Part shown: positions 1 to 64,000 of the stretch, piece after piece
Numbering within the stretch: position 1 is the first letter of the stretch
Layout of the letters: every line of letters begins with the position of its first letter
Assembly: GCA_963662285.2 (NCBI GenBank)
Contig: CAXXMV010000008.1
Coordinates: forward strand, 96,001 to 160,000
Length of the DNA: 64,000 bases
DNA from: a bacterium
GTDB taxonomy: Bacteria > Hinthialibacterota > Hinthialibacteria > Hinthialibacterales > Hinthialibacteraceae
Direction of reading: 5' to 3'
The notes under the pieces: model-generated
Seen by the model: only the letters and a program-made list of their open reading frames with translations
The model's database searches: none
Told to the model about the DNA's origin: nothing
Made by a program: the position numbers and the translations under genes

Positions 1-454
1 GCGCCGCTGGCTTCTTATCCGGTTTTTTAACATCCGCCAAGGCAATGATTTGACCATCATCTTTCTGCTTAACAACTCGTTCTATGGCCTTTGACCAATT
101 CAATTTCCCATCCGCAGCAGGCGCCAAGTCCACTTGGATGGATTGCCCATTGATCTGCTTTACATCCACATTACCCCGAATGGCTTTGATTACATTGACG
201 GATAAATCAACCTGCTTAGCCGCCCCCAACCTGATAGAAGGAGAGAAAGAAGCATCTCTCAATACCGGTCTCTCAATCGATAAATTACCAGGGAAGATAT
301 CAAAATCGAACTTTTTATAATCCAGGGATAATCCATACTGCAAATCCATTGCCGATAGTAAAACTGATACGGCGATTGATCTCCAATAAAACAAAAATGG
401 AGCTGCCAGAATCACCAAAACAATGGGAATTATAATTAGTAATTTTTTCTTCAT
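1..454 (-). CDS. Partial CDS (runs off the window start), N-terminally anchored AsmA-like envelope protein
   Basis: ATG at 454-452 on the minus strand reads MKKKLLIIIPIVLVILAAPFLFYWRS... and stays open to position 1. A TM anchor followed by a beta-rich segment resembles AsmA-type N-termini. Not in the ORF track because it is truncated. Confidence 0.6.
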   Translation of the reverse strand, partial: MKKKLLIIIPIVLVILAAPFLFYWRSIAVSVLLSAMDLQYGLSLDYKKFDFDIFPGNLSIERPVLRDASFSPSIRLGAAKQVDLSVNVIKAIRGNVDVKQINGQSIQVDLAPAADGKLNWSKAIERVVKQKDDGQIIALADVKKPDKKPAA

Positions 455-727
455 TTTCACTTTAACTCACATAATATAACGGATAACAATCTAATTATAT
501 CACGCATCTTTGTTCATTATTTTGATTTTCGATACTCTAATCGTAAAATTCCTGAACTCAAATATATTTTTATGCAATTAAACGATTCAAAGATTGACTT
601 ATTCAATTATGGACATTGTACTCAACCACCATATAAATCAACAGTTAATCATACCCTTTTTGAGATAATATCAAACGCTATCATTTACTTGTAAGATTGT
701 CATATTATCACATCAAGAAAGAAACCA

Positions 728-2584
728 ATGAACCTACTCGCTCTTCTATCAACCACAGTTATGCTCTGCGCCTTTGAACCGATAGGCGTATTCGATTTGA
801 CCTACACCCTCAAATTTGACGCAAGCGACCAGGCTCAAGTCGCCGCCGCCTGGGATCATTGTCACGCCGCATCAACCCTACAAGGCAACGTCAACAGAAA
901 ACAGCCGCTGCTCTATTTTCACTATGTTAACAACGGTGGAATCAATGTTGACGACTATTGGCTGGATAAAATGTCCGAACCGGGACAGTGGCTCGAACAA
1001 CGCGGCAGGAAGGAAATCCCGGACATCATCAGTCTTATCAAAGAGTACCGGCGCTTTATCAAAGGCGCCGTAGTCTATGATCCCAATGTGCCAGCCACCA
1101 GCAACCTGGCCTCAACCATCGCAGGCGTCGAAGATTTGATCGCCATACGCTACGACGCCTCGCCGGATTCGCTCTACTCCAAAGTTATCCTTCATGGCCT
1201 AAAATTGCCAGTCATTAAACGATTGATCAACCAGGACGGTTCATCGCTGTTCACCGGAAAAGGAACCATCCCCTCAACCGATATACCATCCACCGGAAGC
1301 GCCAAATGCGACGCTTACCTATGGCTCAAGCATAATTACATCGACAGTGGTAAAGTCGACGCAACTTACGCAGGTTATTACATCGACTCTTATTGGATGA
1401 AAAATCCAACCGCTGCAAATCCCAACCAACATACCCTTACCAATCATGATTATTTTGTAGCGAAACGCGGCTTCTTCTTCGACCTGGGATCAATCGGCGA
1501 CGAGAAACCGGTTGATGATATCCAGCAACCCATGGGTACCGACCTGAAAACCCTGCAAAGCCTGCTGCTCAGCGCTTATCATCACGGCGGTAAAGATAAA
1601 ATGATCCACATCGGCGGCTTCACGCCCTGGGCATACAAATACACCGATCACGGCAAGGCCGGAGGTAAGCATGGCGGAGTCCATGTTGAATGGGAATTCG
1701 GTAAAATCGCCAGCGCCTACAATGCCTATGTTGACGCTGACGCCATCGGATACGCGGCTATGGCCAACGCCTCGTTCTTCGCCCATTATCCATTGCAGAA
1801 AGAATATCCCCAGAAATGGGTAACACATGCTGAATTGAAGCAACGCGGCTACCTAACTGACGACGGCAAGGTGAATTTTGATGGACGCGATTTCATCATC
1901 TTCTATGTAGGCGATTACGATTCCGCCGCCTGGGTTTATCAAATGATGCCGTCTATCTGGGATAACCCGGATCATGGCAAAATCCCCATGATGTGGAGCA
2001 TCAGCCCGGTGCTGGACCGCCGCGCGGGTATGGCGCTGGATTATTTCCGGCGCACTGCTGGCCCGCTGGATCATTTCGCCGCCGCAGATAATGGCGCGGG
2101 ATACCTTAATCCGGGGATGCTTCAAGAACCCCGCCCGCTATCCGGATTGCCCAGCGGACTGGATGCATGGGCCGCGCATTGCAAACATTATTATGATAAG
2201 TGGGACATCACCATAACCGGATTCGTTATAGACGGCTACGCTCCGGGATTAACCAAAGAAGGTTTGGACTGTTACGCCAAATTCAGCCCCAACGGCATTG
2301 TCCCGCAAAAAATCCCCCCATCATTACTGCATGGCGACATGCCGGTAATCCGTTCGGATTATGATGTGAACCGGGGAGTTGAACAATCAGTCAATACCAT
2401 TTTAGCCAGAGTCAGGGATCGCGATCTGCCCTTCCACTGGTTTAGAAACATACTTAAATCCCCGACATGGTATTTGCAGGTTTCCGAAGGTCTCAAGAAG
2501 GCCAATCCAAAAATCGAACTACTCGACGCTCCGACTTTCTTCGAGTTATATCGCATTTACTTGAAAAACCAGGTTGCGAAATGA
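728..2584 (+). CDS. GxGYxYP-domain putative glycoside hydrolase, secreted
   Basis: 618 aa with hydrophobic N-terminus; GDYDS and NGAGYLNP (GxGYxxP) motifs typical of the family. Confidence 0.75.
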   Translation: MNLLALLSTTVMLCAFEPIGVFDLTYTLKFDASDQAQVAAAWDHCHAASTLQGNVNRKQPLLYFHYVNNGGINVDDYWLDKMSEPGQWLEQRGRKEIPDIISLIKEYRRFIKGAVVYDPNVPATSNLASTIAGVEDLIAIRYDASPDSLYSKVILHGLKLPVIKRLINQDGSSLFTGKGTIPSTDIPSTGSAKCDAYLWLKHNYIDSGKVDATYAGYYIDSYWMKNPTAANPNQHTLTNHDYFVAKRGFFFDLGSIGDEKPVDDIQQPMGTDLKTLQSLLLSAYHHGGKDKMIHIGGFTPWAYKYTDHGKAGGKHGGVHVEWEFGKIASAYNAYVDADAIGYAAMANASFFAHYPLQKEYPQKWVTHAELKQRGYLTDDGKVNFDGRDFIIFYVGDYDSAAWVYQMMPSIWDNPDHGKIPMMWSISPVLDRRAGMALDYFRRTAGPLDHFAAADNGAGYLNPGMLQEPRPLSGLPSGLDAWAAHCKHYYDKWDITITGFVIDGYAPGLTKEGLDCYAKFSPNGIVPQKIPPSLLHGDMPVIRSDYDVNRGVEQSVNTILARVRDRDLPFHWFRNILKSPTWYLQVSEGLKKANPKIELLDAPTFFELYRIYLKNQVAK

Positions 2585-2602
2585 TGGATAAGTGATGCCC
2601 AT

Positions 2603-2690
2603 ATTCTCCCCCCAAGTTGGGGGGAGTTAGAGGGGGGTTGCGTTTCAACCAATCAATCCCATCCTAGCCTTTCCTAAGTTGGGGGGGGAT
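2603..2690. repeat. ~90 bp G/C-run double-hairpin element, copy 1 (family 2)
   Basis: CTCCCCCCAAGTTGGGGGGAGTTAGAGGGGGG plus a degenerate inverted partner; aligns end to end with 15905-15994. Confidence 0.85.
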
Positions 2691-2696
2691 AGAAGT

Positions 2697-2729
2697 GGGT
2701 GCCAAGGGCAGTGTCCTTTCTGCCCTTGA
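2697..2729 (+). repeat. REP palindrome family 1, type A; left member of an inverted doublet
   Basis: GGGTGC-CAAGGGCAG-TGTCCTTT-CTGCCCTTG-A, 9 bp stem. Confidence 0.9.
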
Positions 2730-2856
2730 CTGACAACCTCTGAAAAAAATTAACTTTAATTCTTGATAATCCATTTACAGGCGCAATATATTAGATTTGA
2801 TTCTGCTTTCATAGTGGATTTTTGATAAACCATGTAAACAAATGAAGTGAATTCAA

Positions 2857-2889
2857 TCAAGGGCAGAAAATACACTGCCCTTGCCACCC
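2857..2889 (-). repeat. REP palindrome family 1, type A; right member of an inverted doublet
   Basis: Minus strand reads GGGTGG-CAAGGGCAG-TGTATTTT-CTGCCCTTG-A. Confidence 0.9.
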
Positions 2890-2942
2890 AACTTATTTGA
2901 AAACTAAACATTAAACACAACAAACAAATTTTAAAAATCTCG

Positions 2943-4265
2943 CTATTCCGAAACCGCTTCAGCATGAGTAATCTTCAAAACCACCGGATTAGGCCATTTG
3001 CGGTCGTTATATAATCGCTGAGAACGGGTGGCGGATATATGCAGCCCGTCCGGTTTTTGATTCCATCTGGTTTCAGGATTATTGTCGGGTTGATACTCCA
3101 ATACTACGCCGTTATGCCCCAACACGCTGACCACGGTATCCGCTGTTGCTTTGACGGATTGCAACACAAACTCTTTGCGCTCGCCATATTTCCATTCGGT
3201 GCGCGTAACAAACGCATAGACCGTATCGGCATTCTTCTTTTTGGTGAACCAAATATCCCCTTGGTTAGTAATATGCCAGGGTTCGACGCAATGAACCGCT
3301 TCAGAGTTCACGAAATTCCACAGAGCCATCTCTCTCATGATGCTCTCCTGCTCAATGGGAATCTCACCATTCGGTTTGGGGCCGACGTTATAAAGCAGGT
3401 TGCCGCCTTTGGCGCGGGTTTCGATCAACATTTCGATGGCCCGCGTTCCGCTTTTGTAGTTTTCATTGGTCGGTTTGTACTGCCATTGCGTACCCATCGT
3501 GAGGCATGATTCCCAAGGCCCCGGAATCGGCTTGCCGGGAATATTCTGTTCTGGAGTCTCAATCACTCCACGGGTTACAATCATCTGCGGCTGCAATTCC
3601 CAGCAGATCTCGGTCAATCCCTGACAGGGGCCATCGATAAACATCATGTCGATGGGGCCATAGTTAGTCAGCAGTTCACGCATTTGAGCCAGATCATACT
3701 GCAATAATTCAGCATTCTCATGCACCGCGACTCCGGGACGCCTGCGACTGATTAATGCCCCCTGCTTATGCAGAAAATAAAAATCATCAGGCGAAAAATA
3801 GAATCCCACAGCGATGCCCTGCTTACGGAAGGCTTCAACGAATTGCGCCGTGATATCCTTGCCATAGGGCGTGTTCATAATATCAAAATCGGTCGTCTTT
3901 GAATCAAACATGCAGAAACCTGAATGATGTTTGGTAGTAAACACGGCGTATTTGAAACCCGCCAGTTTGGCCAGCACCGCCCATTCTTCAGGATCATAGC
4001 GTTTTGGATTAAAGGTCGTGGGCAACTGATTGATAAAACGATCCAGATAATCCTCTGAAGCCCCAACCATCGAATGACTTATCACCGATCCAAGTTGACT
4101 ATCCATACTCCAATGAATAAACAGCCCCAGCCCCTGCTCCATGAACCACTCAATGCGTTCCGGCTGATTCCTGGACGGCTGCAATTCTATTTGCGCATAA
4201 CAGGTTCCTTCCATCAACAGTACTGACGCAAACAAAATGCATAAAAACAGCGTTACTCTATTCAT
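2943..4265 (-). CDS. Alpha-L-fucosidase (GH29)
   Basis: Signal peptide; GLFIHW, TTKHHSGF and NLLYNVGP motifs of GH29. Confidence 0.9.
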   Translation of the reverse strand: MNRVTLFLCILFASVLLMEGTCYAQIELQPSRNQPERIEWFMEQGLGLFIHWSMDSQLGSVISHSMVGASEDYLDRFINQLPTTFNPKRYDPEEWAVLAKLAGFKYAVFTTKHHSGFCMFDSKTTDFDIMNTPYGKDITAQFVEAFRKQGIAVGFYFSPDDFYFLHKQGALISRRRPGVAVHENAELLQYDLAQMRELLTNYGPIDMMFIDGPCQGLTEICWELQPQMIVTRGVIETPEQNIPGKPIPGPWESCLTMGTQWQYKPTNENYKSGTRAIEMLIETRAKGGNLLYNVGPKPNGEIPIEQESIMREMALWNFVNSEAVHCVEPWHITNQGDIWFTKKKNADTVYAFVTRTEWKYGERKEFVLQSVKATADTVVSVLGHNGVVLEYQPDNNPETRWNQKPDGLHISATRSQRLYNDRKWPNPVVLKITHAEAVSE

Positions 4266-4437
4266 GATAAAAACCTTTCAAATTTTCCAGAATAAAACCA
4301 TCGATGCAAACGTATATTAAAAGAAAATGTTTCTTATTCCACCTGTGGAAATTAACCAACAGCGCATTGATTATCATAAAATATTATGCAATGATTCGGT
4401 AAATACAGGCGTTAACAAATATAAACATTAACTATCT

Positions 4438-6162
4438 ATGAATAACACACTGATTTCAACTATATTCAACAACCTACCCAGATTATTCAATAATCCAGTA
4501 ATTCTGCGCGAGATTATTGACCGCTTAAGAAAAAAGAGTTCTTTTATTTATCTCTCTATTTTTCTTGGCATCATAACCATATTGTTCTTCTGCCTACTCC
4601 CTTCATTAAAAGCAAACTATTACAGAAGCGGCAGTTCGCGTGAATTATTCATGATTTTCAATTGCATCCAGGGAATTATCATTCTGGTGCTGGTTCCACT
4701 TATCAGCGCAACTTGCATAAACATAGAACGTGAACGCTGCTCATGGGACCTTCTAATCACCACGCCGATCAGCATCCCCAGCATCCTTCTGGCCAAATTT
4801 CTTTCTCCCATTGTTTTAACTATCATAATGGCCAGTTCCCTGATTCCCATTTATGGACTCATCATCACCCTGGGCGGGGTCTCTCCGGGAGAAATAATTT
4901 TCACCTTCGCTATTTTTCTGGAATTGTCCATAACAGCGGCCTTGATCGGTCTCTATTGTTCGGTCAAATGGAAAAGCACAATTATCTCTATTTATTTCAC
5001 CTATCTCTTCCTGGTAATTTTGTATGTAATCCCGCCAATACTCATAATGGCAAATTTTAATCCATCCAACCAACCACTTGGATTATTAATTTTCTTTTCC
5101 CCCCTGATGATCGCCTTTCAGCTGGCTGGCGAGAGATTAGCATTATGTTCCAACTCAATAGCCATATTGATTCATGGATTCATAGTTTTAGTGATCGGTT
5201 TGATCATCGCCTACTTTTGCGTTAAGGCTTTAATGATCCAAACCATATATGGAAAATACACCAGCCGCAAACACCGGAAACACCCTCGCCGCATACCAGC
5301 ATTCATTAAACTAACAATATATTGGTTCAACCGCATTTTTCTATCATCTAGAAACCTGCTTGTAAAAAAGGAAATTATCGCGCATAACGGCGTATCCGGT
5401 TCGCGGGTAGCAATATCTCTATTGATATTACTGGGCATCAACATCAGCATCTTGTTACTGTTAATCATGTCAGGTGAAAGAAAACCGATAGATACCTATA
5501 TTGCCATCAGCATCCTGGTCGGTCTATTTCTGGTTCCATTTCTGATCATTCCCGGCGGAGTGAGTTGTTTCCGATCAGAATTCGACAAAGACTCCTGGAA
5601 CCTTCTCGCCACAACAAAACTTACGCCTCTTCAAATACTAAACGGGAAATACATAGCTGCTATTAATGTCTTCGTATATCAGGCAATCGCTTATTTTACG
5701 CTGCCTTTACTATTTTCATTTCTACATACTACAACAATGAATCGCCCCTTTGATTTCAACATAATAGAATTCTTAGTTCTCATGATCTGTCTATTCGTAG
5801 CCGCCAATTTTTATTTGATAATCAGCATTCTCATCTCGCTTAACGTCCGCGAAACGCTCACCGCTTATGGCATCAGTTTTTTCACTGTCTTTGCAACATT
5901 ATTGATACCAGTGGCCAGTTTAATAGTTCTTGGTGAAATGCATATTATTTCAGACCGTATTACCGAAAATAATTTGGCGATTTTATTATCAGCAATCTTT
6001 TCACCTTTCATGAATTGGATTCTTATTAATGAAAGAAATGATAATATTAACCAATTTACGATTTTCCTACCCTTAATTATGCAGATTTGTTCCCTGTTAC
6101 TCCTGACCTTCATCCTCAAAGTTTTCGCAATCAACCGCCTGAAAAAAATCATGAATCTTTGA
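4438..6162 (+). CDS. ABC-2-type transporter permease with two fused permease repeats
   Basis: Many TM segments; repeated motif ERERCSWDLLITTP / EFDKDSWNLLATTK, each followed by IL..K. Confidence 0.75.
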   Translation: MNNTLISTIFNNLPRLFNNPVILREIIDRLRKKSSFIYLSIFLGIITILFFCLLPSLKANYYRSGSSRELFMIFNCIQGIIILVLVPLISATCINIERERCSWDLLITTPISIPSILLAKFLSPIVLTIIMASSLIPIYGLIITLGGVSPGEIIFTFAIFLELSITAALIGLYCSVKWKSTIISIYFTYLFLVILYVIPPILIMANFNPSNQPLGLLIFFSPLMIAFQLAGERLALCSNSIAILIHGFIVLVIGLIIAYFCVKALMIQTIYGKYTSRKHRKHPRRIPAFIKLTIYWFNRIFLSSRNLLVKKEIIAHNGVSGSRVAISLLILLGINISILLLLIMSGERKPIDTYIAISILVGLFLVPFLIIPGGVSCFRSEFDKDSWNLLATTKLTPLQILNGKYIAAINVFVYQAIAYFTLPLLFSFLHTTTMNRPFDFNIIEFLVLMICLFVAANFYLIISILISLNVRETLTAYGISFFTVFATLLIPVASLIVLGEMHIISDRITENNLAILLSAIFSPFMNWILINERNDNINQFTIFLPLIMQICSLLLLTFILKVFAINRLKKIMNL

Positions 6163-6246
6163 TATTAAACGCTACTCTTCAGGTGAGTTTTGCTTTTGGA
6201 TTTGCTATAGTAACTATAAATCTATCTTTATAAAAAGGTACAAACC

Positions 6247-8544
6247 ATGCGTATTCATCTACTCTTAATCATATTACTAAGTTGTTCATCAGTCTTTGCT
6301 GATCTCCCGGAAAGACGCCATAACCTTGAATTCAATCAACTTGCGCAGCGCTGGGATGAAGCCGTCCCCCTGGGCAATGGAATGCTCGGTTCCCTGGTAT
6401 GGGAAGAAGGCGCCACCCTGCGCTTCTCGCTGGATCGCGCCGACCTGTGGGATAGCAGACCTGTGCCTAATTTCCAAAAAGATAATTTTAATTTTGATTG
6501 GATATACCAAAACATCCTTGCTGGGAAGATTGAGCCGGTTCGTGAACTATGCGATAAGCCCTACGACTCTGATCCAGCGCCGACCAAGATTCCAGCTGGC
6601 CGCCTGGAATTCGACCAGTCAACTTTCGGAACAGTCCAGGGCGTCCGGCTTGATATCAGCCAGGCGCAATGCAACGTAATATGGAGCGAAGGCGTCCACC
6701 TCAAAACTTTCATTCACGCCACTCAACCAATCGGATGGTTCCATATCCGCAATGTCACATCGTCTCTTCGCCCGACTATCATTCCTCCACCATTCGGCGG
6801 CAGCGACGCGCAACGCACCAATGGCGCCGACTCTCTCAGCGGCCACGCCCTTAACACTCTGGGATATCCGGAACCAGAGATAGAAAACGGTGAGAACTAT
6901 ATCTCTTACATCCAAAAAGGCTGGGGAGATTTCGAATTCGCCATCTATTGCGCGTGGACATATCAAAATGAGAGTGATCTAATCGGCGCGTGGTCGATCC
7001 ACTCAAGTGAGACATCCAAAAATCCCCTTATCGACGCACGCGAATCCGTCGTCCGCGCCTTAAAGCGAACTTATAATGATGATTTCAAAACCCACGCCGC
7101 CTGGTGGAATGAATACTGGGATCAATCAGCGGTAAATTTACCCGATCAAACTCTCGAAGGTCAATGGTATCACGAACAGTATAAATTCGGCTCAGCCTCA
7201 CGCCGCGGCGCTCCCCCCATAACCTTGCAAGCGGTATGGACTGCCGACGAACGCCGCGTACCTCCCTGGAAAGGCGACTATCATAACGACCTAAACACCC
7301 AATTAAGTTACTGGCCCTGCTACAGCGGAAACCATCTTGAAGAAGGTCTCTCTTTCATTGAATGGCTATGGAAGATCAGACCTTACGTCAAAGATTGGAC
7401 CAAACGGTTCTATAAAATTGATGGCTTAAACGTCCCTGGAGTAACCGCCATTGACGGCGCCCCTATGGGAGGCTGGAACCAATACTCACTCTCGCCAACC
7501 ACATCCGCCTGGTTGTCGCACCATTTCTACCTGCACTGGCGCTACAGCATGGATCGAATATTCCTGCGCCGTTACGCCTACCCCTGGATAAGCGAAACAG
7601 CCCATTTTCTGCTTAAACACTCCATCCGTAGAGCAGACGGTAAACGAAAATTGCCGCTAAGTTCATCACCGGAGATCAACGACAATCGCTTAGAAGCATG
7701 GTTTAAAGAAACAACCAACTATGATCTTTCACTGATTCGCTGGACATTCCAAACCGCCGCTGAACTGGCTACCGAACTGCGCAATAAATCTGAAGCGAAT
7801 TTCTGGATCAAAATACTCAACGAATGGCCTGAATTGGCGCTCGCTAAAGATGATGGACGGCTGCTGGTGGCGCCCGATTATCCATTAGAAGCGTCCCACC
7901 GCCATTTCTCGCACCTCATGGCCATTCATCCGCTTGGTCTGGTCGATTTATCAAACGGAAAGAAAGACCAGCAGACCATCGAAGCTTCGCTAGCCGAATT
8001 AGAACGCCTCGGACCAGACTATTGGTGTGGATATTCGTATTCATGGCTGGCCAGTTTCTACGCCCGCGCCAACAATGGAGACAAAGCAGCCCAGGCGCTG
8101 CGCACCTTCGCTGAATGCTTCTGCTCCATCAACACCTTTCACCTTAACGGAGATCAGACCAAAAGCGGTAAATCAAAATTTCAATACCGGCCATTCACCT
8201 TGGAAGGCAATTTCGCTTTCGCCGCAGGTTTGCAGGAAATGCTCCTTCAAAGCCATAGTGGATTAATCCGCGTCTTCCCCGCTGTACCCGGATCATGGGA
8301 CGCAGCATCATTCAAAACATTACGAACCGAAGGCGCCTTCCTGGTCTCGGCTATGATGAAAAACAAAAAAGTGGACGCTATTGAAATAGAGTCTCTAAAC
8401 GGTGGAACCGCACGACTCGAAAATCCATTCGGTTCACGCAAATATAATTATTCTGGAGTAAGGAAATCTAATATCAAAGAAAACGGGAAAGTACTGGAGA
8501 TTAAGACGCATTCAGGGCAGAAAATTCTGTTGAAAAGACAATAA
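6247..8544 (+). CDS. GH95-family glycoside hydrolase (alpha-1,2-fucosidase-like)
   Basis: WDEAVPLGNG, WKGDYHNDLN, SSSPE, HRHFSHL, EGNF and EMLLQS motifs; signal peptide. Confidence 0.88.
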   Translation: MRIHLLLIILLSCSSVFADLPERRHNLEFNQLAQRWDEAVPLGNGMLGSLVWEEGATLRFSLDRADLWDSRPVPNFQKDNFNFDWIYQNILAGKIEPVRELCDKPYDSDPAPTKIPAGRLEFDQSTFGTVQGVRLDISQAQCNVIWSEGVHLKTFIHATQPIGWFHIRNVTSSLRPTIIPPPFGGSDAQRTNGADSLSGHALNTLGYPEPEIENGENYISYIQKGWGDFEFAIYCAWTYQNESDLIGAWSIHSSETSKNPLIDARESVVRALKRTYNDDFKTHAAWWNEYWDQSAVNLPDQTLEGQWYHEQYKFGSASRRGAPPITLQAVWTADERRVPPWKGDYHNDLNTQLSYWPCYSGNHLEEGLSFIEWLWKIRPYVKDWTKRFYKIDGLNVPGVTAIDGAPMGGWNQYSLSPTTSAWLSHHFYLHWRYSMDRIFLRRYAYPWISETAHFLLKHSIRRADGKRKLPLSSSPEINDNRLEAWFKETTNYDLSLIRWTFQTAAELATELRNKSEANFWIKILNEWPELALAKDDGRLLVAPDYPLEASHRHFSHLMAIHPLGLVDLSNGKKDQQTIEASLAELERLGPDYWCGYSYSWLASFYARANNGDKAAQALRTFAECFCSINTFHLNGDQTKSGKSKFQYRPFTLEGNFAFAAGLQEMLLQSHSGLIRVFPAVPGSWDAASFKTLRTEGAFLVSAMMKNKKVDAIEIESLNGGTARLENPFGSRKYNYSGVRKSNIKENGKVLEIKTHSGQKILLKRQ

Positions 8545-8681
8545 GTCATAACTATATAGAGCGATTCTCAAAATTTTATTCACTCATAATGAAAAGCGCT
8601 TTAGCGTGTCTTATCGAAATATTCTGCTAAACAACTGAAAACATATTTCCAGCTAATAATTAACATTAAGCAACATTATAC

Positions 8682-8718
8682 TTGACATACTTTTATTATA
8701 TGTGATTGATTCACATAT
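8682..8718 (+). promoter_or_regulatory. TTGACA hexamer followed by an operator-like inverted repeat
   Basis: TTGACA at 8682-8687; ATATGTGA-N5-TCACATAT at 8698-8718, upstream of the 8780 start. Confidence 0.4.
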
Positions 8719-8779
8719 CAACTTTTGGGGATTTATTTGTTGTAATATATTTTTGCAATTAATTTCAAGGAGCAGGATA

Positions 8780-9453
8780 ATGAAAAAATGTTATTACTAT
8801 CATTAGCTTTACTCATTGCAGCGCCAGCAACATTCAGTTAATCCAAATACATCATTACTGATGCGCCCGAAATTGAAGTTGAAGGCAACTTGGGAGATTA
8901 TTTACGCGGTTCGGGTTACAACGTCACAGCAGACGCAGGCGACCCGGATCAAAATGCTGGCGGCAACAGCGCCTATTGCGATCCGTTAACCGATGAAGAC
9001 GTCGCTTTATTGGAAACATTTGATCTGATTATTTTTCATCGCTCCACCGATAGCAGTTCTTTTGATGAATCCCATCCGATTTTCAATTTTATTACTATCG
9101 ACCAGGGCGCTATTGAAATGTATACTCAAGAACAGGATATCAACGCCGTGGATACAGGCGGAAACGCCGGTAATGGCGATCTGTTGGCAGAAACGGAAAA
9201 TAATCTTTATACAATGTTGGTCGTCTGGGATACTCCTGGAGCATTTGAAGACGGTCGTCCTGAATCACATACCGAACGCCGGATATTCTTCCCGCTAATG
9301 CGCTATTTTGAAGACGACGGTTCAGGCGCGATCTCGTTCGAACAGTATTCTGAGTCCGGCCTACAACTTATCGCAAACATAGTCGAATACGCAATAACTG
9401 GCGATGTAAAAGGCAATCCTCCATTGAACGTAGTCAATTGGGATATATATTAG
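8780..9453 (+). pseudogene. Disrupted gene for a secreted acidic protein
   Basis: RBS GGAG then ATG at 8780, out of frame by one base in an A6 run. The signal peptide MLLLSLALLIAAPATFS (8788-8838) is followed by an in-frame TAA (8839-8841); the frame then stays open to 9453. Confidence 0.7.
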
Positions 9454-9622
9454 TGAGTTCTGAATTTAGAGAGTGAATGTTTCGTTAATCTCGAATGCAA
9501 TTTTTATCCAATTTGCATCTCGTTTATAAATTGGCATCAGATCTATTTCTAGCGGATCAAGAGGTATAAAGTTAAGTAATATTATTAATGATTGATCACT
9601 AAGTCATTACAAAACAGACATA

Positions 9623-10798
9623 TTACTCCATTTCCTTCATGAATATTTTTGCTAAATCTGAGATATCCAATTCGGAAGATTCAGCCATTCTTTGAACCAG
9701 GTCTAAAGGATCTATCACAGGATCAAGATTCATAACAATTTCAACAAATTCACTAGTTGAGAATGATTCTGTGGACTCAACATGAATTTTCCGGTTGCTT
9801 GAGGTTAATTCTTCAGATTTAGCGTAATGGATTTGCCATTCATCTTCATTTTCTTTTTTGATTGAGACATATCTTTCCTGCGTCAATCCATTATCATCTT
9901 GGCCGGATACGGCGCCGATAATAACACCCTTCATTTTCTTGCTCAAAGTCAGTTCATAAAGTTTATAGAGCGATGGCAAGCGTAATTTGTTCCGAATCCC
10001 GCCTGGGACGGCGATGCCAATCGCATCATGTACAATTTTGTGAACCCGTTTGGCGTCAAGATCAGGCTGTTCTGTGATAATGCACTGCCCCGCCTGCTCT
10101 GTTTGTGCAATAAAGACCTTCCATTCGCCGCCGCAAGAACAGATCGAAATGGCTTTAATAGGAGAATCAACCACTGGATTTTTAATAACATATCCAGGTA
10201 GATAATCAATAATCTCTTGCATGGCGTCAAAAGATAACTGAAACAGAAAGCCATATTCATTTATAGAGAAGCCCAGGATGCGTAATTCATCCAGTATTTC
10301 TGATAGATCAAATGGGCCTGATGCATCGATCTGCGGTTCGGCCAGAAAATCTTCATCTTCAGCGACGATTCCGGTATAAAGGATGAATTTCCCCAGCGGC
10401 TTGATTTCAATCGAGTAATTAGTCTTCCACTCACCATCTGATTCAGCGCCTTCGGGAGCGCCGATCCATTGGCCGGGTAATTGCCGGGATAAGCGTTGAT
10501 CGAAAATATTGCTTCTTTCAGGGAGATGGAGAGTTTCCCGTTCCTGGTCTGTAAGTTCTGGAACATAACCGGATTGCTTAAACAATTGATCCAACAATCG
10601 ATATACGTCAAAAGCTGAAGCGGCGGAATATTTCTTGATAATCAGCTGGGCGCCGCTTTCATAGATAAAACGCACCGTCCATTCCGGTTCCAGCCGTTCT
10701 ATGGTTACCGCCATACCACAGCCTTCAGGCTGTTGATCATTAATATATAATCCAGGAGTATTTTGAATCGTTTGATTCCAGTTTATTTGCGTTGTCAT
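9623..10798 (-). CDS. Hypothetical acidic protein with an internal ~190 aa duplication
   Basis: 391 aa ORF; its start overlaps the stop of the upstream gene; the two halves align by eye. Confidence 0.75.
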   Translation of the reverse strand: MTTQINWNQTIQNTPGLYINDQQPEGCGMAVTIERLEPEWTVRFIYESGAQLIIKKYSAASAFDVYRLLDQLFKQSGYVPELTDQERETLHLPERSNIFDQRLSRQLPGQWIGAPEGAESDGEWKTNYSIEIKPLGKFILYTGIVAEDEDFLAEPQIDASGPFDLSEILDELRILGFSINEYGFLFQLSFDAMQEIIDYLPGYVIKNPVVDSPIKAISICSCGGEWKVFIAQTEQAGQCIITEQPDLDAKRVHKIVHDAIGIAVPGGIRNKLRLPSLYKLYELTLSKKMKGVIIGAVSGQDDNGLTQERYVSIKKENEDEWQIHYAKSEELTSSNRKIHVESTESFSTSEFVEIVMNLDPVIDPLDLVQRMAESSELDISDLAKIFMKEME

Positions 10799-13035
10799 AA
10801 CTCTAACTTACTTTTTCCTTGGCATATCCAATAATAGAACGAATCGTAATAGGAAAAGTTGAGCGATCCCTTATTAACGATTCTAATTGAGATATCAGTT
10901 TGATTGATCATATCACCGGGAATTGTAATCACCTTCTCATACCAATTCCAAGGCGTCCCCTGCATCTCGAACGAAGCAACGAAAAAACCATTGACATGCA
11001 AATCCATGCCATAATTAAACAGAGGATGCAGCCCACTGCATTCACAGCTTCGCATGATGAGAAAAGCGTCCCGCCCCGGTTCCAGGTTGCCTAGAGTAAA
11101 CGATTCATCCAGGTTAATCCGGCGTCCGCCATCAACAATATCGTATTGATTCAAGATGCCCTGCTGACGCATCACGGGAATTAAATATTCTTGTTCTTTT
11201 TCGATTCCAGGCCAACGCTCATCTATCTCTTCGTGATACCCGAAATTGCGCCTGAAGGGAGCGTAAATATCCGGAAAACGGTTATTGCGGTTGCGTAATA
11301 CATAATTATGCTGGTTTTCACTAGTCAGGTCGCCGATATCAATGCTATCTCTTATTTCCCACTCATCACGCATAGTCTGTTTTCGCGGCTGATCCTCCAT
11401 ACCTGCGTAACTCCAGTTAACGTGATAAACCGTTTTGCTGAATCCAGGATCAAAGGGATCGGGAAAGGTGACCAGGGGTTGATGGAAAATATCATAAATC
11501 TGGCTCATCTCCATAAACCATGAAGGAAAAACCGCCGCATACTGCGGACGTTTATTAAAGGGAATGCGCTCCATCCATTCGTATAATCCCCCTTCGCCCA
11601 GGCGGTATGGAACCGTTGAGCCATTAGTTACCAGACCCACTAAATCGGTGTTATGGAATTTTTTTTCTACTTTTATAACTTTGCCTTCAGGAGAATATTG
11701 GTCAATCTGTTTGCGCCCGAAATATACTAAAGCGCCTGCATCGTTTATGGCGATCTGTTCATTATCGGGTAAGCGATCCACCATCCATTTGGCGGCGCGG
11801 CGCTGTTTTTCAAAAATAGTGGTTGAGTTATCAGCAAAACGCGAAGCCCAGGTTGGCAGATGAACCACGCATATCAATACGGCCATAAGCGCTAATGCGT
11901 ATTGTAAAGTTCTGTCTTTATGGTTGATGCGGGAAACGATAAGTTCAATGCCCGCCATGCTGATCAATAACATCAGCGGGAAGAATGGCGTTATATACCT
12001 GTAATTATGCATAGGCCACACTTCCACGGTAGTCATAGCAGCGAACACAGCCGCCAATGATAATACCAACGCCAAAGCACGCCAGCGCCCTTCGACTCCT
12101 TGAAACACGCTGAATGAGATCAATCCGATTATGGTAAAAATCAAAAAGCCGGGTATGACGTATTCACCATACGATGATTGCATACCGCCAAGTAGGAAGA
12201 AACTTATCGAAACGATATTGCTGATTATAGACTCAACAATTTCAGTAGAGGTCATAGCCGGGTGATTCAATAGACTCTTAGCTAACAATCCATTGCCGCC
12301 CCAGCGCCCGATGGTCATCCGATAAAACAATGGAGGCCCCACAATAGCAAATGTATAAAGAAATAGAGATAAGACTTCGCTCCATGAACCAAGTAGACTG
12401 CGGAAATCCTTTCGGGTAGTTTTCTGTATAATCAAACATGACATCAGTACTACCGAAACGATAACGCCTTCCGGTCGGCTGAGCGCTAATAACGCCAGTA
12501 GGATATAAAAAGAATAATTCTGGAATTTTGATTGAAAGAACTGATTCAACGTCAATAGCAATATGGCGGAGAACAGAGCGATTTCCATCCCGCTCCAAAG
12601 CCCCCAAGCCATCAATCCTGAACAGAATGTTAGAACCACCGCCGCCCGTCCAGCCCATGCAACGCCGAGACGTTCACCTAACCGGACTAGTTGATAAAAA
12701 ATCAGCGTAACGCATCCCCAAGTGATCAGCACGACCCAGAAGGGAAACAATGCTCCGCGAAATCCAACCAGATAACCCAGTGCGAGTAAATGGATGTATA
12801 AGAAACTGGTAGCGCCGCCAGTCACTGGAGCGTCATCCTGATACTGAAGATAATCGCCGCAAGCTATTTGCCGCGCATATTGCAGGTGGATATAACTATC
12901 ATCCAACGGGAACGAATGAGCGCCGGTAATTGCGATTTGAGCGCCGACGAATACAATGCCCTGCGCCAGCGCCAATAATAAGCAGATTACAAATAACCGG
13001 GGATTGCTTAGACCAAAATATTTTAATAAATCCAT
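10795..13035 (-). CDS. Polytopic membrane protein, GT-C-fold glycosyltransferase-like
   Basis: DDSYIHLQYA..GATS after the first TM, RPEG motif, about 12 TMs, DAGAL.YF..DLVGL, soluble C-terminal domain. Confidence 0.65.
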   Translation of the reverse strand: MDLLKYFGLSNPRLFVICLLLALAQGIVFVGAQIAITGAHSFPLDDSYIHLQYARQIACGDYLQYQDDAPVTGGATSFLYIHLLALGYLVGFRGALFPFWVVLITWGCVTLIFYQLVRLGERLGVAWAGRAAVVLTFCSGLMAWGLWSGMEIALFSAILLLTLNQFFQSKFQNYSFYILLALLALSRPEGVIVSVVLMSCLIIQKTTRKDFRSLLGSWSEVLSLFLYTFAIVGPPLFYRMTIGRWGGNGLLAKSLLNHPAMTSTEIVESIISNIVSISFFLLGGMQSSYGEYVIPGFLIFTIIGLISFSVFQGVEGRWRALALVLSLAAVFAAMTTVEVWPMHNYRYITPFFPLMLLISMAGIELIVSRINHKDRTLQYALALMAVLICVVHLPTWASRFADNSTTIFEKQRRAAKWMVDRLPDNEQIAINDAGALVYFGRKQIDQYSPEGKVIKVEKKFHNTDLVGLVTNGSTVPYRLGEGGLYEWMERIPFNKRPQYAAVFPSWFMEMSQIYDIFHQPLVTFPDPFDPGFSKTVYHVNWSYAGMEDQPRKQTMRDEWEIRDSIDIGDLTSENQHNYVLRNRNNRFPDIYAPFRRNFGYHEEIDERWPGIEKEQEYLIPVMRQQGILNQYDIVDGGRRINLDESFTLGNLEPGRDAFLIMRSCECSGLHPLFNYGMDLHVNGFFVASFEMQGTPWNWYEKVITIPGDMINQTDISIRIVNKGSLNFSYYDSFYYWICQGKSKLEL

Positions 13036-13076
13036 AGAGAATATCCCACATTCAATTGTTCTATTCAGAAAAAGTT

Positions 13077-13115
13077 GGGCGCCAAGGGCAAGACCGCAAT
13101 GCGGTCAGCCCTTGA
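13077..13115 (+). repeat. REP palindrome family 1, type B
   Basis: GGGCGC-CAAGGGC-AA-GACCGC-AAT-GCGGTC-A-GCCCTTG-A. Confidence 0.9.
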
Positions 13116-13215
13116 TCAAGCCACCAACGATATGGTGAAATTCCATAACTTAATGACATTTGGGCCAGGGTGAGTGCGAAACATACAAGTAGCCTTACAT
13201 ACCAAAAACGTCGCC

Positions 13216-14013
13216 CTATTCAGAAAATGCAACGCGCAAACCACCGGTATTGCGCCGATTCTCAGGGGTAAACTTGCCCCGGTCAGCCGCGCGAATCCAG
13301 ATAGGACGAGCCATCCATGAACCGCCGCGGAAGACTTTTTCGGTTCCGGTCTCCGGCCCCTGAGGATCGGTTTGATCTCCGGCTTTATATGGGCCATACC
13401 AGTCGCTGCACCATTCCCACACGTTACCTAGAATATCATAGAGTCCCCAGGGATTGGATTTCAGGCTGCCGACAACGTGCAACTCGCCTTCTGAATTAGT
13501 GCGCAGCCAGGCGTGTTTTTCATATTCTTCGTCGGATGGATCGGCGCCGAAGTAGACCTTGGTTGAAGTCCCGGCGCGGCAGGCGTATTCGCGTTCCGCT
13601 TCAGTCGGCAAACGAAAACCTTTTTTTCCAGTTAGTTTATTGAGTTTCTTGATGAATTCCTGACAATCATTCCAACTGACGCGGTTTACCGGAAAATTGG
13701 CGTCCTCTTCAGTGGAAGGGTTCTTTTTCATCAGCGCCAGCCACTGTTCCTGAGTTATCTCATATTTACCCAGATAGAAATCTTTGGATATAGTAACCTT
13801 ATGCAGAGGCGCTTCATTCTCTTCATGGCCTTCTTCAGAAGCAGGGCTGCCCATCATGAATGAACCTGCGGGAATTTTCACCATAATTAACGGCTTGGCA
13901 TCCTCTTTCATGCCTGGAAGATCAACCTTCCACTCTTCCATCGAACATTCTGAAGAGAAACTAACTGATGCTGCCGCCACTATTAACATAGAAATTAAGA
14001 ATATTTTTTTCAT
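13216..14013 (-). CDS. Formylglycine-generating-enzyme (SUMF1) fold protein, secreted
   Basis: F.MGS, RLPTEAE.EYACRAG, NPWGLYD..GNVWEW and RGGSW motifs. Start placed at ATG 14013 (MKKIFL), behind an AAGGAG RBS. Confidence 0.85.
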   Translation of the reverse strand: MKKIFLISMLIVAAASVSFSSECSMEEWKVDLPGMKEDAKPLIMVKIPAGSFMMGSPASEEGHEENEAPLHKVTISKDFYLGKYEITQEQWLALMKKNPSTEEDANFPVNRVSWNDCQEFIKKLNKLTGKKGFRLPTEAEREYACRAGTSTKVYFGADPSDEEYEKHAWLRTNSEGELHVVGSLKSNPWGLYDILGNVWEWCSDWYGPYKAGDQTDPQGPETGTEKVFRGGSWMARPIWIRAADRGKFTPENRRNTGGLRVAFSE

Positions 14014-14347
14014 TGATTCCACTCCTTAAATACCGTTTGACTATATTCTATACGTATTTTTATATCGCATGCAGCGCGGTGATGACTGAAATTTCTATAA
14101 AATGGGAGACATAGAATGATGAGTCGGCAAAAAGTGGATAAAAGACTAAACGCAAACAATATCCTGTATAAATTTCAATTAAAAATCTACCAAGTATTGT
14201 GGTCATAAAAAACAAGTTTTGACATTTCCCCTTTTAGTCATAGATGCTATATTCCTGTCAAAAAACCACTCTCAACCTTTTGGTCATAGTTCTATATGTT
14301 CTACAATCAAATATTGGATATTATTAAACATTAACGGGAGAATGGAA

Positions 14348-15892
14348 ATGAAACCTTCATATATGCCCCGACGTAGATTTATTAAATCGCTGGGCGTCGC
14401 TGCAACCGTCGCCGCTTGTCCCGGACGGCTTATGGCTTCGGAAGCCAAGAAACCTAACATTGTCCTAATCTATGCTGATGATCTGGGCTATGGCGACGTC
14501 AGTTGCTATGGCGCTTCTAAGATCAAGACGCCTAATATCGATAAACTGGCGTCGCAGGGCGTCCGCTTTACAAACGCCCATTCGTCTTCAGCCACCTGCA
14601 CTCCATCGCGTTATTCCATGCTGACCGGAGAGTACGCCTGGCGCAAAAAGGGCACCGGCGTGCTGCCCGGCAACGCTAAAATGATTATCGAACCGGGGCG
14701 CACTACCCTGCCCTCCATGCTGCAAGACGCTGGTTATAAAACTGGAGTAGTGGGTAAATGGCATCTCGGTTTAGGCGGCTCAGAGTTGGATTGGAACAAA
14801 GAGATCAAACCCTGCCCGCTGGATATCGGCTTCGATTATAGTTTCCTGATCCCCGCCACTGGCGACCGCGTACCATGCGTCTATGTGGAAAACCGCAAGG
14901 TAGTCGGGCTTGATCAAAGCGATCCCATTCAAGTCAGTTTCGGCAAACCTATCGGCGACGAACCGACTGGCAAAAAGAATCCCGAACTGCTCAAGATGCA
15001 TCCCAGCCACGGACATGACAACACCATAGTCAATGGCATCAGCCGCATTGGTTATATGAGCGGCGGCAAATCAGCCCGTTGGGTTGATGAGGATATGGCC
15101 GACGTCATAACTGATAAAGCCAAAAAGTTTATTTCCAAAAATAAGGAGAATCCATTTTTCCTATATTTCTCGACTCACGATATCCACGTGCCACGAGTTC
15201 CCCACTCACGCTTCGCCGGAAAAAGCGGTCTCGGCCCACGCGGCGACGCCATCCTGCAACTGGATTGGTGCACCGGAGAGATAATCAAAACACTGGAGAA
15301 CCTTAATCTTACGGATGACACCATAGTAATATTCACCAGCGATAATGGTCCGGTGGTTGACGATGGTTACAAAGACGATGCGGTCGAAAAGCTGAACGGC
15401 CATACTCCTTCAGGTCCATTGCGCGGCGGCAAATACAGCGCCTTCGATGCAGGCACCCGCATACCGTTCATCGTACGCTGGCCTAAAAAAGTGAAGCCCA
15501 GTGAATCAAACGCTCTGGCCTGTCAGATAGATTTCATGTCCTCTCTAGCCAGTTTAACCGGGCAGCAATTAAAGACCTCCGACGCCCCGGATAGTTTCAA
15601 TATCATGCCAGCCCTGCTGGGAAAAACCAAACAAGGCCGCGACCATTTAGTTGAACATTCCCGCGTCCTTTCGTTAATCAAAGGCGACTGGAAATACATC
15701 CACCCCGGCAAAGGCCCCAAGATAAACACAAACACAAACACCGAAATGGGAACCAGTCTGGAGCCTCAATTATATAATCTCAAAACTGATCTGGCTGAAA
15801 AGAATAACGCGGCGCTTCAACATCCGGCCAAAGTTAAAGAACTTGCTATGCTGCTTGAAAAGATAAAAAGTGATGGGCGCTCCAGACCTTAA
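14348..15892 (+). CDS. Arylsulfatase (S1, Cys-type) with Tat-like signal
   Basis: PNIVLIYADDLGYGD, CTPSRYSMLTG, GKWHLG and SDNG motifs; RRRFIK leader; start likely 14348 or 14342 rather than 14219. Confidence 0.93.
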   Translation: MKPSYMPRRRFIKSLGVAATVAACPGRLMASEAKKPNIVLIYADDLGYGDVSCYGASKIKTPNIDKLASQGVRFTNAHSSSATCTPSRYSMLTGEYAWRKKGTGVLPGNAKMIIEPGRTTLPSMLQDAGYKTGVVGKWHLGLGGSELDWNKEIKPCPLDIGFDYSFLIPATGDRVPCVYVENRKVVGLDQSDPIQVSFGKPIGDEPTGKKNPELLKMHPSHGHDNTIVNGISRIGYMSGGKSARWVDEDMADVITDKAKKFISKNKENPFFLYFSTHDIHVPRVPHSRFAGKSGLGPRGDAILQLDWCTGEIIKTLENLNLTDDTIVIFTSDNGPVVDDGYKDDAVEKLNGHTPSGPLRGGKYSAFDAGTRIPFIVRWPKKVKPSESNALACQIDFMSSLASLTGQQLKTSDAPDSFNIMPALLGKTKQGRDHLVEHSRVLSLIKGDWKYIHPGKGPKINTNTNTEMGTSLEPQLYNLKTDLAEKNNAALQHPAKVKELAMLLEKIKSDGRSRP

Positions 15893-15904
15893 GGTAATGA
15901 TCAA

Positions 15905-15994
15905 ATTCTCCCCCCAAGTTTGGGGAGAGTTAGAGGGGGGTTGCCTTTCGACTAATCAACCCCCTCCTAACCTCCCCCAGGCTTGGGGGAGGAA
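15905..15994. repeat. ~90 bp G/C-run double-hairpin element, copy 2 (family 2)
   Basis: CTCCCCCCAAGTTTGGGGAGAGTTAGAGGGGGG...CCCCTCCTAACCTCCCCCAGGCTTGGGGGAGG. Confidence 0.85.
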
Positions 15995-16115
15995 TCACCA
16001 ATCTGCGCTATTACGAGATGCCATCCCTTTAACAAGAGATTCGTTTATGAGAGAATTAACGTTAATCATTGTACCATGAATGGTACTTATAATTTGATCA
16101 GAAAAAGGGAGAATC

Positions 16116-17318
16116 ATGCGATACTACAAACTACTTATATGCATAATCGGGCTATCAATACTCTCAGGCTGCGCCGGCATTCAACGTCCTGCTACTGTTG
16201 ATCGGGTTGAACCAGCGGAACTTTGCGTTCCCATTGATATTCCAATATCTTCTAACGCGGTTATCAGTTCCAAGCCTATGATGCTTCATTCTATGAAAGA
16301 TGGCTTGAAAATCCCCATGCAGCTGAGCGGAACTTATAGCGCTGATGAATCATACGCTTCAGCGCTGGTTCCCAAGAGCCGTTTGGATAACGATAAATTC
16401 AAAATTGAGACCTTGAATGAAAGGCCTCCAATAGATTGCAGGCTGCACTGGGAAGATGATGATGAAGGAACTCTATCGCTATATGAAGATGACCGCCTGG
16501 TCTTCGATTATCACTATGGCAATGTCTCTGCACCCGAAGGCGTTCCCTCGCATCGCGCCCGTTCTTCTTATTTCCACCCACTGATGGGTTTGGACGGACA
16601 GACATACACTGACGATTTCCCCGGCGACCATTTCCATCACCGCGGCCTATTCTTCGGATGGCCTGGAGTCTTTGTTGACGGCCAACGGCATGACATGTGG
16701 CACATGCTGGGCATCCGCAGCATTTTCGAACGAGTTCTTTATAAAGAAATTGGCCCGGTCTTCGCCTTGATCACCATCGAAAACGGTTGGTACATCAAAG
16801 ACCAAAAAGTGATGGATGAGATCATGGAACTGAAAGTCTGGAACTCCGGTAAAGTCGGCCAGACTATGGATATCCGCTACACCTGGACGCCGCTTACTGA
16901 AATCAAAATCGGCCCCAAAGACTACAAAGGTTATGGCGGTCTCCAATTCCGCTTCAAGGATCGTAAAGGAACCGTGATCACCAATATCGACGGTAAACAG
17001 GAAACCAGCAACCAGGTGCAGTCGCCTTGGGCCGACCTGTCAGGCCGCTTTGAAGACCAACCATACATGTCCGGCGCGGCTATCATGAACAAACCTGATA
17101 ACCTGTCAGCCAACCCCGGATGGATTCTACGCTCCGCTGATGATTTCGGCGTAATCGGAGTCGCCTGGCCGGGCAATGACACGTTCACCTTTGATGCAGG
17201 TAAAAGATATTCCAACCACTACCGCCTATGGCTGCACCGCGGCGATGTCCAAAGCGGTTGCGTCAAAGATATCTTCGATTCCTACGTAAACTCGAAAACC
17301 GTAACCATCGAAAAATAA
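16116..17318 (+). CDS. Lipoprotein, DUF6807 ('PmoA-family'-annotated) domain
   Basis: Lipobox LSGC; YFHPL, DHFHHRGLFFGW and KGYGGL.FR motifs. Confidence 0.75.
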   Translation: MRYYKLLICIIGLSILSGCAGIQRPATVDRVEPAELCVPIDIPISSNAVISSKPMMLHSMKDGLKIPMQLSGTYSADESYASALVPKSRLDNDKFKIETLNERPPIDCRLHWEDDDEGTLSLYEDDRLVFDYHYGNVSAPEGVPSHRARSSYFHPLMGLDGQTYTDDFPGDHFHHRGLFFGWPGVFVDGQRHDMWHMLGIRSIFERVLYKEIGPVFALITIENGWYIKDQKVMDEIMELKVWNSGKVGQTMDIRYTWTPLTEIKIGPKDYKGYGGLQFRFKDRKGTVITNIDGKQETSNQVQSPWADLSGRFEDQPYMSGAAIMNKPDNLSANPGWILRSADDFGVIGVAWPGNDTFTFDAGKRYSNHYRLWLHRGDVQSGCVKDIFDSYVNSKTVTIEK

Positions 17319-17343
17319 ATCTCCACTGCATAAACAACCAAAA

Positions 17344-17374
17344 GGGGGCTGAAATCAATTCAGCCCCTTTTTTT
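17344..17374. terminator. Intrinsic terminator between convergent genes
   Basis: GGGGCTGAA-atcaa-TTCAGCCCC followed by T7, with an A-run upstream (possibly bidirectional). Confidence 0.85.
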
Positions 17375-17504
17375 GTGTTATTTCAAAATATGATAACATC
17401 GATTGGCAATCTAACATCATTTCAATTCATTCCATCTACCTTTTCGATTCATCATATTTTCCTATCACTTAAATGTCTTTGGGAACCACAAACGCTGAAC
17501 AACC

Positions 17505-17543
17505 GGGTGGCAAGGGCAAGACCGCAATGCGGTCAGCCCTTGA
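17505..17543 (+). repeat. REP palindrome family 1, type B
   Basis: GGGTGG-CAAGGGC-AA-GACCGC-AAT-GCGGTC-A-GCCCTTG-A. Confidence 0.9.
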
Positions 17544-17572
17544 TTCAATACCCTGATAATACACCTTCCCCC

Positions 17573-19000
17573 TTATACTTCCTTGGGAACCACAAATGGC
17601 GCCCGGTAATCGCGGGTCAACAATTTGTTGGCCGCGTCGTTGCCGATAAACTGTTCTTTATCTTTATCAAATTTCAGCAACGGACCCATCTGGTAATCGG
17701 TCTCATCTAAATTGACATTATTGGCTTTGAGGTGATCTTTCATGCGACCGAAGGCTTCGTTGGCGTCAGCGTCTGCGAAAGGCTTGTCGCCCGACTTGAA
17801 TGACGCCGGTTGACCGACACGGTATGAAATATTAGCCAAATGGCATAAAGCGGCGGAATAATGTCCATCGAGAATTTCTGCGTTTAGGTCAGTCTTCTTA
17901 TGGCTGCGCACGGCTGCGATAAAGTTGCTGAAATGGTCGCCGCCCGGCCCAAGTTTCACATCAACCTTTGGCAGATTCTCCGGATCGCCGCCGCCCTTGG
18001 GATAAAACTTGTTGCCCACCACATAACCGCCTTCAAAGTGCATGATATCTCCGGTTCCTGAACCTAGATAAGGCTTGGTCTCCAGACCGCGCACTTCAAA
18101 GATCAACTTGGTCTCGCCGAAGTCCATCAGCGCAACCTGGGTATTTGGAGTCTGACCCTGATCTTTATAACCTAAACGGCCGCCCAGACAGACGACGCTC
18201 TTGGGCAGCGTGGCGCCGGGGATCATCCAACGGGCGATATCCATCTGATGAACGCCCTGGTTGCCTATATCGCCATTGCCGAAATCCCAGAACCAATGCC
18301 AGTTATAATGCACCAGATTGGCGCTGTATTCTTGTTCCGGAGCTGGTCCCAGCCACAGGTCATAGTCCAAAGCTTTGGGAGGCTTGGCGAAAGGTTTGAA
18401 ACCGATGCTTACGCGGCGCTTATAAACCAGTCCGCGGGAAACCAGCAGTTTGCCATAGGTTCCCTTTTTGATAACTGCGGCCAGTTTATGCCAGCTGCTA
18501 TCGCTGCGGCTCTGCGTCCCGTGTTGAACGATGCGATCATATTTCCGGGCGGCCTTAACCAGTTGACGCCCTTCAAATACATTATGGCTGCAAGGCTTCT
18601 CGACATAGACATCCTTGCCCGCCTGACAAGCCCAGATGGCTGAAAGCGAATGCCAGTGATTAGTGGTCGCGATGCTCAATACATCCAGGTCTTTATCATC
18701 CAATGCTTTGCGGATGTCCTGAAAAGTTCTTGGTTCCTTACCGCCCTTATCAACTACCTCCTTGATTCGTTCCTTAAATGTACCGGAATCGGGATCAACC
18801 AGAGTGACCACTTCAACATTCTTCATTTCCTGGAAAGCGCGAATATGTGATCCGCCCCGTCCATGAATCCCTGTAACCGCAACGCGTATCGTATCATTGG
18901 CGCCGATAACCTTACCGGACGCCCGCGTCCCGCTGATCACGAATGCTGCGCCTGTTCCCAATGTTTGTTTGATAAAATGTCTTCGGTTTACCTGAGGCAT
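17573..19000 (-). CDS. Gfo/Idh/MocA oxidoreductase with Tat signal
   Basis: NRRHFIK leader; G..GRG, HWH, GKDVYVEKP and GVHQMD motifs. Confidence 0.92.
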   Translation of the reverse strand: MPQVNRRHFIKQTLGTGAAFVISGTRASGKVIGANDTIRVAVTGIHGRGGSHIRAFQEMKNVEVVTLVDPDSGTFKERIKEVVDKGGKEPRTFQDIRKALDDKDLDVLSIATTNHWHSLSAIWACQAGKDVYVEKPCSHNVFEGRQLVKAARKYDRIVQHGTQSRSDSSWHKLAAVIKKGTYGKLLVSRGLVYKRRVSIGFKPFAKPPKALDYDLWLGPAPEQEYSANLVHYNWHWFWDFGNGDIGNQGVHQMDIARWMIPGATLPKSVVCLGGRLGYKDQGQTPNTQVALMDFGETKLIFEVRGLETKPYLGSGTGDIMHFEGGYVVGNKFYPKGGGDPENLPKVDVKLGPGGDHFSNFIAAVRSHKKTDLNAEILDGHYSAALCHLANISYRVGQPASFKSGDKPFADADANEAFGRMKDHLKANNVNLDETDYQMGPLLKFDKDKEQFIGNDAANKLLTRDYRAPFVVPKEV

Positions 19001-19193
19001 AATATACTCCTTTCAACCTTAGTTCTTCTATAAATCATACTAATCCTTCATTTCTATCAATCTCTACTTTAACATATAAAGTAGAACTGAAGTAACGGGA
19101 GTGCAAGAAATAAAAAAAGGTTTAGAGAACAAAAATCAACCATTGCGCAGGATTGCGGTAAAGCGTAACTGCATTACTTGAGGAGGCTCCCGC

Positions 19194-19415
19194 ATGAAAG
19201 TGAGCGATAGGTATCACAAATGGGTCGAATGGAGTGAGCAGGACAATGCGTACATTGGAAAATGTCCCGATTTAATCACCAGAATTCACGGAGACGATCC
19301 TCTAAAAGTTTACCGGGATTTATGCGAAGTTATTGATGATGTCATCACCCATTTCCAAACAGTAGAAAAACCCTTACCCGGATCCCGAATACGCCCTATG
19401 CGGGATCCGGGCTAA
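19194..19415 (+). CDS. HicB-like antitoxin-fold small protein (no adjacent HicA)
   Basis: VEWSEQDNAYIGKCPDL...HGDD...KPLP pattern of the HicB N-terminal domain; GAGGAGG RBS. Confidence 0.75.
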   Translation: MKVSDRYHKWVEWSEQDNAYIGKCPDLITRIHGDDPLKVYRDLCEVIDDVITHFQTVEKPLPGSRIRPMRDPG

Positions 19416-19530
19416 ATTGCGGGGACGTAGACAAAACGATGGGTCACGCTGTCATTTGTCTCATCCTACTTCACTGCTTTCTTCTAGAAACCAATTAAAA
19501 AATGCAATCTATGTGATAACTCTAATATAG

Positions 19531-22095
19531 TTATTTTTCTAGTAATTTATAAACAAATTCTCTTTCATAATTAGGTGATTTAGCTAAGTGATTATCAAGA
19601 TATTGTTGTGCAATATCTTTCTTATCTATTAAATGGTAATATAAAAAATACCATAAATTTATAAAAGGATTTTTGGGATTTTGTTTATGTACATTATCAA
19701 TTGAGTTCTTATAAATATTGAGAATATTATTATTTTCCTTATTTATTAAAAAATTTTGGTTGTTCAACATATAATATGATAAACCTTTGAAAATATATTC
19801 GGAACCATCATAATAGTCTAATTCACTTTGTTTATGCAAGCCGTGATATATAAATAAAATAGATTTATACTGATCATTAATATCATAGTTATTATTTTCT
19901 ATAATAGAATTAAGTAGATATTTTGATTGTTTATGATCGCCTAGATGATAATACGCGACAGATCTTTCAATATTTATTTCATCTATTAATATATCATTAT
20001 CTATTGATGTTGTTCTGTTAATAATATTCTCATACATCATATCACAGCGATATAACCTTAATAATAGCAAGAACGAGTGCTTAAGTGTTTCAATCTCTTG
20101 GTTTTTTTCTAATATTTCAAGAGCAACTTTTTTTTGCTTCAATTTTATTAAACATTCTGAGTAATTTAATATTAAAATATCTTTACTAATGATTTTACTG
20201 TAATTATCATATGCAATTGCAAAAAATTCTTTTGCTTCTTCATATTTTTCTGTTAAAAAATATGAATTACCAAGTAATACAATATTTTCATAATAAAATG
20301 TATTTTTATTTGGGTATTTTTCATATATTAATTTATAATATTTTATTAATTTTTCTAATGTGTGTTTATAACTATAGAATATATTATTTTTATAATAACC
20401 CTCCATATTTTTATATTTCCAAACAGTCTCTGACAGTAGATATGAAAAATGTATACATTTTTCTTTGTCTTCCATAGGCTTAAAAGAATCAATAAATTTA
20501 AGTCTTAAATCTATAATCTTTTTATTAATGAAATCATTTAATATTGAAATAGGATTTTTTTGTTTTCTAACAAAACTATTATATTGTTCTTGAGGAAAAT
20601 CATTTGATAGAAAAGAAAGAATTAATAGAACGACTAATAAATTAGATATTATTTTTGTAATGTAAGAAGTTATACTGAAAGGACGAATACTTTTAATTTT
20701 GTCTTGACCGGCATAGTGTATTATGATTTTGTTACGATAATACGCTTTCCATATGTTCATGTTAGTACATTTTGTTGGAAATATTAAATTAATATATTTA
20801 ATAAAATCATCATAATTATTTATGTTATTATATTCTTCATCGATCTCAAATTTTTTGTTGTAAAAAGATAATTGAATATTCCCATTTTGATGAAATTCAG
20901 AACAGACTAAATATATAAAAGCATACTTAAATAAATCTTCTTGATTCTTATTGAACCTATTAATCATTATTTTACCAACTTTATATTTACCAGTTAATAC
21001 ACAGATTGAGGTAATTTTGGAAATGGAATCTATTGAAAAACCATCAATCTTTAGTATTTCGTCACATGCATTTTCTATGTACATATTATTGATTTTATAA
21101 CTTTGTTTATATTTTTCATGATTGCGATATAAACTATAGATAGCAATTACGATAGGCGTTATTTCCAAAAAATAGTTTATTACTTGACTGCTAAAACTAA
21201 ATAGATTGAAATTATTACTTAAAAATAGGAATATAAAAACGATAAAACCTATAAGAATAATAGAGGATGAATTCCTTTGAGTAGGATTTTTAGCAATGTA
21301 TGTAACACAAATAATTAATGATACAACAGAAATCCAAACCATTTCTAAGGTTCCTCTATAATATATGTAAGTGATCTCTAAAGCTAATACTGAACATAAA
21401 ATTAGAAGGATATTTTGGGAAAATAAACTATGTGGATCAGATAAATTTAAATAAGATGAATTATAAAGATATCTTATTATAATTACAAAAATGAAGAATT
21501 GAAGAACAATAATTGGCAATAAATTAATGTCAGACTCATTAAGTAATATATTATAATCTCTATAATTATTAATTAACAATACAACACTGCATAAGATAAT
21601 CAAGCGATTACTTGATATAACGAATGCTAATGAACGGGCAATATAATTGTTATATTTGAATACACTATCACATAAAGTGAATAAAAAAAATAAAATCAAT
21701 GTTGTTAATGTCATAAATTGTGGGATAAAAGGAGTTCCATCTTGCATTATCGATGATACCACAATCATAATACCCAAAAAAACTGTACCACTAAATATAA
21801 AAGAAAATTCATATAACACGAGTTTATTATTAAGAATTAAAGAATTATATAAAAATAACATACCAGAAATAAAACTTATTAACCAGATTGCAAAGATTGA
21901 ACACGAGAGAAAAATATAAAAATATTTATCTGATAGAAAAGTAAGAGGTATAAGAAGAAGTAAAAAAGAGAAAAGTGATAAGAATAGCATTGATAATACG
22001 TAGGATCTATACTCACGTATTATAATATCTGAATCGATAACTTTCAACAAAGGATTTAATAAATGACGTTTTTTACCCATAATACCCATCCTCAT
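19531..22095 (-). CDS. Very AT-rich multi-TM protein with C-terminal TPR-like repeats
   Basis: 854 aa open frame; about 10 hydrophobic segments, then LGNSYFLTEKYEEAKEFFAIA-type TPR helices. Confidence 0.7.
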   Translation of the reverse strand: MRMGIMGKKRHLLNPLLKVIDSDIIIREYRSYVLSMLFLSLFSFLLLLIPLTFLSDKYFYIFLSCSIFAIWLISFISGMLFLYNSLILNNKLVLYEFSFIFSGTVFLGIMIVVSSIMQDGTPFIPQFMTLTTLILFFLFTLCDSVFKYNNYIARSLAFVISSNRLIILCSVVLLINNYRDYNILLNESDINLLPIIVLQFFIFVIIIRYLYNSSYLNLSDPHSLFSQNILLILCSVLALEITYIYYRGTLEMVWISVVSLIICVTYIAKNPTQRNSSSIILIGFIVFIFLFLSNNFNLFSFSSQVINYFLEITPIVIAIYSLYRNHEKYKQSYKINNMYIENACDEILKIDGFSIDSISKITSICVLTGKYKVGKIMINRFNKNQEDLFKYAFIYLVCSEFHQNGNIQLSFYNKKFEIDEEYNNINNYDDFIKYINLIFPTKCTNMNIWKAYYRNKIIIHYAGQDKIKSIRPFSITSYITKIISNLLVVLLILSFLSNDFPQEQYNSFVRKQKNPISILNDFINKKIIDLRLKFIDSFKPMEDKEKCIHFSYLLSETVWKYKNMEGYYKNNIFYSYKHTLEKLIKYYKLIYEKYPNKNTFYYENIVLLGNSYFLTEKYEEAKEFFAIAYDNYSKIISKDILILNYSECLIKLKQKKVALEILEKNQEIETLKHSFLLLLRLYRCDMMYENIINRTTSIDNDILIDEINIERSVAYYHLGDHKQSKYLLNSIIENNNYDINDQYKSILFIYHGLHKQSELDYYDGSEYIFKGLSYYMLNNQNFLINKENNNILNIYKNSIDNVHKQNPKNPFINLWYFLYYHLIDKKDIAQQYLDNHLAKSPNYEREFVYKLLEK

Positions 22096-22192
22096 AAAAA
22101 ATTATTGAAAATGAATAAAAATAATAAATAAATGCTAATTATCCAATATTACCATAGGATCGAAAAAGCGTAATCCAACCTACATGAATTGC

Positions 22193-24250
22193 CTATTCCC
22201 CTCCCCAAACATTAACTCCCATATCTTCAAACAAAGCGGCGGCGTTTAGGAAGTGGGCGGTTATCCAGAATACCGTCCAGGTTTCGTTGTAGCCTCCACG
22301 CAGGGCATAGATGTCATCTACGTTGCCGCGTTGGGCGTAGTTGGTGTGTTGCGGTTGCTCTCCCTGGCTGCCGTAGGGGTCGATCAGCTGGCCGCAGCTG
22401 CGGTACATTACCAGCGCTATTTTTTTGAGGTCTTCGCGTTTGGTATGGATTCCCACGCGATAAATATCGGGAGCGATCAACACTCCGAATACGTCTATAT
22501 GCTGGTTCTGGGGCGAGACCACCGTCCAGCCGCGGGTTTTGAAATTATGGTCGCGCAGGCGTCCCGGCGGCATATCGATATCCCAGGTTACAGTATAGGT
22601 CAGGGCGACGTCACAGGCATGTTGCGCCCACTTCAGGTATTCAGGATTATCAGTGGTCTCGTATAGTTCAATGAATCCCTGCAAAGCGGCGAAGGCGCCT
22701 TCTTTATCTTCACAACTGGCGTCCAGGGTTCCACCCCAGTATGGCTCCTGCATGGATACATGACGCTCAGCGTAATGCCGTCCTGCTTTTTCTGCTGCTG
22801 CCAGGAATTTTGCATCATCGAAAATTCGGTAAGCATAACACAAAGGCGCGATAAAGAATCCCTCGTCGGTTGATTTGGGACGCCAGTCATCTTTCAGGAT
22901 GCGCTCAGCGTGGAAATCGGCGGCTTTTTTAAGAAAGGTTATCCATTTAGAACAATCCCGCCCCCGTTGCTTGCCGATGGTGATAGCGCGAGCGAAACTC
23001 AACATGCCCTGCCCCTGCGAAAGCGGTTCGTGACGGCTCCATTCTTGGGTATCAGCATTATACCAGGTATGGAAGCCGCCCTCATAAAACTGCGCCGTCG
23101 ATAACTGATCCAACGAACCTTGAACCATCCGGGGGATGCGTTCGTCTTTTAATTCAGGTTCAAGCGCTTGCAGGGCGTAGCCCAAGGCCGCCGCCTGCCC
23201 GCACCAGCCGATGACGAAAAAGTTTTTGTCGGGATATTTTCTGAATCCACCTATGCCGTCCTTATCATACCATCGGGTAAGAGCGAACTTATACTTACTT
23301 TCTATGATCTCCCTGAAGCTTAGAAAATCGTCAGTCGAGTAGGGATTCATTATTTTCAACGATGTAGCCAGGGGACGTTGAAAAGCAGCGCCTTCCTGCT
23401 CGACCGGAAAAACCTCAAGATAAAAAGTCTTTTCGATCACGCCGCCGGGAGGGACATTAAGATAGACATTATTATAAGGAACAAAACCGGGCTGTAGGGC
23501 TTTTATAACGCTGCGCTTGCCATTGGAAGCGCATGGCCCGGATAGCAGAGTTAACTCAGCGCCTTCATCACGGGCCACGACGCCCATCGACCACCATTGA
23601 TCAGGCAACTCACCATAAGGCGCGGGAGATGGCATGGAATGCAGCGCGGCGCCCAGTATTTTGTTATTGTCCCGCCACTCCATTGAGGTGAAGGGCATGG
23701 GGAAGCGATGTTCTTCAAAGATGGATTCTTCGCCAACCGCTCCTGTATAGACCGGAACCCTGCCGCTTTTAGCGCCGGATGGATTGCCGTAATACAAAAT
23801 GCCGGGCATCAGAACGCCGTCGCCTTTACCGGGAGACTGGAAGCGAACCGACAGGGTGCATTTTTCCGCTGTTTTTTCGCCATGCCACTCAAAACGCCGG
23901 ATGCATTGCACTGCGTTATAACGCAAGCGGTAAGAGTCGGATAAACGCCAAACGCCCTGCGGGGTTTCTATCTCGCCCTTCAATATAGTCCACTCGCCAG
24001 AAGTCACTTGTGATGATGGATGAGCATGGCGCCATTGATCAGGCCAATCCTCCTTCCACCCCATAGCAACCGACCATAATCCCTGGTCTGGAGAATGCAG
24101 CAATATTTCATTTTCAGACCGTAATGCAATTCGATAGTTATCATTGACCTTATCAACGGAAAACTGAGTCTGGTTTATATCAGCGGATACGGTAAAGGCG
24201 CCAACGAACGCCCAAAAGAATACTATTACTACGTAGTGATATCGATTCAT
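22193..24250 (-). CDS. Secreted conserved hypothetical protein, possible (alpha/alpha)-barrel glycosidase
   Basis: 685 aa with signal peptide; helical C-terminal half with ELYETTDNPEYLKWA six-hairpin-like pattern. Confidence 0.55.
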   Translation of the reverse strand: MNRYHYVVIVFFWAFVGAFTVSADINQTQFSVDKVNDNYRIALRSENEILLHSPDQGLWSVAMGWKEDWPDQWRHAHPSSQVTSGEWTILKGEIETPQGVWRLSDSYRLRYNAVQCIRRFEWHGEKTAEKCTLSVRFQSPGKGDGVLMPGILYYGNPSGAKSGRVPVYTGAVGEESIFEEHRFPMPFTSMEWRDNNKILGAALHSMPSPAPYGELPDQWWSMGVVARDEGAELTLLSGPCASNGKRSVIKALQPGFVPYNNVYLNVPPGGVIEKTFYLEVFPVEQEGAAFQRPLATSLKIMNPYSTDDFLSFREIIESKYKFALTRWYDKDGIGGFRKYPDKNFFVIGWCGQAAALGYALQALEPELKDERIPRMVQGSLDQLSTAQFYEGGFHTWYNADTQEWSRHEPLSQGQGMLSFARAITIGKQRGRDCSKWITFLKKAADFHAERILKDDWRPKSTDEGFFIAPLCYAYRIFDDAKFLAAAEKAGRHYAERHVSMQEPYWGGTLDASCEDKEGAFAALQGFIELYETTDNPEYLKWAQHACDVALTYTVTWDIDMPPGRLRDHNFKTRGWTVVSPQNQHIDVFGVLIAPDIYRVGIHTKREDLKKIALVMYRSCGQLIDPYGSQGEQPQHTNYAQRGNVDDIYALRGGYNETWTVFWITAHFLNAAALFEDMGVNVWGGE

Positions 24251-24261
24251 AGATTTACCCT

Positions 24262-24783
24262 TTATTTTTTAGATTTGCTTTGAAGCAGGATTTTATTGTC
24301 AATTTGTATCGCAACATCGCATGATTCAATCAGACCAACTGTCTTTTGAGATATATAAGCGTATTCAACATGCTTACCTAAGTCTTTGACCATATCTACC
24401 GCCGGGGCCAGGTCTGCGTCGTTACTCAACAGGATAGCTGTATCATAAACATCTTTATAAGCCAGAGAAACCATATCGATAGCCAGCATGACGTCAACGC
24501 CCTTTTCGACCTGGATGTTACCGCGAACCTCCAAACTACCAAATCTCAACTCAAGATATTGAGTATTCTTAAGATAAGACAAAAACTTCTGTTGGTCGTG
24601 ATAACTCTTCTGGTTCGGATCAACTGGAGGACAAACATAATAATAGGTGCGAATCAGTTTGCGCTCTTTCTCCGTCAATGCTTTGGATAGATTATAATAA
24701 TTGATTTTTATATTGGTTTCAGACTCTTTGAGTTGGTAATAGAGATTACTGCCATCTATAAAGATGCATACTCGATCCATCAT
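24262..24783 (-). CDS. NYN (LabA/DUF88) PIN-like domain protein
   Basis: IFIDGSN, EKGVDV.LA.D and S.D.D..P motifs. Confidence 0.9.
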   Translation of the reverse strand: MMDRVCIFIDGSNLYYQLKESETNIKINYYNLSKALTEKERKLIRTYYYVCPPVDPNQKSYHDQQKFLSYLKNTQYLELRFGSLEVRGNIQVEKGVDVMLAIDMVSLAYKDVYDTAILLSNDADLAPAVDMVKDLGKHVEYAYISQKTVGLIESCDVAIQIDNKILLQSKSKK

Positions 24784-25025
24784 GAGTTCTTCCTTTTAGA
24801 CATTAATTGCTTTATATATTAGGCAAATTTATGCAACTACCTAAACTATTCTGAGAATCGCATTTAGAAAATCAAGACCAATGCCTTTGTTAGATTTGCA
24901 TGAATGTTGATTTGTAATTATGATATGCCACATAAATTTAGTTGTATTTAATAAGGTAATTCATTTTATCCATTTTCAAACATCAAAACTACAGATAGTA
25001 TAACGAATTGGAGCAGGTGAATATA

Positions 25026-25478
25026 ATGAGAGTATCCGCAAAAGGAGAATATGCCATACAGGCAATTCTTGATCTATCAAAAGTTTACGAGAGTAATAAC
25101 GTCCGGACCATTGACGATATAGCCAACGAAGAATCTATTCCTCAGAAATTTTTGGTGCAGATATTACTAGAGTTAAAGCGGGCTGGCATTGTTGAAAGCA
25201 AGCGTGGGGTCGGGGGTGGATATCGATTGGCTCGGAATCCACGCGATATTACTTTAGGAGAGATTATCCGGATAATTGACGGTCCAATACTTCCTTTCAA
25301 GTGCGACGCAGCAGCAAATGAATATTATGATAATTCATGCGTACACAAGAATAATTGTATAATGTCGCCAATTTGGAATGATCTCAGAAGCGCTATTGAA
25401 ACTATCCTTGATAATATTACGTTTGAAGAATTATTAAGTAAGCGAATGAATAAAAACGCGCCCGTTTATCATATATAA
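25026..25478 (+). CDS. Rrf2-family transcriptional regulator (CymR/IscR-like)
   Basis: MRVSAKGEYA, SKRGVGGGYRLA and ITL..II..IDG motifs; three Cys in the C-terminal region. Confidence 0.92.
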   Translation: MRVSAKGEYAIQAILDLSKVYESNNVRTIDDIANEESIPQKFLVQILLELKRAGIVESKRGVGGGYRLARNPRDITLGEIIRIIDGPILPFKCDAAANEYYDNSCVHKNNCIMSPIWNDLRSAIETILDNITFEELLSKRMNKNAPVYHI

Positions 25479-25670
25479 ATACCGGATATTCATAATTTTA
25501 AATATATTATTGATCTTTATCTAGATACTATAAAAAAATATTCTGACTATATTCATATAATTAGTAATGTTTTATCTAGGTAAACTTGATTTTTTTATCA
25601 GTATATATAAAAATATAATATATTTGTTTCCCAAAAAGATTTTACAAATTAAAGTAAATTGAAGCATATC

Positions 25671-26249
25671 ATGTCAAACAAAAACGAAAACATAGAAAAT
25701 TCGCAGAACAAGTCTTGCTCATACAAAGGATTTACTTTGTGGTTCACTGGCTTTTCAGGTTCTGGCAAAAGCACCATCAGTGAGGTGATTGATAGAGAAT
25801 TTAATAAGAGAGGCATCAAACACGAAATCCTGGATGGCGATGTAGTACGTACCAACCTCAGCAAAGGTCTAGGATTCTCAAAGGCGGACCGGGATACCAA
25901 TATCCGCCGTATTGGTTTTGTATGTCATCTCTTAAGCCGTAATGGCGTTGTGGCTGTATCGGCCGCCATTTCTCCCTATCGCAATATCAGAGATGAAAAC
26001 CGGGCATTAATCGGCAATTTTGTCGAGGTATTCGTCAATGCTCCATTAGAAGAATGCGAGAAACGCGATCCCAAAGGTCTCTATAAGAAAGCGCGGGCGG
26101 GCGAAATTAAAGAATTTACCGGCGTTTCCGACCCTTATGAAGAACCTCTCAATCCTGAAGTTATCTGTTATACAGATAAAGAAACCGTCGAAGAGAGCGC
26201 AGCAAAGATTCTAGTGAAATTAAAAGATATGGGCTATATTGAGTGGTAG
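25671..26249 (+). CDS. cysC: Adenylyl-sulfate kinase
   Basis: [13 protein letters not shown]-loop, LDGDVVR, ISPY, RDPKGLY and [10 protein letters not shown] motifs. Confidence 0.96.
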
Positions 26250-26289
26250 GAATGCTTGATTTAGTTTTTTAAGAGCGCTCCATTTTCAT

Positions 26290-26333
26290 GCGGAACCTTG
26301 GCTTATCAGGCATATTGGTTCCGCTTGTTTTTT
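26290..26333 (+). terminator. Possible intrinsic terminator after cysC
   Basis: GCGGAACC...GGTTCCGC 8 bp stem with a long loop, followed by TTGTTTTTT. Confidence 0.5.
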
Positions 26334-26358
26334 AATAAGGATTTGATTTGAGATAAAT

Positions 26359-27225
26359 ATGACAAATACAGCAATCGATCTTCATACCCATACCCGTTGT
26401 TCTGATGGGATTTTATCTCCTACGGAACTGGTTCATGAAGCTGCTAAAAATGGACTCTCCGCCATGGCTATTACTGATCACGACACAATAGCTGGTGTTG
26501 AAGAGGCACAACTTGCAGGAGAAGAACTGTCTATTGAGATAATTGCCGGACTCGAAATAAGCGCCCAATCCGACAAAGGCGTTCTTCATATGCTGGGATA
26601 TTTTGTTGATCTGGAATGTGAAGAATTAAAGAGTGGATTACAGGATTATGTAAATGCCAGAAATATACGCAATCCCAAAATAATCAACCTCTTAAAGCAA
26701 CTTGGCTATCATCTGGATATGGAGGAAATTGCGTCTCTTTCTAACGGAGAAGTCATTAATCGACCTCATATAGCCCAGGCCATGGTGAACCGGGGATATG
26801 TGCATTCCACCCAGGAAGCCTTTGACCGTTTCTTGAAGAATGACGGTATGGCCTATGTTCCCAAAGAAATCTATTCAGTATCAAAAGCAGTTGATCTAAT
26901 TCATCGTGCAGGAGGTCTGGCTGTTCTGGCTCATCCGGCATTACTGAATGTGGGCGCCTTGCATCGGATTGGCGATGAAATCCGTCGTTTGCATCATCTA
27001 TCCAGTTTTGATGGAATTGAAGCCTATCATGGCGATTGCATCCGGGAGCACAGCCAGTATTATGCTGATATCGCTGATGAATTGGGATTATTCATAACTG
27101 GCGGCTCTGATTTTCACGGAGACTCTAAACACCAAAAACTAGGTCAAACCAGATGCCTGGATGCAATCCCTTACCAATTCCTGCAAGATATGAAACAACA
27201 AGCATCTATCATAAGCCCAATGTAA
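26359..27225 (+). CDS. PHP-domain metal-dependent phosphoesterase (TrpH/YciV-like)
   Basis: DLHTHT..SDG, AITDHD, RPHIA, LAHP and GGSDFHG motifs. Confidence 0.9.
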   Translation: MTNTAIDLHTHTRCSDGILSPTELVHEAAKNGLSAMAITDHDTIAGVEEAQLAGEELSIEIIAGLEISAQSDKGVLHMLGYFVDLECEELKSGLQDYVNARNIRNPKIINLLKQLGYHLDMEEIASLSNGEVINRPHIAQAMVNRGYVHSTQEAFDRFLKNDGMAYVPKEIYSVSKAVDLIHRAGGLAVLAHPALLNVGALHRIGDEIRRLHHLSSFDGIEAYHGDCIREHSQYYADIADELGLFITGGSDFHGDSKHQKLGQTRCLDAIPYQFLQDMKQQASIISPM

Positions 27226-27284
27226 TAAGCCTGTTGTTTCAATGATTGATCCATCTTAATTGATCTATCTTAAACGCATATATC

Positions 27285-29132
27285 CTACCATTTCTCAAGA
27301 ACAGTGCAATTTCTTTTGAAATTATCCGGTTTTTGATCATTTTCATAAGGCGTAAGCAGAACAGTCAGGGTCAAAGATTTAACTTTGTCCGGCGTTCGAA
27401 TTATCAGTTTTTTCATTCCCTCATTTTGCTTCTGCGGTTTTGGAGGTTGAGCGGATTCAATATCGAACCGTACGTTTTCTGGAGATATAATCTGCGCTTG
27501 CAGATGCTTCTCTCCGATAGAAAGAGTAGCCGTATTGCCTGATAGTTTGATATCCGCTCCAGTCATCATACCCCACTTGACCTCAACGGATTTATCAGAC
27601 TCAATCTCATCCTGCACTAGAATGGATTCATCAGCATTCCGCATTATGCCGCGATGGGCGCGTTTAACTCCATAGGCCTCACTTAGATCAGCTATTGCAA
27701 ATGCTCCATTGTTGGTGGTTTTCATGGAGATAATGGGCGCCGCTGCTTTGGGATTCTGATTCGCGCCATCTATAACCAGCGTGTTATGACTTTCATTAAT
27801 CAACCTGTAATAGGTCCATCTATTGTCGCCGAAGTATCCGGGCATATTGTAATTATCCGAACCGAGATCGGTGGCCCAACGCTCGCCCAAGGCATCGAAA
27901 ACAAAACTGCCTAAGTCAAGATGGCTGTGGTTGGCTTTATTATCGCCCCCTTTGAATCCTACAAAGATGGCGTTGGGATCAGTCCATGATGATCTCAAAA
28001 AGACCACATCGATGCCTTTATAATGAATATCAAGCGGTAATCCCGCAGTGACCGGGTCGCCCCCTTCAGCTGAATACCAGATTAAATCAAGAGGATGAGC
28101 GCTGCTGGCGTCCTGTCTTTGGAACCAGGCGTATTCAGGCCGGGTGTATCTTTGCGCCATCCAATACATTTCATGCGTACCGCGCACCCGGCTGCCTGCA
28201 TCGGCGTAATTGAACGAGGCGCCCGTTGGTCCTTCGAAATGCATACGGAATTGACCTGCGTTATCCAGACCGGGGTAATCCGATAATCCGAAGTCATTGT
28301 TCAAGGCGGTTTGTAGAGCGGCCAAAAAGTAAACCGTATACCGGCTGGCGTAATGCCAATAACCCGGACCTTCATTCCACCCGCCATCGGGAGCGTAATG
28401 CTGCAAAGCCAGGGGCATGTGGTTGATGCATATAGATAGTACCTTTTCAGCCAATTCAGGCGCCTCGTCCGCTATCGCTAAAGCGCCGGTTCCGATTCCG
28501 CCATTGCAGACCTGGTTCCAGTTATGTTGACAGCGAACATACCAACTCTTGTGCGTATCCTTATCTGCCAGTCGATCCAGATAAACCTGCAAGCCTTTAT
28601 CAATTATTGCGCTCCGGATAAAGGTTTTCTCTTCCTGGTTTAATCCAGCATAAAGCCAGTCATAACCGATGGCGAAAGCATGGGTCATTTCGGCGGTATC
28701 GAGAAAATGGGATGGATTCCAGTCAGGGAAATTAGCGGCGGCGCGTAACTCTATGACGGCGCGCTTCAGATATTTCTGATCATTTTCTATCAGATAAACC
28801 AAAGATAATGTATAGACTTTATCCAGACAACGACGGCTTTGAGTCAATAAACGGGGGCCGACGATTTTATACTCAACTGTTTCCTGATTCAGGATTTTAT
28901 CTGCCTCTTTTTTTATATTGTCGTAAATCGCCTTAGCGGTCTTATCGTCTTTTATTAATTGTCTGATGCGTGGTATATCCTTCTCTTGAATAATCAAGCG
29001 TGGATGATCCTGTTTTAAGGTTTTTAATATCTCGCCCTCTGGGGCGATGATTTCCGGTATTGATAAGCCGAATGAATTAATTGTAAAAATGGCGACTATG
29101 AGAATTGACCAGAAACTTTTTATCATGATCAT
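27285..29132 (-). CDS. Heparinase II/III-like polysaccharide lyase family protein
   Basis: HPRL, WNPSHFLD, HNWNQVC, EGPGYW.Y, HSHLDLGSF and HNTL motifs; signal peptide. Confidence 0.85.
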   Translation of the reverse strand: MIMIKSFWSILIVAIFTINSFGLSIPEIIAPEGEILKTLKQDHPRLIIQEKDIPRIRQLIKDDKTAKAIYDNIKKEADKILNQETVEYKIVGPRLLTQSRRCLDKVYTLSLVYLIENDQKYLKRAVIELRAAANFPDWNPSHFLDTAEMTHAFAIGYDWLYAGLNQEEKTFIRSAIIDKGLQVYLDRLADKDTHKSWYVRCQHNWNQVCNGGIGTGALAIADEAPELAEKVLSICINHMPLALQHYAPDGGWNEGPGYWHYASRYTVYFLAALQTALNNDFGLSDYPGLDNAGQFRMHFEGPTGASFNYADAGSRVRGTHEMYWMAQRYTRPEYAWFQRQDASSAHPLDLIWYSAEGGDPVTAGLPLDIHYKGIDVVFLRSSWTDPNAIFVGFKGGDNKANHSHLDLGSFVFDALGERWATDLGSDNYNMPGYFGDNRWTYYRLINESHNTLVIDGANQNPKAAAPIISMKTTNNGAFAIADLSEAYGVKRAHRGIMRNADESILVQDEIESDKSVEVKWGMMTGADIKLSGNTATLSIGEKHLQAQIISPENVRFDIESAQPPKPQKQNEGMKKLIIRTPDKVKSLTLTVLLTPYENDQKPDNFKRNCTVLEKW

Positions 29133-29315
29133 CTATCCTTTGCTTTATCTCGTGAATAATGAAATTGTGATATAGTGTGGTTGTCATAATAAACGAACAT
29201 AATTTTGATCACCACTCTAGTAACAATACAAATAAAATCATGATAAGTTAAGTTGACAGTCGACATTATTCTTCAATAGGCTCTTCCAGAAAATTTTATG
29301 TAAAGGTGTTGAAAT

Positions 29316-30323
29316 ATGCAAACAGAATCCCCCGGACAAAGTAAATCGCAGGAAAAAGTGTGGGTAAAAGATATTGTTTCCGGTCAAACCATTCAGTCGC
29401 TGTTTCAGATTACCCGGATTGGACTTCGTGAGTTTGACCGGGGTAAATTTTTATTATTACGCCTGGGAGACAAAACAGGCAAAGTTTCTGCGGTTATGTG
29501 GGAGCAAGCCGAAGAAGCCAGCAAGGCTATTGATGAAGGCGACCTGGTTATCGTTCAAGGACGGGCGGGCATCTATCAAGATGAAATGCAGATAAAAATT
29601 AAAACTATTGCAAAATTAGAAGACCTGTCCCAGATAGATATTACTGATTATTTACCTTCATCAACCACTCCGGTTGAAGAACTGATTGCAGATTTTGATG
29701 AAATCATCGAGACAATTTCTGATGAAGATTATAAAGAATTGTTGATATCATTTCGTTGTGATGAGAATTTGTGGAATCGTTTTGCGACCGCGCCCGGCGC
29801 TAAACGCTGGCATCATCCCTATATTCATGGTTTATTGGATCATACGCTAAGCGTTGTAAAAATATGCCGCTTGATTGCTCCATTTTATCCGGAAATTAAT
29901 CCTGACCTTCTCCTTACCGGGGCGGTTTTTCATGATTGCGGAAAATTGGATGAATACATATATGATACCAAGATCGATTTCAGCACTGAGGGACGGCTTA
30001 TCGGACATCTGTTTCAAGGCTCATTTATTGTCGAACGGTTAATTACTCAAATCGATGGATTTCCCAAGGAGAAGAGAACTTTACTGTTACACATGATGGC
30101 TTCACATCATGGCGAAATAGAGAGGTCGCCAGTCTTTCCCATGACTATTGAAGCCTGTTTGCTGCATCATATTGAGAATATGGACGCCCAAATGACCGCG
30201 ATAAGAAGAGAAATGAATATCGCGCAAAAGGAAAATAAATCCTGGACCAGGTATATCAATTTGATGGGACGTGCGTTATATCTTGGAGAAAACCAAGCTC
30301 CAAGCCACAATACGGATGAATAA
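29316..30323 (+). CDS. YhaM/Cbf1-like 3'-5' exoribonuclease (OB-fold + HD)
   Basis: L.DKTG...A..W OB-fold; APGA..WHH..GLLDH, HDCGK, GRLIGH and SHHG motifs. Confidence 0.88.
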   Translation: MQTESPGQSKSQEKVWVKDIVSGQTIQSLFQITRIGLREFDRGKFLLLRLGDKTGKVSAVMWEQAEEASKAIDEGDLVIVQGRAGIYQDEMQIKIKTIAKLEDLSQIDITDYLPSSTTPVEELIADFDEIIETISDEDYKELLISFRCDENLWNRFATAPGAKRWHHPYIHGLLDHTLSVVKICRLIAPFYPEINPDLLLTGAVFHDCGKLDEYIYDTKIDFSTEGRLIGHLFQGSFIVERLITQIDGFPKEKRTLLLHMMASHHGEIERSPVFPMTIEACLLHHIENMDAQMTAIRREMNIAQKENKSWTRYINLMGRALYLGENQAPSHNTDE

Positions 30324-30345
30324 ATACATATACTGAGGAAAAACA

Positions 30346-33300
30346 GTGCAAAACAGCCGTTGGCGTAGTTTACGTTGGATACATCGTCTCTATAGAAAAC
30401 ATATTATCCGGCGATTTATTGGTTTCATCAGCCTGGGCGCCGCTTTAGGCGTTCTGGCATTTCAATTATTGCTGCTCGCCGCAAGCATGTTTAATTTAAA
30501 GCATGGCGGCGTAAATGTTTTATTTACAACTATTTGCGTGGTTATGTTATGGTTTATCATCCAGTATCTGCGTGGATGGGGATCAGAAGGTTTCCTGATA
30601 AAGACATTTTTCAAGAACCTTGAGAAAGAAAATTCCGACATAGCCAACCGGGCGTCGCTGCTGGTTTATACAGAAACGCAACCTGAAGAGATTGAACGTC
30701 TGGGCTACTCAAAAGAATTGATAGATCAAGATGATAAATGGCTCGATCAGTATATTTCATCCAGCATCAAGCATAGCGCCAGCGCCATTCCGATTGCCAG
30801 CCTGATTGTACTTGGTTTAGTATTACTACCATCAATTGCTTTATGGCGTATTAATCCTGGATTGGTCCAAGGGCAATTATCAACAATTTCTGATGAACTA
30901 TGGATCAGTAACACGCCGCAATTAACTGCATCTATATCAACAGCTAACCATGTCTCAGCCGCACGGGGCGCTGCCACGGCGCTTAGAGCGGACTGGATCA
31001 ATCCTGATTTATCATTGGATGCATCGATCCATTTCCGCACCCGCAACACCTGGAACAAACAACCAGTTCACTTTGAAGGAAACCAACTGGTATTCCGCAT
31101 TCCCTCAGTGAACCGCGCAATGGAGTACTACTTCTCAGCGGGAAACATTCTTTCAAATAAAGGCATCCTGACTCCTATCGATCCACCGGCCATTGCCAGC
31201 GGTGAAATAATCATTACGCCTCCTGTATATACCGGCTTGAAAGTAGAGACTTTAGATAGATTAAGGCCGGCATCATTTCCGGAAGGAAGCAAACTGACAA
31301 TTACCGCTGAAGCCACTACCAAACTTGCTTCAGCCACGGTTTTTTACAACGATAAGCCTTATAAAACGTTATTTGACCAATACGCAGTCTTTTCATCCCT
31401 GATTATTGAGGAATCAGGAGACTTGTATTTTCTGTTGGAAGATGAAAATGGTTTGAAGAATAAAAGCCCCAAATATAGAATGACGGCTATTGAGGATGCG
31501 ACGCCTACCCTGGATGTATCCAGTCCAAAAACCATCTCAATTATGCCCAACAATTTTCAGTTAACAGTAAAACTGCACGCTCAAGATGATTATATTCTGC
31601 AACTACTACATAAACACATCAAAATCAATGGAGAAAAAACAGAAAATTCTTCGTATCTGGTGTGGGAGAATAAAGCGATAAAATCAGCCGCCGGAGTAGT
31701 CTATGAAGTTACCTCCGATCTATTTGTGACTTATGATTGGAGTCTGCTGGATTACAAACTCTTCCCCGGGGATGAGATAAGTTTCTCCCTGGAAGTATGG
31801 GATAACGATGTCATACATGGCCCCAAATCCGCCCGTTCGCAAACCTTTACCGTCAAATATCCTACCCTGGTTGACCTGTTATCCCAATTGGATCAACAGG
31901 AAGAATCTCAGATCACTGATTTAAGCGAACTGGTTGAAGAGCAGACTAAGATTACTGAGGAAGCGCGCAAGACGCTCGAGAAAATTGCTGAAAAAATGGA
32001 ACAGCGCGATATGGAACCGGGCGATGAAGATCAATCTACCTGGATGGAAGAAAAAGAACTTGAATCAATTAAAGATAAACAACAGGAATTGATCGATAAA
32101 GCCAGTAAGATCGAAAAAGAGCTGGAAGAATACCGCGAACAAGCCGAAAAAGCGCTCGAAGAACAACCCGAAAACCAACAGGGCTTTTCGCCTGAAACGC
32201 TTGAAAAAATTGAGAAGATTCAACAGTTAATGAGTCAACTGCTGGATGAAAACAGCCGCAACTTGATGGAAAAAATCGACCAGACCGTCGAGCAGTTATC
32301 CCAGCAGATCACCGATGAACAACTTCAGGAATTAAACTTTTCCTTTGAGGATTTCGAACAACAACTGGAGAGGACGCTATCCACCCTGGAGGATGCTTTT
32401 GAAACGCGCAAACTGGAAGGTCTTCAGCAAATGAGCCAGGAACTGGCGGAGCGTCAGGAAAAACTCCAGAGCGAAACAGAACAATTAGCCCAAGATATGG
32501 AGCAACTGGAGAAGGATAAGCAATCAGCCAATGGCGAAGACATGGCAGCCAGGGAACAGGCGTTGGAATCGCAAAAGAAACTACTTGAACAACGGCAAAA
32601 CCAAATTGAGGAAGATGTGAAAAGTCTGCTCAACTCTATGAAAGAGCGCGAGAAAGCACTGGAAGAATCTCATCCTGAAATAGCCCAAAAAATGGATTCC
32701 ATGCAACAGGAGATGCAGGAACAGGGATTGCAAAGCGAACTGTCTAAAGCATCACAAAAAATGCAATCCAGTGAAATGCAACAGGCGCAGCAGCATCAAA
32801 AAAACGCCAAAAAGCAGTTGCAATCACTCGCTCAGCAATTCGAGGAAGAAATGTTCAATATGGGCGGCATGAATATGCAAGCCGATACCCAGGCGCTGTC
32901 GCGTTTAGTATTTCAAGGTCTTTTTCTATCCGAACAGATGGAGTCGCTCACTGAATCTTCACTGGGACGCAGTGAAGCATTGGGCGCCCTGCGACGCGCT
33001 CAAGTTTTCAACCGGGAATTGGCCCGAATTGATGATTCATGGCGGGAAATCGCCAAAACCAATCCCTTCATGAACCGGGAAGCTGAAGTTTCTTTAGGTA
33101 ATAGCGCAGAACGCTTGAACCATGCCATAGCCGCCGGACAAGGCGAGAAGTGGATCGGACTGCATGAGACGCGCAGCGCCATGAATGCGCTCAATCAAGC
33201 CATTTATCAGATGATGCAGGATATGCAGAACATGCAGCAGCAGATGGATCAGTCTCAGTCGCAAGGGCTTCAACAACAGATGCAGCAGATGATTTCCCAG

Positions 33301-33798
33301 CAGCAGAGTCTGCAGCAAATGCTAAAGCAGATGCAGCAGATGGGCGAGAATGGTCAACAGATGATGGAGAAGTTGCAGCAAATGGCCAAGGAGCAGGCCC
33401 GCATCCGTAAGGAAATCGAAAAGATGATGCAGCGCAATCGTCACGCCAAACAACTTAAAAACCAACTGGACGGCATCTATCAGGAGATGAAAGAGGTAGA
33501 AAAACTGCTCGAAGAAGGCCTTAACAATGAACAGGTCGAAGAGAAGCAAAAGAAGATCATGACCCGCATGCTGGAAGCCGGGACCATGCAGGAAGAAGAT
33601 GATTACGGCGAAGAACGTGAAGAGGAAGTCGCCGAAACCGGACTGGACGCCAAGTCTCCTGAATTAACCGAACCGGTATCACTGCCTGATAAGATTGACC
33701 GTTATATCGAACGGCCTCCGATTGAGTCAATTCCGTTTCCATACCGTGAAGCTTTGAAGAAATATTACATCCGCTTATCGGAGAAGTTGATTCCATAG
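30346..33798 (+). CDS. DUF4175-like membrane-anchored coiled-coil protein
   Basis: N-terminal TMs, PPVYTG, DDY and PGD...WDND..GP motifs; long Q/E-rich coiled coils; C-terminal P.YR...K.YY. Confidence 0.8.
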   Translation: MQNSRWRSLRWIHRLYRKHIIRRFIGFISLGAALGVLAFQLLLLAASMFNLKHGGVNVLFTTICVVMLWFIIQYLRGWGSEGFLIKTFFKNLEKENSDIANRASLLVYTETQPEEIERLGYSKELIDQDDKWLDQYISSSIKHSASAIPIASLIVLGLVLLPSIALWRINPGLVQGQLSTISDELWISNTPQLTASISTANHVSAARGAATALRADWINPDLSLDASIHFRTRNTWNKQPVHFEGNQLVFRIPSVNRAMEYYFSAGNILSNKGILTPIDPPAIASGEIIITPPVYTGLKVETLDRLRPASFPEGSKLTITAEATTKLASATVFYNDKPYKTLFDQYAVFSSLIIEESGDLYFLLEDENGLKNKSPKYRMTAIEDATPTLDVSSPKTISIMPNNFQLTVKLHAQDDYILQLLHKHIKINGEKTENSSYLVWENKAIKSAAGVVYEVTSDLFVTYDWSLLDYKLFPGDEISFSLEVWDNDVIHGPKSARSQTFTVKYPTLVDLLSQLDQQEESQITDLSELVEEQTKITEEARKTLEKIAEKMEQRDMEPGDEDQSTWMEEKELESIKDKQQELIDKASKIEKELEEYREQAEKALEEQPENQQGFSPETLEKIEKIQQLMSQLLDENSRNLMEKIDQTVEQLSQQITDEQLQELNFSFEDFEQQLERTLSTLEDAFETRKLEGLQQMSQELAERQEKLQSETEQLAQDMEQLEKDKQSANGEDMAAREQALESQKKLLEQRQNQIEEDVKSLLNSMKEREKALEESHPEIAQKMDSMQQEMQEQGLQSELSKASQKMQSSEMQQAQQHQKNAKKQLQSLAQQFEEEMFNMGGMNMQADTQALSRLVFQGLFLSEQMESLTESSLGRSEALGALRRAQVFNRELARIDDSWREIAKTNPFMNREAEVSLGNSAERLNHAIAAGQGEKWIGLHETRSAMNALNQAIYQMMQDMQNMQQQMDQSQSQGLQQQMQQMISQQQSLQQMLKQMQQMGENGQQMMEKLQQMAKEQARIRKEIEKMMQRNRHAKQLKNQLDGIYQEMKEVEKLLEEGLNNEQVEEKQKKIMTRMLEAGTMQEEDDYGEEREEEVAETGLDAKSPELTEPVSLPDKIDRYIERPPIESIPFPYREALKKYYIRLSEKLIP

Positions 33799-33909
33799 GG
33801 GATTCATTGGTCATACGATGGGACACGCCGAAAAGGTGATTTTGAGGATGTAGTCTCTTTTGCTTTGTCCAACTTTTTATCTACATGTTTGTTTAATCGT
33901 AAGTGGCTT

Positions 33910-33942
33910 TCAAGGGTAGAAAGTACACTACCCTTGCCACCC
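33910..33942 (-). repeat. REP family 1, type A, downstream of RAYT
   Basis: Minus strand GGGTGG-CAAGGGTAG-TGTACTTT-CTACCCTTG-A; a truncated inverted end GGGTGCCA lies at 33951-33958. Confidence 0.92.
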
Positions 33943-33975
33943 GACCTGCTGGGTGCCATTGATTGAATCCCCTAT

Positions 33976-34536
33976 TCATTTCCAAAATTCCCACCAACGA
34001 TCCACTCTAAAAACAGAATCGTCATTAAATTCATAGTTCCGGTAACTGGAGAATATCCAATCTTCAGGGGAAGAAACAAGATTCCTTCTAACTGGATTCA
34101 TATGACAATAATTTAGTTTATCATGGAGTTTTTCAATAGAGAAAACATTGAAATCATAAAACCTGGGCAACCATAATTTGTGAATGTTCATTCCTTTATT
34201 GCGTAATATTTTTAACAATCGTTTTGAACTATGTAACTTTAACGCATGCATAACTGAAGAAATCCCAATGTTCTTTTGAGGCGCAATCAGAAAATGCGCA
34301 TGTTCTGGCATTAAAACATATCCCAAAACTAGAAATTCTTTTTGCATTCTCGCTTTGTTAATAGCTTCTACTACAATTTCACATGACCATTGTTTCGAAA
34401 AAAACGGTTTTTTATTATGGCATGATGTTGTAATAAAGTGGATATTACCAGGTTCATCAATCCTGATGGGGTGAATGATTGAGCGAAATTTATTATCTGT
34501 CTTTGAAGAATCATAGGTTTGATTACGTTTCTCCAT
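33976..34536 (-). CDS. REP-associated tyrosine transposase (RAYT/TnpA-REP, HUH Y1 family)
   Basis: HFITT, MPEHAH (HUH), W..RFYD and NY.H.NPV..LV..PEDW.FSS motifs; REP hairpins on both sides. Confidence 0.92.
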   Translation of the reverse strand: MEKRNQTYDSSKTDNKFRSIIHPIRIDEPGNIHFITTSCHNKKPFFSKQWSCEIVVEAINKARMQKEFLVLGYVLMPEHAHFLIAPQKNIGISSVMHALKLHSSKRLLKILRNKGMNIHKLWLPRFYDFNVFSIEKLHDKLNYCHMNPVRRNLVSSPEDWIFSSYRNYEFNDDSVFRVDRWWEFWK

Positions 34537-34545
34537 AGTTTTCAG

Positions 34546-34578
34546 TCAAGGGTAGAAAGGACACTACCCTTGGCACCC
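34546..34578 (-). repeat. REP family 1, type A, upstream of RAYT
   Basis: Minus strand GGGTGC-CAAGGGTAG-TGTCCTTT-CTACCCTTG-A, ending 9 nt before the RAYT ATG. Confidence 0.92.
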
Positions 34579-34686
34579 CTTTCTTTTTCACATTGTTATA
34601 ATAAATTTCAAACTATCATAACAGGTCATTCGGGGATAATATTTAATCACTCTGTCCATAAACTAGGCGCCCGTTTATCTATTAGA

Positions 34687-37359
34687 TTATAATTCCCCGC
34701 AATCACCAACTTCGGCGTCTTTGAGAAATACAATCTTATACCATAAAACCTTTGGATCATTCATAAGATTGATCACTAGATCGCCGTTTTGGGTATGAAC
34801 TACGTTGTCAAGTTCTTTTTCAGGTTCAGCAACATTATTCAGGGCGAATATTCTGGCGCCGGTATTGGTGTAGAATGGATTACCGGATGCAGCAATTGTA
34901 AGACGCAGCGGGATCGGTTCAACTAAAGGCGGTCCTTCTCCCCAATTGTTTCCAACTGAAGTTTTCTCTTCATCTTTCCAGATCATGCCTTGATTTTCAT
35001 GATATCCTGTAGCGGCCAGAAGCCAGACATAACCTTCATCTCTCTCTTCAATATAAGTCAGAAGAACATTAGCCCAGTTCTGTATAGTTTCTCCAACTTC
35101 AAGTTGCATTCCATGACCAAGATCAAAGGGTGAGTCCTTTACGAATCCCGTGATTCCTTTGGTCTTTGCAGCGCGGTAAAGTACATGAGAATTTGATTCG
35201 GAATCTTGATTCCATAGCAATTCCCCAGTATCAGAGGCCATATTACGCCGTGTGGTTTGATAATCAGGATTACTTGTTTCCTGCGGCGCATCGCTGATGC
35301 GAAGGGCTGTTTTGTGTTGATAAGAGGCCGCCGCATCAATCCCCATATCCATCATAGGACGAAAACCCAAATTACCGTTATTGTTAAACAGCTGGTCGTT
35401 ATATTGGCTCTTGGATATAGTGGCGGTTACGGTTTCTCGCCCAGCTGCGATATCACCACGCACGAACATGTTAAAGGCGGCGGGCATAGCCATCATTTTG
35501 GGAGTGTGACCATATATATCAAAAAAATTATTGATGGATTTTCTCTCATAGTCATTGCCATGACTGTATGAATATAAGAAGATGCCATCCCAATCCTGAA
35601 AGGCGGCGTAAGCGGCCAACAGGGGAATTGCTTCCGAAGAATAGGTCATAGGCGCCGGGTGATTGTATTCAGTGCATGTGTAGGGCTGTCCCGCGACGCG
35701 CGACATCATCAAACGCTCAAGGGTATTGTTTTCCGCACTGACCATTGAAACGTTGTTGACATACCAATCTATGGAATCCCAGGATTTATTGGGAAAACGG
35801 GGATGCTGCCAGTAGCCGTGAATATCGATAAAATCGTTTTCCAATTGCGATGCAACAGAACCGAAATTCAACTGAGTACCAGCGATCATCGATTTCAGTT
35901 TAAGATCATTTTTTAGATACTGATTCATATCACGGTAATATTCAGATTCACGCTGCACCAGGAAATCAATCCAGTCTCGTTTCTTGGCAATAGAGTTTTC
36001 CCCGAAAGATTTCCTGGATACCCATGCAATGTTTTTTGACTGAATATCCTGACCTTGCGGTAGTCCATCAGGACTGCTGGAGATCATACTTAGATCAGAT
36101 ACCCATAAAGTCCCTAATTTGTTGCCTAAGCCGCTTATACTCAACCGGGCGTTACTATCATCCTGCGACGGCGTAAATGCAAACTCATAGGTCTTCCATT
36201 GATCGGTAATTTCTACAGTTGCAGTGGAATCAAGGTTTTCCCAGGGATCATGGTTCATTTTTATTCCAACGCTGACGGTTCTCGCTGGTTCAGCCCGCAG
36301 ACGCATGGATACTTTATAGAATCCGCCATTTTGCAATGCCAGATTCTGATAATACATTTGTACATGCCAACTCTCCCGCCCTACTGCGGTGACATCCACT
36401 CTAATAGCATCCTGCCCCTCTGGACCTTCAGGAACAATCTTCCAGGTTCCCTTGCCTTGCTCTATCTGTTGAAATGTCCAGCCGTTAAGGCTGCGGGATA
36501 ATAATTCCTGACCGCCGCCCGGATTATCCGGCGCCCAGGCCTGGCGTAAACTTTCAGTGTCTTGGTATTTAGTCTTGAGATAATCATTCCAGTCATTTTG
36601 CAGCGGCTCAATATACTTGCCGGGCATTTTATCCAGATCAGAATTACTCCAGGCCCGTACCAATCCACTTTCGTTATTGATTTCAACTATAGCAACCGCT
36701 GGTTCGTCGACGTATTTATTTCCCGTGTATGGATTTAGGTGCGTCAGCAGGTCTCTGGCGTAATTCTTCTGTAATTCAATCATACGGGGGAAATAATGAT
36801 CGGGGCCTTTATCATAAGTAGGCAGTTTATCAACATCAGTAAAACCGTCTCCCTCAACCACTTCACGGCCAATTTTTAAGTTGATGTCGGCGTAGATGCC
36901 ATATTTCTTGAGCATATAAATAAAATAATCCATGCGGTCAAGGTTATCTGGATCGAGAGTTTGTTTATCCGGCGCGCCAGATTTCCAGATGCCCCGTGGA
37001 GCGCGGGATGTATCGGTATGATGGAAGCGGACGCAGTTGATGCCGTATTTAGCCATGCGTCCCGCCACGTATTCGGCCTGTTTGTGAGTGGGATAATTGC
37101 CGGAAAACGACGTGTTTACCCCTAAAAGACGAAGCCTTTTCCCTGCTCCATCGAAAAAATGTCCATCCAAAATATGCATAAAACCATCTTTGCCGGCGGG
37201 GATATCTCTGCCGTCCAAGTTCAATATACCGGGATCAGCAGTATTATTATCATTCCAGGGAAGAGAAAAAGGTATTAATTCTTTTGAGAAAACAGCATTA
37301 ATACCAATAAATAAAATAGTTATAATGTAAAACACTGTGTATTTTTTATAGAAAAACAT
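34687..37359 (-). CDS. Clan GH-A (GH5-like) glycoside hydrolase with inserted CBM4/9-like module
   Basis: GINCVRFHH, EINNE (acid/base), DIHGYWQHP and TEYN (nucleophile); internal W..Q....L..G..Y galactose-binding-like domain. Confidence 0.8.
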   Translation of the reverse strand: MFFYKKYTVFYIITILFIGINAVFSKELIPFSLPWNDNNTADPGILNLDGRDIPAGKDGFMHILDGHFFDGAGKRLRLLGVNTSFSGNYPTHKQAEYVAGRMAKYGINCVRFHHTDTSRAPRGIWKSGAPDKQTLDPDNLDRMDYFIYMLKKYGIYADINLKIGREVVEGDGFTDVDKLPTYDKGPDHYFPRMIELQKNYARDLLTHLNPYTGNKYVDEPAVAIVEINNESGLVRAWSNSDLDKMPGKYIEPLQNDWNDYLKTKYQDTESLRQAWAPDNPGGGQELLSRSLNGWTFQQIEQGKGTWKIVPEGPEGQDAIRVDVTAVGRESWHVQMYYQNLALQNGGFYKVSMRLRAEPARTVSVGIKMNHDPWENLDSTATVEITDQWKTYEFAFTPSQDDSNARLSISGLGNKLGTLWVSDLSMISSSPDGLPQGQDIQSKNIAWVSRKSFGENSIAKKRDWIDFLVQRESEYYRDMNQYLKNDLKLKSMIAGTQLNFGSVASQLENDFIDIHGYWQHPRFPNKSWDSIDWYVNNVSMVSAENNTLERLMMSRVAGQPYTCTEYNHPAPMTYSSEAIPLLAAYAAFQDWDGIFLYSYSHGNDYERKSINNFFDIYGHTPKMMAMPAAFNMFVRGDIAAGRETVTATISKSQYNDQLFNNNGNLGFRPMMDMGIDAAASYQHKTALRISDAPQETSNPDYQTTRRNMASDTGELLWNQDSESNSHVLYRAAKTKGITGFVKDSPFDLGHGMQLEVGETIQNWANVLLTYIEERDEGYVWLLAATGYHENQGMIWKDEEKTSVGNNWGEGPPLVEPIPLRLTIAASGNPFYTNTGARIFALNNVAEPEKELDNVVHTQNGDLVINLMNDPKVLWYKIVFLKDAEVGDCGEL

Positions 37360-37509
37360 GTAATATTCTCCTTAATGATTTATTTAGATTGGTTATTGGC
37401 AATTTTTCACTTATTTATATTTCATTTTAGTCTACTAGTATTGCCAAGCTAAAGGACACTCGCTAGTTTAACATCGGAATAAACTCACTGTTTCACAGGA
37501 GCAAACAAG

Positions 37510-37911
37510 ATGGTTCGAATGACTCGTAAACCGAAACAACCTGTATGCGTTTCAGAAGATTCATTTAGCAAGACAAAACAAGTATTCGAATTTCAATACC
37601 AGTATACGCCCGGAGTTCATTCCTCGTGGGATCCAAATACTGATATTTTCGAGACGGAAGATCATTACGTCATTCAGATTGAGGCGGCGGGATTAAACGA
37701 AGAATCGCTTAGTTTACACGCCGTAGAGAATCGTTTAGTGGTTAGCAGTGAACGCCGCAAAATGGTTGAAGAGCAAGTGATCCGATATCATCAATTAGAA
37801 ATCCAGTTCATGCCTTTTCAAAAAACAATCATTTTACCGGATAATATTGATGTTAAAAATGTAAATGCAAACTATCGCGAAGGCATGTTAATTATACACG
37901 TTGTCAAGTAG
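37510..37911 (+). CDS. Small heat shock protein (Hsp20/alpha-crystallin)
   Basis: P.TDIFET, F...I.LP and ANYREGML.I motifs. Confidence 0.88.
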   Translation: MVRMTRKPKQPVCVSEDSFSKTKQVFEFQYQYTPGVHSSWDPNTDIFETEDHYVIQIEAAGLNEESLSLHAVENRLVVSSERRKMVEEQVIRYHQLEIQFMPFQKTIILPDNIDVKNVNANYREGMLIIHVVK

Positions 37912-37931
37912 ATATAAAAAGGTAAATACAA

Positions 37932-40346
37932 ATGTCAGATAATATTGAAGAAAAAAGCGATGAGATTTCAATCCCGGAATGGCTTCCCATTGTTCCGCTT
38001 AATAACGCAGTTTTGTTTCCCGGAGCAACTGCGCCAATCGCAATAACCAATGCTGACGCAGTGCGTTCTGTTGAAAGCGCGGCCAAAGGTTCGCGCTTAT
38101 TCGCCGCCATCAGTATAAAAAAAGATCCGACTCCGGCGCAAAGAAAAAAATATAAGCATCTATACAGTATAGGCACGGTGGCCTTGATTCTGAGAATGAT
38201 GCATGGCGCCGAAGATGTGACTCAACTAGTGGTGCGCGGATTGCATAAAATACGCATTCTGGGCATCAAACAAAAGGATGGCATTTACCTGGCGCGGGTT
38301 GAAAACATTGAGGAAAAACCCAAGGAAAGCGCTACTATAGAAGCATTGACCAGGCAGGTTGCTGAACAGGCGGAAATGCTGATACAAAAAGCGCCCATGA
38401 TTCCCGATGATATTCAGGGATTGCCGTCCTCAATGCAAAATCCCCATCGCTTAAGTTACATGGTTCTAAGCCTTACCCGCTCGGATATGCACCGCTTGCA
38501 GGAAATTTATGAAGTACCTTCGCTCGAAAAGAAACTTAGATTAACCTTGAAAGAGATTGCTCACGAACAGGAAATTATCGATTTAGGCGGTAAAATCCAG
38601 GATCAGATTCAAACTAAATTATCCAAATCTGAACGGGAATACTACCTACGCGAACAGCTACAAGCCATACGAAAAGAACTGGGGGAAACCGACGACGAAA
38701 ACGCCGAAATCGATGAGATCCGGAAATTACTGGAAAATAAAGTCCTGCCCGGTAAAGTGCAGGAAAAAGCCGAATCCGAGTTAAAACGTCTATCCCGCAT
38801 GTCGATTAACTCACCGGAATTTCCCATGACGCGCAATTTCATGGATTGGCTGCTGGAGTTTCCATGGCTGGAAGAGACTGAAGATATCATCAACATTGCT
38901 ACAGCTGAAAGAATTTTGAACAAAGATCATTATAACCTTAAGAAAATTAAAGACCGCATCATCGAATTTCTGGCGGTGCGTCAGCTCAATCCCCATTTGA
39001 AAGGTCCGATCCTATGCTTTGTTGGTCCTCCGGGAGTGGGAAAAACCTCATTGGGACAATCTATCGCCCGTTCTTTAGGACGAAAATTCGTGCGGCTGTC
39101 TCTAGGCGGTATGCATGATGAAGCGGAAATCCGGGGACACCGCAGAACTTATATCGGCGCCTTGCCTGGCGCCATCGTCCAACAGATACGCCGGGCGGAA
39201 TCTATTAATCCAGTTTTTATGTTAGATGAGATTGATAAGATCGGACAGGATTTCAGAGGCGATCCATCATCGGCTTTGCTGGAAGTGCTTGATCCGGAAC
39301 AGAACCATTCATTCCGTGATAATTATATGGAACTGGATATTGACCTTTCAAAAGTTTTATTTATAGCTACGGCCAACACGCCGGATAGAATTCAACCGCC
39401 GCTGCTCGACCGTATGGAGATCATACGGCTGGCTGGATATACCACCCAGGAAAAAGAACAAATCGCCAAGCGGTATCTCGTTCCCCGCTCTGTTAAGAAT
39501 AATGGATTATTGAAAACCGACTTCGATTTCGGGGTTGGCGCCTTGGAATTTCTGATTCGTGGATATACCCGCGAAGCTGGAGTGCGAAATCTCGAACGCG
39601 AGATTCAGGCGGTATGCAGAAAAATTGCTGTTCGCAAAACCAAAAACACCTGGAGAAAAGGCAAGGTTACTCCCGCCAAGATCCGGGAATTCCTTGGCGG
39701 CGAACGTTTCCAGGACGAAATAAGGCGACGCACCGCCACTCCCGGCGTTGCCACTGGATTGGCTTGGACCTCAGTGGGCGGTGAAATTCTCTTCATTGAA
39801 GCCCTGCCTATTCCCGGAGGTAAAGGGATTCAACTAACCGGCCAACTGGGTGATGTAATGAAAGAATCAGCTCACGCTGCTCTCTCTGTTATAAAATCAC
39901 GCGCCAATATCTTGGGCATAAAAGAAGATTTCTTCAAAGACAATGAAATTCATCTTCATGTACCAGCTGGCGCCGTGCCCAAAGACGGTCCATCAGCTGG
40001 CGTAACTATAGCCACGGCAATTGCTTCATCCGCCTTAGGAGCGCCGGTGCGAAATGACGTCGCCATGACCGGAGAGATTACTCTAACCGGACAAGTATTA
40101 CCCGTCGGAGGCATAAAAGAGAAAATTATTGCGGCGCATCGCTCTGGAATTAAAATTATAGTGCTTCCCGCCAGATGCAAGAATGATCTGGAAGAGGTTG
40201 ATAAATCAATCCGAAAAGACATGATATTCCATTTCGCCAATACGATTGATGATGTTTTGAAAATTACTTTGAAGAATGATTCAATTCAATCCAAGGCCAA
40301 AAGGAAAACAACTACAAGAAAGAAAATTACCACAAGCAAAAGTTAA
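37932..40346 (+). CDS. lon: ATP-dependent Lon protease
   Basis: GPPGVGKTS, RGHRRTYIGA, LDEIDK, PKDGPSAG and PVGGIKEK motifs. Confidence 0.97.
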   Translation: MSDNIEEKSDEISIPEWLPIVPLNNAVLFPGATAPIAITNADAVRSVESAAKGSRLFAAISIKKDPTPAQRKKYKHLYSIGTVALILRMMHGAEDVTQLVVRGLHKIRILGIKQKDGIYLARVENIEEKPKESATIEALTRQVAEQAEMLIQKAPMIPDDIQGLPSSMQNPHRLSYMVLSLTRSDMHRLQEIYEVPSLEKKLRLTLKEIAHEQEIIDLGGKIQDQIQTKLSKSEREYYLREQLQAIRKELGETDDENAEIDEIRKLLENKVLPGKVQEKAESELKRLSRMSINSPEFPMTRNFMDWLLEFPWLEETEDIINIATAERILNKDHYNLKKIKDRIIEFLAVRQLNPHLKGPILCFVGPPGVGKTSLGQSIARSLGRKFVRLSLGGMHDEAEIRGHRRTYIGALPGAIVQQIRRAESINPVFMLDEIDKIGQDFRGDPSSALLEVLDPEQNHSFRDNYMELDIDLSKVLFIATANTPDRIQPPLLDRMEIIRLAGYTTQEKEQIAKRYLVPRSVKNNGLLKTDFDFGVGALEFLIRGYTREAGVRNLEREIQAVCRKIAVRKTKNTWRKGKVTPAKIREFLGGERFQDEIRRRTATPGVATGLAWTSVGGEILFIEALPIPGGKGIQLTGQLGDVMKESAHAALSVIKSRANILGIKEDFFKDNEIHLHVPAGAVPKDGPSAGVTIATAIASSALGAPVRNDVAMTGEITLTGQVLPVGGIKEKIIAAHRSGIKIIVLPARCKNDLEEVDKSIRKDMIFHFANTIDDVLKITLKNDSIQSKAKRKTTTRKKITTSKS

Positions 40347-40372
40347 ACTGCGTCTGTTACATGCTTCAAAAC

Positions 40373-40419
40373 GAGCGCCAAGGGCAGTGTCCCCCAAAAA
40401 AACACTACCCTTGGCGCCC
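40373..40419. repeat. Collapsed REP family 1 doublet (two 5' halves head to head)
   Basis: GAGCGCCAAGGGCAGTGT-CCCCCAAAAAA-ACACTACCCTTGGCGCCC. Confidence 0.8.
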
Positions 40420-40570
40420 AATTGCGGATTCGGGTATAGGCGAAATTCAAAAAATCACCATTCCAACACCTCAAAATCACTGGCGCCTACTATAATGCTT
40501 ACAATAACACCGTTACCTAAGAAATACGAATACGTATAAACACAAGTAAATATTACTGGAGGTTTTTTTC

Positions 40571-42109
40571 ATGATTAAAAGAATAACCACAACAAACAAA
40601 ACAATTGCGCTTCTAGTGTTTTCCATGTTGATGCTATCTTCAGCATTTGCTATGGCCGCCGAAAATCCAGCGGAGTTGCTATCCCAGTCTTTCCGTGAGG
40701 CGATTCATAAAGTTAAACCGGCTGTAGTCAGCATCAGTTCAGAGAAAGACGCCAAGCCATCCCAATTACCACAGGATGATTCGCGCATGGATGAAATGCA
40801 GGAATTATTCAAAAGATTTTTTGGTGAAGGCAACTTACCGAATCCTCGTAACTTCGATCCACGCATGAATCCCCGGCGTGATTGGCAAGGTTCAGGCGTT
40901 ATCATCTCACCTGAAGGCGACGTCTTAACTAATAACCATGTAGTTGATGGCGCCGATTCAATCACGGTAACCCTTGATGATGGCCGCACGATTGACGCCG
41001 ATATGAGCAGCGTATTATCCGATCCAGGATCAGACCTCGCCGTATTTAAGCTAAAAGATAAAGACGAGTATCCTTACGCTGAATTAGGCGATTCTGATGC
41101 ACTGCTGGTTGGCGACTGGGTATTGGCTATTGGCAGCCCGTTCGGTCTTGATCAAACTGTAACCCAAGGCATCGTAAGCGCTAAAGGGCGCACCAGTTCC
41201 GATGTTCACATCGGCGGCGACGCCTTCTTTGTGAAGAATTACATTCAAACCACTGCTGCTATCAATCCTGGAAATAGCGGTGGACCGCTTATCAACCTTG
41301 AAGGCGAGATTATCGGCCTGAATAATGCCATCCAGACCGCAGGCGTTCCCGGCAACCTGGGCATCGGTTTCGCTATTCCGTCAAATCTGATAAACAGCGT
41401 AATTAAGAGTTTAAACGAATTTGGCGAAGTTAAACGCGGATATGTCGGCGTTAAACTTGATTCTTTAGAAAATAATAATCTAAACAAATGGTATAAGCAG
41501 GAATATGGCATCGACAAAGGCGCTTTAGTAAGTGAAGTTCTACCTGATTCTCCAGCCGAAAAAGCTGATCTAAAAGAAGGCGATTTGATTATTGAATTAA
41601 ATGGTAAAACTGTTATAAATCCCGGTCAAATGATTAATATGGTTACTGCATTTCCCCCAGGCGAAGAGATTGAATTAACTATCATGCGCAAAGGAAAGCA
41701 GATCAATAAAACAATAGTTTTATCACAACGACCGACCGAAATTGCTCTATCAGTTTCCCAGAAGTACCTTGGCATTGCAGTTGAAACCTTAACACCTGAG
41801 TTAGCCAAAAAACTGGGATACGAAGAAGGTTTTGAAGGCGTTCTGGTTACTAATGTAGATCAAGGAAGCAGCGCTTTTAACGTAAATATCCGGCGGTATG
41901 ACGTAATAACCGAAGTTAAAAATGGCGAAAAAGTAACCACTGCTGCTGAATTCGAAAAACTCCTCACCGAATTCGTTGAAAAAATGCGGGAAAACGGTGA
42001 TAGTGACCGGGTCTACTTAGTCCATATCAATCGGGCTGATCCTTCATATCCTAATCGTTGGGTGGCGCCTAAGATTACATTGAAGAAGGAAACCGACAAA
42101 CCTGAATAA
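40571..42109 (+). CDS. Do/HtrA (DegP/DegQ-like) serine protease with PDZ domains
   Basis: GSGVII, TNNHVV, DLAV and INPGNSGGPL motifs; signal peptide. Confidence 0.93.
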   Translation: MIKRITTTNKTIALLVFSMLMLSSAFAMAAENPAELLSQSFREAIHKVKPAVVSISSEKDAKPSQLPQDDSRMDEMQELFKRFFGEGNLPNPRNFDPRMNPRRDWQGSGVIISPEGDVLTNNHVVDGADSITVTLDDGRTIDADMSSVLSDPGSDLAVFKLKDKDEYPYAELGDSDALLVGDWVLAIGSPFGLDQTVTQGIVSAKGRTSSDVHIGGDAFFVKNYIQTTAAINPGNSGGPLINLEGEIIGLNNAIQTAGVPGNLGIGFAIPSNLINSVIKSLNEFGEVKRGYVGVKLDSLENNNLNKWYKQEYGIDKGALVSEVLPDSPAEKADLKEGDLIIELNGKTVINPGQMINMVTAFPPGEEIELTIMRKGKQINKTIVLSQRPTEIALSVSQKYLGIAVETLTPELAKKLGYEEGFEGVLVTNVDQGSSAFNVNIRRYDVITEVKNGEKVTTAAEFEKLLTEFVEKMRENGDSDRVYLVHINRADPSYPNRWVAPKITLKKETDKPE

Positions 42110-42149
42110 TCATTGAAGATATGTTCTTTAATATTTTCAAAAGTCTCAA

Positions 42150-42180
42150 AAGGCCTTCCAATTCAATGGAAGGCCTTCTA
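42150..42180 (+). terminator. Hairpin after htrA, probable terminator
   Basis: AAGGCCTTCCA-attcaa-TGGAAGGCCTT, 11 bp stem. Confidence 0.7.
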
Positions 42181-42240
42181 TTTACACAAGATATGTTACA
42201 TGAATTTACAGAAAGAATGAGTATATACTACTCCTGCTTG

Positions 42241-42268
42241 TTGACAGAAATTGGAAGAATGATACTAT
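42241..42268 (+). promoter_or_regulatory. Sigma70-type promoter of tRNA-Glu
   Basis: TTGACA (42241) - 16 nt - TACTAT (42263), with an extended -10 TGn. Confidence 0.65.
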
Positions 42269-42285
42269 TTCTTTTCCAGTGAAGA

Positions 42286-42357
42286 GGCCCTATCGTCTAG
42301 GGGTTAGGACGCCAGATTCTCATTCTGGTAACAGGGGTTCGATTCCCCTTAGGGCTA
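42286..42357 (+). tRNA. tRNA-Glu (anticodon CTC); CCA not encoded
   Basis: Acceptor GGCCCTA/TAGGGCT, anticodon arm CCAGA-TTCTCAT-TCTGG, T-arm AGGGG-TTCGATT-CCCCT. Confidence 0.95.
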
Positions 42358-42428
42358 ACTCCTTTTGCTTTCCAGCAACGTATTACGTAAACCATTAATA
42401 ACCAAGTATTAAAGTTTTTTCTATCATT

Positions 42429-42469
42429 AAAACGCACTAAAATCAATCATTTGATATTAGTGCGTTTTT
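42429..42469. terminator. Long AT-rich hairpin downstream of the tRNA
   Basis: AAAACGCACTAA...TTAGTGCGTTTT. Confidence 0.55.
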
Positions 42470-42550
42470 GTATAATAGGCCGCAAGTCTCGTCTTAAGTC
42501 GATAAATTGTTTATGATTATTCAAATCTAAATGATTTCGGGGAGATCGTC

Positions 42551-45094
42551 ATGCATCAACGTTCTTTGTTATATACGCTAATAGTAATTTTGGGATCAAG
42601 CATATTTTCTGCGCCGGGTCATGCATCATTCAAAAGCAAATTTCCACAAAAAACCCTACGGTGTTGGATCGGACCGGAGTATTGGGCTAATCCAATGGAA
42701 GACTGGCGCATCAATGACGGGCGCCTGGAGTGCATATCGAGTTTCTCCAACCGCAACGTACATCTATTGACTCAAGAATTGATTGAAGGCAATGAATCAT
42801 TTGAGATAAGCGTGAAAACCGGACTGATTGATCAGGGGCTGAAAACTGGATCAGTTGGTTTCCGCATCGCGATTCAGGATGAAATCAACGATTACCGTTC
42901 ACGCCTGTTTCATGGATGGGGCATCGACGCAGGCATCAAAACCGATGGGCAATTATATATCAAGGATAAGTTTGCCGATTTAGCCCAAAAACCATCTATG
43001 GAAAATATTCTATTGACTCTGACTGGAAAACCAAACGGCCAAAAGTATGCGCTAACTCTGACCGTAACTGATTTGAATACTCAAAAGGTCATTGGAACAA
43101 TAACCAACCCGAATTTCTCGCCAGAGCAAATTAGCGGCAACATCGCCATCGTTAATAATCACTGGCTCGATGGCGCCAAGTACGCCAGCGTTTACAATAA
43201 CAAAAACACCAAGGGGCCGCGTTTCTGGTTTAAGGATTGGCGAGTCGAAGGCGGTAAAATTTCATCCAATGACGACCGGGTTTTCGGACCGATCCTATGG
43301 TCTATGTATTCCCTAAGCCGCAATGTCATGAAAATGACGGCCCTGCTACCGCCTATCGGGCAAGAAGACAACCAGACGGTTCAGCTGCAACTGCGTAAAA
43401 ACGGCGCCTGGACAACTATCGCCGAAGAAGCGGTTGATCCCAACGCCTACACCGCCACTTTCCGCATTGAATCCTGGGATGACAAACTTGATGAGTCATA
43501 CCGCTTGCTCTATAACCTTAAAACCGCCGATGGTTCAACCAAGCCGTATTACTGGTCAGGATTGATCCGTAGAGACCCCAAAGATAGCAAGACGTTATCA
43601 GTAGCCGCATATTGCTGCCAGACCGATTATGGATTTCCTCATCTTGATATGATCAGGAATTCTGCTATTCAAAATCCCGACCTGTTGTTTTTCGCTGGCG
43701 ACCAGATATATGAACAGGTAGGCGGCTATGGCATCATCCGTACGCCTGCTGACCGCGCTATTCTAAATTATCTGCGAAAGTTCTACATGTTCGGCTGGGC
43801 TTTCCGCGGCATCATGAAAGACCGCCCCACCCTATGCATCCCCGACGACCATGATGTCTTCCAAGGCAACCTGTGGGGCAACGGCGGCAATGCCATTTCA
43901 GTAAAAGATCATGACGGAGGTGGATATATCGAACCAGTTGAAATGGTTAATGTAGTGCACCGCACCAATGCATCGCACCATCCTGACGCCTACGATCCAA
44001 CCCCCATAGAACAGAACATGAGCGTCTATTACGGCGATATGGTTTATGGCCGGGTTAGTTTCGCCATTCTGGCCGACCGCATGTTCAAGTCAGGCCCGAA
44101 ATTCACCGTAACTGATTGGGAAGGTCGCCCGGATCACGTCAAAGACCCTGAATACGACGTCCAATCGCTGGATAAACCGGGCTTGGTTCTCCTGGGAGAG
44201 CGTCAATTAAAATTCCTGGACGACTGGGGACAGGATTGGCGCGGCGCCGATATGAAATGCGTATTGAGCCAAACCATCTTTTGCAACGTAGCCACTCATC
44301 ACGGAGGAGACTTAAAAATGGTTCTGGTAGCCGACCTCGACGCTAACGGATGGCCGCAGACCGGGCGCAACAAGGCTCTAGCCGCCATGCGCAAGTCATT
44401 CGCAGTGCATGTTGCGGGAGACCAACATGTGCCTTCTCTCCTGCAACACGGCATTGATGAATTCCGCGATGCCGTATGGTCGTTCTGCGTTCCAGCTATC
44501 TCGGTCGGTTATCCGCGTTCCTGGTGGCCTGACAGGATGAATAAACCAGTGAGAAACCGTCCAGCCCATAATCTACCCAACACGGGAGATTATCTGGATG
44601 GATTGGAAAATATGATCAGCGTCTACGCCATCGGCAACCCCAAAGAGGATTTATGCAAAGAAACCCGCGTCTGCACCCTGCAAGATAAATCTTCCGGTTA
44701 TGGAATCACCCGTTTCAACAAGGAAAGCCGCGAGATCACCTTTGAAGCCTACCACTTAGTCTTCGACGCCGATAATCCGACGCCAGACGACCAGTTCCCC
44801 GGATGGCCTAAAACGGTTTCCATGATAGAAAACTATGGTCGCCAAGCCAAAGCCTGGCTGCCAACCCTGGAAATCTCAGGCTCAGTTGATCCCGTGGTGC
44901 AGGTTATCAATGAGGAAAATGACGAAGTCATCTACACACTGCGCATCAAGGGAAACAAATTCACCCCCAAAGTTTTCCAGGAAGGCGCTTATACCATCAA
45001 AATCACCCAGCCATCCAAAGGTCTCAAGAAAGTGTTCAGAGGGATAAAATCGCTACCTGCTGAAAATGCGGGGATGATGAAAGTTGCGTTCTAA
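42551..45094 (+). CDS. PhoD-like metallophosphatase family protein, secreted
   Basis: FFAGDQIYE, PDDHDV and AGDQH motifs; N-terminal beta domain. Confidence 0.8.
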   Translation: MHQRSLLYTLIVILGSSIFSAPGHASFKSKFPQKTLRCWIGPEYWANPMEDWRINDGRLECISSFSNRNVHLLTQELIEGNESFEISVKTGLIDQGLKTGSVGFRIAIQDEINDYRSRLFHGWGIDAGIKTDGQLYIKDKFADLAQKPSMENILLTLTGKPNGQKYALTLTVTDLNTQKVIGTITNPNFSPEQISGNIAIVNNHWLDGAKYASVYNNKNTKGPRFWFKDWRVEGGKISSNDDRVFGPILWSMYSLSRNVMKMTALLPPIGQEDNQTVQLQLRKNGAWTTIAEEAVDPNAYTATFRIESWDDKLDESYRLLYNLKTADGSTKPYYWSGLIRRDPKDSKTLSVAAYCCQTDYGFPHLDMIRNSAIQNPDLLFFAGDQIYEQVGGYGIIRTPADRAILNYLRKFYMFGWAFRGIMKDRPTLCIPDDHDVFQGNLWGNGGNAISVKDHDGGGYIEPVEMVNVVHRTNASHHPDAYDPTPIEQNMSVYYGDMVYGRVSFAILADRMFKSGPKFTVTDWEGRPDHVKDPEYDVQSLDKPGLVLLGERQLKFLDDWGQDWRGADMKCVLSQTIFCNVATHHGGDLKMVLVADLDANGWPQTGRNKALAAMRKSFAVHVAGDQHVPSLLQHGIDEFRDAVWSFCVPAISVGYPRSWWPDRMNKPVRNRPAHNLPNTGDYLDGLENMISVYAIGNPKEDLCKETRVCTLQDKSSGYGITRFNKESREITFEAYHLVFDADNPTPDDQFPGWPKTVSMIENYGRQAKAWLPTLEISGSVDPVVQVINEENDEVIYTLRIKGNKFTPKVFQEGAYTIKITQPSKGLKKVFRGIKSLPAENAGMMKVAF

Positions 45095-45118
45095 TACTCT
45101 TACTAAAAAAATCCAAAT

Positions 45119-45150
45119 CCCCTCTCCCGCGGGAGAGGTTAGGGTGAGGG
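45119..45150 (+). repeat. Single G/C-run hairpin related to family 2
   Basis: CCCCTCTCCCGCGGGAGAGGTTAGGGTGAGGG: hairpin plus TTAGGGTGAGGG tail. Confidence 0.65.
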
Positions 45151-45213
45151 CGTAATTATAGACGTCTTACGGTATGTATCATTGGTTTGATTTTGAAAAA
45201 AGAGGTGGCTCAA

Positions 45214-45246
45214 TCAAGGGCAGAAAATACACTGCCCTTGGCACCC
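45214..45246 (-). repeat. REP family 1, type A
   Basis: Minus strand GGGTGC-CAAGGGCAG-TGTATTTT-CTGCCCTTG-A. Confidence 0.9.
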
Positions 45247-45396
45247 ACGCCAGATGATATCTGGCCTCTTTTTTAATATACTCCAATGCAACTACATAAC
45301 TTACAAAATAGAGCGGGAATATGATAAGATCGAAGCATTATCCAAAATACAAGTCTGGTTTCTTGTATAATAAAAATTCATGTGGGTTCAAACGAT

Positions 45397-48300
45397 ATGA
45401 AAAAGACTTCTTTTGTTATTATTGCAATCATCAGTATATTAACCGTAATCTCCATCCCCCAATTCATTAATGCCAATACTCAGGCGAAGATCAAACCGTT
45501 ACAGATCAACAAACCTCTAATTGCCTACTGGAACTTTGACGAATCATCCGGCGTCCACTGCATTGATATCAGCGGCAACGGCTATGATGCTGTGTCGCAA
45601 CGGGGGCAATCCCCTGGATTCGAGCGTATAGAAGAATTGTTTAACATGGCAATGAATCTCTCCGGCAATCACATCCTGAGTCTCCCCGGTAATTTCGCTG
45701 TGGAAGAAATCTCGTATATCTCATTTTCCGCTTGGGTCAAACCCGCAAAACTGAACGGATTCAGGGAAATTTTCCGCAAAGATGATGGCAATAACCGTTT
45801 GCTATTTTCGTTTCAAAACAATGGGACAATTCTGGCGCTGGGGCTTAACATTGGAAGTTACGTTGAATGCGACGGTCAAATCGATCCAAAGAGAGTTCTG
45901 GATGGCGCATGGCATCACTGCGCCGCAACGTTTGATGGCCAATTTATGCGGGTTTATCTGGATGGAGAAATAGTTGGCGAACTGGAACAGCCCGGAAAAA
46001 TCAAGGCTAGAGGAAATGCCGTTGCTTTCATCGGTTCATCAAATGGCAATAGTGAGTTTTTCCAGGGTGGCTTAGACGATTTACGGATTTACAGCGAATC
46101 GCTTACATCAGGAGAAATCGCGGAACTACACGAGAATGGCGTCAAATCTGAAGAGGAGCGCATTAAAGAAATTACAAAACTGGCTAATTCAATCTACACG
46201 CGGGAGAGCAGTTTCGCCGCAACCATAGCCCACACACGGGAAAACTTCTGGAATAAAAGTTTGAATAGCAACCGCGTAGTCGCCTGGGCGCTGATGAATC
46301 GCTTAAGCAATGATTTCCCGGAAGAATACGAGCGTTTTTTTCAGTTCACAAATGCCACCGCAAACGATTATCTCATGTCCAGTGGTAATGATTTCCATCT
46401 GCGCACTCTCGATATGCTAGTAAAACTGATGGTGGAATACAAACCTTTGACCGCATCGCAATGGAAACAACAGACGCCTGAACAAATTGAGCAATGGATT
46501 TTAACCGAAAGCATCGCGCAAAAGTTCGAAGCCCTCAAGGCATCAGGTGAGGAGATTCAGTTCTCTCCACGCTGGATCGAAACAATTCTGGAAATCGGTT
46601 CGCTCATCCAGTTCCGCCCCCGCGTAGCAGAAGCCGTTGCGCCCTACATTGAACCGGATACGCCGCAGACCTGCACGCTTGCAGATGATGAAGCGCGAAA
46701 AACTTTACAGTTCGACTGGCTGCACCAAGCCGATGGGGCGCCTACTCCAAAACGCATCCAGCAAGAAATCAGCTGGGCGCGCGAAATGGCTGACCGGATA
46801 AAGGCCGATTATCCCGGTCAAGTCGATTTCACGACTGAATTATCACAATTAAATGAATTACAGACACAGACGGAAAACCTCTCATCAAATGACGAACAAC
46901 TGTATTTTCAAGTTCGCAAAGTGAAGAGAGCAATGATGTTCAAGAATCCTGTGATTGATTTTGATCAAGTGCTTTTTGTAGACATGCCTTTCCCCGCTGG
47001 CTCCGAATGGCCTCATGAAACCCGCCACCGCCTGGGCTACATGGCCGTGCCGGGAGGCAAGATCGTCGTAATCAAAGGTCTTTCGCCATACGGCGTCCCC
47101 CGCAAACTGGCGCCGCAGGAACCGCTTCACGGATCGTTCTGGCGTCCCGATCTCTCGTTTGACGGGCAAAAAGTTCTCTTCTGCTTTAAGCCGCACAACG
47201 AAAAAGCGTTTCATCTATACGAGATAGGCATCAATGGCGCTGACATGAATCAGCTAACCTATGGACCGTATGACGACCTGGACCCGATCTACCTACCGGA
47301 TGATGAACATATCATATTTTCGACCACGCGGGGTCATACCTACGTCCGTTGTATGCCGCCTACCAGTTCGTTTGTTCTGGCTCAATGCCAGACCGATGGT
47401 CAAAATGTCTATCTTATATCACGCAATAATGAGCCGGACTACTTACCATCGGTCATGAACGATGGCCGGGTTATCTACACGCGATGGGAGTATACAGATA
47501 AGCCGCTCTGGCGCGCCCAATCGCTCTGGACCATCTACCCCGACGGAACGCAAGCCAATACATTTTGGGGTAACCAGACCGTTTGGCCGGACCTTTTGAA
47601 GGACGCCCGTAACATACCAGGCAGCAGCCGGGTTATGTTCACCGGATCCGCCCACCACGACTGGTTCAGCGGCTCGGTGGGGATCATTGATCCAACGCTA
47701 GGCCTCAATTTTCCTGACGGTCTGACCAAGGTTACAGCCGAGACTCCCTGGCCCGAGTCAGGCAATGGTCCGGTAGATCCGGTTGAATCGCCGCGTTATC
47801 ACACCAGTGGAAAATATACGGCTTACTACTCGCCCTATCCACTGAGCGAGAAAGATTTCCTGGTTTCTGCTGAACGGGGATCAAAAAAACATCACAAGTT
47901 TCTGTTGTATCTGATGGATGTAGACGGCAACCGGGAACTGATCTACGAAGGCGACAATAATATCTTTCACGCCCAACCAGTGCGATCAAGAATAAAACCG
48001 CAGGTGATTCCTGACCGCGTGGCGTGGCCTTCTACCGAAGAAGAGAAACTGAATCCGCAGGATGGCGTGATGTACAGCCGCAACGTTTACGAGGGCGCCC
48101 CCCCGGAACTGCGCGGCAAAGCGAAATACATGAGGATTATGAATATTGAACCAAAAACTTACACCTACTGGCACAAACGCCCCTACGCATCGACTGGGCC
48201 AGTGGTTTCAATGGTTCAATCCGATGGCGTAAAACGTATACTGGGAACGGTTCCCATTGAAAAAGACGGCTCGATGAGTTTTTACGCTCCAACCGGCAAG

Positions 48301-49026
48301 GCTCTTCATTTCCAACTACTAGACGAAAAGTACCGCGCGCTTCAAACAATGCGCAGTTTTACGGGAGTGATGCCCGGCGAGCGCCGCAGTTGCCTGGGCT
48401 GCCACAGCCTGCACAACACCATGCCTGGAAATAGTGATAAGGCTAACAGCATTGCGTTATCCTCTGCCCCGCACCAGATCACGCCGCCGCCCTGGCCCGA
48501 CCATTCAGTAGATTACGAGCGTTACGTACAACCGACGCTCGACAAGTATTGCGGAAGTTGCCATCAGGGCGAAGGCAAAGCTAGAGAAACATTAGATCTG
48601 ACATTGAGGCCGGGTTATCTGATTTTCAAAGAACCCTATGTCACGTTGACAGGCAGGCCCAGCTGGGGAACGCCATACGTACGGCCTGAAAATCCGCCGC
48701 CGGGTTTCGGAATTGCCAACACCATTTTAGTCGAGGGCTATAGCACCATTGATCCAGAAGCCTATCAGACGTCGCCGCCGATGACCTATCTCTCATATAA
48801 AAGCCGTCTGGTTGAAATAGCCTCGAGTGGAAAGCACCACGGGGTGCAGGTTGATCCCATAAACCTTCGCAGGCTTATGGTCTGGATCGACGCCATGTGT
48901 CCCTACCGGGGCGCTGAAGAAGTACGCGCTATTCCCGATCCAGAGTTCCAAGGGATAGATTGGCTCTCGGTTCGCCCCAAAATAAACAGCGCCCCCGTCA
49001 TAATTCGTCCCGGCCCGGTGGAATAG
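45397..49026 (+). CDS. Secreted LamG + beta-propeller + HzsA-related protein with two CxxCH motifs
   Basis: AYWNFDE/WHH.AATFDG/DDLRIY (LamG); DDLDPIYLPD and YTRWEY (propeller); GTVPIEKDGS..F..P..LHFQLLD..QTMRS (HZS-alpha middle domain); CLGCH and CGSCH. Confidence 0.8.
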   Translation: MKKTSFVIIAIISILTVISIPQFINANTQAKIKPLQINKPLIAYWNFDESSGVHCIDISGNGYDAVSQRGQSPGFERIEELFNMAMNLSGNHILSLPGNFAVEEISYISFSAWVKPAKLNGFREIFRKDDGNNRLLFSFQNNGTILALGLNIGSYVECDGQIDPKRVLDGAWHHCAATFDGQFMRVYLDGEIVGELEQPGKIKARGNAVAFIGSSNGNSEFFQGGLDDLRIYSESLTSGEIAELHENGVKSEEERIKEITKLANSIYTRESSFAATIAHTRENFWNKSLNSNRVVAWALMNRLSNDFPEEYERFFQFTNATANDYLMSSGNDFHLRTLDMLVKLMVEYKPLTASQWKQQTPEQIEQWILTESIAQKFEALKASGEEIQFSPRWIETILEIGSLIQFRPRVAEAVAPYIEPDTPQTCTLADDEARKTLQFDWLHQADGAPTPKRIQQEISWAREMADRIKADYPGQVDFTTELSQLNELQTQTENLSSNDEQLYFQVRKVKRAMMFKNPVIDFDQVLFVDMPFPAGSEWPHETRHRLGYMAVPGGKIVVIKGLSPYGVPRKLAPQEPLHGSFWRPDLSFDGQKVLFCFKPHNEKAFHLYEIGINGADMNQLTYGPYDDLDPIYLPDDEHIIFSTTRGHTYVRCMPPTSSFVLAQCQTDGQNVYLISRNNEPDYLPSVMNDGRVIYTRWEYTDKPLWRAQSLWTIYPDGTQANTFWGNQTVWPDLLKDARNIPGSSRVMFTGSAHHDWFSGSVGIIDPTLGLNFPDGLTKVTAETPWPESGNGPVDPVESPRYHTSGKYTAYYSPYPLSEKDFLVSAERGSKKHHKFLLYLMDVDGNRELIYEGDNNIFHAQPVRSRIKPQVIPDRVAWPSTEEEKLNPQDGVMYSRNVYEGAPPELRGKAKYMRIMNIEPKTYTYWHKRPYASTGPVVSMVQSDGVKRILGTVPIEKDGSMSFYAPTGKALHFQLLDEKYRALQTMRSFTGVMPGERRSCLGCHSLHNTMPGNSDKANSIALSSAPHQITPPPWPDHSVDYERYVQPTLDKYCGSCHQGEGKARETLDLTLRPGYLIFKEPYVTLTGRPSWGTPYVRPENPPPGFGIANTILVEGYSTIDPEAYQTSPPMTYLSYKSRLVEIASSGKHHGVQVDPINLRRLMVWIDAMCPYRGAEEVRAIPDPEFQGIDWLSVRPKINSAPVIIRPGPVE

Positions 49027-49106
49027 GGCGCTCACGAGGGCAATATCATTAAATCAAGTAATTTTTATCTTAAAATAAGTAGGGCTTGCTGTTTTAGATG
49101 GAAGTC

Positions 49107-49134
49107 TTGACAAATGAATAGTTTATGCTACACT
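49107..49134 (+). promoter_or_regulatory. Probable transposase promoter
   Basis: TTGACA - 16 nt - TACACT with TGn extension, inside the IS left end. Confidence 0.55.
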
Positions 49135-49203
49135 CATTCTATGAATCCTGCAAGGGGAATTACATAAAACCCTTAAAACCTTTGCACTTGAGAGTGGATA
49201 AAG

Positions 49204-50787
49204 ATGTATAAAAACGACTCTTTTACTCCGATGTTTCCCGAATTTGGTTTGCCCTTTGGCGGTTATCTTGATCCCGATAATCGCTGGGTGAAAAAAGCGG
49301 CCATGATTCCCTGGGAGGTGGTTGAGCGTGAATACAAAAATAAGTTAAGCGGCTCGACGACTGGTTGTCCGGCTCTGACCGCCCGAATGGCATTTGGCTC
49401 TTTGGTTATCAAAGAAGAACTCAAAGCATCAGATCGTGAAACTGTCGAACAGATCCGTGAAAATCCTTATCTCCAGTTTTTTATCGGATTGGACGGTTTT
49501 CAAACCGGAGAACCTTTTGATGCTTCCATGATGGTTCATTTCCGCAAACGTTTTCCCGTCGAATCGATGAATAAAATTAACGAAGCGATGACCTTGGCGG
49601 CGGCGAAACCCAAAGATGATAAATCATCAGATGAAGATGATGACGTTCCAAAAGATTCCATGAAGTTATCAGATGAATCGACGTCCAATAAGGATGGCAA
49701 TGAAACTTTCGAGGTTGAGAACCGGGGCAAGTTATTGATCGATGCGACTTGCACTCCAGCCGATATTCGTTACCCCACCGATTTGAATTTACTCAACGAA
49801 GCGCGTGAAAAAACGGAAGCGATAATTGATCGGCTCCATCAGGAACGCCCGGACGGCAGCAAGAAACCACGTACCTATCGTGAAAATGCACGTAAAGAAT
49901 ATCTTGCTATCTCCAAGAAAAAAAGAAATCCATACAAAGTAATTCGTCGAGCCATTCGTAAACAATTGGGTTATGTGAATAGAAATCTGGCGCATATAAA
50001 AACTCTCTCGCAGACTGTTTCCCTAGGTGTTTTGAAACGGAACCTCTATCGGGCGCTGTTGGTGATCAGCGAATTATATCGACAACAAAAAATCATGTAT
50101 GACTCGAAACAAAAGCGTATTGCTGACAGGATTGTCAGTATTTGGTTTCCGTATGTGCGTCCCATTAAACGCGGCAAAGCCAATGCCGAGACGGAGTTTG
50201 GCGCAAAACTAAATCTCAGTCTGGTCAATGGATTCGCGTTTATGGAAAGAATTGATTGGAACAATTTCAACGAGTCAACAGATTTGATTCAAACGATAAA
50301 AAACTTTCGCCACCATTTTGGTTTCTTTCCTGAATCGGTTCATGTAGATCAAATTTACCGGAACAAAAGTAATAGGGATTATTGCAAAAAATATGGTATT
50401 AGAATATCCGGCCCAGCGATGGGACGTCCCGTCAAAGATAAAATCATTCGCCGGGAACAAAAGCAACTCGCCCGGCAAGATGAAATAGATCGTGTTGCCA
50501 TTGAAGGAAAATTTGGAGAGGGAAAACGTCGCTTCGGCTTGGCGAGAATCATGGCTAAACTGGCAGAAACCTCACTGACGGTTATCGGATTGAACCTGTT
50601 CGTAATGAATCTGCATAAGATTTCACGACTGGGTAATTTAAATCGGTTCTTTTTGTTTATCGATTTGTGGATTGAGGTAATACAAGAGGCGCTTCAAACG
50701 CTTATCAAATCAAAATGGAGACGCTGGATCAATTTTTTCAGCAATCAAAGTTCATTCGGCAGTGATCCCGTTCGTACATCGCCCTGA
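49204..50787 (+). CDS. IS5-family DDE transposase
   Basis: LPFGG.LDPDNRWV, ENPYLQFF.G, IDAT, RPI.RGK...EFGAK, D..Y and IEGKFG.GKR motifs. Confidence 0.93.
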   Translation: MYKNDSFTPMFPEFGLPFGGYLDPDNRWVKKAAMIPWEVVEREYKNKLSGSTTGCPALTARMAFGSLVIKEELKASDRETVEQIRENPYLQFFIGLDGFQTGEPFDASMMVHFRKRFPVESMNKINEAMTLAAAKPKDDKSSDEDDDVPKDSMKLSDESTSNKDGNETFEVENRGKLLIDATCTPADIRYPTDLNLLNEAREKTEAIIDRLHQERPDGSKKPRTYRENARKEYLAISKKKRNPYKVIRRAIRKQLGYVNRNLAHIKTLSQTVSLGVLKRNLYRALLVISELYRQQKIMYDSKQKRIADRIVSIWFPYVRPIKRGKANAETEFGAKLNLSLVNGFAFMERIDWNNFNESTDLIQTIKNFRHHFGFFPESVHVDQIYRNKSNRDYCKKYGIRISGPAMGRPVKDKIIRREQKQLARQDEIDRVAIEGKFGEGKRRFGLARIMAKLAETSLTVIGLNLFVMNLHKISRLGNLNRFFLFIDLWIEVIQEALQTLIKSKWRRWINFFSNQSSFGSDPVRTSP

Positions 50788-50790
50788 GTC

Positions 50791-50818
50791 ACTACCGAAG
50801 ATTATAATCTTCGGTAGT
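50791..50818. repeat. Perfect 28 bp palindrome inside the IS right end
   Basis: ACTACCGAAGATTATAATCTTCGGTAGT equals its own reverse complement. Confidence 0.9.
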
Positions 50819-50853
50819 TGAAAACGTTTTTCAGCAAGCCCTAAGTAATTTGT

Positions 50854-50892
50854 TCAAGGGCTGACCGCGTTGCGGTCTTGCTTTTGGCCCCC
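50854..50892 (-). repeat. REP family 1, type B, degenerate
   Basis: Minus strand GGGGGC-CAAAAGC-AA-GACCGC-AAC-GCGGTC-A-GCCCTTG-A. Confidence 0.8.
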
Positions 50893-51326
50893 ATGCCAAC
50901 GGAGTTGAGGCACAAAGAAATATTCCAAGCAATGGATGATATATTTATCCAATAGACCGTTCGATTACTGTTGCACGCATACTTTGGACCTTATTTATTA
51001 AGTTTGAACGAATAATTGTAATATTTTTGTGATACCCCGGAATGTAGTAAATTTTAAATCTCTCAATATTCAGGATTTAGCAATCCAGGTATACATATGC
51101 AAAATCCTAATACTTAAAAAAACGTGTTGGATTCTCACCCAGAGTAGACTCTTGATTGTTTTTTTATAATAATTTTCTTGATTTTATTATGCTATGTCGT
51201 TATTGGGAGAAATCTTGGTTAGGCGTGTCTCTTTTCATATAATAGAATTGATTCATGTTAAACTAGTATAAACAATCAATTTCTCATCATCCTGTTGCAT
51301 TTAAAAAATAATGAGAGTATAGGCTT

Positions 51327-54300
51327 ATGAGAAAAATATATTTATCAATTTGTTTCACTATAGGATTTGTTTTATGTGTACAGGTCAGTACATCTCAAAC
51401 TCCTCCGATTTGGCGATATTGGTCTACGGTGAACGGGCTTTCTGAGCCCTGGGCTGCTTTTTTATCAATCGCTCCCAATGGCAATCTATGGATTTCTCTG
51501 GATAATTATACAGATTTCAACTGCTTAAATGGTTTCAATATTCATTCACTTCACGGCGGATCAGGAGATTTCCCAGTAAAAGAAGGAGATTCCGGACAAC
51601 TTTGGACCATGTATTGGGATAAAAAGTGGTTCGATTTGGGGGGATTCCATTTATACAAAGATGGAGATTGGTTGAAGTTTGAAATCAAAGAATTTAAACC
51701 GCAATTATACCCCATACCTTTTATTCCTTTCGGACACGACCGGGTACTTTTTTTAATGCCTGACCGGCTAATGGTTTTTGACGCTGCTACTCAAAAAACA
51801 GATACAATCCGAAATATTTCCGATACCGATCTAGAGAGATTCAACGATATGACACCGGCAAAAGGAGGAGGTCTTTGGATTACCGGTAAAAAAGGCGCAA
51901 TAATAATTCCTTCCATTACGGACGAAATCAGATCCCGTTCCCAAATTCATGAATATGTTTTTAATAAGAATCTGGGTATTCACAATCTTTGGTATCCATT
52001 CGAAGGCGATAATGGTGAATTATATGGTACAGCAAATATAGTCAATGGATCGGGAGAAGTATTTGTATGCACAGATCGTGATGAATGGAAAACATTATAT
52101 TCATCCGACAAGGATGTCATGATAGGCGTTCCCAGCCTTGGCGACAGTTACTGGATAGTAAAAGGCCAAAATGACTTTAATCGATATTGGAGATACAATA
52201 GAAGCGCATTAAGAAAATACTGGTTTGGATTGAACTTTTTCTCGTTAACGCTCGTCAAGGGAAACCAGAAACAAGTTGTACAGAATAATAGGATATTATC
52301 GGGATATCTTGAATGGATTGAGACTGAACCGAGCGGTGTTTCTTGGTTCTCAACATCACACGGCTTGGCGCGTTATGCACCGAGTTCTTGGAGAGAGTGC
52401 GTAGAAACCGGAGGAGAAAAGATAATATGCTGGAGAATTTGTAAAGACAAGAAAGGCCGCATCTGGTTTCTATGTGAAAAACAACTGATTTGCTATTATG
52501 ATGATCAATGGAAATTCTATACATTACCCTCGGAACGTGCACGATACAATCTTTGCTTACTGAATGATGGGCGTTTAGTCATACCAGTATGGGGCAGGGA
52601 TTTTTGGATATTCAATCCCGAAACTGAAAGATTCGAAACGGTTTCGCATCCAGATAGACGATTTATTGGACTAATGTCCACTTCTAACGATGGCCGTGTA
52701 TTAATGGAAACTAGTATTGATGGTACGGCAAGATTAGAGATCTATGATGGGAAAGAATTTCAAACTTTATATCAACATAAATTTGACCAAGCAGACCTTA
52801 TTGCTGACCAATGGGGAATTGGGAGTTGGACCTGGTCGCTCATTATGCAAGAAAATGGAGAAATCTGGCTCGGTGGAAATAATATTGGCGGTTTGGCCCG
52901 ATTCAAAGATAATCAGTTATCGATCATCAAAGAAGCGAAAAGTCATGTAGATTCAAGAATTGAATGTATCGCTGATGTAGGAGAGGGAAAACTTTGGATA
53001 GGAGGTAGAAATAAGATTTATGAGTATGATAGCGAGAACTTTACCTGTGTTAGAGCAGGTTTTGATGGAATTTTTTCTATAAGAAAAACATCAGATGGAA
53101 GTATCTGGGTCGCTTCCGGCGCTGGACTGTATCGCTATTTTAATGATTCGTGGGTATCAAACTCTGTTGATGAAGGGATGCCGGACGCAGCGATTTACGA
53201 TATCTATGAAGACAGTCTTGGCCGAATGTGGATTGGATCTGAAGAGGGTATTTTTTTGTATCATTCTGATGCGGATAAAGATTCGCCGAATGTCCAAATG
53301 AATGAAAGTAAGAACGTTGAGGAAATAGTACCGGATGGTAATACTCAATTTGTTTATTCGGGAATAGATAAATGGAATTACTCAAAGAAGGACCGCCTTC
53401 TTTATTCTCATCGAATCGATGACGGGAATTGGTCATCATACTCAGAAGATACCGTCTCTAGTAATTCAGGGTTAAGTACAGGTAGTCATCGTTTCCAAGT
53501 CCGTGCAATGGACCGAAACTGGAACGTTTCTGTACCCGTATCTTGGGATTTTACAGTTATACGTCCCTGGTATAAACAACCTGGATTTCTAATTACCACA
53601 ACAATAAGCACAATTCTCATTATACTATTTATCGGAGTGTCGATAAATAGGCATCTCCGATTACAATCTAGTTACACTGATCTAAAAACAACACACAATC
53701 ATCTTAAACAAGCACAATCACAGCTCATCCAATCTGAAAAAATGGCATCTCTTGGGCAACTGGTTGCCGGAATCGCGCATGAAATTAACAATCCCATAGG
53801 ATTTATTAAAAGCAATATCGCACCTTTGAAAGAATATCTCGCTAACGCATTTCACTTCATATCCGCCATCAGACAGAAAACCAGTGAATATGACCAGCTT
53901 TATCAGGAGGCCGACCTGGATTACGTACAAAAAGACAGTAACAAACTAATCAAGGCCATGGAGGATGGTTCAAATCGGATTACGGAAATTGTATCAGGAC
54001 TCCGCCATTACACGCGAATCGATAAAGATTACCGATCGCCCTACGATCTTCATGAAGCCATCGATTCAACGTTAACCCTGCTTCATAGCCGGTATAAAGA
54101 TCGTGTATCAATCTATAAGGACTATAGTAATATCCACAATGTCACATGCTCTCCAGGTCAAATCAACCAAGTATTTTTGAATTTACTGAGCAATGCGATA
54201 GATGCCATTGAAGGAGAAGGTAACATCTGGATCAAAACACATCAAGAAGCAAATAACGTAATTGTGAAAATCCGTGATGATGGCAAAGGTATCCCCAAAG

Positions 54301-54485
54301 AAAACCTCATTAAAATTTTCGATCCGTTTTTCACAACAAAACCTGTGGGCCAAGGAACCGGTCTAGGTCTATCAATCTCATACGGTATCATAGAGCAGCA
54401 TGGAGGAGAGATAACAGTTGAGAGTGACACCGGGAAAGGGACAACTTTTAGGGTGACTTTCCCGATAAAGAAACAAGCGGAATAG
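51327..54485 (+). CDS. Sensor histidine kinase with periplasmic beta-propeller + Y_Y_Y domain
   Basis: D..G.IW repeats, Y.HRIDD..WS..G.H.FQVRA, TM, SEKMASLGQLVAGIAHEINNP (H-box), N-box, DDGKG, FFTTK and GTGLGL. Confidence 0.92.
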   Translation: MRKIYLSICFTIGFVLCVQVSTSQTPPIWRYWSTVNGLSEPWAAFLSIAPNGNLWISLDNYTDFNCLNGFNIHSLHGGSGDFPVKEGDSGQLWTMYWDKKWFDLGGFHLYKDGDWLKFEIKEFKPQLYPIPFIPFGHDRVLFLMPDRLMVFDAATQKTDTIRNISDTDLERFNDMTPAKGGGLWITGKKGAIIIPSITDEIRSRSQIHEYVFNKNLGIHNLWYPFEGDNGELYGTANIVNGSGEVFVCTDRDEWKTLYSSDKDVMIGVPSLGDSYWIVKGQNDFNRYWRYNRSALRKYWFGLNFFSLTLVKGNQKQVVQNNRILSGYLEWIETEPSGVSWFSTSHGLARYAPSSWRECVETGGEKIICWRICKDKKGRIWFLCEKQLICYYDDQWKFYTLPSERARYNLCLLNDGRLVIPVWGRDFWIFNPETERFETVSHPDRRFIGLMSTSNDGRVLMETSIDGTARLEIYDGKEFQTLYQHKFDQADLIADQWGIGSWTWSLIMQENGEIWLGGNNIGGLARFKDNQLSIIKEAKSHVDSRIECIADVGEGKLWIGGRNKIYEYDSENFTCVRAGFDGIFSIRKTSDGSIWVASGAGLYRYFNDSWVSNSVDEGMPDAAIYDIYEDSLGRMWIGSEEGIFLYHSDADKDSPNVQMNESKNVEEIVPDGNTQFVYSGIDKWNYSKKDRLLYSHRIDDGNWSSYSEDTVSSNSGLSTGSHRFQVRAMDRNWNVSVPVSWDFTVIRPWYKQPGFLITTTISTILIILFIGVSINRHLRLQSSYTDLKTTHNHLKQAQSQLIQSEKMASLGQLVAGIAHEINNPIGFIKSNIAPLKEYLANAFHFISAIRQKTSEYDQLYQEADLDYVQKDSNKLIKAMEDGSNRITEIVSGLRHYTRIDKDYRSPYDLHEAIDSTLTLLHSRYKDRVSIYKDYSNIHNVTCSPGQINQVFLNLLSNAIDAIEGEGNIWIKTHQEANNVIVKIRDDGKGIPKENLIKIFDPFFTTKPVGQGTGLGLSISYGIIEQHGGEITVESDTGKGTTFRVTFPIKKQAE

Positions 54486-54574
54486 GCTTTTCTACGCAAT
54501 CCATAATTGAAAATCTATGACCGAAAATGGCGTTTGGATTTCAGGGTGACGCGCAAGCGACATATTGATCGCGC

Positions 54575-54613
54575 AGGCGCCAAGGGCAAGACCGCAAAGC
54601 GGTCAGCCCTTGT
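54575..54613 (+). repeat. REP family 1, type B; left member of a mixed doublet
   Basis: AGGCGC-CAAGGGC-AA-GACCGC-AAA-GCGGTC-A-GCCCTTG. Confidence 0.88.
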
Positions 54614-54634
54614 TATCACTTATTATGGGGGGGA

Positions 54635-54666
54635 TCAAGGACATAAAAATTCTGCCCTTAGCGCCT
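54635..54666 (-). repeat. REP family 1, type A-like, degenerate; right member of a mixed doublet
   Basis: Minus strand AGGCGCTAAGGGCAGAATTTTTATGTCCTTGA. Confidence 0.7.
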
Positions 54667-54695
54667 GCAATATTCTTTCTCTAAAAAATGTCCAA

Positions 54696-57221
54696 CTAAT
54701 AAACCGACCAATCATTGATGCCAACAGGGAGATAGCCTTCCAGATATTCTCTCCGTTCTTTTATGAAACGCTTGAGCGTTGCGTATGAGTCCCTGATTTG
54801 TTGAGAACGCTGGTTGATATAACGCCCGGTTTGTTGCTTAATTAAATCCAGATCATCCAATAATAGTTGCTCGTCTGCATCTATCTTGCTATACATCTTT
54901 TCTAGAGTGAAATGTTTGTTGAAAGTGCTAGCCAGTTTATCCAGGTACAACTGATAAAAATCAGCGTCTTTGTGCAGCGGAGAAGTAACAACTCCCGGAG
55001 AACGTGAGACGTTGTTGTCTCCAATAGCTCTTCCATCAATGGGAAAACTCAGAGGCATTTTGGAATACATGGGGCCGGTGTTGGGCGGCGGGGTGGAGCC
55101 CCAGATCCAATCCAAATCCCAGGGAATCATTTCCCAACGGTTGGTATCCGGGTCGCGATACAGCCAGTTGTTGTTCCAGTATCCATCCCAGTTGCTCACG
55201 AATATGCTGGCCGCGCTATAAGCCAGAAACTCATCAACATCAATATTTTCATCAATTGCCTTTTGCCGAATGGTTTTGTTGGACGATGATAAATTGCGTA
55301 TCAAGTCATCTATGGCCTCTGTACCTTCATCTTTATTGGTATGCTTCTCCAAACCAGAACTTTTATGATCCATCTTATATAAGTCGCCATCTGGGTTGCG
55401 GTCATGGAGTTCGAGAAAATTCTCGTTTACCTGTTGGATAACCAGCTGTTGCGTCTGAATATCATTGGATGAAGCAGGAAGTTGGATAATCCGGTAGAAC
55501 TCAGCCCATGAAGAAGGAACCTCCATCTCATTGAAAAACCAGTAGCCCAAATGCTCGCGGTATGGAGAACTGATCCCCGCGTTGGTGCCTCCGGTTGGAA
55601 TTTCCGGGATAATATTAATGGTTCGGTCTCCATAAAATTCATCCCCTTTAAGAAAGCGGATTTTCTTCCGGTTGCTGGCTGATGGTATGACAAGCACTCC
55701 ATCAAATAACCTGGGATGATCATCACCGACTTGCTTTGCAACAGCTGCGCCGTAATAATCAGATGAAGCAACCACAGTACTTTTCTTAGGAGACATGATC
55801 CAGAGAAGAGGCAGAGATGATTCTATTTCATCGTCATAGACGAAATAAGAGATAAAAGGCTTCGGTTCGGCTGCATGTGGTAATAACTGGGATACGCCAT
55901 TTGTTAGATTAACTATCACACTTGAACGAACCAGGTTTTGAGAAGGCATTGATGGAAGAATGGCTTCATAGGTAGCAGATTCAATTCCATCCGCAATCTT
56001 AGACATCTGAATCTTATGGCTATCTTCCTCCAATCCCATTAATAACGTAGGCGCCAAATAAAAGTCAGAACTGCCGCCGCGGGAAGTATTAAATCCAACC
56101 AGGGCAATTATGTTATTGCCTTCAACCAGTACACCATCGCTTATACTGAATGTAGAGACTTCATCTGACTCAAAAGTACTATTAGCCAAAGAAGTATGAG
56201 TGTAGTCTTGCGGAGCATTGGCGCGGGCGATTTCAACGCCATTCAAATAACAGATAAATCCATCATCATAATAAATAGATAGAGTAAGGTCATCCGTCAT
56301 ATCGGTGGAATCAACCGAAAACTCTTTACGCAGGTATACCGTTGAATAGCCGCCCTGCATATCTGAAAAATTAGTATTGACATGATTAACATCGCCATAT
56401 CCAAAACCGCCATAACCTTCATCCCAGGAAGAATCATCAAACGATTCTAAAATCCAGTTAATTGAGGATGATGGCGCCGTACGGCCTTTCCAGTAACGCC
56501 ATTTACTATTTGCACTAACCAGAACGTTTTCCGGTGGATTCTCAGAAAGGCTTTCGTATATCAGATCTACGGATTTTATAGTATCCGGCGCATCGAAAGC
56601 AATCTGAATCTTAACTTGATCCGATGATGTAGGATGCTCTGGAATAATTGCATGATTGGTGATTACTGGAGTCGCAATAGTCCCCACTATGGAGTTAGCT
56701 CTTCCAGGCGTTCCTTCATCCTGTAATGAAGAGCGCCATGAATGAAAATCATCGGCCTCCAGGCTCCAAGCAATGCGCTCCAATGAAGAACCATAACCAT
56801 CAGCCCCCAAAGGCCAGGGGAACGAATCGCTGTACTTAAATTCATCAACGATGGAATCATCAGCGCGCGCCAGGGTTAAACGCTCGCCCGAATTAGACAG
56901 TTTTCCTTCATAGGGGCCAACTATCTTAAATGCGCTATTGCGCCAGGTTCTATGAGTCAGGTTTTTAGCGATAACAATATATGACTTAGAATATAATAAA
57001 GTATTGTCGGGAAAGGCGAACTGCACTCCTTTAGTGAACTTATAACCAGTTAAATCAATGTCCTCATCTCCTGAATTATAGAGTTCGATAAACTCACGAT
57101 ATGAACCATCTTCCAGATCATCATCAGGTGGATTGTAATGAATTTCGTTAATGACTACATCAGAATAACAATTGATTCCCAATAAAATACATAAAACTGA
57201 ACAAACTATCAAAATCCTCAT
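54696..57221 (-). CDS. Secreted lamin-tail-domain + CotH-kinase-like protein
   Basis: VVINEIHYNP..EFIELYN (LTD); GDLYK, NWDGYWNN..LY and PWDLD (CotH). Start placed at ATG 57221 (MRILIV), behind GGGGAG. Confidence 0.85.
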   Translation of the reverse strand: MRILIVCSVLCILLGINCYSDVVINEIHYNPPDDDLEDGSYREFIELYNSGDEDIDLTGYKFTKGVQFAFPDNTLLYSKSYIVIAKNLTHRTWRNSAFKIVGPYEGKLSNSGERLTLARADDSIVDEFKYSDSFPWPLGADGYGSSLERIAWSLEADDFHSWRSSLQDEGTPGRANSIVGTIATPVITNHAIIPEHPTSSDQVKIQIAFDAPDTIKSVDLIYESLSENPPENVLVSANSKWRYWKGRTAPSSSINWILESFDDSSWDEGYGGFGYGDVNHVNTNFSDMQGGYSTVYLRKEFSVDSTDMTDDLTLSIYYDDGFICYLNGVEIARANAPQDYTHTSLANSTFESDEVSTFSISDGVLVEGNNIIALVGFNTSRGGSSDFYLAPTLLMGLEEDSHKIQMSKIADGIESATYEAILPSMPSQNLVRSSVIVNLTNGVSQLLPHAAEPKPFISYFVYDDEIESSLPLLWIMSPKKSTVVASSDYYGAAVAKQVGDDHPRLFDGVLVIPSASNRKKIRFLKGDEFYGDRTINIIPEIPTGGTNAGISSPYREHLGYWFFNEMEVPSSWAEFYRIIQLPASSNDIQTQQLVIQQVNENFLELHDRNPDGDLYKMDHKSSGLEKHTNKDEGTEAIDDLIRNLSSSNKTIRQKAIDENIDVDEFLAYSAASIFVSNWDGYWNNNWLYRDPDTNRWEMIPWDLDWIWGSTPPPNTGPMYSKMPLSFPIDGRAIGDNNVSRSPGVVTSPLHKDADFYQLYLDKLASTFNKHFTLEKMYSKIDADEQLLLDDLDLIKQQTGRYINQRSQQIRDSYATLKRFIKERREYLEGYLPVGINDWSVY

Positions 57222-57360
57222 ATTTAAATTGCTCCCCACGCATAAATTGAATAATCCATCAAGAATACCTTGAGAAGAACTCACAAGATATCTATTACAA
57301 TATCACATTATCAGGTTTATTATCTACTCTTATTACAGTAGGAAAGTCTTATATATCAAA

Positions 57361-58218
57361 TCAAACATGTTTCCAGGCGTTATATGAGCTACGCACGAAT
57401 GGAGCTGATTCAACATGTTTGAAGCCAATTTCTTTACCAATAACCTTGTACTCATCAAAAACATCCGGGTGGATATACTCAAATACGGGAAAATGTTTCA
57501 TCGATGGCCTGAGATATTGCCCGATGGTTAATATTGAACAACCCACCTCGCGCAGGTCATGCATCAACTGAATCATCTCATCTTTTTCTTCGCCTAATCC
57601 AACCATGACTCCGGATTTTGTGGAAATTTCCGGTTTAATCTCTCCCGCACGACGCAGCAACTCCAGGCTGCGCGGATATTTAGCAGCAGGTCTCACTTCC
57701 GGATAAAGCCGGGGAACCGTCTCCAGATTATGGTTAAGAATGGCGATATCCGCTTGCATCACTTTAGCTAGTGAATCCAAATCTCCCCGAAAATCTGGAA
57801 TCAATATCTCTACAGTGGTTTGAGAATTGATATTTTTTATCTGATTAACCGTTTCAGCAATATGAGCAGCCCCCCCATCGTCCAGATCATCTCTGGTAAC
57901 CGATGTTAAAACAACATGTTTGAGTTGCATCTTATCCACAGAATCCGCCACCAACGCTGGTTCATCCGGATCAGGATTATCCGGCTTCCCGCCTTGCACG
58001 GCGCAAAAAGAACACGAACGGGTGCAAACTTCTCCCAAGAGTAAAAAGGTTGCCGTCCCATGATGCCAGCACTCGCCTTTATTAGGACACATGGCCTCTT
58101 CACAGATGGTATTCAATTTATGAGAATGAACAATATCGCGGGTTTTATTAAAAGATTTGCCGGAAACGGTTTTGATCCGTATCCATTCAGGTTTTGGAAT
58201 ACGATTATTTTTTGTCAT
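57361..58218 (-). CDS. lipA: Lipoyl synthase
   Basis: CEEAMCPNKGEC, CTRSCSFC (radical SAM), NHNLETV, GQYLRP and VRSSY motifs. Confidence 0.97.
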   Translation of the reverse strand: MTKNNRIPKPEWIRIKTVSGKSFNKTRDIVHSHKLNTICEEAMCPNKGECWHHGTATFLLLGEVCTRSCSFCAVQGGKPDNPDPDEPALVADSVDKMQLKHVVLTSVTRDDLDDGGAAHIAETVNQIKNINSQTTVEILIPDFRGDLDSLAKVMQADIAILNHNLETVPRLYPEVRPAAKYPRSLELLRRAGEIKPEISTKSGVMVGLGEEKDEMIQLMHDLREVGCSILTIGQYLRPSMKHFPVFEYIHPDVFDEYKVIGKEIGFKHVESAPFVRSSYNAWKHV

Positions 58219-58455
58219 AATTAGGCGTTTATCTTAATTGTAATGAATATTTTACATATTTTAGCCGATCTCCATCAAAAACAATAAGCCCCGGGAAAAA
58301 CAGGATTTACCCATCTAAACGACTTTTTGGCGCAGTTTATATATTAAAATTCGTGCCACAATGACTCAAATACTCAAGTTACCCACCTATAAATCAATTC
58401 AATAAAAAAACGTTATCCCCTGAATAACAAGTATATTACAAAAATTTTCACAGTA

Positions 58456-58471
58456 TGGAATACTACTTGCT
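58456..58471 (+). promoter_or_regulatory. Candidate sigma54 -24/-12 promoter upstream of the second htrA
   Basis: TGGAATACTACTTGCT has GG-N10-GC spacing with TTGC, 40 nt before the ATG; imperfect -24 box. Confidence 0.35.
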
Positions 58472-58510
58472 TATTCATATTTCAAACTAGATAAGTTTTT
58501 TAACGGTAAA

Positions 58511-59935
58511 ATGAAAAATAATCGATCTATAAAATCCATATCTTTTTTAATCAGTTTAGCGACCGCCTTTTTCTTCACAGGGAATGCGGAAAGCGCAAAC
58601 TATGATCGCCGCACTCCCATAGTTGAAACTGTAGAAAAAGTCTTGCCCGCTGTAGTTAATATCAGCACATCCAAGACCGTCTCGGTGAACCGTTCACCTT
58701 TTCCACGCAATTTCCGGACGCCGTTTGATGAAATTTTCAAAGAACAATACAAACTCGAAGGTCTTGGTTCCGGCGTTTTGATTGAAGGCGGATATATCAT
58801 AACCAATAACCACGTTATATCTTACGATGAATATAAGGTGGGCCCAGCAGATAGAATTCAAGTTACTATATATAATGAAAAAGAAACCCGTGAAGCAGTA
58901 TTGATCGGCGCTAATCCCGATGAAGATGTCGCCATACTTAAACTTAATGGATTCATTCCACAACATTATCTCTCATGGGGTCGCTCAGATGACCTGATGA
59001 TCGGCGAAACCGTCATTGCTGCAGGTAGTTCTCTGGGTCAACCATTCACCGTAACTACCGGAATTATAAGCGCTTTGAACCGTACTATCGCTATCAACCA
59101 GGACCGGCAATACTCAAATTTGATTCAAACTAACGCCGACATCAACCAAGGCAACAGCGGCGGACCATTAGTTAATATTAACGGAGAATTCATCGGCCTA
59201 AACACCATGATCCTCTCGCCATCCGGCGGTTCAGTGGGCTTGGGATTCGCCATCCCTGTTTCACGAGTAAAAAAAATATTCGATTATTGGGTAAACGGCA
59301 TCATATCACTCGAAGATCAACTGGGAATCAAAACCCAGGATTTGACGCCTCAATACATAAGATATTTTAAGCAAGAATACGAATCATTGCATGAAGAGAA
59401 ACTAACCGGAGTATTTATAAACGAAATGCCCCGCGTCGGACCAGCTTCTGATTATTTATATCCCTTAGATATTATTCTTGAAATTAACGGGCATCAAATT
59501 GAAGATTGCGCTGATTTTTATAATCAACTTGAAGAAAATAAAAATAACGAAATCCTCTTTAAGATTATCCGTAAAGGCCAGAAATTCCCGGTCCGCTTCC
59601 ACACGCCCAACAACAAAGTGCAAACTGAAACTTTCTCAGGAATGACTTTGCAGGAACTGGATAATGCCTGGCATAGATGGTTCACCCTTCCGGATAATTT
59701 CAAAGGTTTAGTAATTCTTTCGGTAAAAGAGGGCAGCGAAGCAGAAAAAATGGGAATCAGACGCGGCGACGTTCTGGTTAACCTCAACAATGAAATAGAT
59801 CTCACTTCATTAGAGGATATCAAAGCAGCCAAAGAAGATTTAAAGAAGGAGAAATACCTCTTGCTGCTTATGTATAGACATATCAGCAAAGACGACTGGA
59901 AGCCGCAACGGATTCAATTATCGAATTCTGATTAA
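58511..59935 (+). CDS. HtrA-family trypsin-like serine protease with PDZ domains
   Basis: RRTPIV, LGSGVLI, TNNHVI, DVAIL and INQGNSGGPL motifs. Confidence 0.92.
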   Translation: MKNNRSIKSISFLISLATAFFFTGNAESANYDRRTPIVETVEKVLPAVVNISTSKTVSVNRSPFPRNFRTPFDEIFKEQYKLEGLGSGVLIEGGYIITNNHVISYDEYKVGPADRIQVTIYNEKETREAVLIGANPDEDVAILKLNGFIPQHYLSWGRSDDLMIGETVIAAGSSLGQPFTVTTGIISALNRTIAINQDRQYSNLIQTNADINQGNSGGPLVNINGEFIGLNTMILSPSGGSVGLGFAIPVSRVKKIFDYWVNGIISLEDQLGIKTQDLTPQYIRYFKQEYESLHEEKLTGVFINEMPRVGPASDYLYPLDIILEINGHQIEDCADFYNQLEENKNNEILFKIIRKGQKFPVRFHTPNNKVQTETFSGMTLQELDNAWHRWFTLPDNFKGLVILSVKEGSEAEKMGIRRGDVLVNLNNEIDLTSLEDIKAAKEDLKKEKYLLLLMYRHISKDDWKPQRIQLSNSD

Positions 59936-59991
59936 CAAATATAAGTCTTAACTCAATATAGTTTTCACGATTTAAGGAATAGGAACATACA

Positions 59992-60672
59992 ATGGTTAAA
60001 AAAGCAACTTTTCCTGACTTTGATGAATCAAAAACAAAGGATAAAACCAAAAAAGGTCAAAACCTCGATATAAAAGAGGATTTGACAAAAGAACAAAATA
60101 TGGCGCCGGAAGAAGACGCTAAAGATAGCGACGCACAAAACGTGGTAAATCTTAAATCCGATGATATTGCGTTATCTGCGGAAGATATTGAAAAAATTAT
60201 CCACGAACGGGACGATTACCTCAAGCATCTTCAACGCCTTCAAGCGGATTTTGATAATTACCGCAAACGGATTCAAAAAGAGAAAGCTCAATTGCGTGAT
60301 TTCCTGGTTCAGGATATTCTGACCAGCCTATTGGAAGTGATTGATAATATGGACCGCGCTCTACATCCTGATAATGACACTCATGATGTAGATTCATACC
60401 GGCAAGGCGTGGAAATGGTTTTCCAACAGTTCATGAATATACTTAAAGAGCATGGCCTAACTCGCGTAGAAACAGATGGTAAGATGTTTGATCCTCGGTT
60501 CCATGAAGCAATCGGGCAAGTAGAAACAGACCAGCATGAACCGGGAACTATCATATCTGAATTCTTGCCGGGATACGCTATCAATGAACGAATTTTACGA
60601 GCGCCTAAAGTGCAAGTAGCTACTCAAATTAAAGATATTGATGAAAAAGCAGATGAATTATCACCAAAATGA
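59992..60672 (+). CDS. grpE: Nucleotide exchange factor GrpE
   Basis: RLQADFDNYRKR, FDPRFHEA and GY..NERILRAPKVQV motifs. Confidence 0.95.
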   Translation: MVKKATFPDFDESKTKDKTKKGQNLDIKEDLTKEQNMAPEEDAKDSDAQNVVNLKSDDIALSAEDIEKIIHERDDYLKHLQRLQADFDNYRKRIQKEKAQLRDFLVQDILTSLLEVIDNMDRALHPDNDTHDVDSYRQGVEMVFQQFMNILKEHGLTRVETDGKMFDPRFHEAIGQVETDQHEPGTIISEFLPGYAINERILRAPKVQVATQIKDIDEKADELSPK

Positions 60673-60719
60673 ACTGCTATAGAAAGTCTCATAGTTAAAA
60701 TAGAAAAGTTTATAGAACA

Positions 60720-60763
60720 GATTACCAGAAATTGATTACGGAATAGATTACGGAATAGATTAC
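60720..60763 (+). repeat. Short tandem repeat in the grpE-dnaK spacer
   Basis: GATTAC at 60720, 60734, 60746 and 60758; the unit GATTACGGAATA occurs twice exactly. Confidence 0.7.
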
Positions 60764-60812
60764 AAAATTAATCATCTATAGATGAGAATTGAAAACATAG
60801 GAGTTAATTATC

Positions 60813-62774
60813 ATGGGAAAGGTTATAGGAATCGACCTGGGCACTACTAACTCAGTCGTTGCTGTTATTGAAGGCGGCGAGCCTGTTGTTATTACAAACG
60901 CGGAAGGCGGTCGGACAACTCCTTCAGTTGTGGCATTCACCGACAATAATGAACGACTGGTAGGACAGGTCGCTAAACGCCAGGCTATCACAAATCCAAA
61001 CCGGACAGTATTTTCCGCCAAACGTTTTATTGGATTAGGCAAAGATGAAGTAAAAAAAGAAATTGAACGGGTACCATATTCCATAGGTACTGTTGACGGT
61101 CACGCCGTATTCGAAATCGATGGTAAAACCTATAAACCTGAAGAAATTTCCGCACGCGTTCTTCAAAAAATGAAGCAAACCGCTGAAGATTATCTCGGTC
61201 AAGAAGTGACTCAGGCTGTTATAACGGTTCCAGCCTATTTCAACGACAGTCAGCGGCAGTCCACTAAAGACGCCGGGCGCATCGCCGGTTTGGAAGTCTT
61301 ACGCATCATCAATGAGCCGACGGCTGCTGCTCTGGCTTATGGCCTTGATCGAAAAAAAGATGAAAAAATCGCCGTATTCGACTTTGGCGGTGGAACTTTC
61401 GACATCTCGATCCTCGAGCTGGGTGAAGGCGTATTCGAAGTTAAATCAACCAATGGCGACACTCATCTGGGCGGCGACGATATTGATCAGATTATTATTG
61501 ACTATATCGCTGATGAATTCAAAAAAGATAACGGCATTGATATCCGTAGTGATTCCATGGCTTTGCAACGCCTGAAGGATGCTGCCGAAAAAGCCAAATG
61601 CGAACTCTCCAGCGCTATGGAGACATCTATCGACATTCCGTTTATTACAGCGGACGCATCCGGCCCGAAACACTTGCAGGTCAAAATCACCCGTGCGAAA
61701 TTCGAGCAGATCGCCCGACCAATCATCGACCGCACTATCGCTCCCTGCAAAAAAGCCATTGTCGATGCCGGTTTATCCGCCAATGATATTGACGAAGTAA
61801 TCCTGGTCGGCGGCTCAACCCGCATCCCTTATGTCCAGAAGATCGTCAAAGACATATTTGGCAAAGAACCTCATAAGGGCGTTAATCCTGATGAAGTAGT
61901 CGCCATCGGCGCTGCAATCCAGGCTGGCGTACTCAGTAAGGAAGTCAAAGACGTCCTTCTGCTGGACGTTACGCCTCTCTCATTGGGAATCGAAACCCTG
62001 GGTGACGTATTTACCAGATTGATTGATCGCAACACCACTATTCCTACTCAGAAAAGCCAGATTTTCTCGACGGCGGCCAACAACCAACCAGCCGTCTCCA
62101 TCCATGTCCTGCAAGGCGAACGTGAAATCGCTTCACATAACCGTACTATAGGTCGATTCGATATGATCGGCATTCCTCCGGCGCCGCGCGGCATCCCTCA
62201 AATTGAAGTTAAATTCGATATCGACGCCAATGGCATTCTGCATGTTCATGCTAAAGACCTCGGTACAGGCAAAGAACAGAAAATCCGCATTGAGTCTTCC
62301 AGCGGTCTCTCCGAAGAAGAGATCAACCGTATGGTTGATGATGCAGAGCAACATGCCGAAGAAGATAAACAGAAAAAAGAAGAAGCCATGGCGCGCAATG
62401 ACGCTGATCAGCTGGTCTACGCAACTGAAAAATCGCTTGAAGACTATGGAGATAAAATCTCTGCTGAAGAAAAAGGCGCAATCGAAAACGCCGTCCAGGA
62501 ATTAAAAACCGCTATGGAAGGTTCTGATATTGAAGATATCAAAGCCAAGAAAGAATCGCTTGAAAAAGTAAGCCGGAAGTTAGGAGAAGCCATCTACGAA
62601 GAACTATCCAAACAACAGGCTGAAGCAGGCGCCGCCGGAGCAGGCGAAACTGGCGAAACCGGTAGTGCATCCGAAACAGACGATGAAGAAGCGCCGCAAG
62701 ATTCTGAAGAGAAAAAAGATAAGAAAGACAAAGATAACGTGGTTGACGCCGAATTCACGGTTGATAACGACTAA
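60813..62774 (+). CDS. dnaK: Chaperone DnaK
   Basis: [34 protein letters not shown] and [11 protein letters not shown] motifs. Confidence 0.98.
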
Positions 62775-62791
62775 CTAAACAGCATATCTTC

Positions 62792-62824
62792 GCCGGGGGC
62801 TTTCAATTCAAGCCTCCGGCTTTT
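62792..62824 (+). terminator. Intrinsic terminator after dnaK
   Basis: GCCGGGGGCTT...AAGCCTCCGGC followed by TTTT. Confidence 0.8.
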
Positions 62825-62866
62825 ATGATTGAAGTAACGAGGAAAAACTTAGGAGGTCGTTGTTTC

Positions 62867-63205
62867 ATGCCTACTTATGATTATGTTTGTGACAAATGCG
62901 GTCACGAATTTGAATATTTTCAATCGATGAGTGATGATCTACTGACAGATTGCCCGGAATGCAAAGCCAAGGGCAAAGTCCGCCGTTTAATAGGCTGCGG
63001 CGCAGGTATCATCTTTAAAGGCTCTGGATTCTACGAGACAGACTATAAACGCAAATCATCTTCTGGAAGTTCTAGTGAGAGCAGCAACGCCTCAACCTCA
63101 TCAAACAAATCCAAAGATGACAATAAATCTCGTGATAAGAAGAAATCCAGTGATGCTAAATCGACTAAAACTGAAAAGTCGAAAACAGGCAAAGAGGCGG
63201 CTTAA
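62867..63205 (+). CDS. FmdB-family zinc-ribbon protein
   Basis: MPTYDYVCDKCGH.FE..Q...CPEC...FKGSGFY.TDY; AGGAGG RBS. Confidence 0.9.
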   Translation: MPTYDYVCDKCGHEFEYFQSMSDDLLTDCPECKAKGKVRRLIGCGAGIIFKGSGFYETDYKRKSSSGSSSESSNASTSSNKSKDDNKSRDKKKSSDAKSTKTEKSKTGKEAA

Positions 63206-63329
63206 AACGCCTGAGAGATTGTTAGTCGAAATTATATTCATAACTTAAGCGCCTTGGTCTTTAAAACAAAACCAGTTACGGGTACTTTTATGAAACGGTT
63301 GCAAAATCAAATTTTGGCGAACCACTCTA

Positions 63330-63734
63330 ATGGTTTTCAAGGAAATCATCACCATCCATCGCTTAAAACGCATTGCGCTCATCTGCGCAGTGATAATTAT
63401 ATTTGTAGCGCTAGCCCTGACTACGCGATTAACGATCTTATCAGCCAGGCACTTACAACAAGCGGAACTGGCCAGTCAATCTGGCCGGTTGGATGAGGCA
63501 ATAGAATTTTATACATGGTCGATACGTAATTACTTTCCAGGTAATACGTATACAAGACGCTCGGTTCGGGGAGCAATACAGGTCATAGATCAATACGATG
63601 AAAATAGCCAAATCGACAGGAAGAAAAATGCACTTCTCCATCTTCAGGCCGCTTTGTCGTCCATCCGTTCCTTTTATCAGCCCTATAGAGACCAATTGGT
63701 TATCATCCAACAACAGATTGATAACTTGCCTTAA
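63330..63734 (+). CDS. Hypothetical membrane-anchored helical protein
   Basis: 134 aa ORF with one TM followed by TPR-like helices. Confidence 0.6.
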   Translation: MVFKEIITIHRLKRIALICAVIIIFVALALTTRLTILSARHLQQAELASQSGRLDEAIEFYTWSIRNYFPGNTYTRRSVRGAIQVIDQYDENSQIDRKKNALLHLQAALSSIRSFYQPYRDQLVIIQQQIDNLP

Positions 63735-64000
63735 ACATACTCTGTGGCATCCAATTCTCATCAATATTGCATTCATTACTCTATTAACCATAAGCCTATA
63801 CGTAACAGCCCTTGCTGAAGAAAATCAGACTATTGCGCCTGATAAGGAAATTGATTTTGAGATCACCATTAAGACTGATGGACCAATACCAGCCCAAACC
63901 ATCATTAATAAGGTTTTCGAGTGGAAAATTATTGTACGATGGTATGGCGCCAATGATTCCATCAATCCTCGAATTCATAAATTGCCCTCTTTTGATAACT

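Follow-up and report, generated by a model that had tools for sequence, protein, structure and literature searches.

Judged by their sequences, the REP doublets scattered through the bacterial genome studied here likely arose by internal deletion from a RAYT element that was formerly mobile, and it is these proliferating gene-derived doublets that are new, whereas the type of RAYT and the foot of its hairpins are already known. In the analysed window, a stretch of 64,000 nucleotides to which all coordinates without a contig name refer, the element is represented by a RAYT gene whose right hairpin has been truncated.

The RAYT gene and the layout of its unit

The RAYT (TnpA-REP) gene occupies 33976..34536 on the minus strand and encodes 186 amino acids. 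The intact HUH/Y1 protein of the original prediction was found as such: the reading frame is present, with the HUH histidines in H79-A-H81 and the Y-x-x-x-N-P motif in Y143-C-H-M-N-P, and both motifs are invariant or near-invariant across 14 homologues. Alanine at the u position is absent from the residues listed for it in the accessible text of Quentin 2018 (PMC6006769). The protein scores 110.6 bits with the NCBIfam model REP_Tyr_transpos (NF047646; cut-off 80) and 24 bits with the IS200 model, below the cut-off of 55. Its best PDB match, by sequence as well as by predicted fold, is the E. coli TnpA-REP 4ER8; the predicted fold has a pLDDT of 88 and gave 4ER8 as top match (E 1e-10, TM 0.67-0.74), and in an alignment with 22% identity H79, H81 and Y143 fall on H59, H61 and Y115. 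HUH and Y-x-x-x-N-P motifs, profile, fold and dispersed extragenic flanking repeats place the protein among the RAYTs (TnpA-Y1 class 2). It does not belong with IS200/IS605: Y-x-x-x-Q is missing, the IS200 profile stays under its cut-off, and one nucleotide-level copy plus an 81% paralogue were found. Nor do its guide-contact residues fit the canonical GTAG group. In the pairwise alignment W94, Q95, E100, H101 and R104 of the E. coli enzyme, named as guide contacts in PMC6006769, correspond to W122, L123, D128, F129 and F132, so that Q95, H101 and R104 are replaced by L, F and F. One contig joint, present in a single run and with 27 letters on its shorter side, omits 270 nt of the gene and may derive from a paralogue.

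The genome has three RAYT paralogues (100, 81 and 59% identity). Paralogue 2 is flanked by a pair of inverted type A hairpins whose feet face outward, and paralogue 3 by type B doublets. Next to the window gene, as predicted, two 33-nt hairpins with 9-bp stems and 8-nt loops lie on the minus strand, and a truncated inverted end is present at 33951. The left-end hairpin, a type A REP with the foot GGGTGC (34546..34578), stands 9 nt ahead of the start codon, a position that it also has in paralogue 2 and relatives. The right end is an inverted REP on the plus strand (33951..33975) that keeps the foot GGGTGCCA and the linker and lacks 21 nt of hairpin; it is predicted to fold no longer (z-score 0.29), and its counterpart in paralogue 2 is intact. 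In run X1, probably from the same sample, a contig that was assembled separately spans 33400-34312 with zero differing letters and lends no support to an assembly slip at the truncated end.

The second full hairpin, a type A REP at 33910..33942, lies 8 nt outside the right end and is followed by an AARCCAC linker common to 26 type A copies. This copy and the left-end hairpin have the same orientation and had been taken to bracket the gene, but the inverted layout in paralogue 2 and relatives rules them out as the ends of one unit. In paralogue 2, as in the homologues of genomes G002, G003 (broken frame), G011 and G016, a tails-out pair of hairpins hugs the ORF. Because paralogue 2 and homologues show this pair close to the ORF, the comparison indicates that the native unit is REP-tnpA-inverted REP, with 33951 as its real right end and the copy at 33910 as a separate singlet. 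GGGTGS foot, long hairpin and inversion on both sides correspond to the layout of REPtrons and TIRtrons, the right hairpin of this copy being deleted. The right hairpin is damaged in all three paralogues (deleted, foot mutated, half truncated). At the G001 homologue the upstream side ends at a contig edge and three copies follow on the downstream side, one of them direct and two inverted. The expectation that the hairpins are cognate to this clade of RAYTs held in four other genomes, whose close homologues share the foot, the CMAGGG stem base and the tails-out pairs. Outside the left REP, a further 50 nt (34579..34628, minus strand) are still homologous to paralogue 2 and possibly contain a promoter; a promoter/terminator scan remained at chance level, and a consensus scan gave no site in this segment.

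The REP family and its gene-derived doublets

At six or fewer mismatches the genome holds 489 REP copies, 234 of type A and 255 of type B. The exact pattern matched 400 times and the reversed pattern not once, which argues against a chance repeat, and 347 of 497 scan matches agree with the consensus exactly. Ten of the 489 copies lie inside long ORFs, which cover 83% of the genome. The foot of the 347 exact copies reads GTGG in 82 cases and GTGC or GCGC in 264. Dispersed copies within the window comprise type B REPs at 13077..13115 (+), 17505..17543 (+), 50854..50892 (-, three mismatches) and 54575..54613 (+, two mismatches) and a type A REP at 45214..45246 (-).

A T-A pair in the stem of the two copies at the gene had been described as a compensatory change restricted to them. 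The covariation is real, but the restriction holds only inside the window, where two of the five type A copies have T-A: genome-wide T-A occurs in 51 of the 234 type A copies (C-G in 174), so the pair is ruled out as the mark of a master copy. Many T-A copies fall in two of four head-to-tail arrays of type A repeats, those on contigs C1 and C8 (G000:C1:13072-15726, C6:1228327-1229600, C8:889331-890100 and C2:1601500-1602430, with periods of about 133, 85, 89 and 143 nt, respectively). The GGGYGS repeats occur in mosaics with several other hairpin families (CCCCTCACCC...GGGAGAGGG, CCCCCAAGTTGGGGG, GTAGGGGCG..., GTAGGGTGGG...), at 2608-2686 and 15911-15989 of the window and at many REP flanks genome-wide.

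Tails-out pairs less than 700 nt long number 55 in the genome. Among the 48 of type A one is paralogue 2, and the other 47 were scored against the gene ends, a match being counted when it exceeded all 100 base shuffles, which keep base composition only. By this measure the 5' end was matched by 38 doublets, the 3' end by 45, both by 37 and at least one end by 46; mid-gene control segments scored lower than the ends, though close for a few right ends. In an end-anchored alignment all 48 doublets below 300 nt (46 type A, two mixed) scored more than 15 above the shuffles. They typically keep about 35-45 nt of the 5' side of the gene and 50-95 nt of the 3' side. The gene in the window had been proposed as the master locus of the system, which the comparison does not support: its best-scoring share of these 48 doublets is 27, with 21 going to paralogue 2, there are three paralogues, and type B flanks paralogue 3.

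In the shortest doublet family the two ends are joined at a 7-nt microhomology, ATGATTC, which is present near both ends of the gene. These doublets read as in-frame start-end fusions, MDKRNQSYD/TVFSVDC-stop-WEFLK-stop and KRNQSYD/SVYRVDR-stop-WKFWK-stop, with the joint at the slash. Another copy retains the internal IRINES, and the longer families show several other deletion joints. When the 46 type A spacers are clustered at 70% identity, they fall into families of 17, 14, 6 and 2 along with 7 singletons, on several contigs. The doublets are polar, with the right loop TGTATTTT in 43 of 48 and the left loop YGTYCTTT likewise in 43 of 48. Across the RAYT family the C-terminal motif is conserved as protein sequence, so the direction is from gene to repeat. 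With both parent ends kept, the coding part deleted and many dispersed copies, the doublets have the make-up of MITEs.

One type A doublet lies in the window at 2697..2889 (+). It has a 127-nt spacer and is a deletion derivative of the element, with a 3' relic above all 100 shuffles and a 5' relic that alone is not significant (6 of 100). The doublet upstream of paralogue 3 repeats the last codons and the linker of that paralogue. Type B copies are mostly singlets; of four tails-out type B pairs, which were scored against paralogues 1 and 2 only, one matched the ends of these genes. Among 18 hand-picked regions of relatives, relics came from G003 (two doublets), G014 (three deletion derivatives) and G016 (one doublet), whereas one G003 doublet and both G001 doublet loci had no relic. 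Target duplications of 2-5 nt occurred in the 48 doublets at chance level only. HUH chemistry is not expected to duplicate the target site. Many doublets have 50-80 nt of outer flank in common, so what moves often extends beyond the doublet itself.

Two outer flanks of 55-80 nt, both beginning GCTGATCTTTACCC, stand on the foot side and occur at 28 REP flanks genome-wide. In G014 (contig C89, about 4900-6400) two near-identical deletion derivatives, L029 and L134, keep the 3' quarter of the gene and bracket about 900 nt; small ORFs between them, some toxin-antitoxin- or DUF-like by eye, are possible cargo between mini elements.

Paralogues and the host site

Against paralogue 2 the RAYT gene has a dN/dS of 0.093 and a dS of 1.03, values which indicate that it is under purifying selection and that the split between paralogues 1 and 2 is old. 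Their homology is confined to 33954-34628. Neither near-identical full-length RAYT copies nor 95%-identical gene copies were found in the genome and, given this and the dS, any move of the gene must be old. A distant fourth RAYT (G000:C1:404934-405353) is flanked by a different inverted repeat, GGGGAGCATCGGCTTCTAGCCGGTG, which is likewise dispersed in the genome. An ordinary IS200-type TnpA with Y-x-x-x-Q at G000:C1:1031050-1031409 (L001) served as outgroup in the tree described below.

The element lies between a host gene of 1150 amino acids with a weak DUF4175 match below cut-off (30346..33798, plus strand) and one of 890 amino acids with a CBM_4_9 domain (34687..37359, minus strand). Both host genes were found in 19 of 19 relatives, and in none of these 19, which belong to other genera and in which some loci end at a contig edge, does a RAYT or a strict REP adjoin the upstream host gene. 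Only 6 nt and no RAYT separate the two genes in G004, which constitutes an empty site. Eight RAYT loci have no neighbouring genes in common. The features of a domesticated RAYT are found here in part: near-identical duplicates are lacking and selection is purifying, but the extragenic position is not the same across relatives. For the doublets, no empty sites were seen in the relatives compared, all of other genera. G005 (L180) and G017 (L181) carry a gene for a membrane protein of 515-517 amino acids, glycosyltransferase-like by eye, at the place of the RAYT. At 269-410 of L156 (G011:C43), near the orthologue of the 890-aa gene, four motif matches form an array with a 47-nt period.

Homologues and variation of the foot

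The strict REP pattern is present in 10 of 19 genomes of the same family and in none of 41 other genomes searched. The foot varies within the host family: in G011, where the repeat has a CMAGGG stem, it is GGGTAG or GGGTAC in most of 100 copies listed among 178, and in the 98 repeats of G013 it is mostly GGGTGG. These variants suggest that the GGGTGC foot grades into the canonical GTAG or GT[AG]G foot. G013 (98% complete) yielded no RAYT of the window gene's clade in a profile search despite its 98 repeats; these may be an orphan population, or the RAYT gene is unassembled.

In metagenomes 586 matches to the RAYT were obtained and the best 80 analysed. Among these best 80 loci GGGYGSC points outward on both sides in 57 and on at least one side in 72, against 5 and 23 for the opposite-orientation control. 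The nearest outside relatives obtained (33-42% identity; L117, L098, L052 and L116) have hairpins almost identical to rows of Table S1 in PMC6006769. A quick tree of 106 proteins, with no bootstrap and an unsure root, unites the eight family members (support 96) and separates them from the RayT of E. coli and from five loci with GTAG flanks (support 99). This tree omits L016, all loci whose frame is broken or short, and ACO33629.1, ADV81227.1, ABF42478.1, ADG66729.1 and ADY58460.1. Counts of tree labels were not used because the lenient foot classifier behind them is noisy (15/80 in the control against 57/80). Plasmids gave seven records at 22-28% identity, none in the clade of the window RAYT, and scanning named genomes with the single protein yielded one true relative and one 29-residue match. 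A profile search over cluster representatives returned 38724 matches at E 0.001; among ten proteins looked up by name, there are one Planctomycetes and one Brocadiales name.

Discussion

The hairpin foot had been thought to define a new GGGYG tail class. However, GGGTGC is already given for ACO33629.1 and ADV81227.1 in Table S1 of Quentin 2018 (PMC6006769), where other members of subclass 2.2 are entered with GGTG, GGTGC, GTGC or GGTGG, and these feet rule out a new tail class. Misplaced members of subclass 2.2 are described there as enriched in GTGG. Di Nocera 2013 (PMC3733652) gives the name TIRtron to RAYT genes that lie between long inverted repeats with partial self-complementarity and reports a sharply defined Acidobacteria group, and feet of the GGGTGC and GGTGG kinds are known from Acidobacteria and Planctomycete RAYTs (PMC6006769 Table S1; PMC3733652). 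A term search of the same Table S1 did not return the stem base CAAGGG. The suggestion of a poorly characterised class fared better insofar as a literature search found no biochemical study of the group, although its tail is catalogued. By these comparisons the window RAYT and its foot probably represent a fresh member of a catalogued group.

How such a unit could move can be modelled after the E. coli and Marinomonas enzymes (PMC3479197, PMC8266576). The protein would bind the folded single-stranded hairpin together with its 5' foot, base pairing with the foot would pick a dinucleotide cut site, and Y143 would form a 5'-phosphotyrosine, with strand transfer then moving the unit without target duplication. 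The whole REP-tnpA-inverted REP element would have been moved now and then, and internal deletions would have produced non-coding doublets that the enzyme spread in trans and that multiplied before they decayed to singlets and arrays. Damage to the right hairpin, present in each of the three surviving genes, has likely fixed them in place. The guide may be read in more than one register, because the last base of the foot varies between C and G and, in some relatives, pairs into the stem. A pyrimidine precedes the foot in 88% of 360 unique flanks and may be the cut site or part of the motif. No cut-site signal emerged from the genome: truncated hairpins abut a foot in 15 cases at offset 0 compared with 21-36 cases at offsets 1-6, without a peak, and in 321 and 47 pairwise breakpoints no enrichment of CA, CC, GC or CT was found.

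Overall, we consider it quite probable that the whole unit moved occasionally, that deletion doublets spread in trans and decayed, and that the remaining genes became fixed by loss of the right hairpin. The unit layout, the doublet relics, the deletion joints, purifying selection and the differing neighbourhoods of each RAYT copy can be read directly from the DNA. Against this explanation it can be held that the relatives belong to other genera, so that host rearrangement could change the neighbours, that G013 has its 98 repeats without a RAYT of the clade, and that the doublets of G001 and one of G003 lack a relic. An unlikely alternative, in which the gene never moved as a unit, would have the enzyme or host repair cut and join within the gene's own locus once or a few times, with only the doublets spreading and with paralogues and changed neighbours arising by host duplication, rearrangement or horizontal arrival. 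The old divergence of the paralogues (dS 1.03) and the absence of 95%-identical gene copies would agree with this, as do reports of RAYTs as single-copy and immobile (PMC8266576; 10.1101/2021.07.10.451892), but the homology between paralogues ends at the limits of the element, the eight loci lack common neighbours, G004 has an empty site, and several deletion joints, some with internal codons, suggest several parent copies.

We regard as more improbable still that the full element once spread in the manner of an insertion sequence to dozens of sites, where its copies collapsed in place at microhomology to leave dead doublets that never moved. Such collapse could yield the same joint repeatedly at the 7-nt microhomology, the members of the short family are only 65-80% alike, and larger decayed pieces exist in G003, G014 and G017. 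Yet the families of 14 and 17 share a length and a spacer unlike the gene, with pairs 90-100% identical, and the hairpins are far better kept than the spacers (347/497 exact), as expected if they are still recognised. Least credible, and indeed very improbable, is a new RAYT/REP class that has one master locus here and is defined by a GGGYG guide and two direct hairpins. The separation of the clade from the E. coli GTAG group in the quick tree (96, 99) and the replacement of the E. coli guide contacts Q95, H101 and R104 by L, F and F speak for it; against it stand the catalogued foot, the three paralogues, the T-A pair in 51 copies, the inverted rather than direct ends of homologues and the GGGTAG foot in G011. 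Occasional movement of the whole unit with doublets spread in trans hence stays our preferred reading. Its bolder form, in which the REP-tnpA-inverted REP unit is itself transposable, repeatedly spawns REPIN-like doublets and becomes a fixed helper once the right hairpin is lost, so that this lineage would be the missing link from an autonomous single-strand transposon to a domesticated RAYT-REPIN system, is a tentative proposal to which we give somewhat less than an even chance.

The relics in the doublets are likely a fossil record of how families of REP repeats arise. That REPINs go back to the two ends of an autonomous element has been put forward as a proposal, and RAYTs are held to be immobile (PMC3116915, PMC3337134, 10.1101/2021.07.10.451892); PMC8266576 (2021) says that evidence for tnpA-REP mobility is lacking, and PMC5581495 and PMC3333891 describe infrequent duplication and genes that were lost precisely between BIMEs. 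A literature search, with subscription papers and ISfinder outside its scope, found no paper describing REP doublets with RAYT gene ends. Here the route to the REPIN can be read from the sequence of four genomes and at several joints, and it looks recurrent rather than unique. The locus moreover offers a defined substrate with two ends, a 90-nt mini element and the natural feet GTAG, GTAC, GTGG, GTGC and GCGC on one stem, a set that would serve to test the spread of REPs and the control of the cut site by the foot. If the full unit is transposable, the elements of G002, G011 and G016, in which both ends are intact, would still be mobile; such a RAYT would be the first to transpose its own gene and would provide a ready assay of how REPs spread.

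Among known systems, the E. coli TnpA-REP (RayT/YafM, 4ER8) with its GTAG REPs and BIMEs shares the fold, the positions of HUH and tyrosine and the hairpin with a 5' foot. It differs in that the present protein is 22% identical, belongs to a separate clade, has a GGGYGS foot and has not kept Q95, H101 and R104; the type A stem here is perfect, and the gene is hugged by one inverted pair instead of BIMEs. With IS200/IS605, their derivatives and MITEs the element has in common the HUH-Y1 chemistry, hairpin ends, lack of target duplication and internal-deletion derivatives, internal deletion being a general route to MITEs. Unlike IS200/IS605, it has Y-x-x-x-N-P in place of Y-x-x-x-Q, its ends are inverted copies of one hairpin, and near-identical gene copies and tnpB are absent. 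The Pseudomonas REPIN-RAYT system (PMC3116915, PMC3337134, 10.1101/2021.07.10.451892) resembles it in its extragenic inverted doublets with set spacer lengths, in having several RAYTs each with its own type of repeat and in purifying selection on the gene. However, the Pseudomonas doublet is symmetric with a hairpin-forming spacer, whereas the spacer here is polar and consists of the remains of the transposase gene, derived more than once. Closest are the REPtrons with GGGTGC or GGTGG feet in TnpA-Y1 subclass 2.2 (ACO33629.1, ADV81227.1, ABF42478.1, ADG66729.1 and ADY58460.1; PMC6006769) and the Acidobacteria TIRYT/TIRtron group (PMC3733652), which share the class 2 Y-x-x-x-N-P motif, the 6-nt GGGTGC foot, the long hairpin, inverted self-complementary ends and repeats that occur as singles, dimers and clusters. 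In contrast to both, the stem base reads CAAGGG...CCCTTG here and CCCCA...TGGG there, the host family is probably that of Candidatus Hinthialibacter, judging by the named match P0008, and the present family has 489 copies with doublets that keep relics of the gene, a feature unreported in the accessible text of PMC6006769 or PMC3733652.
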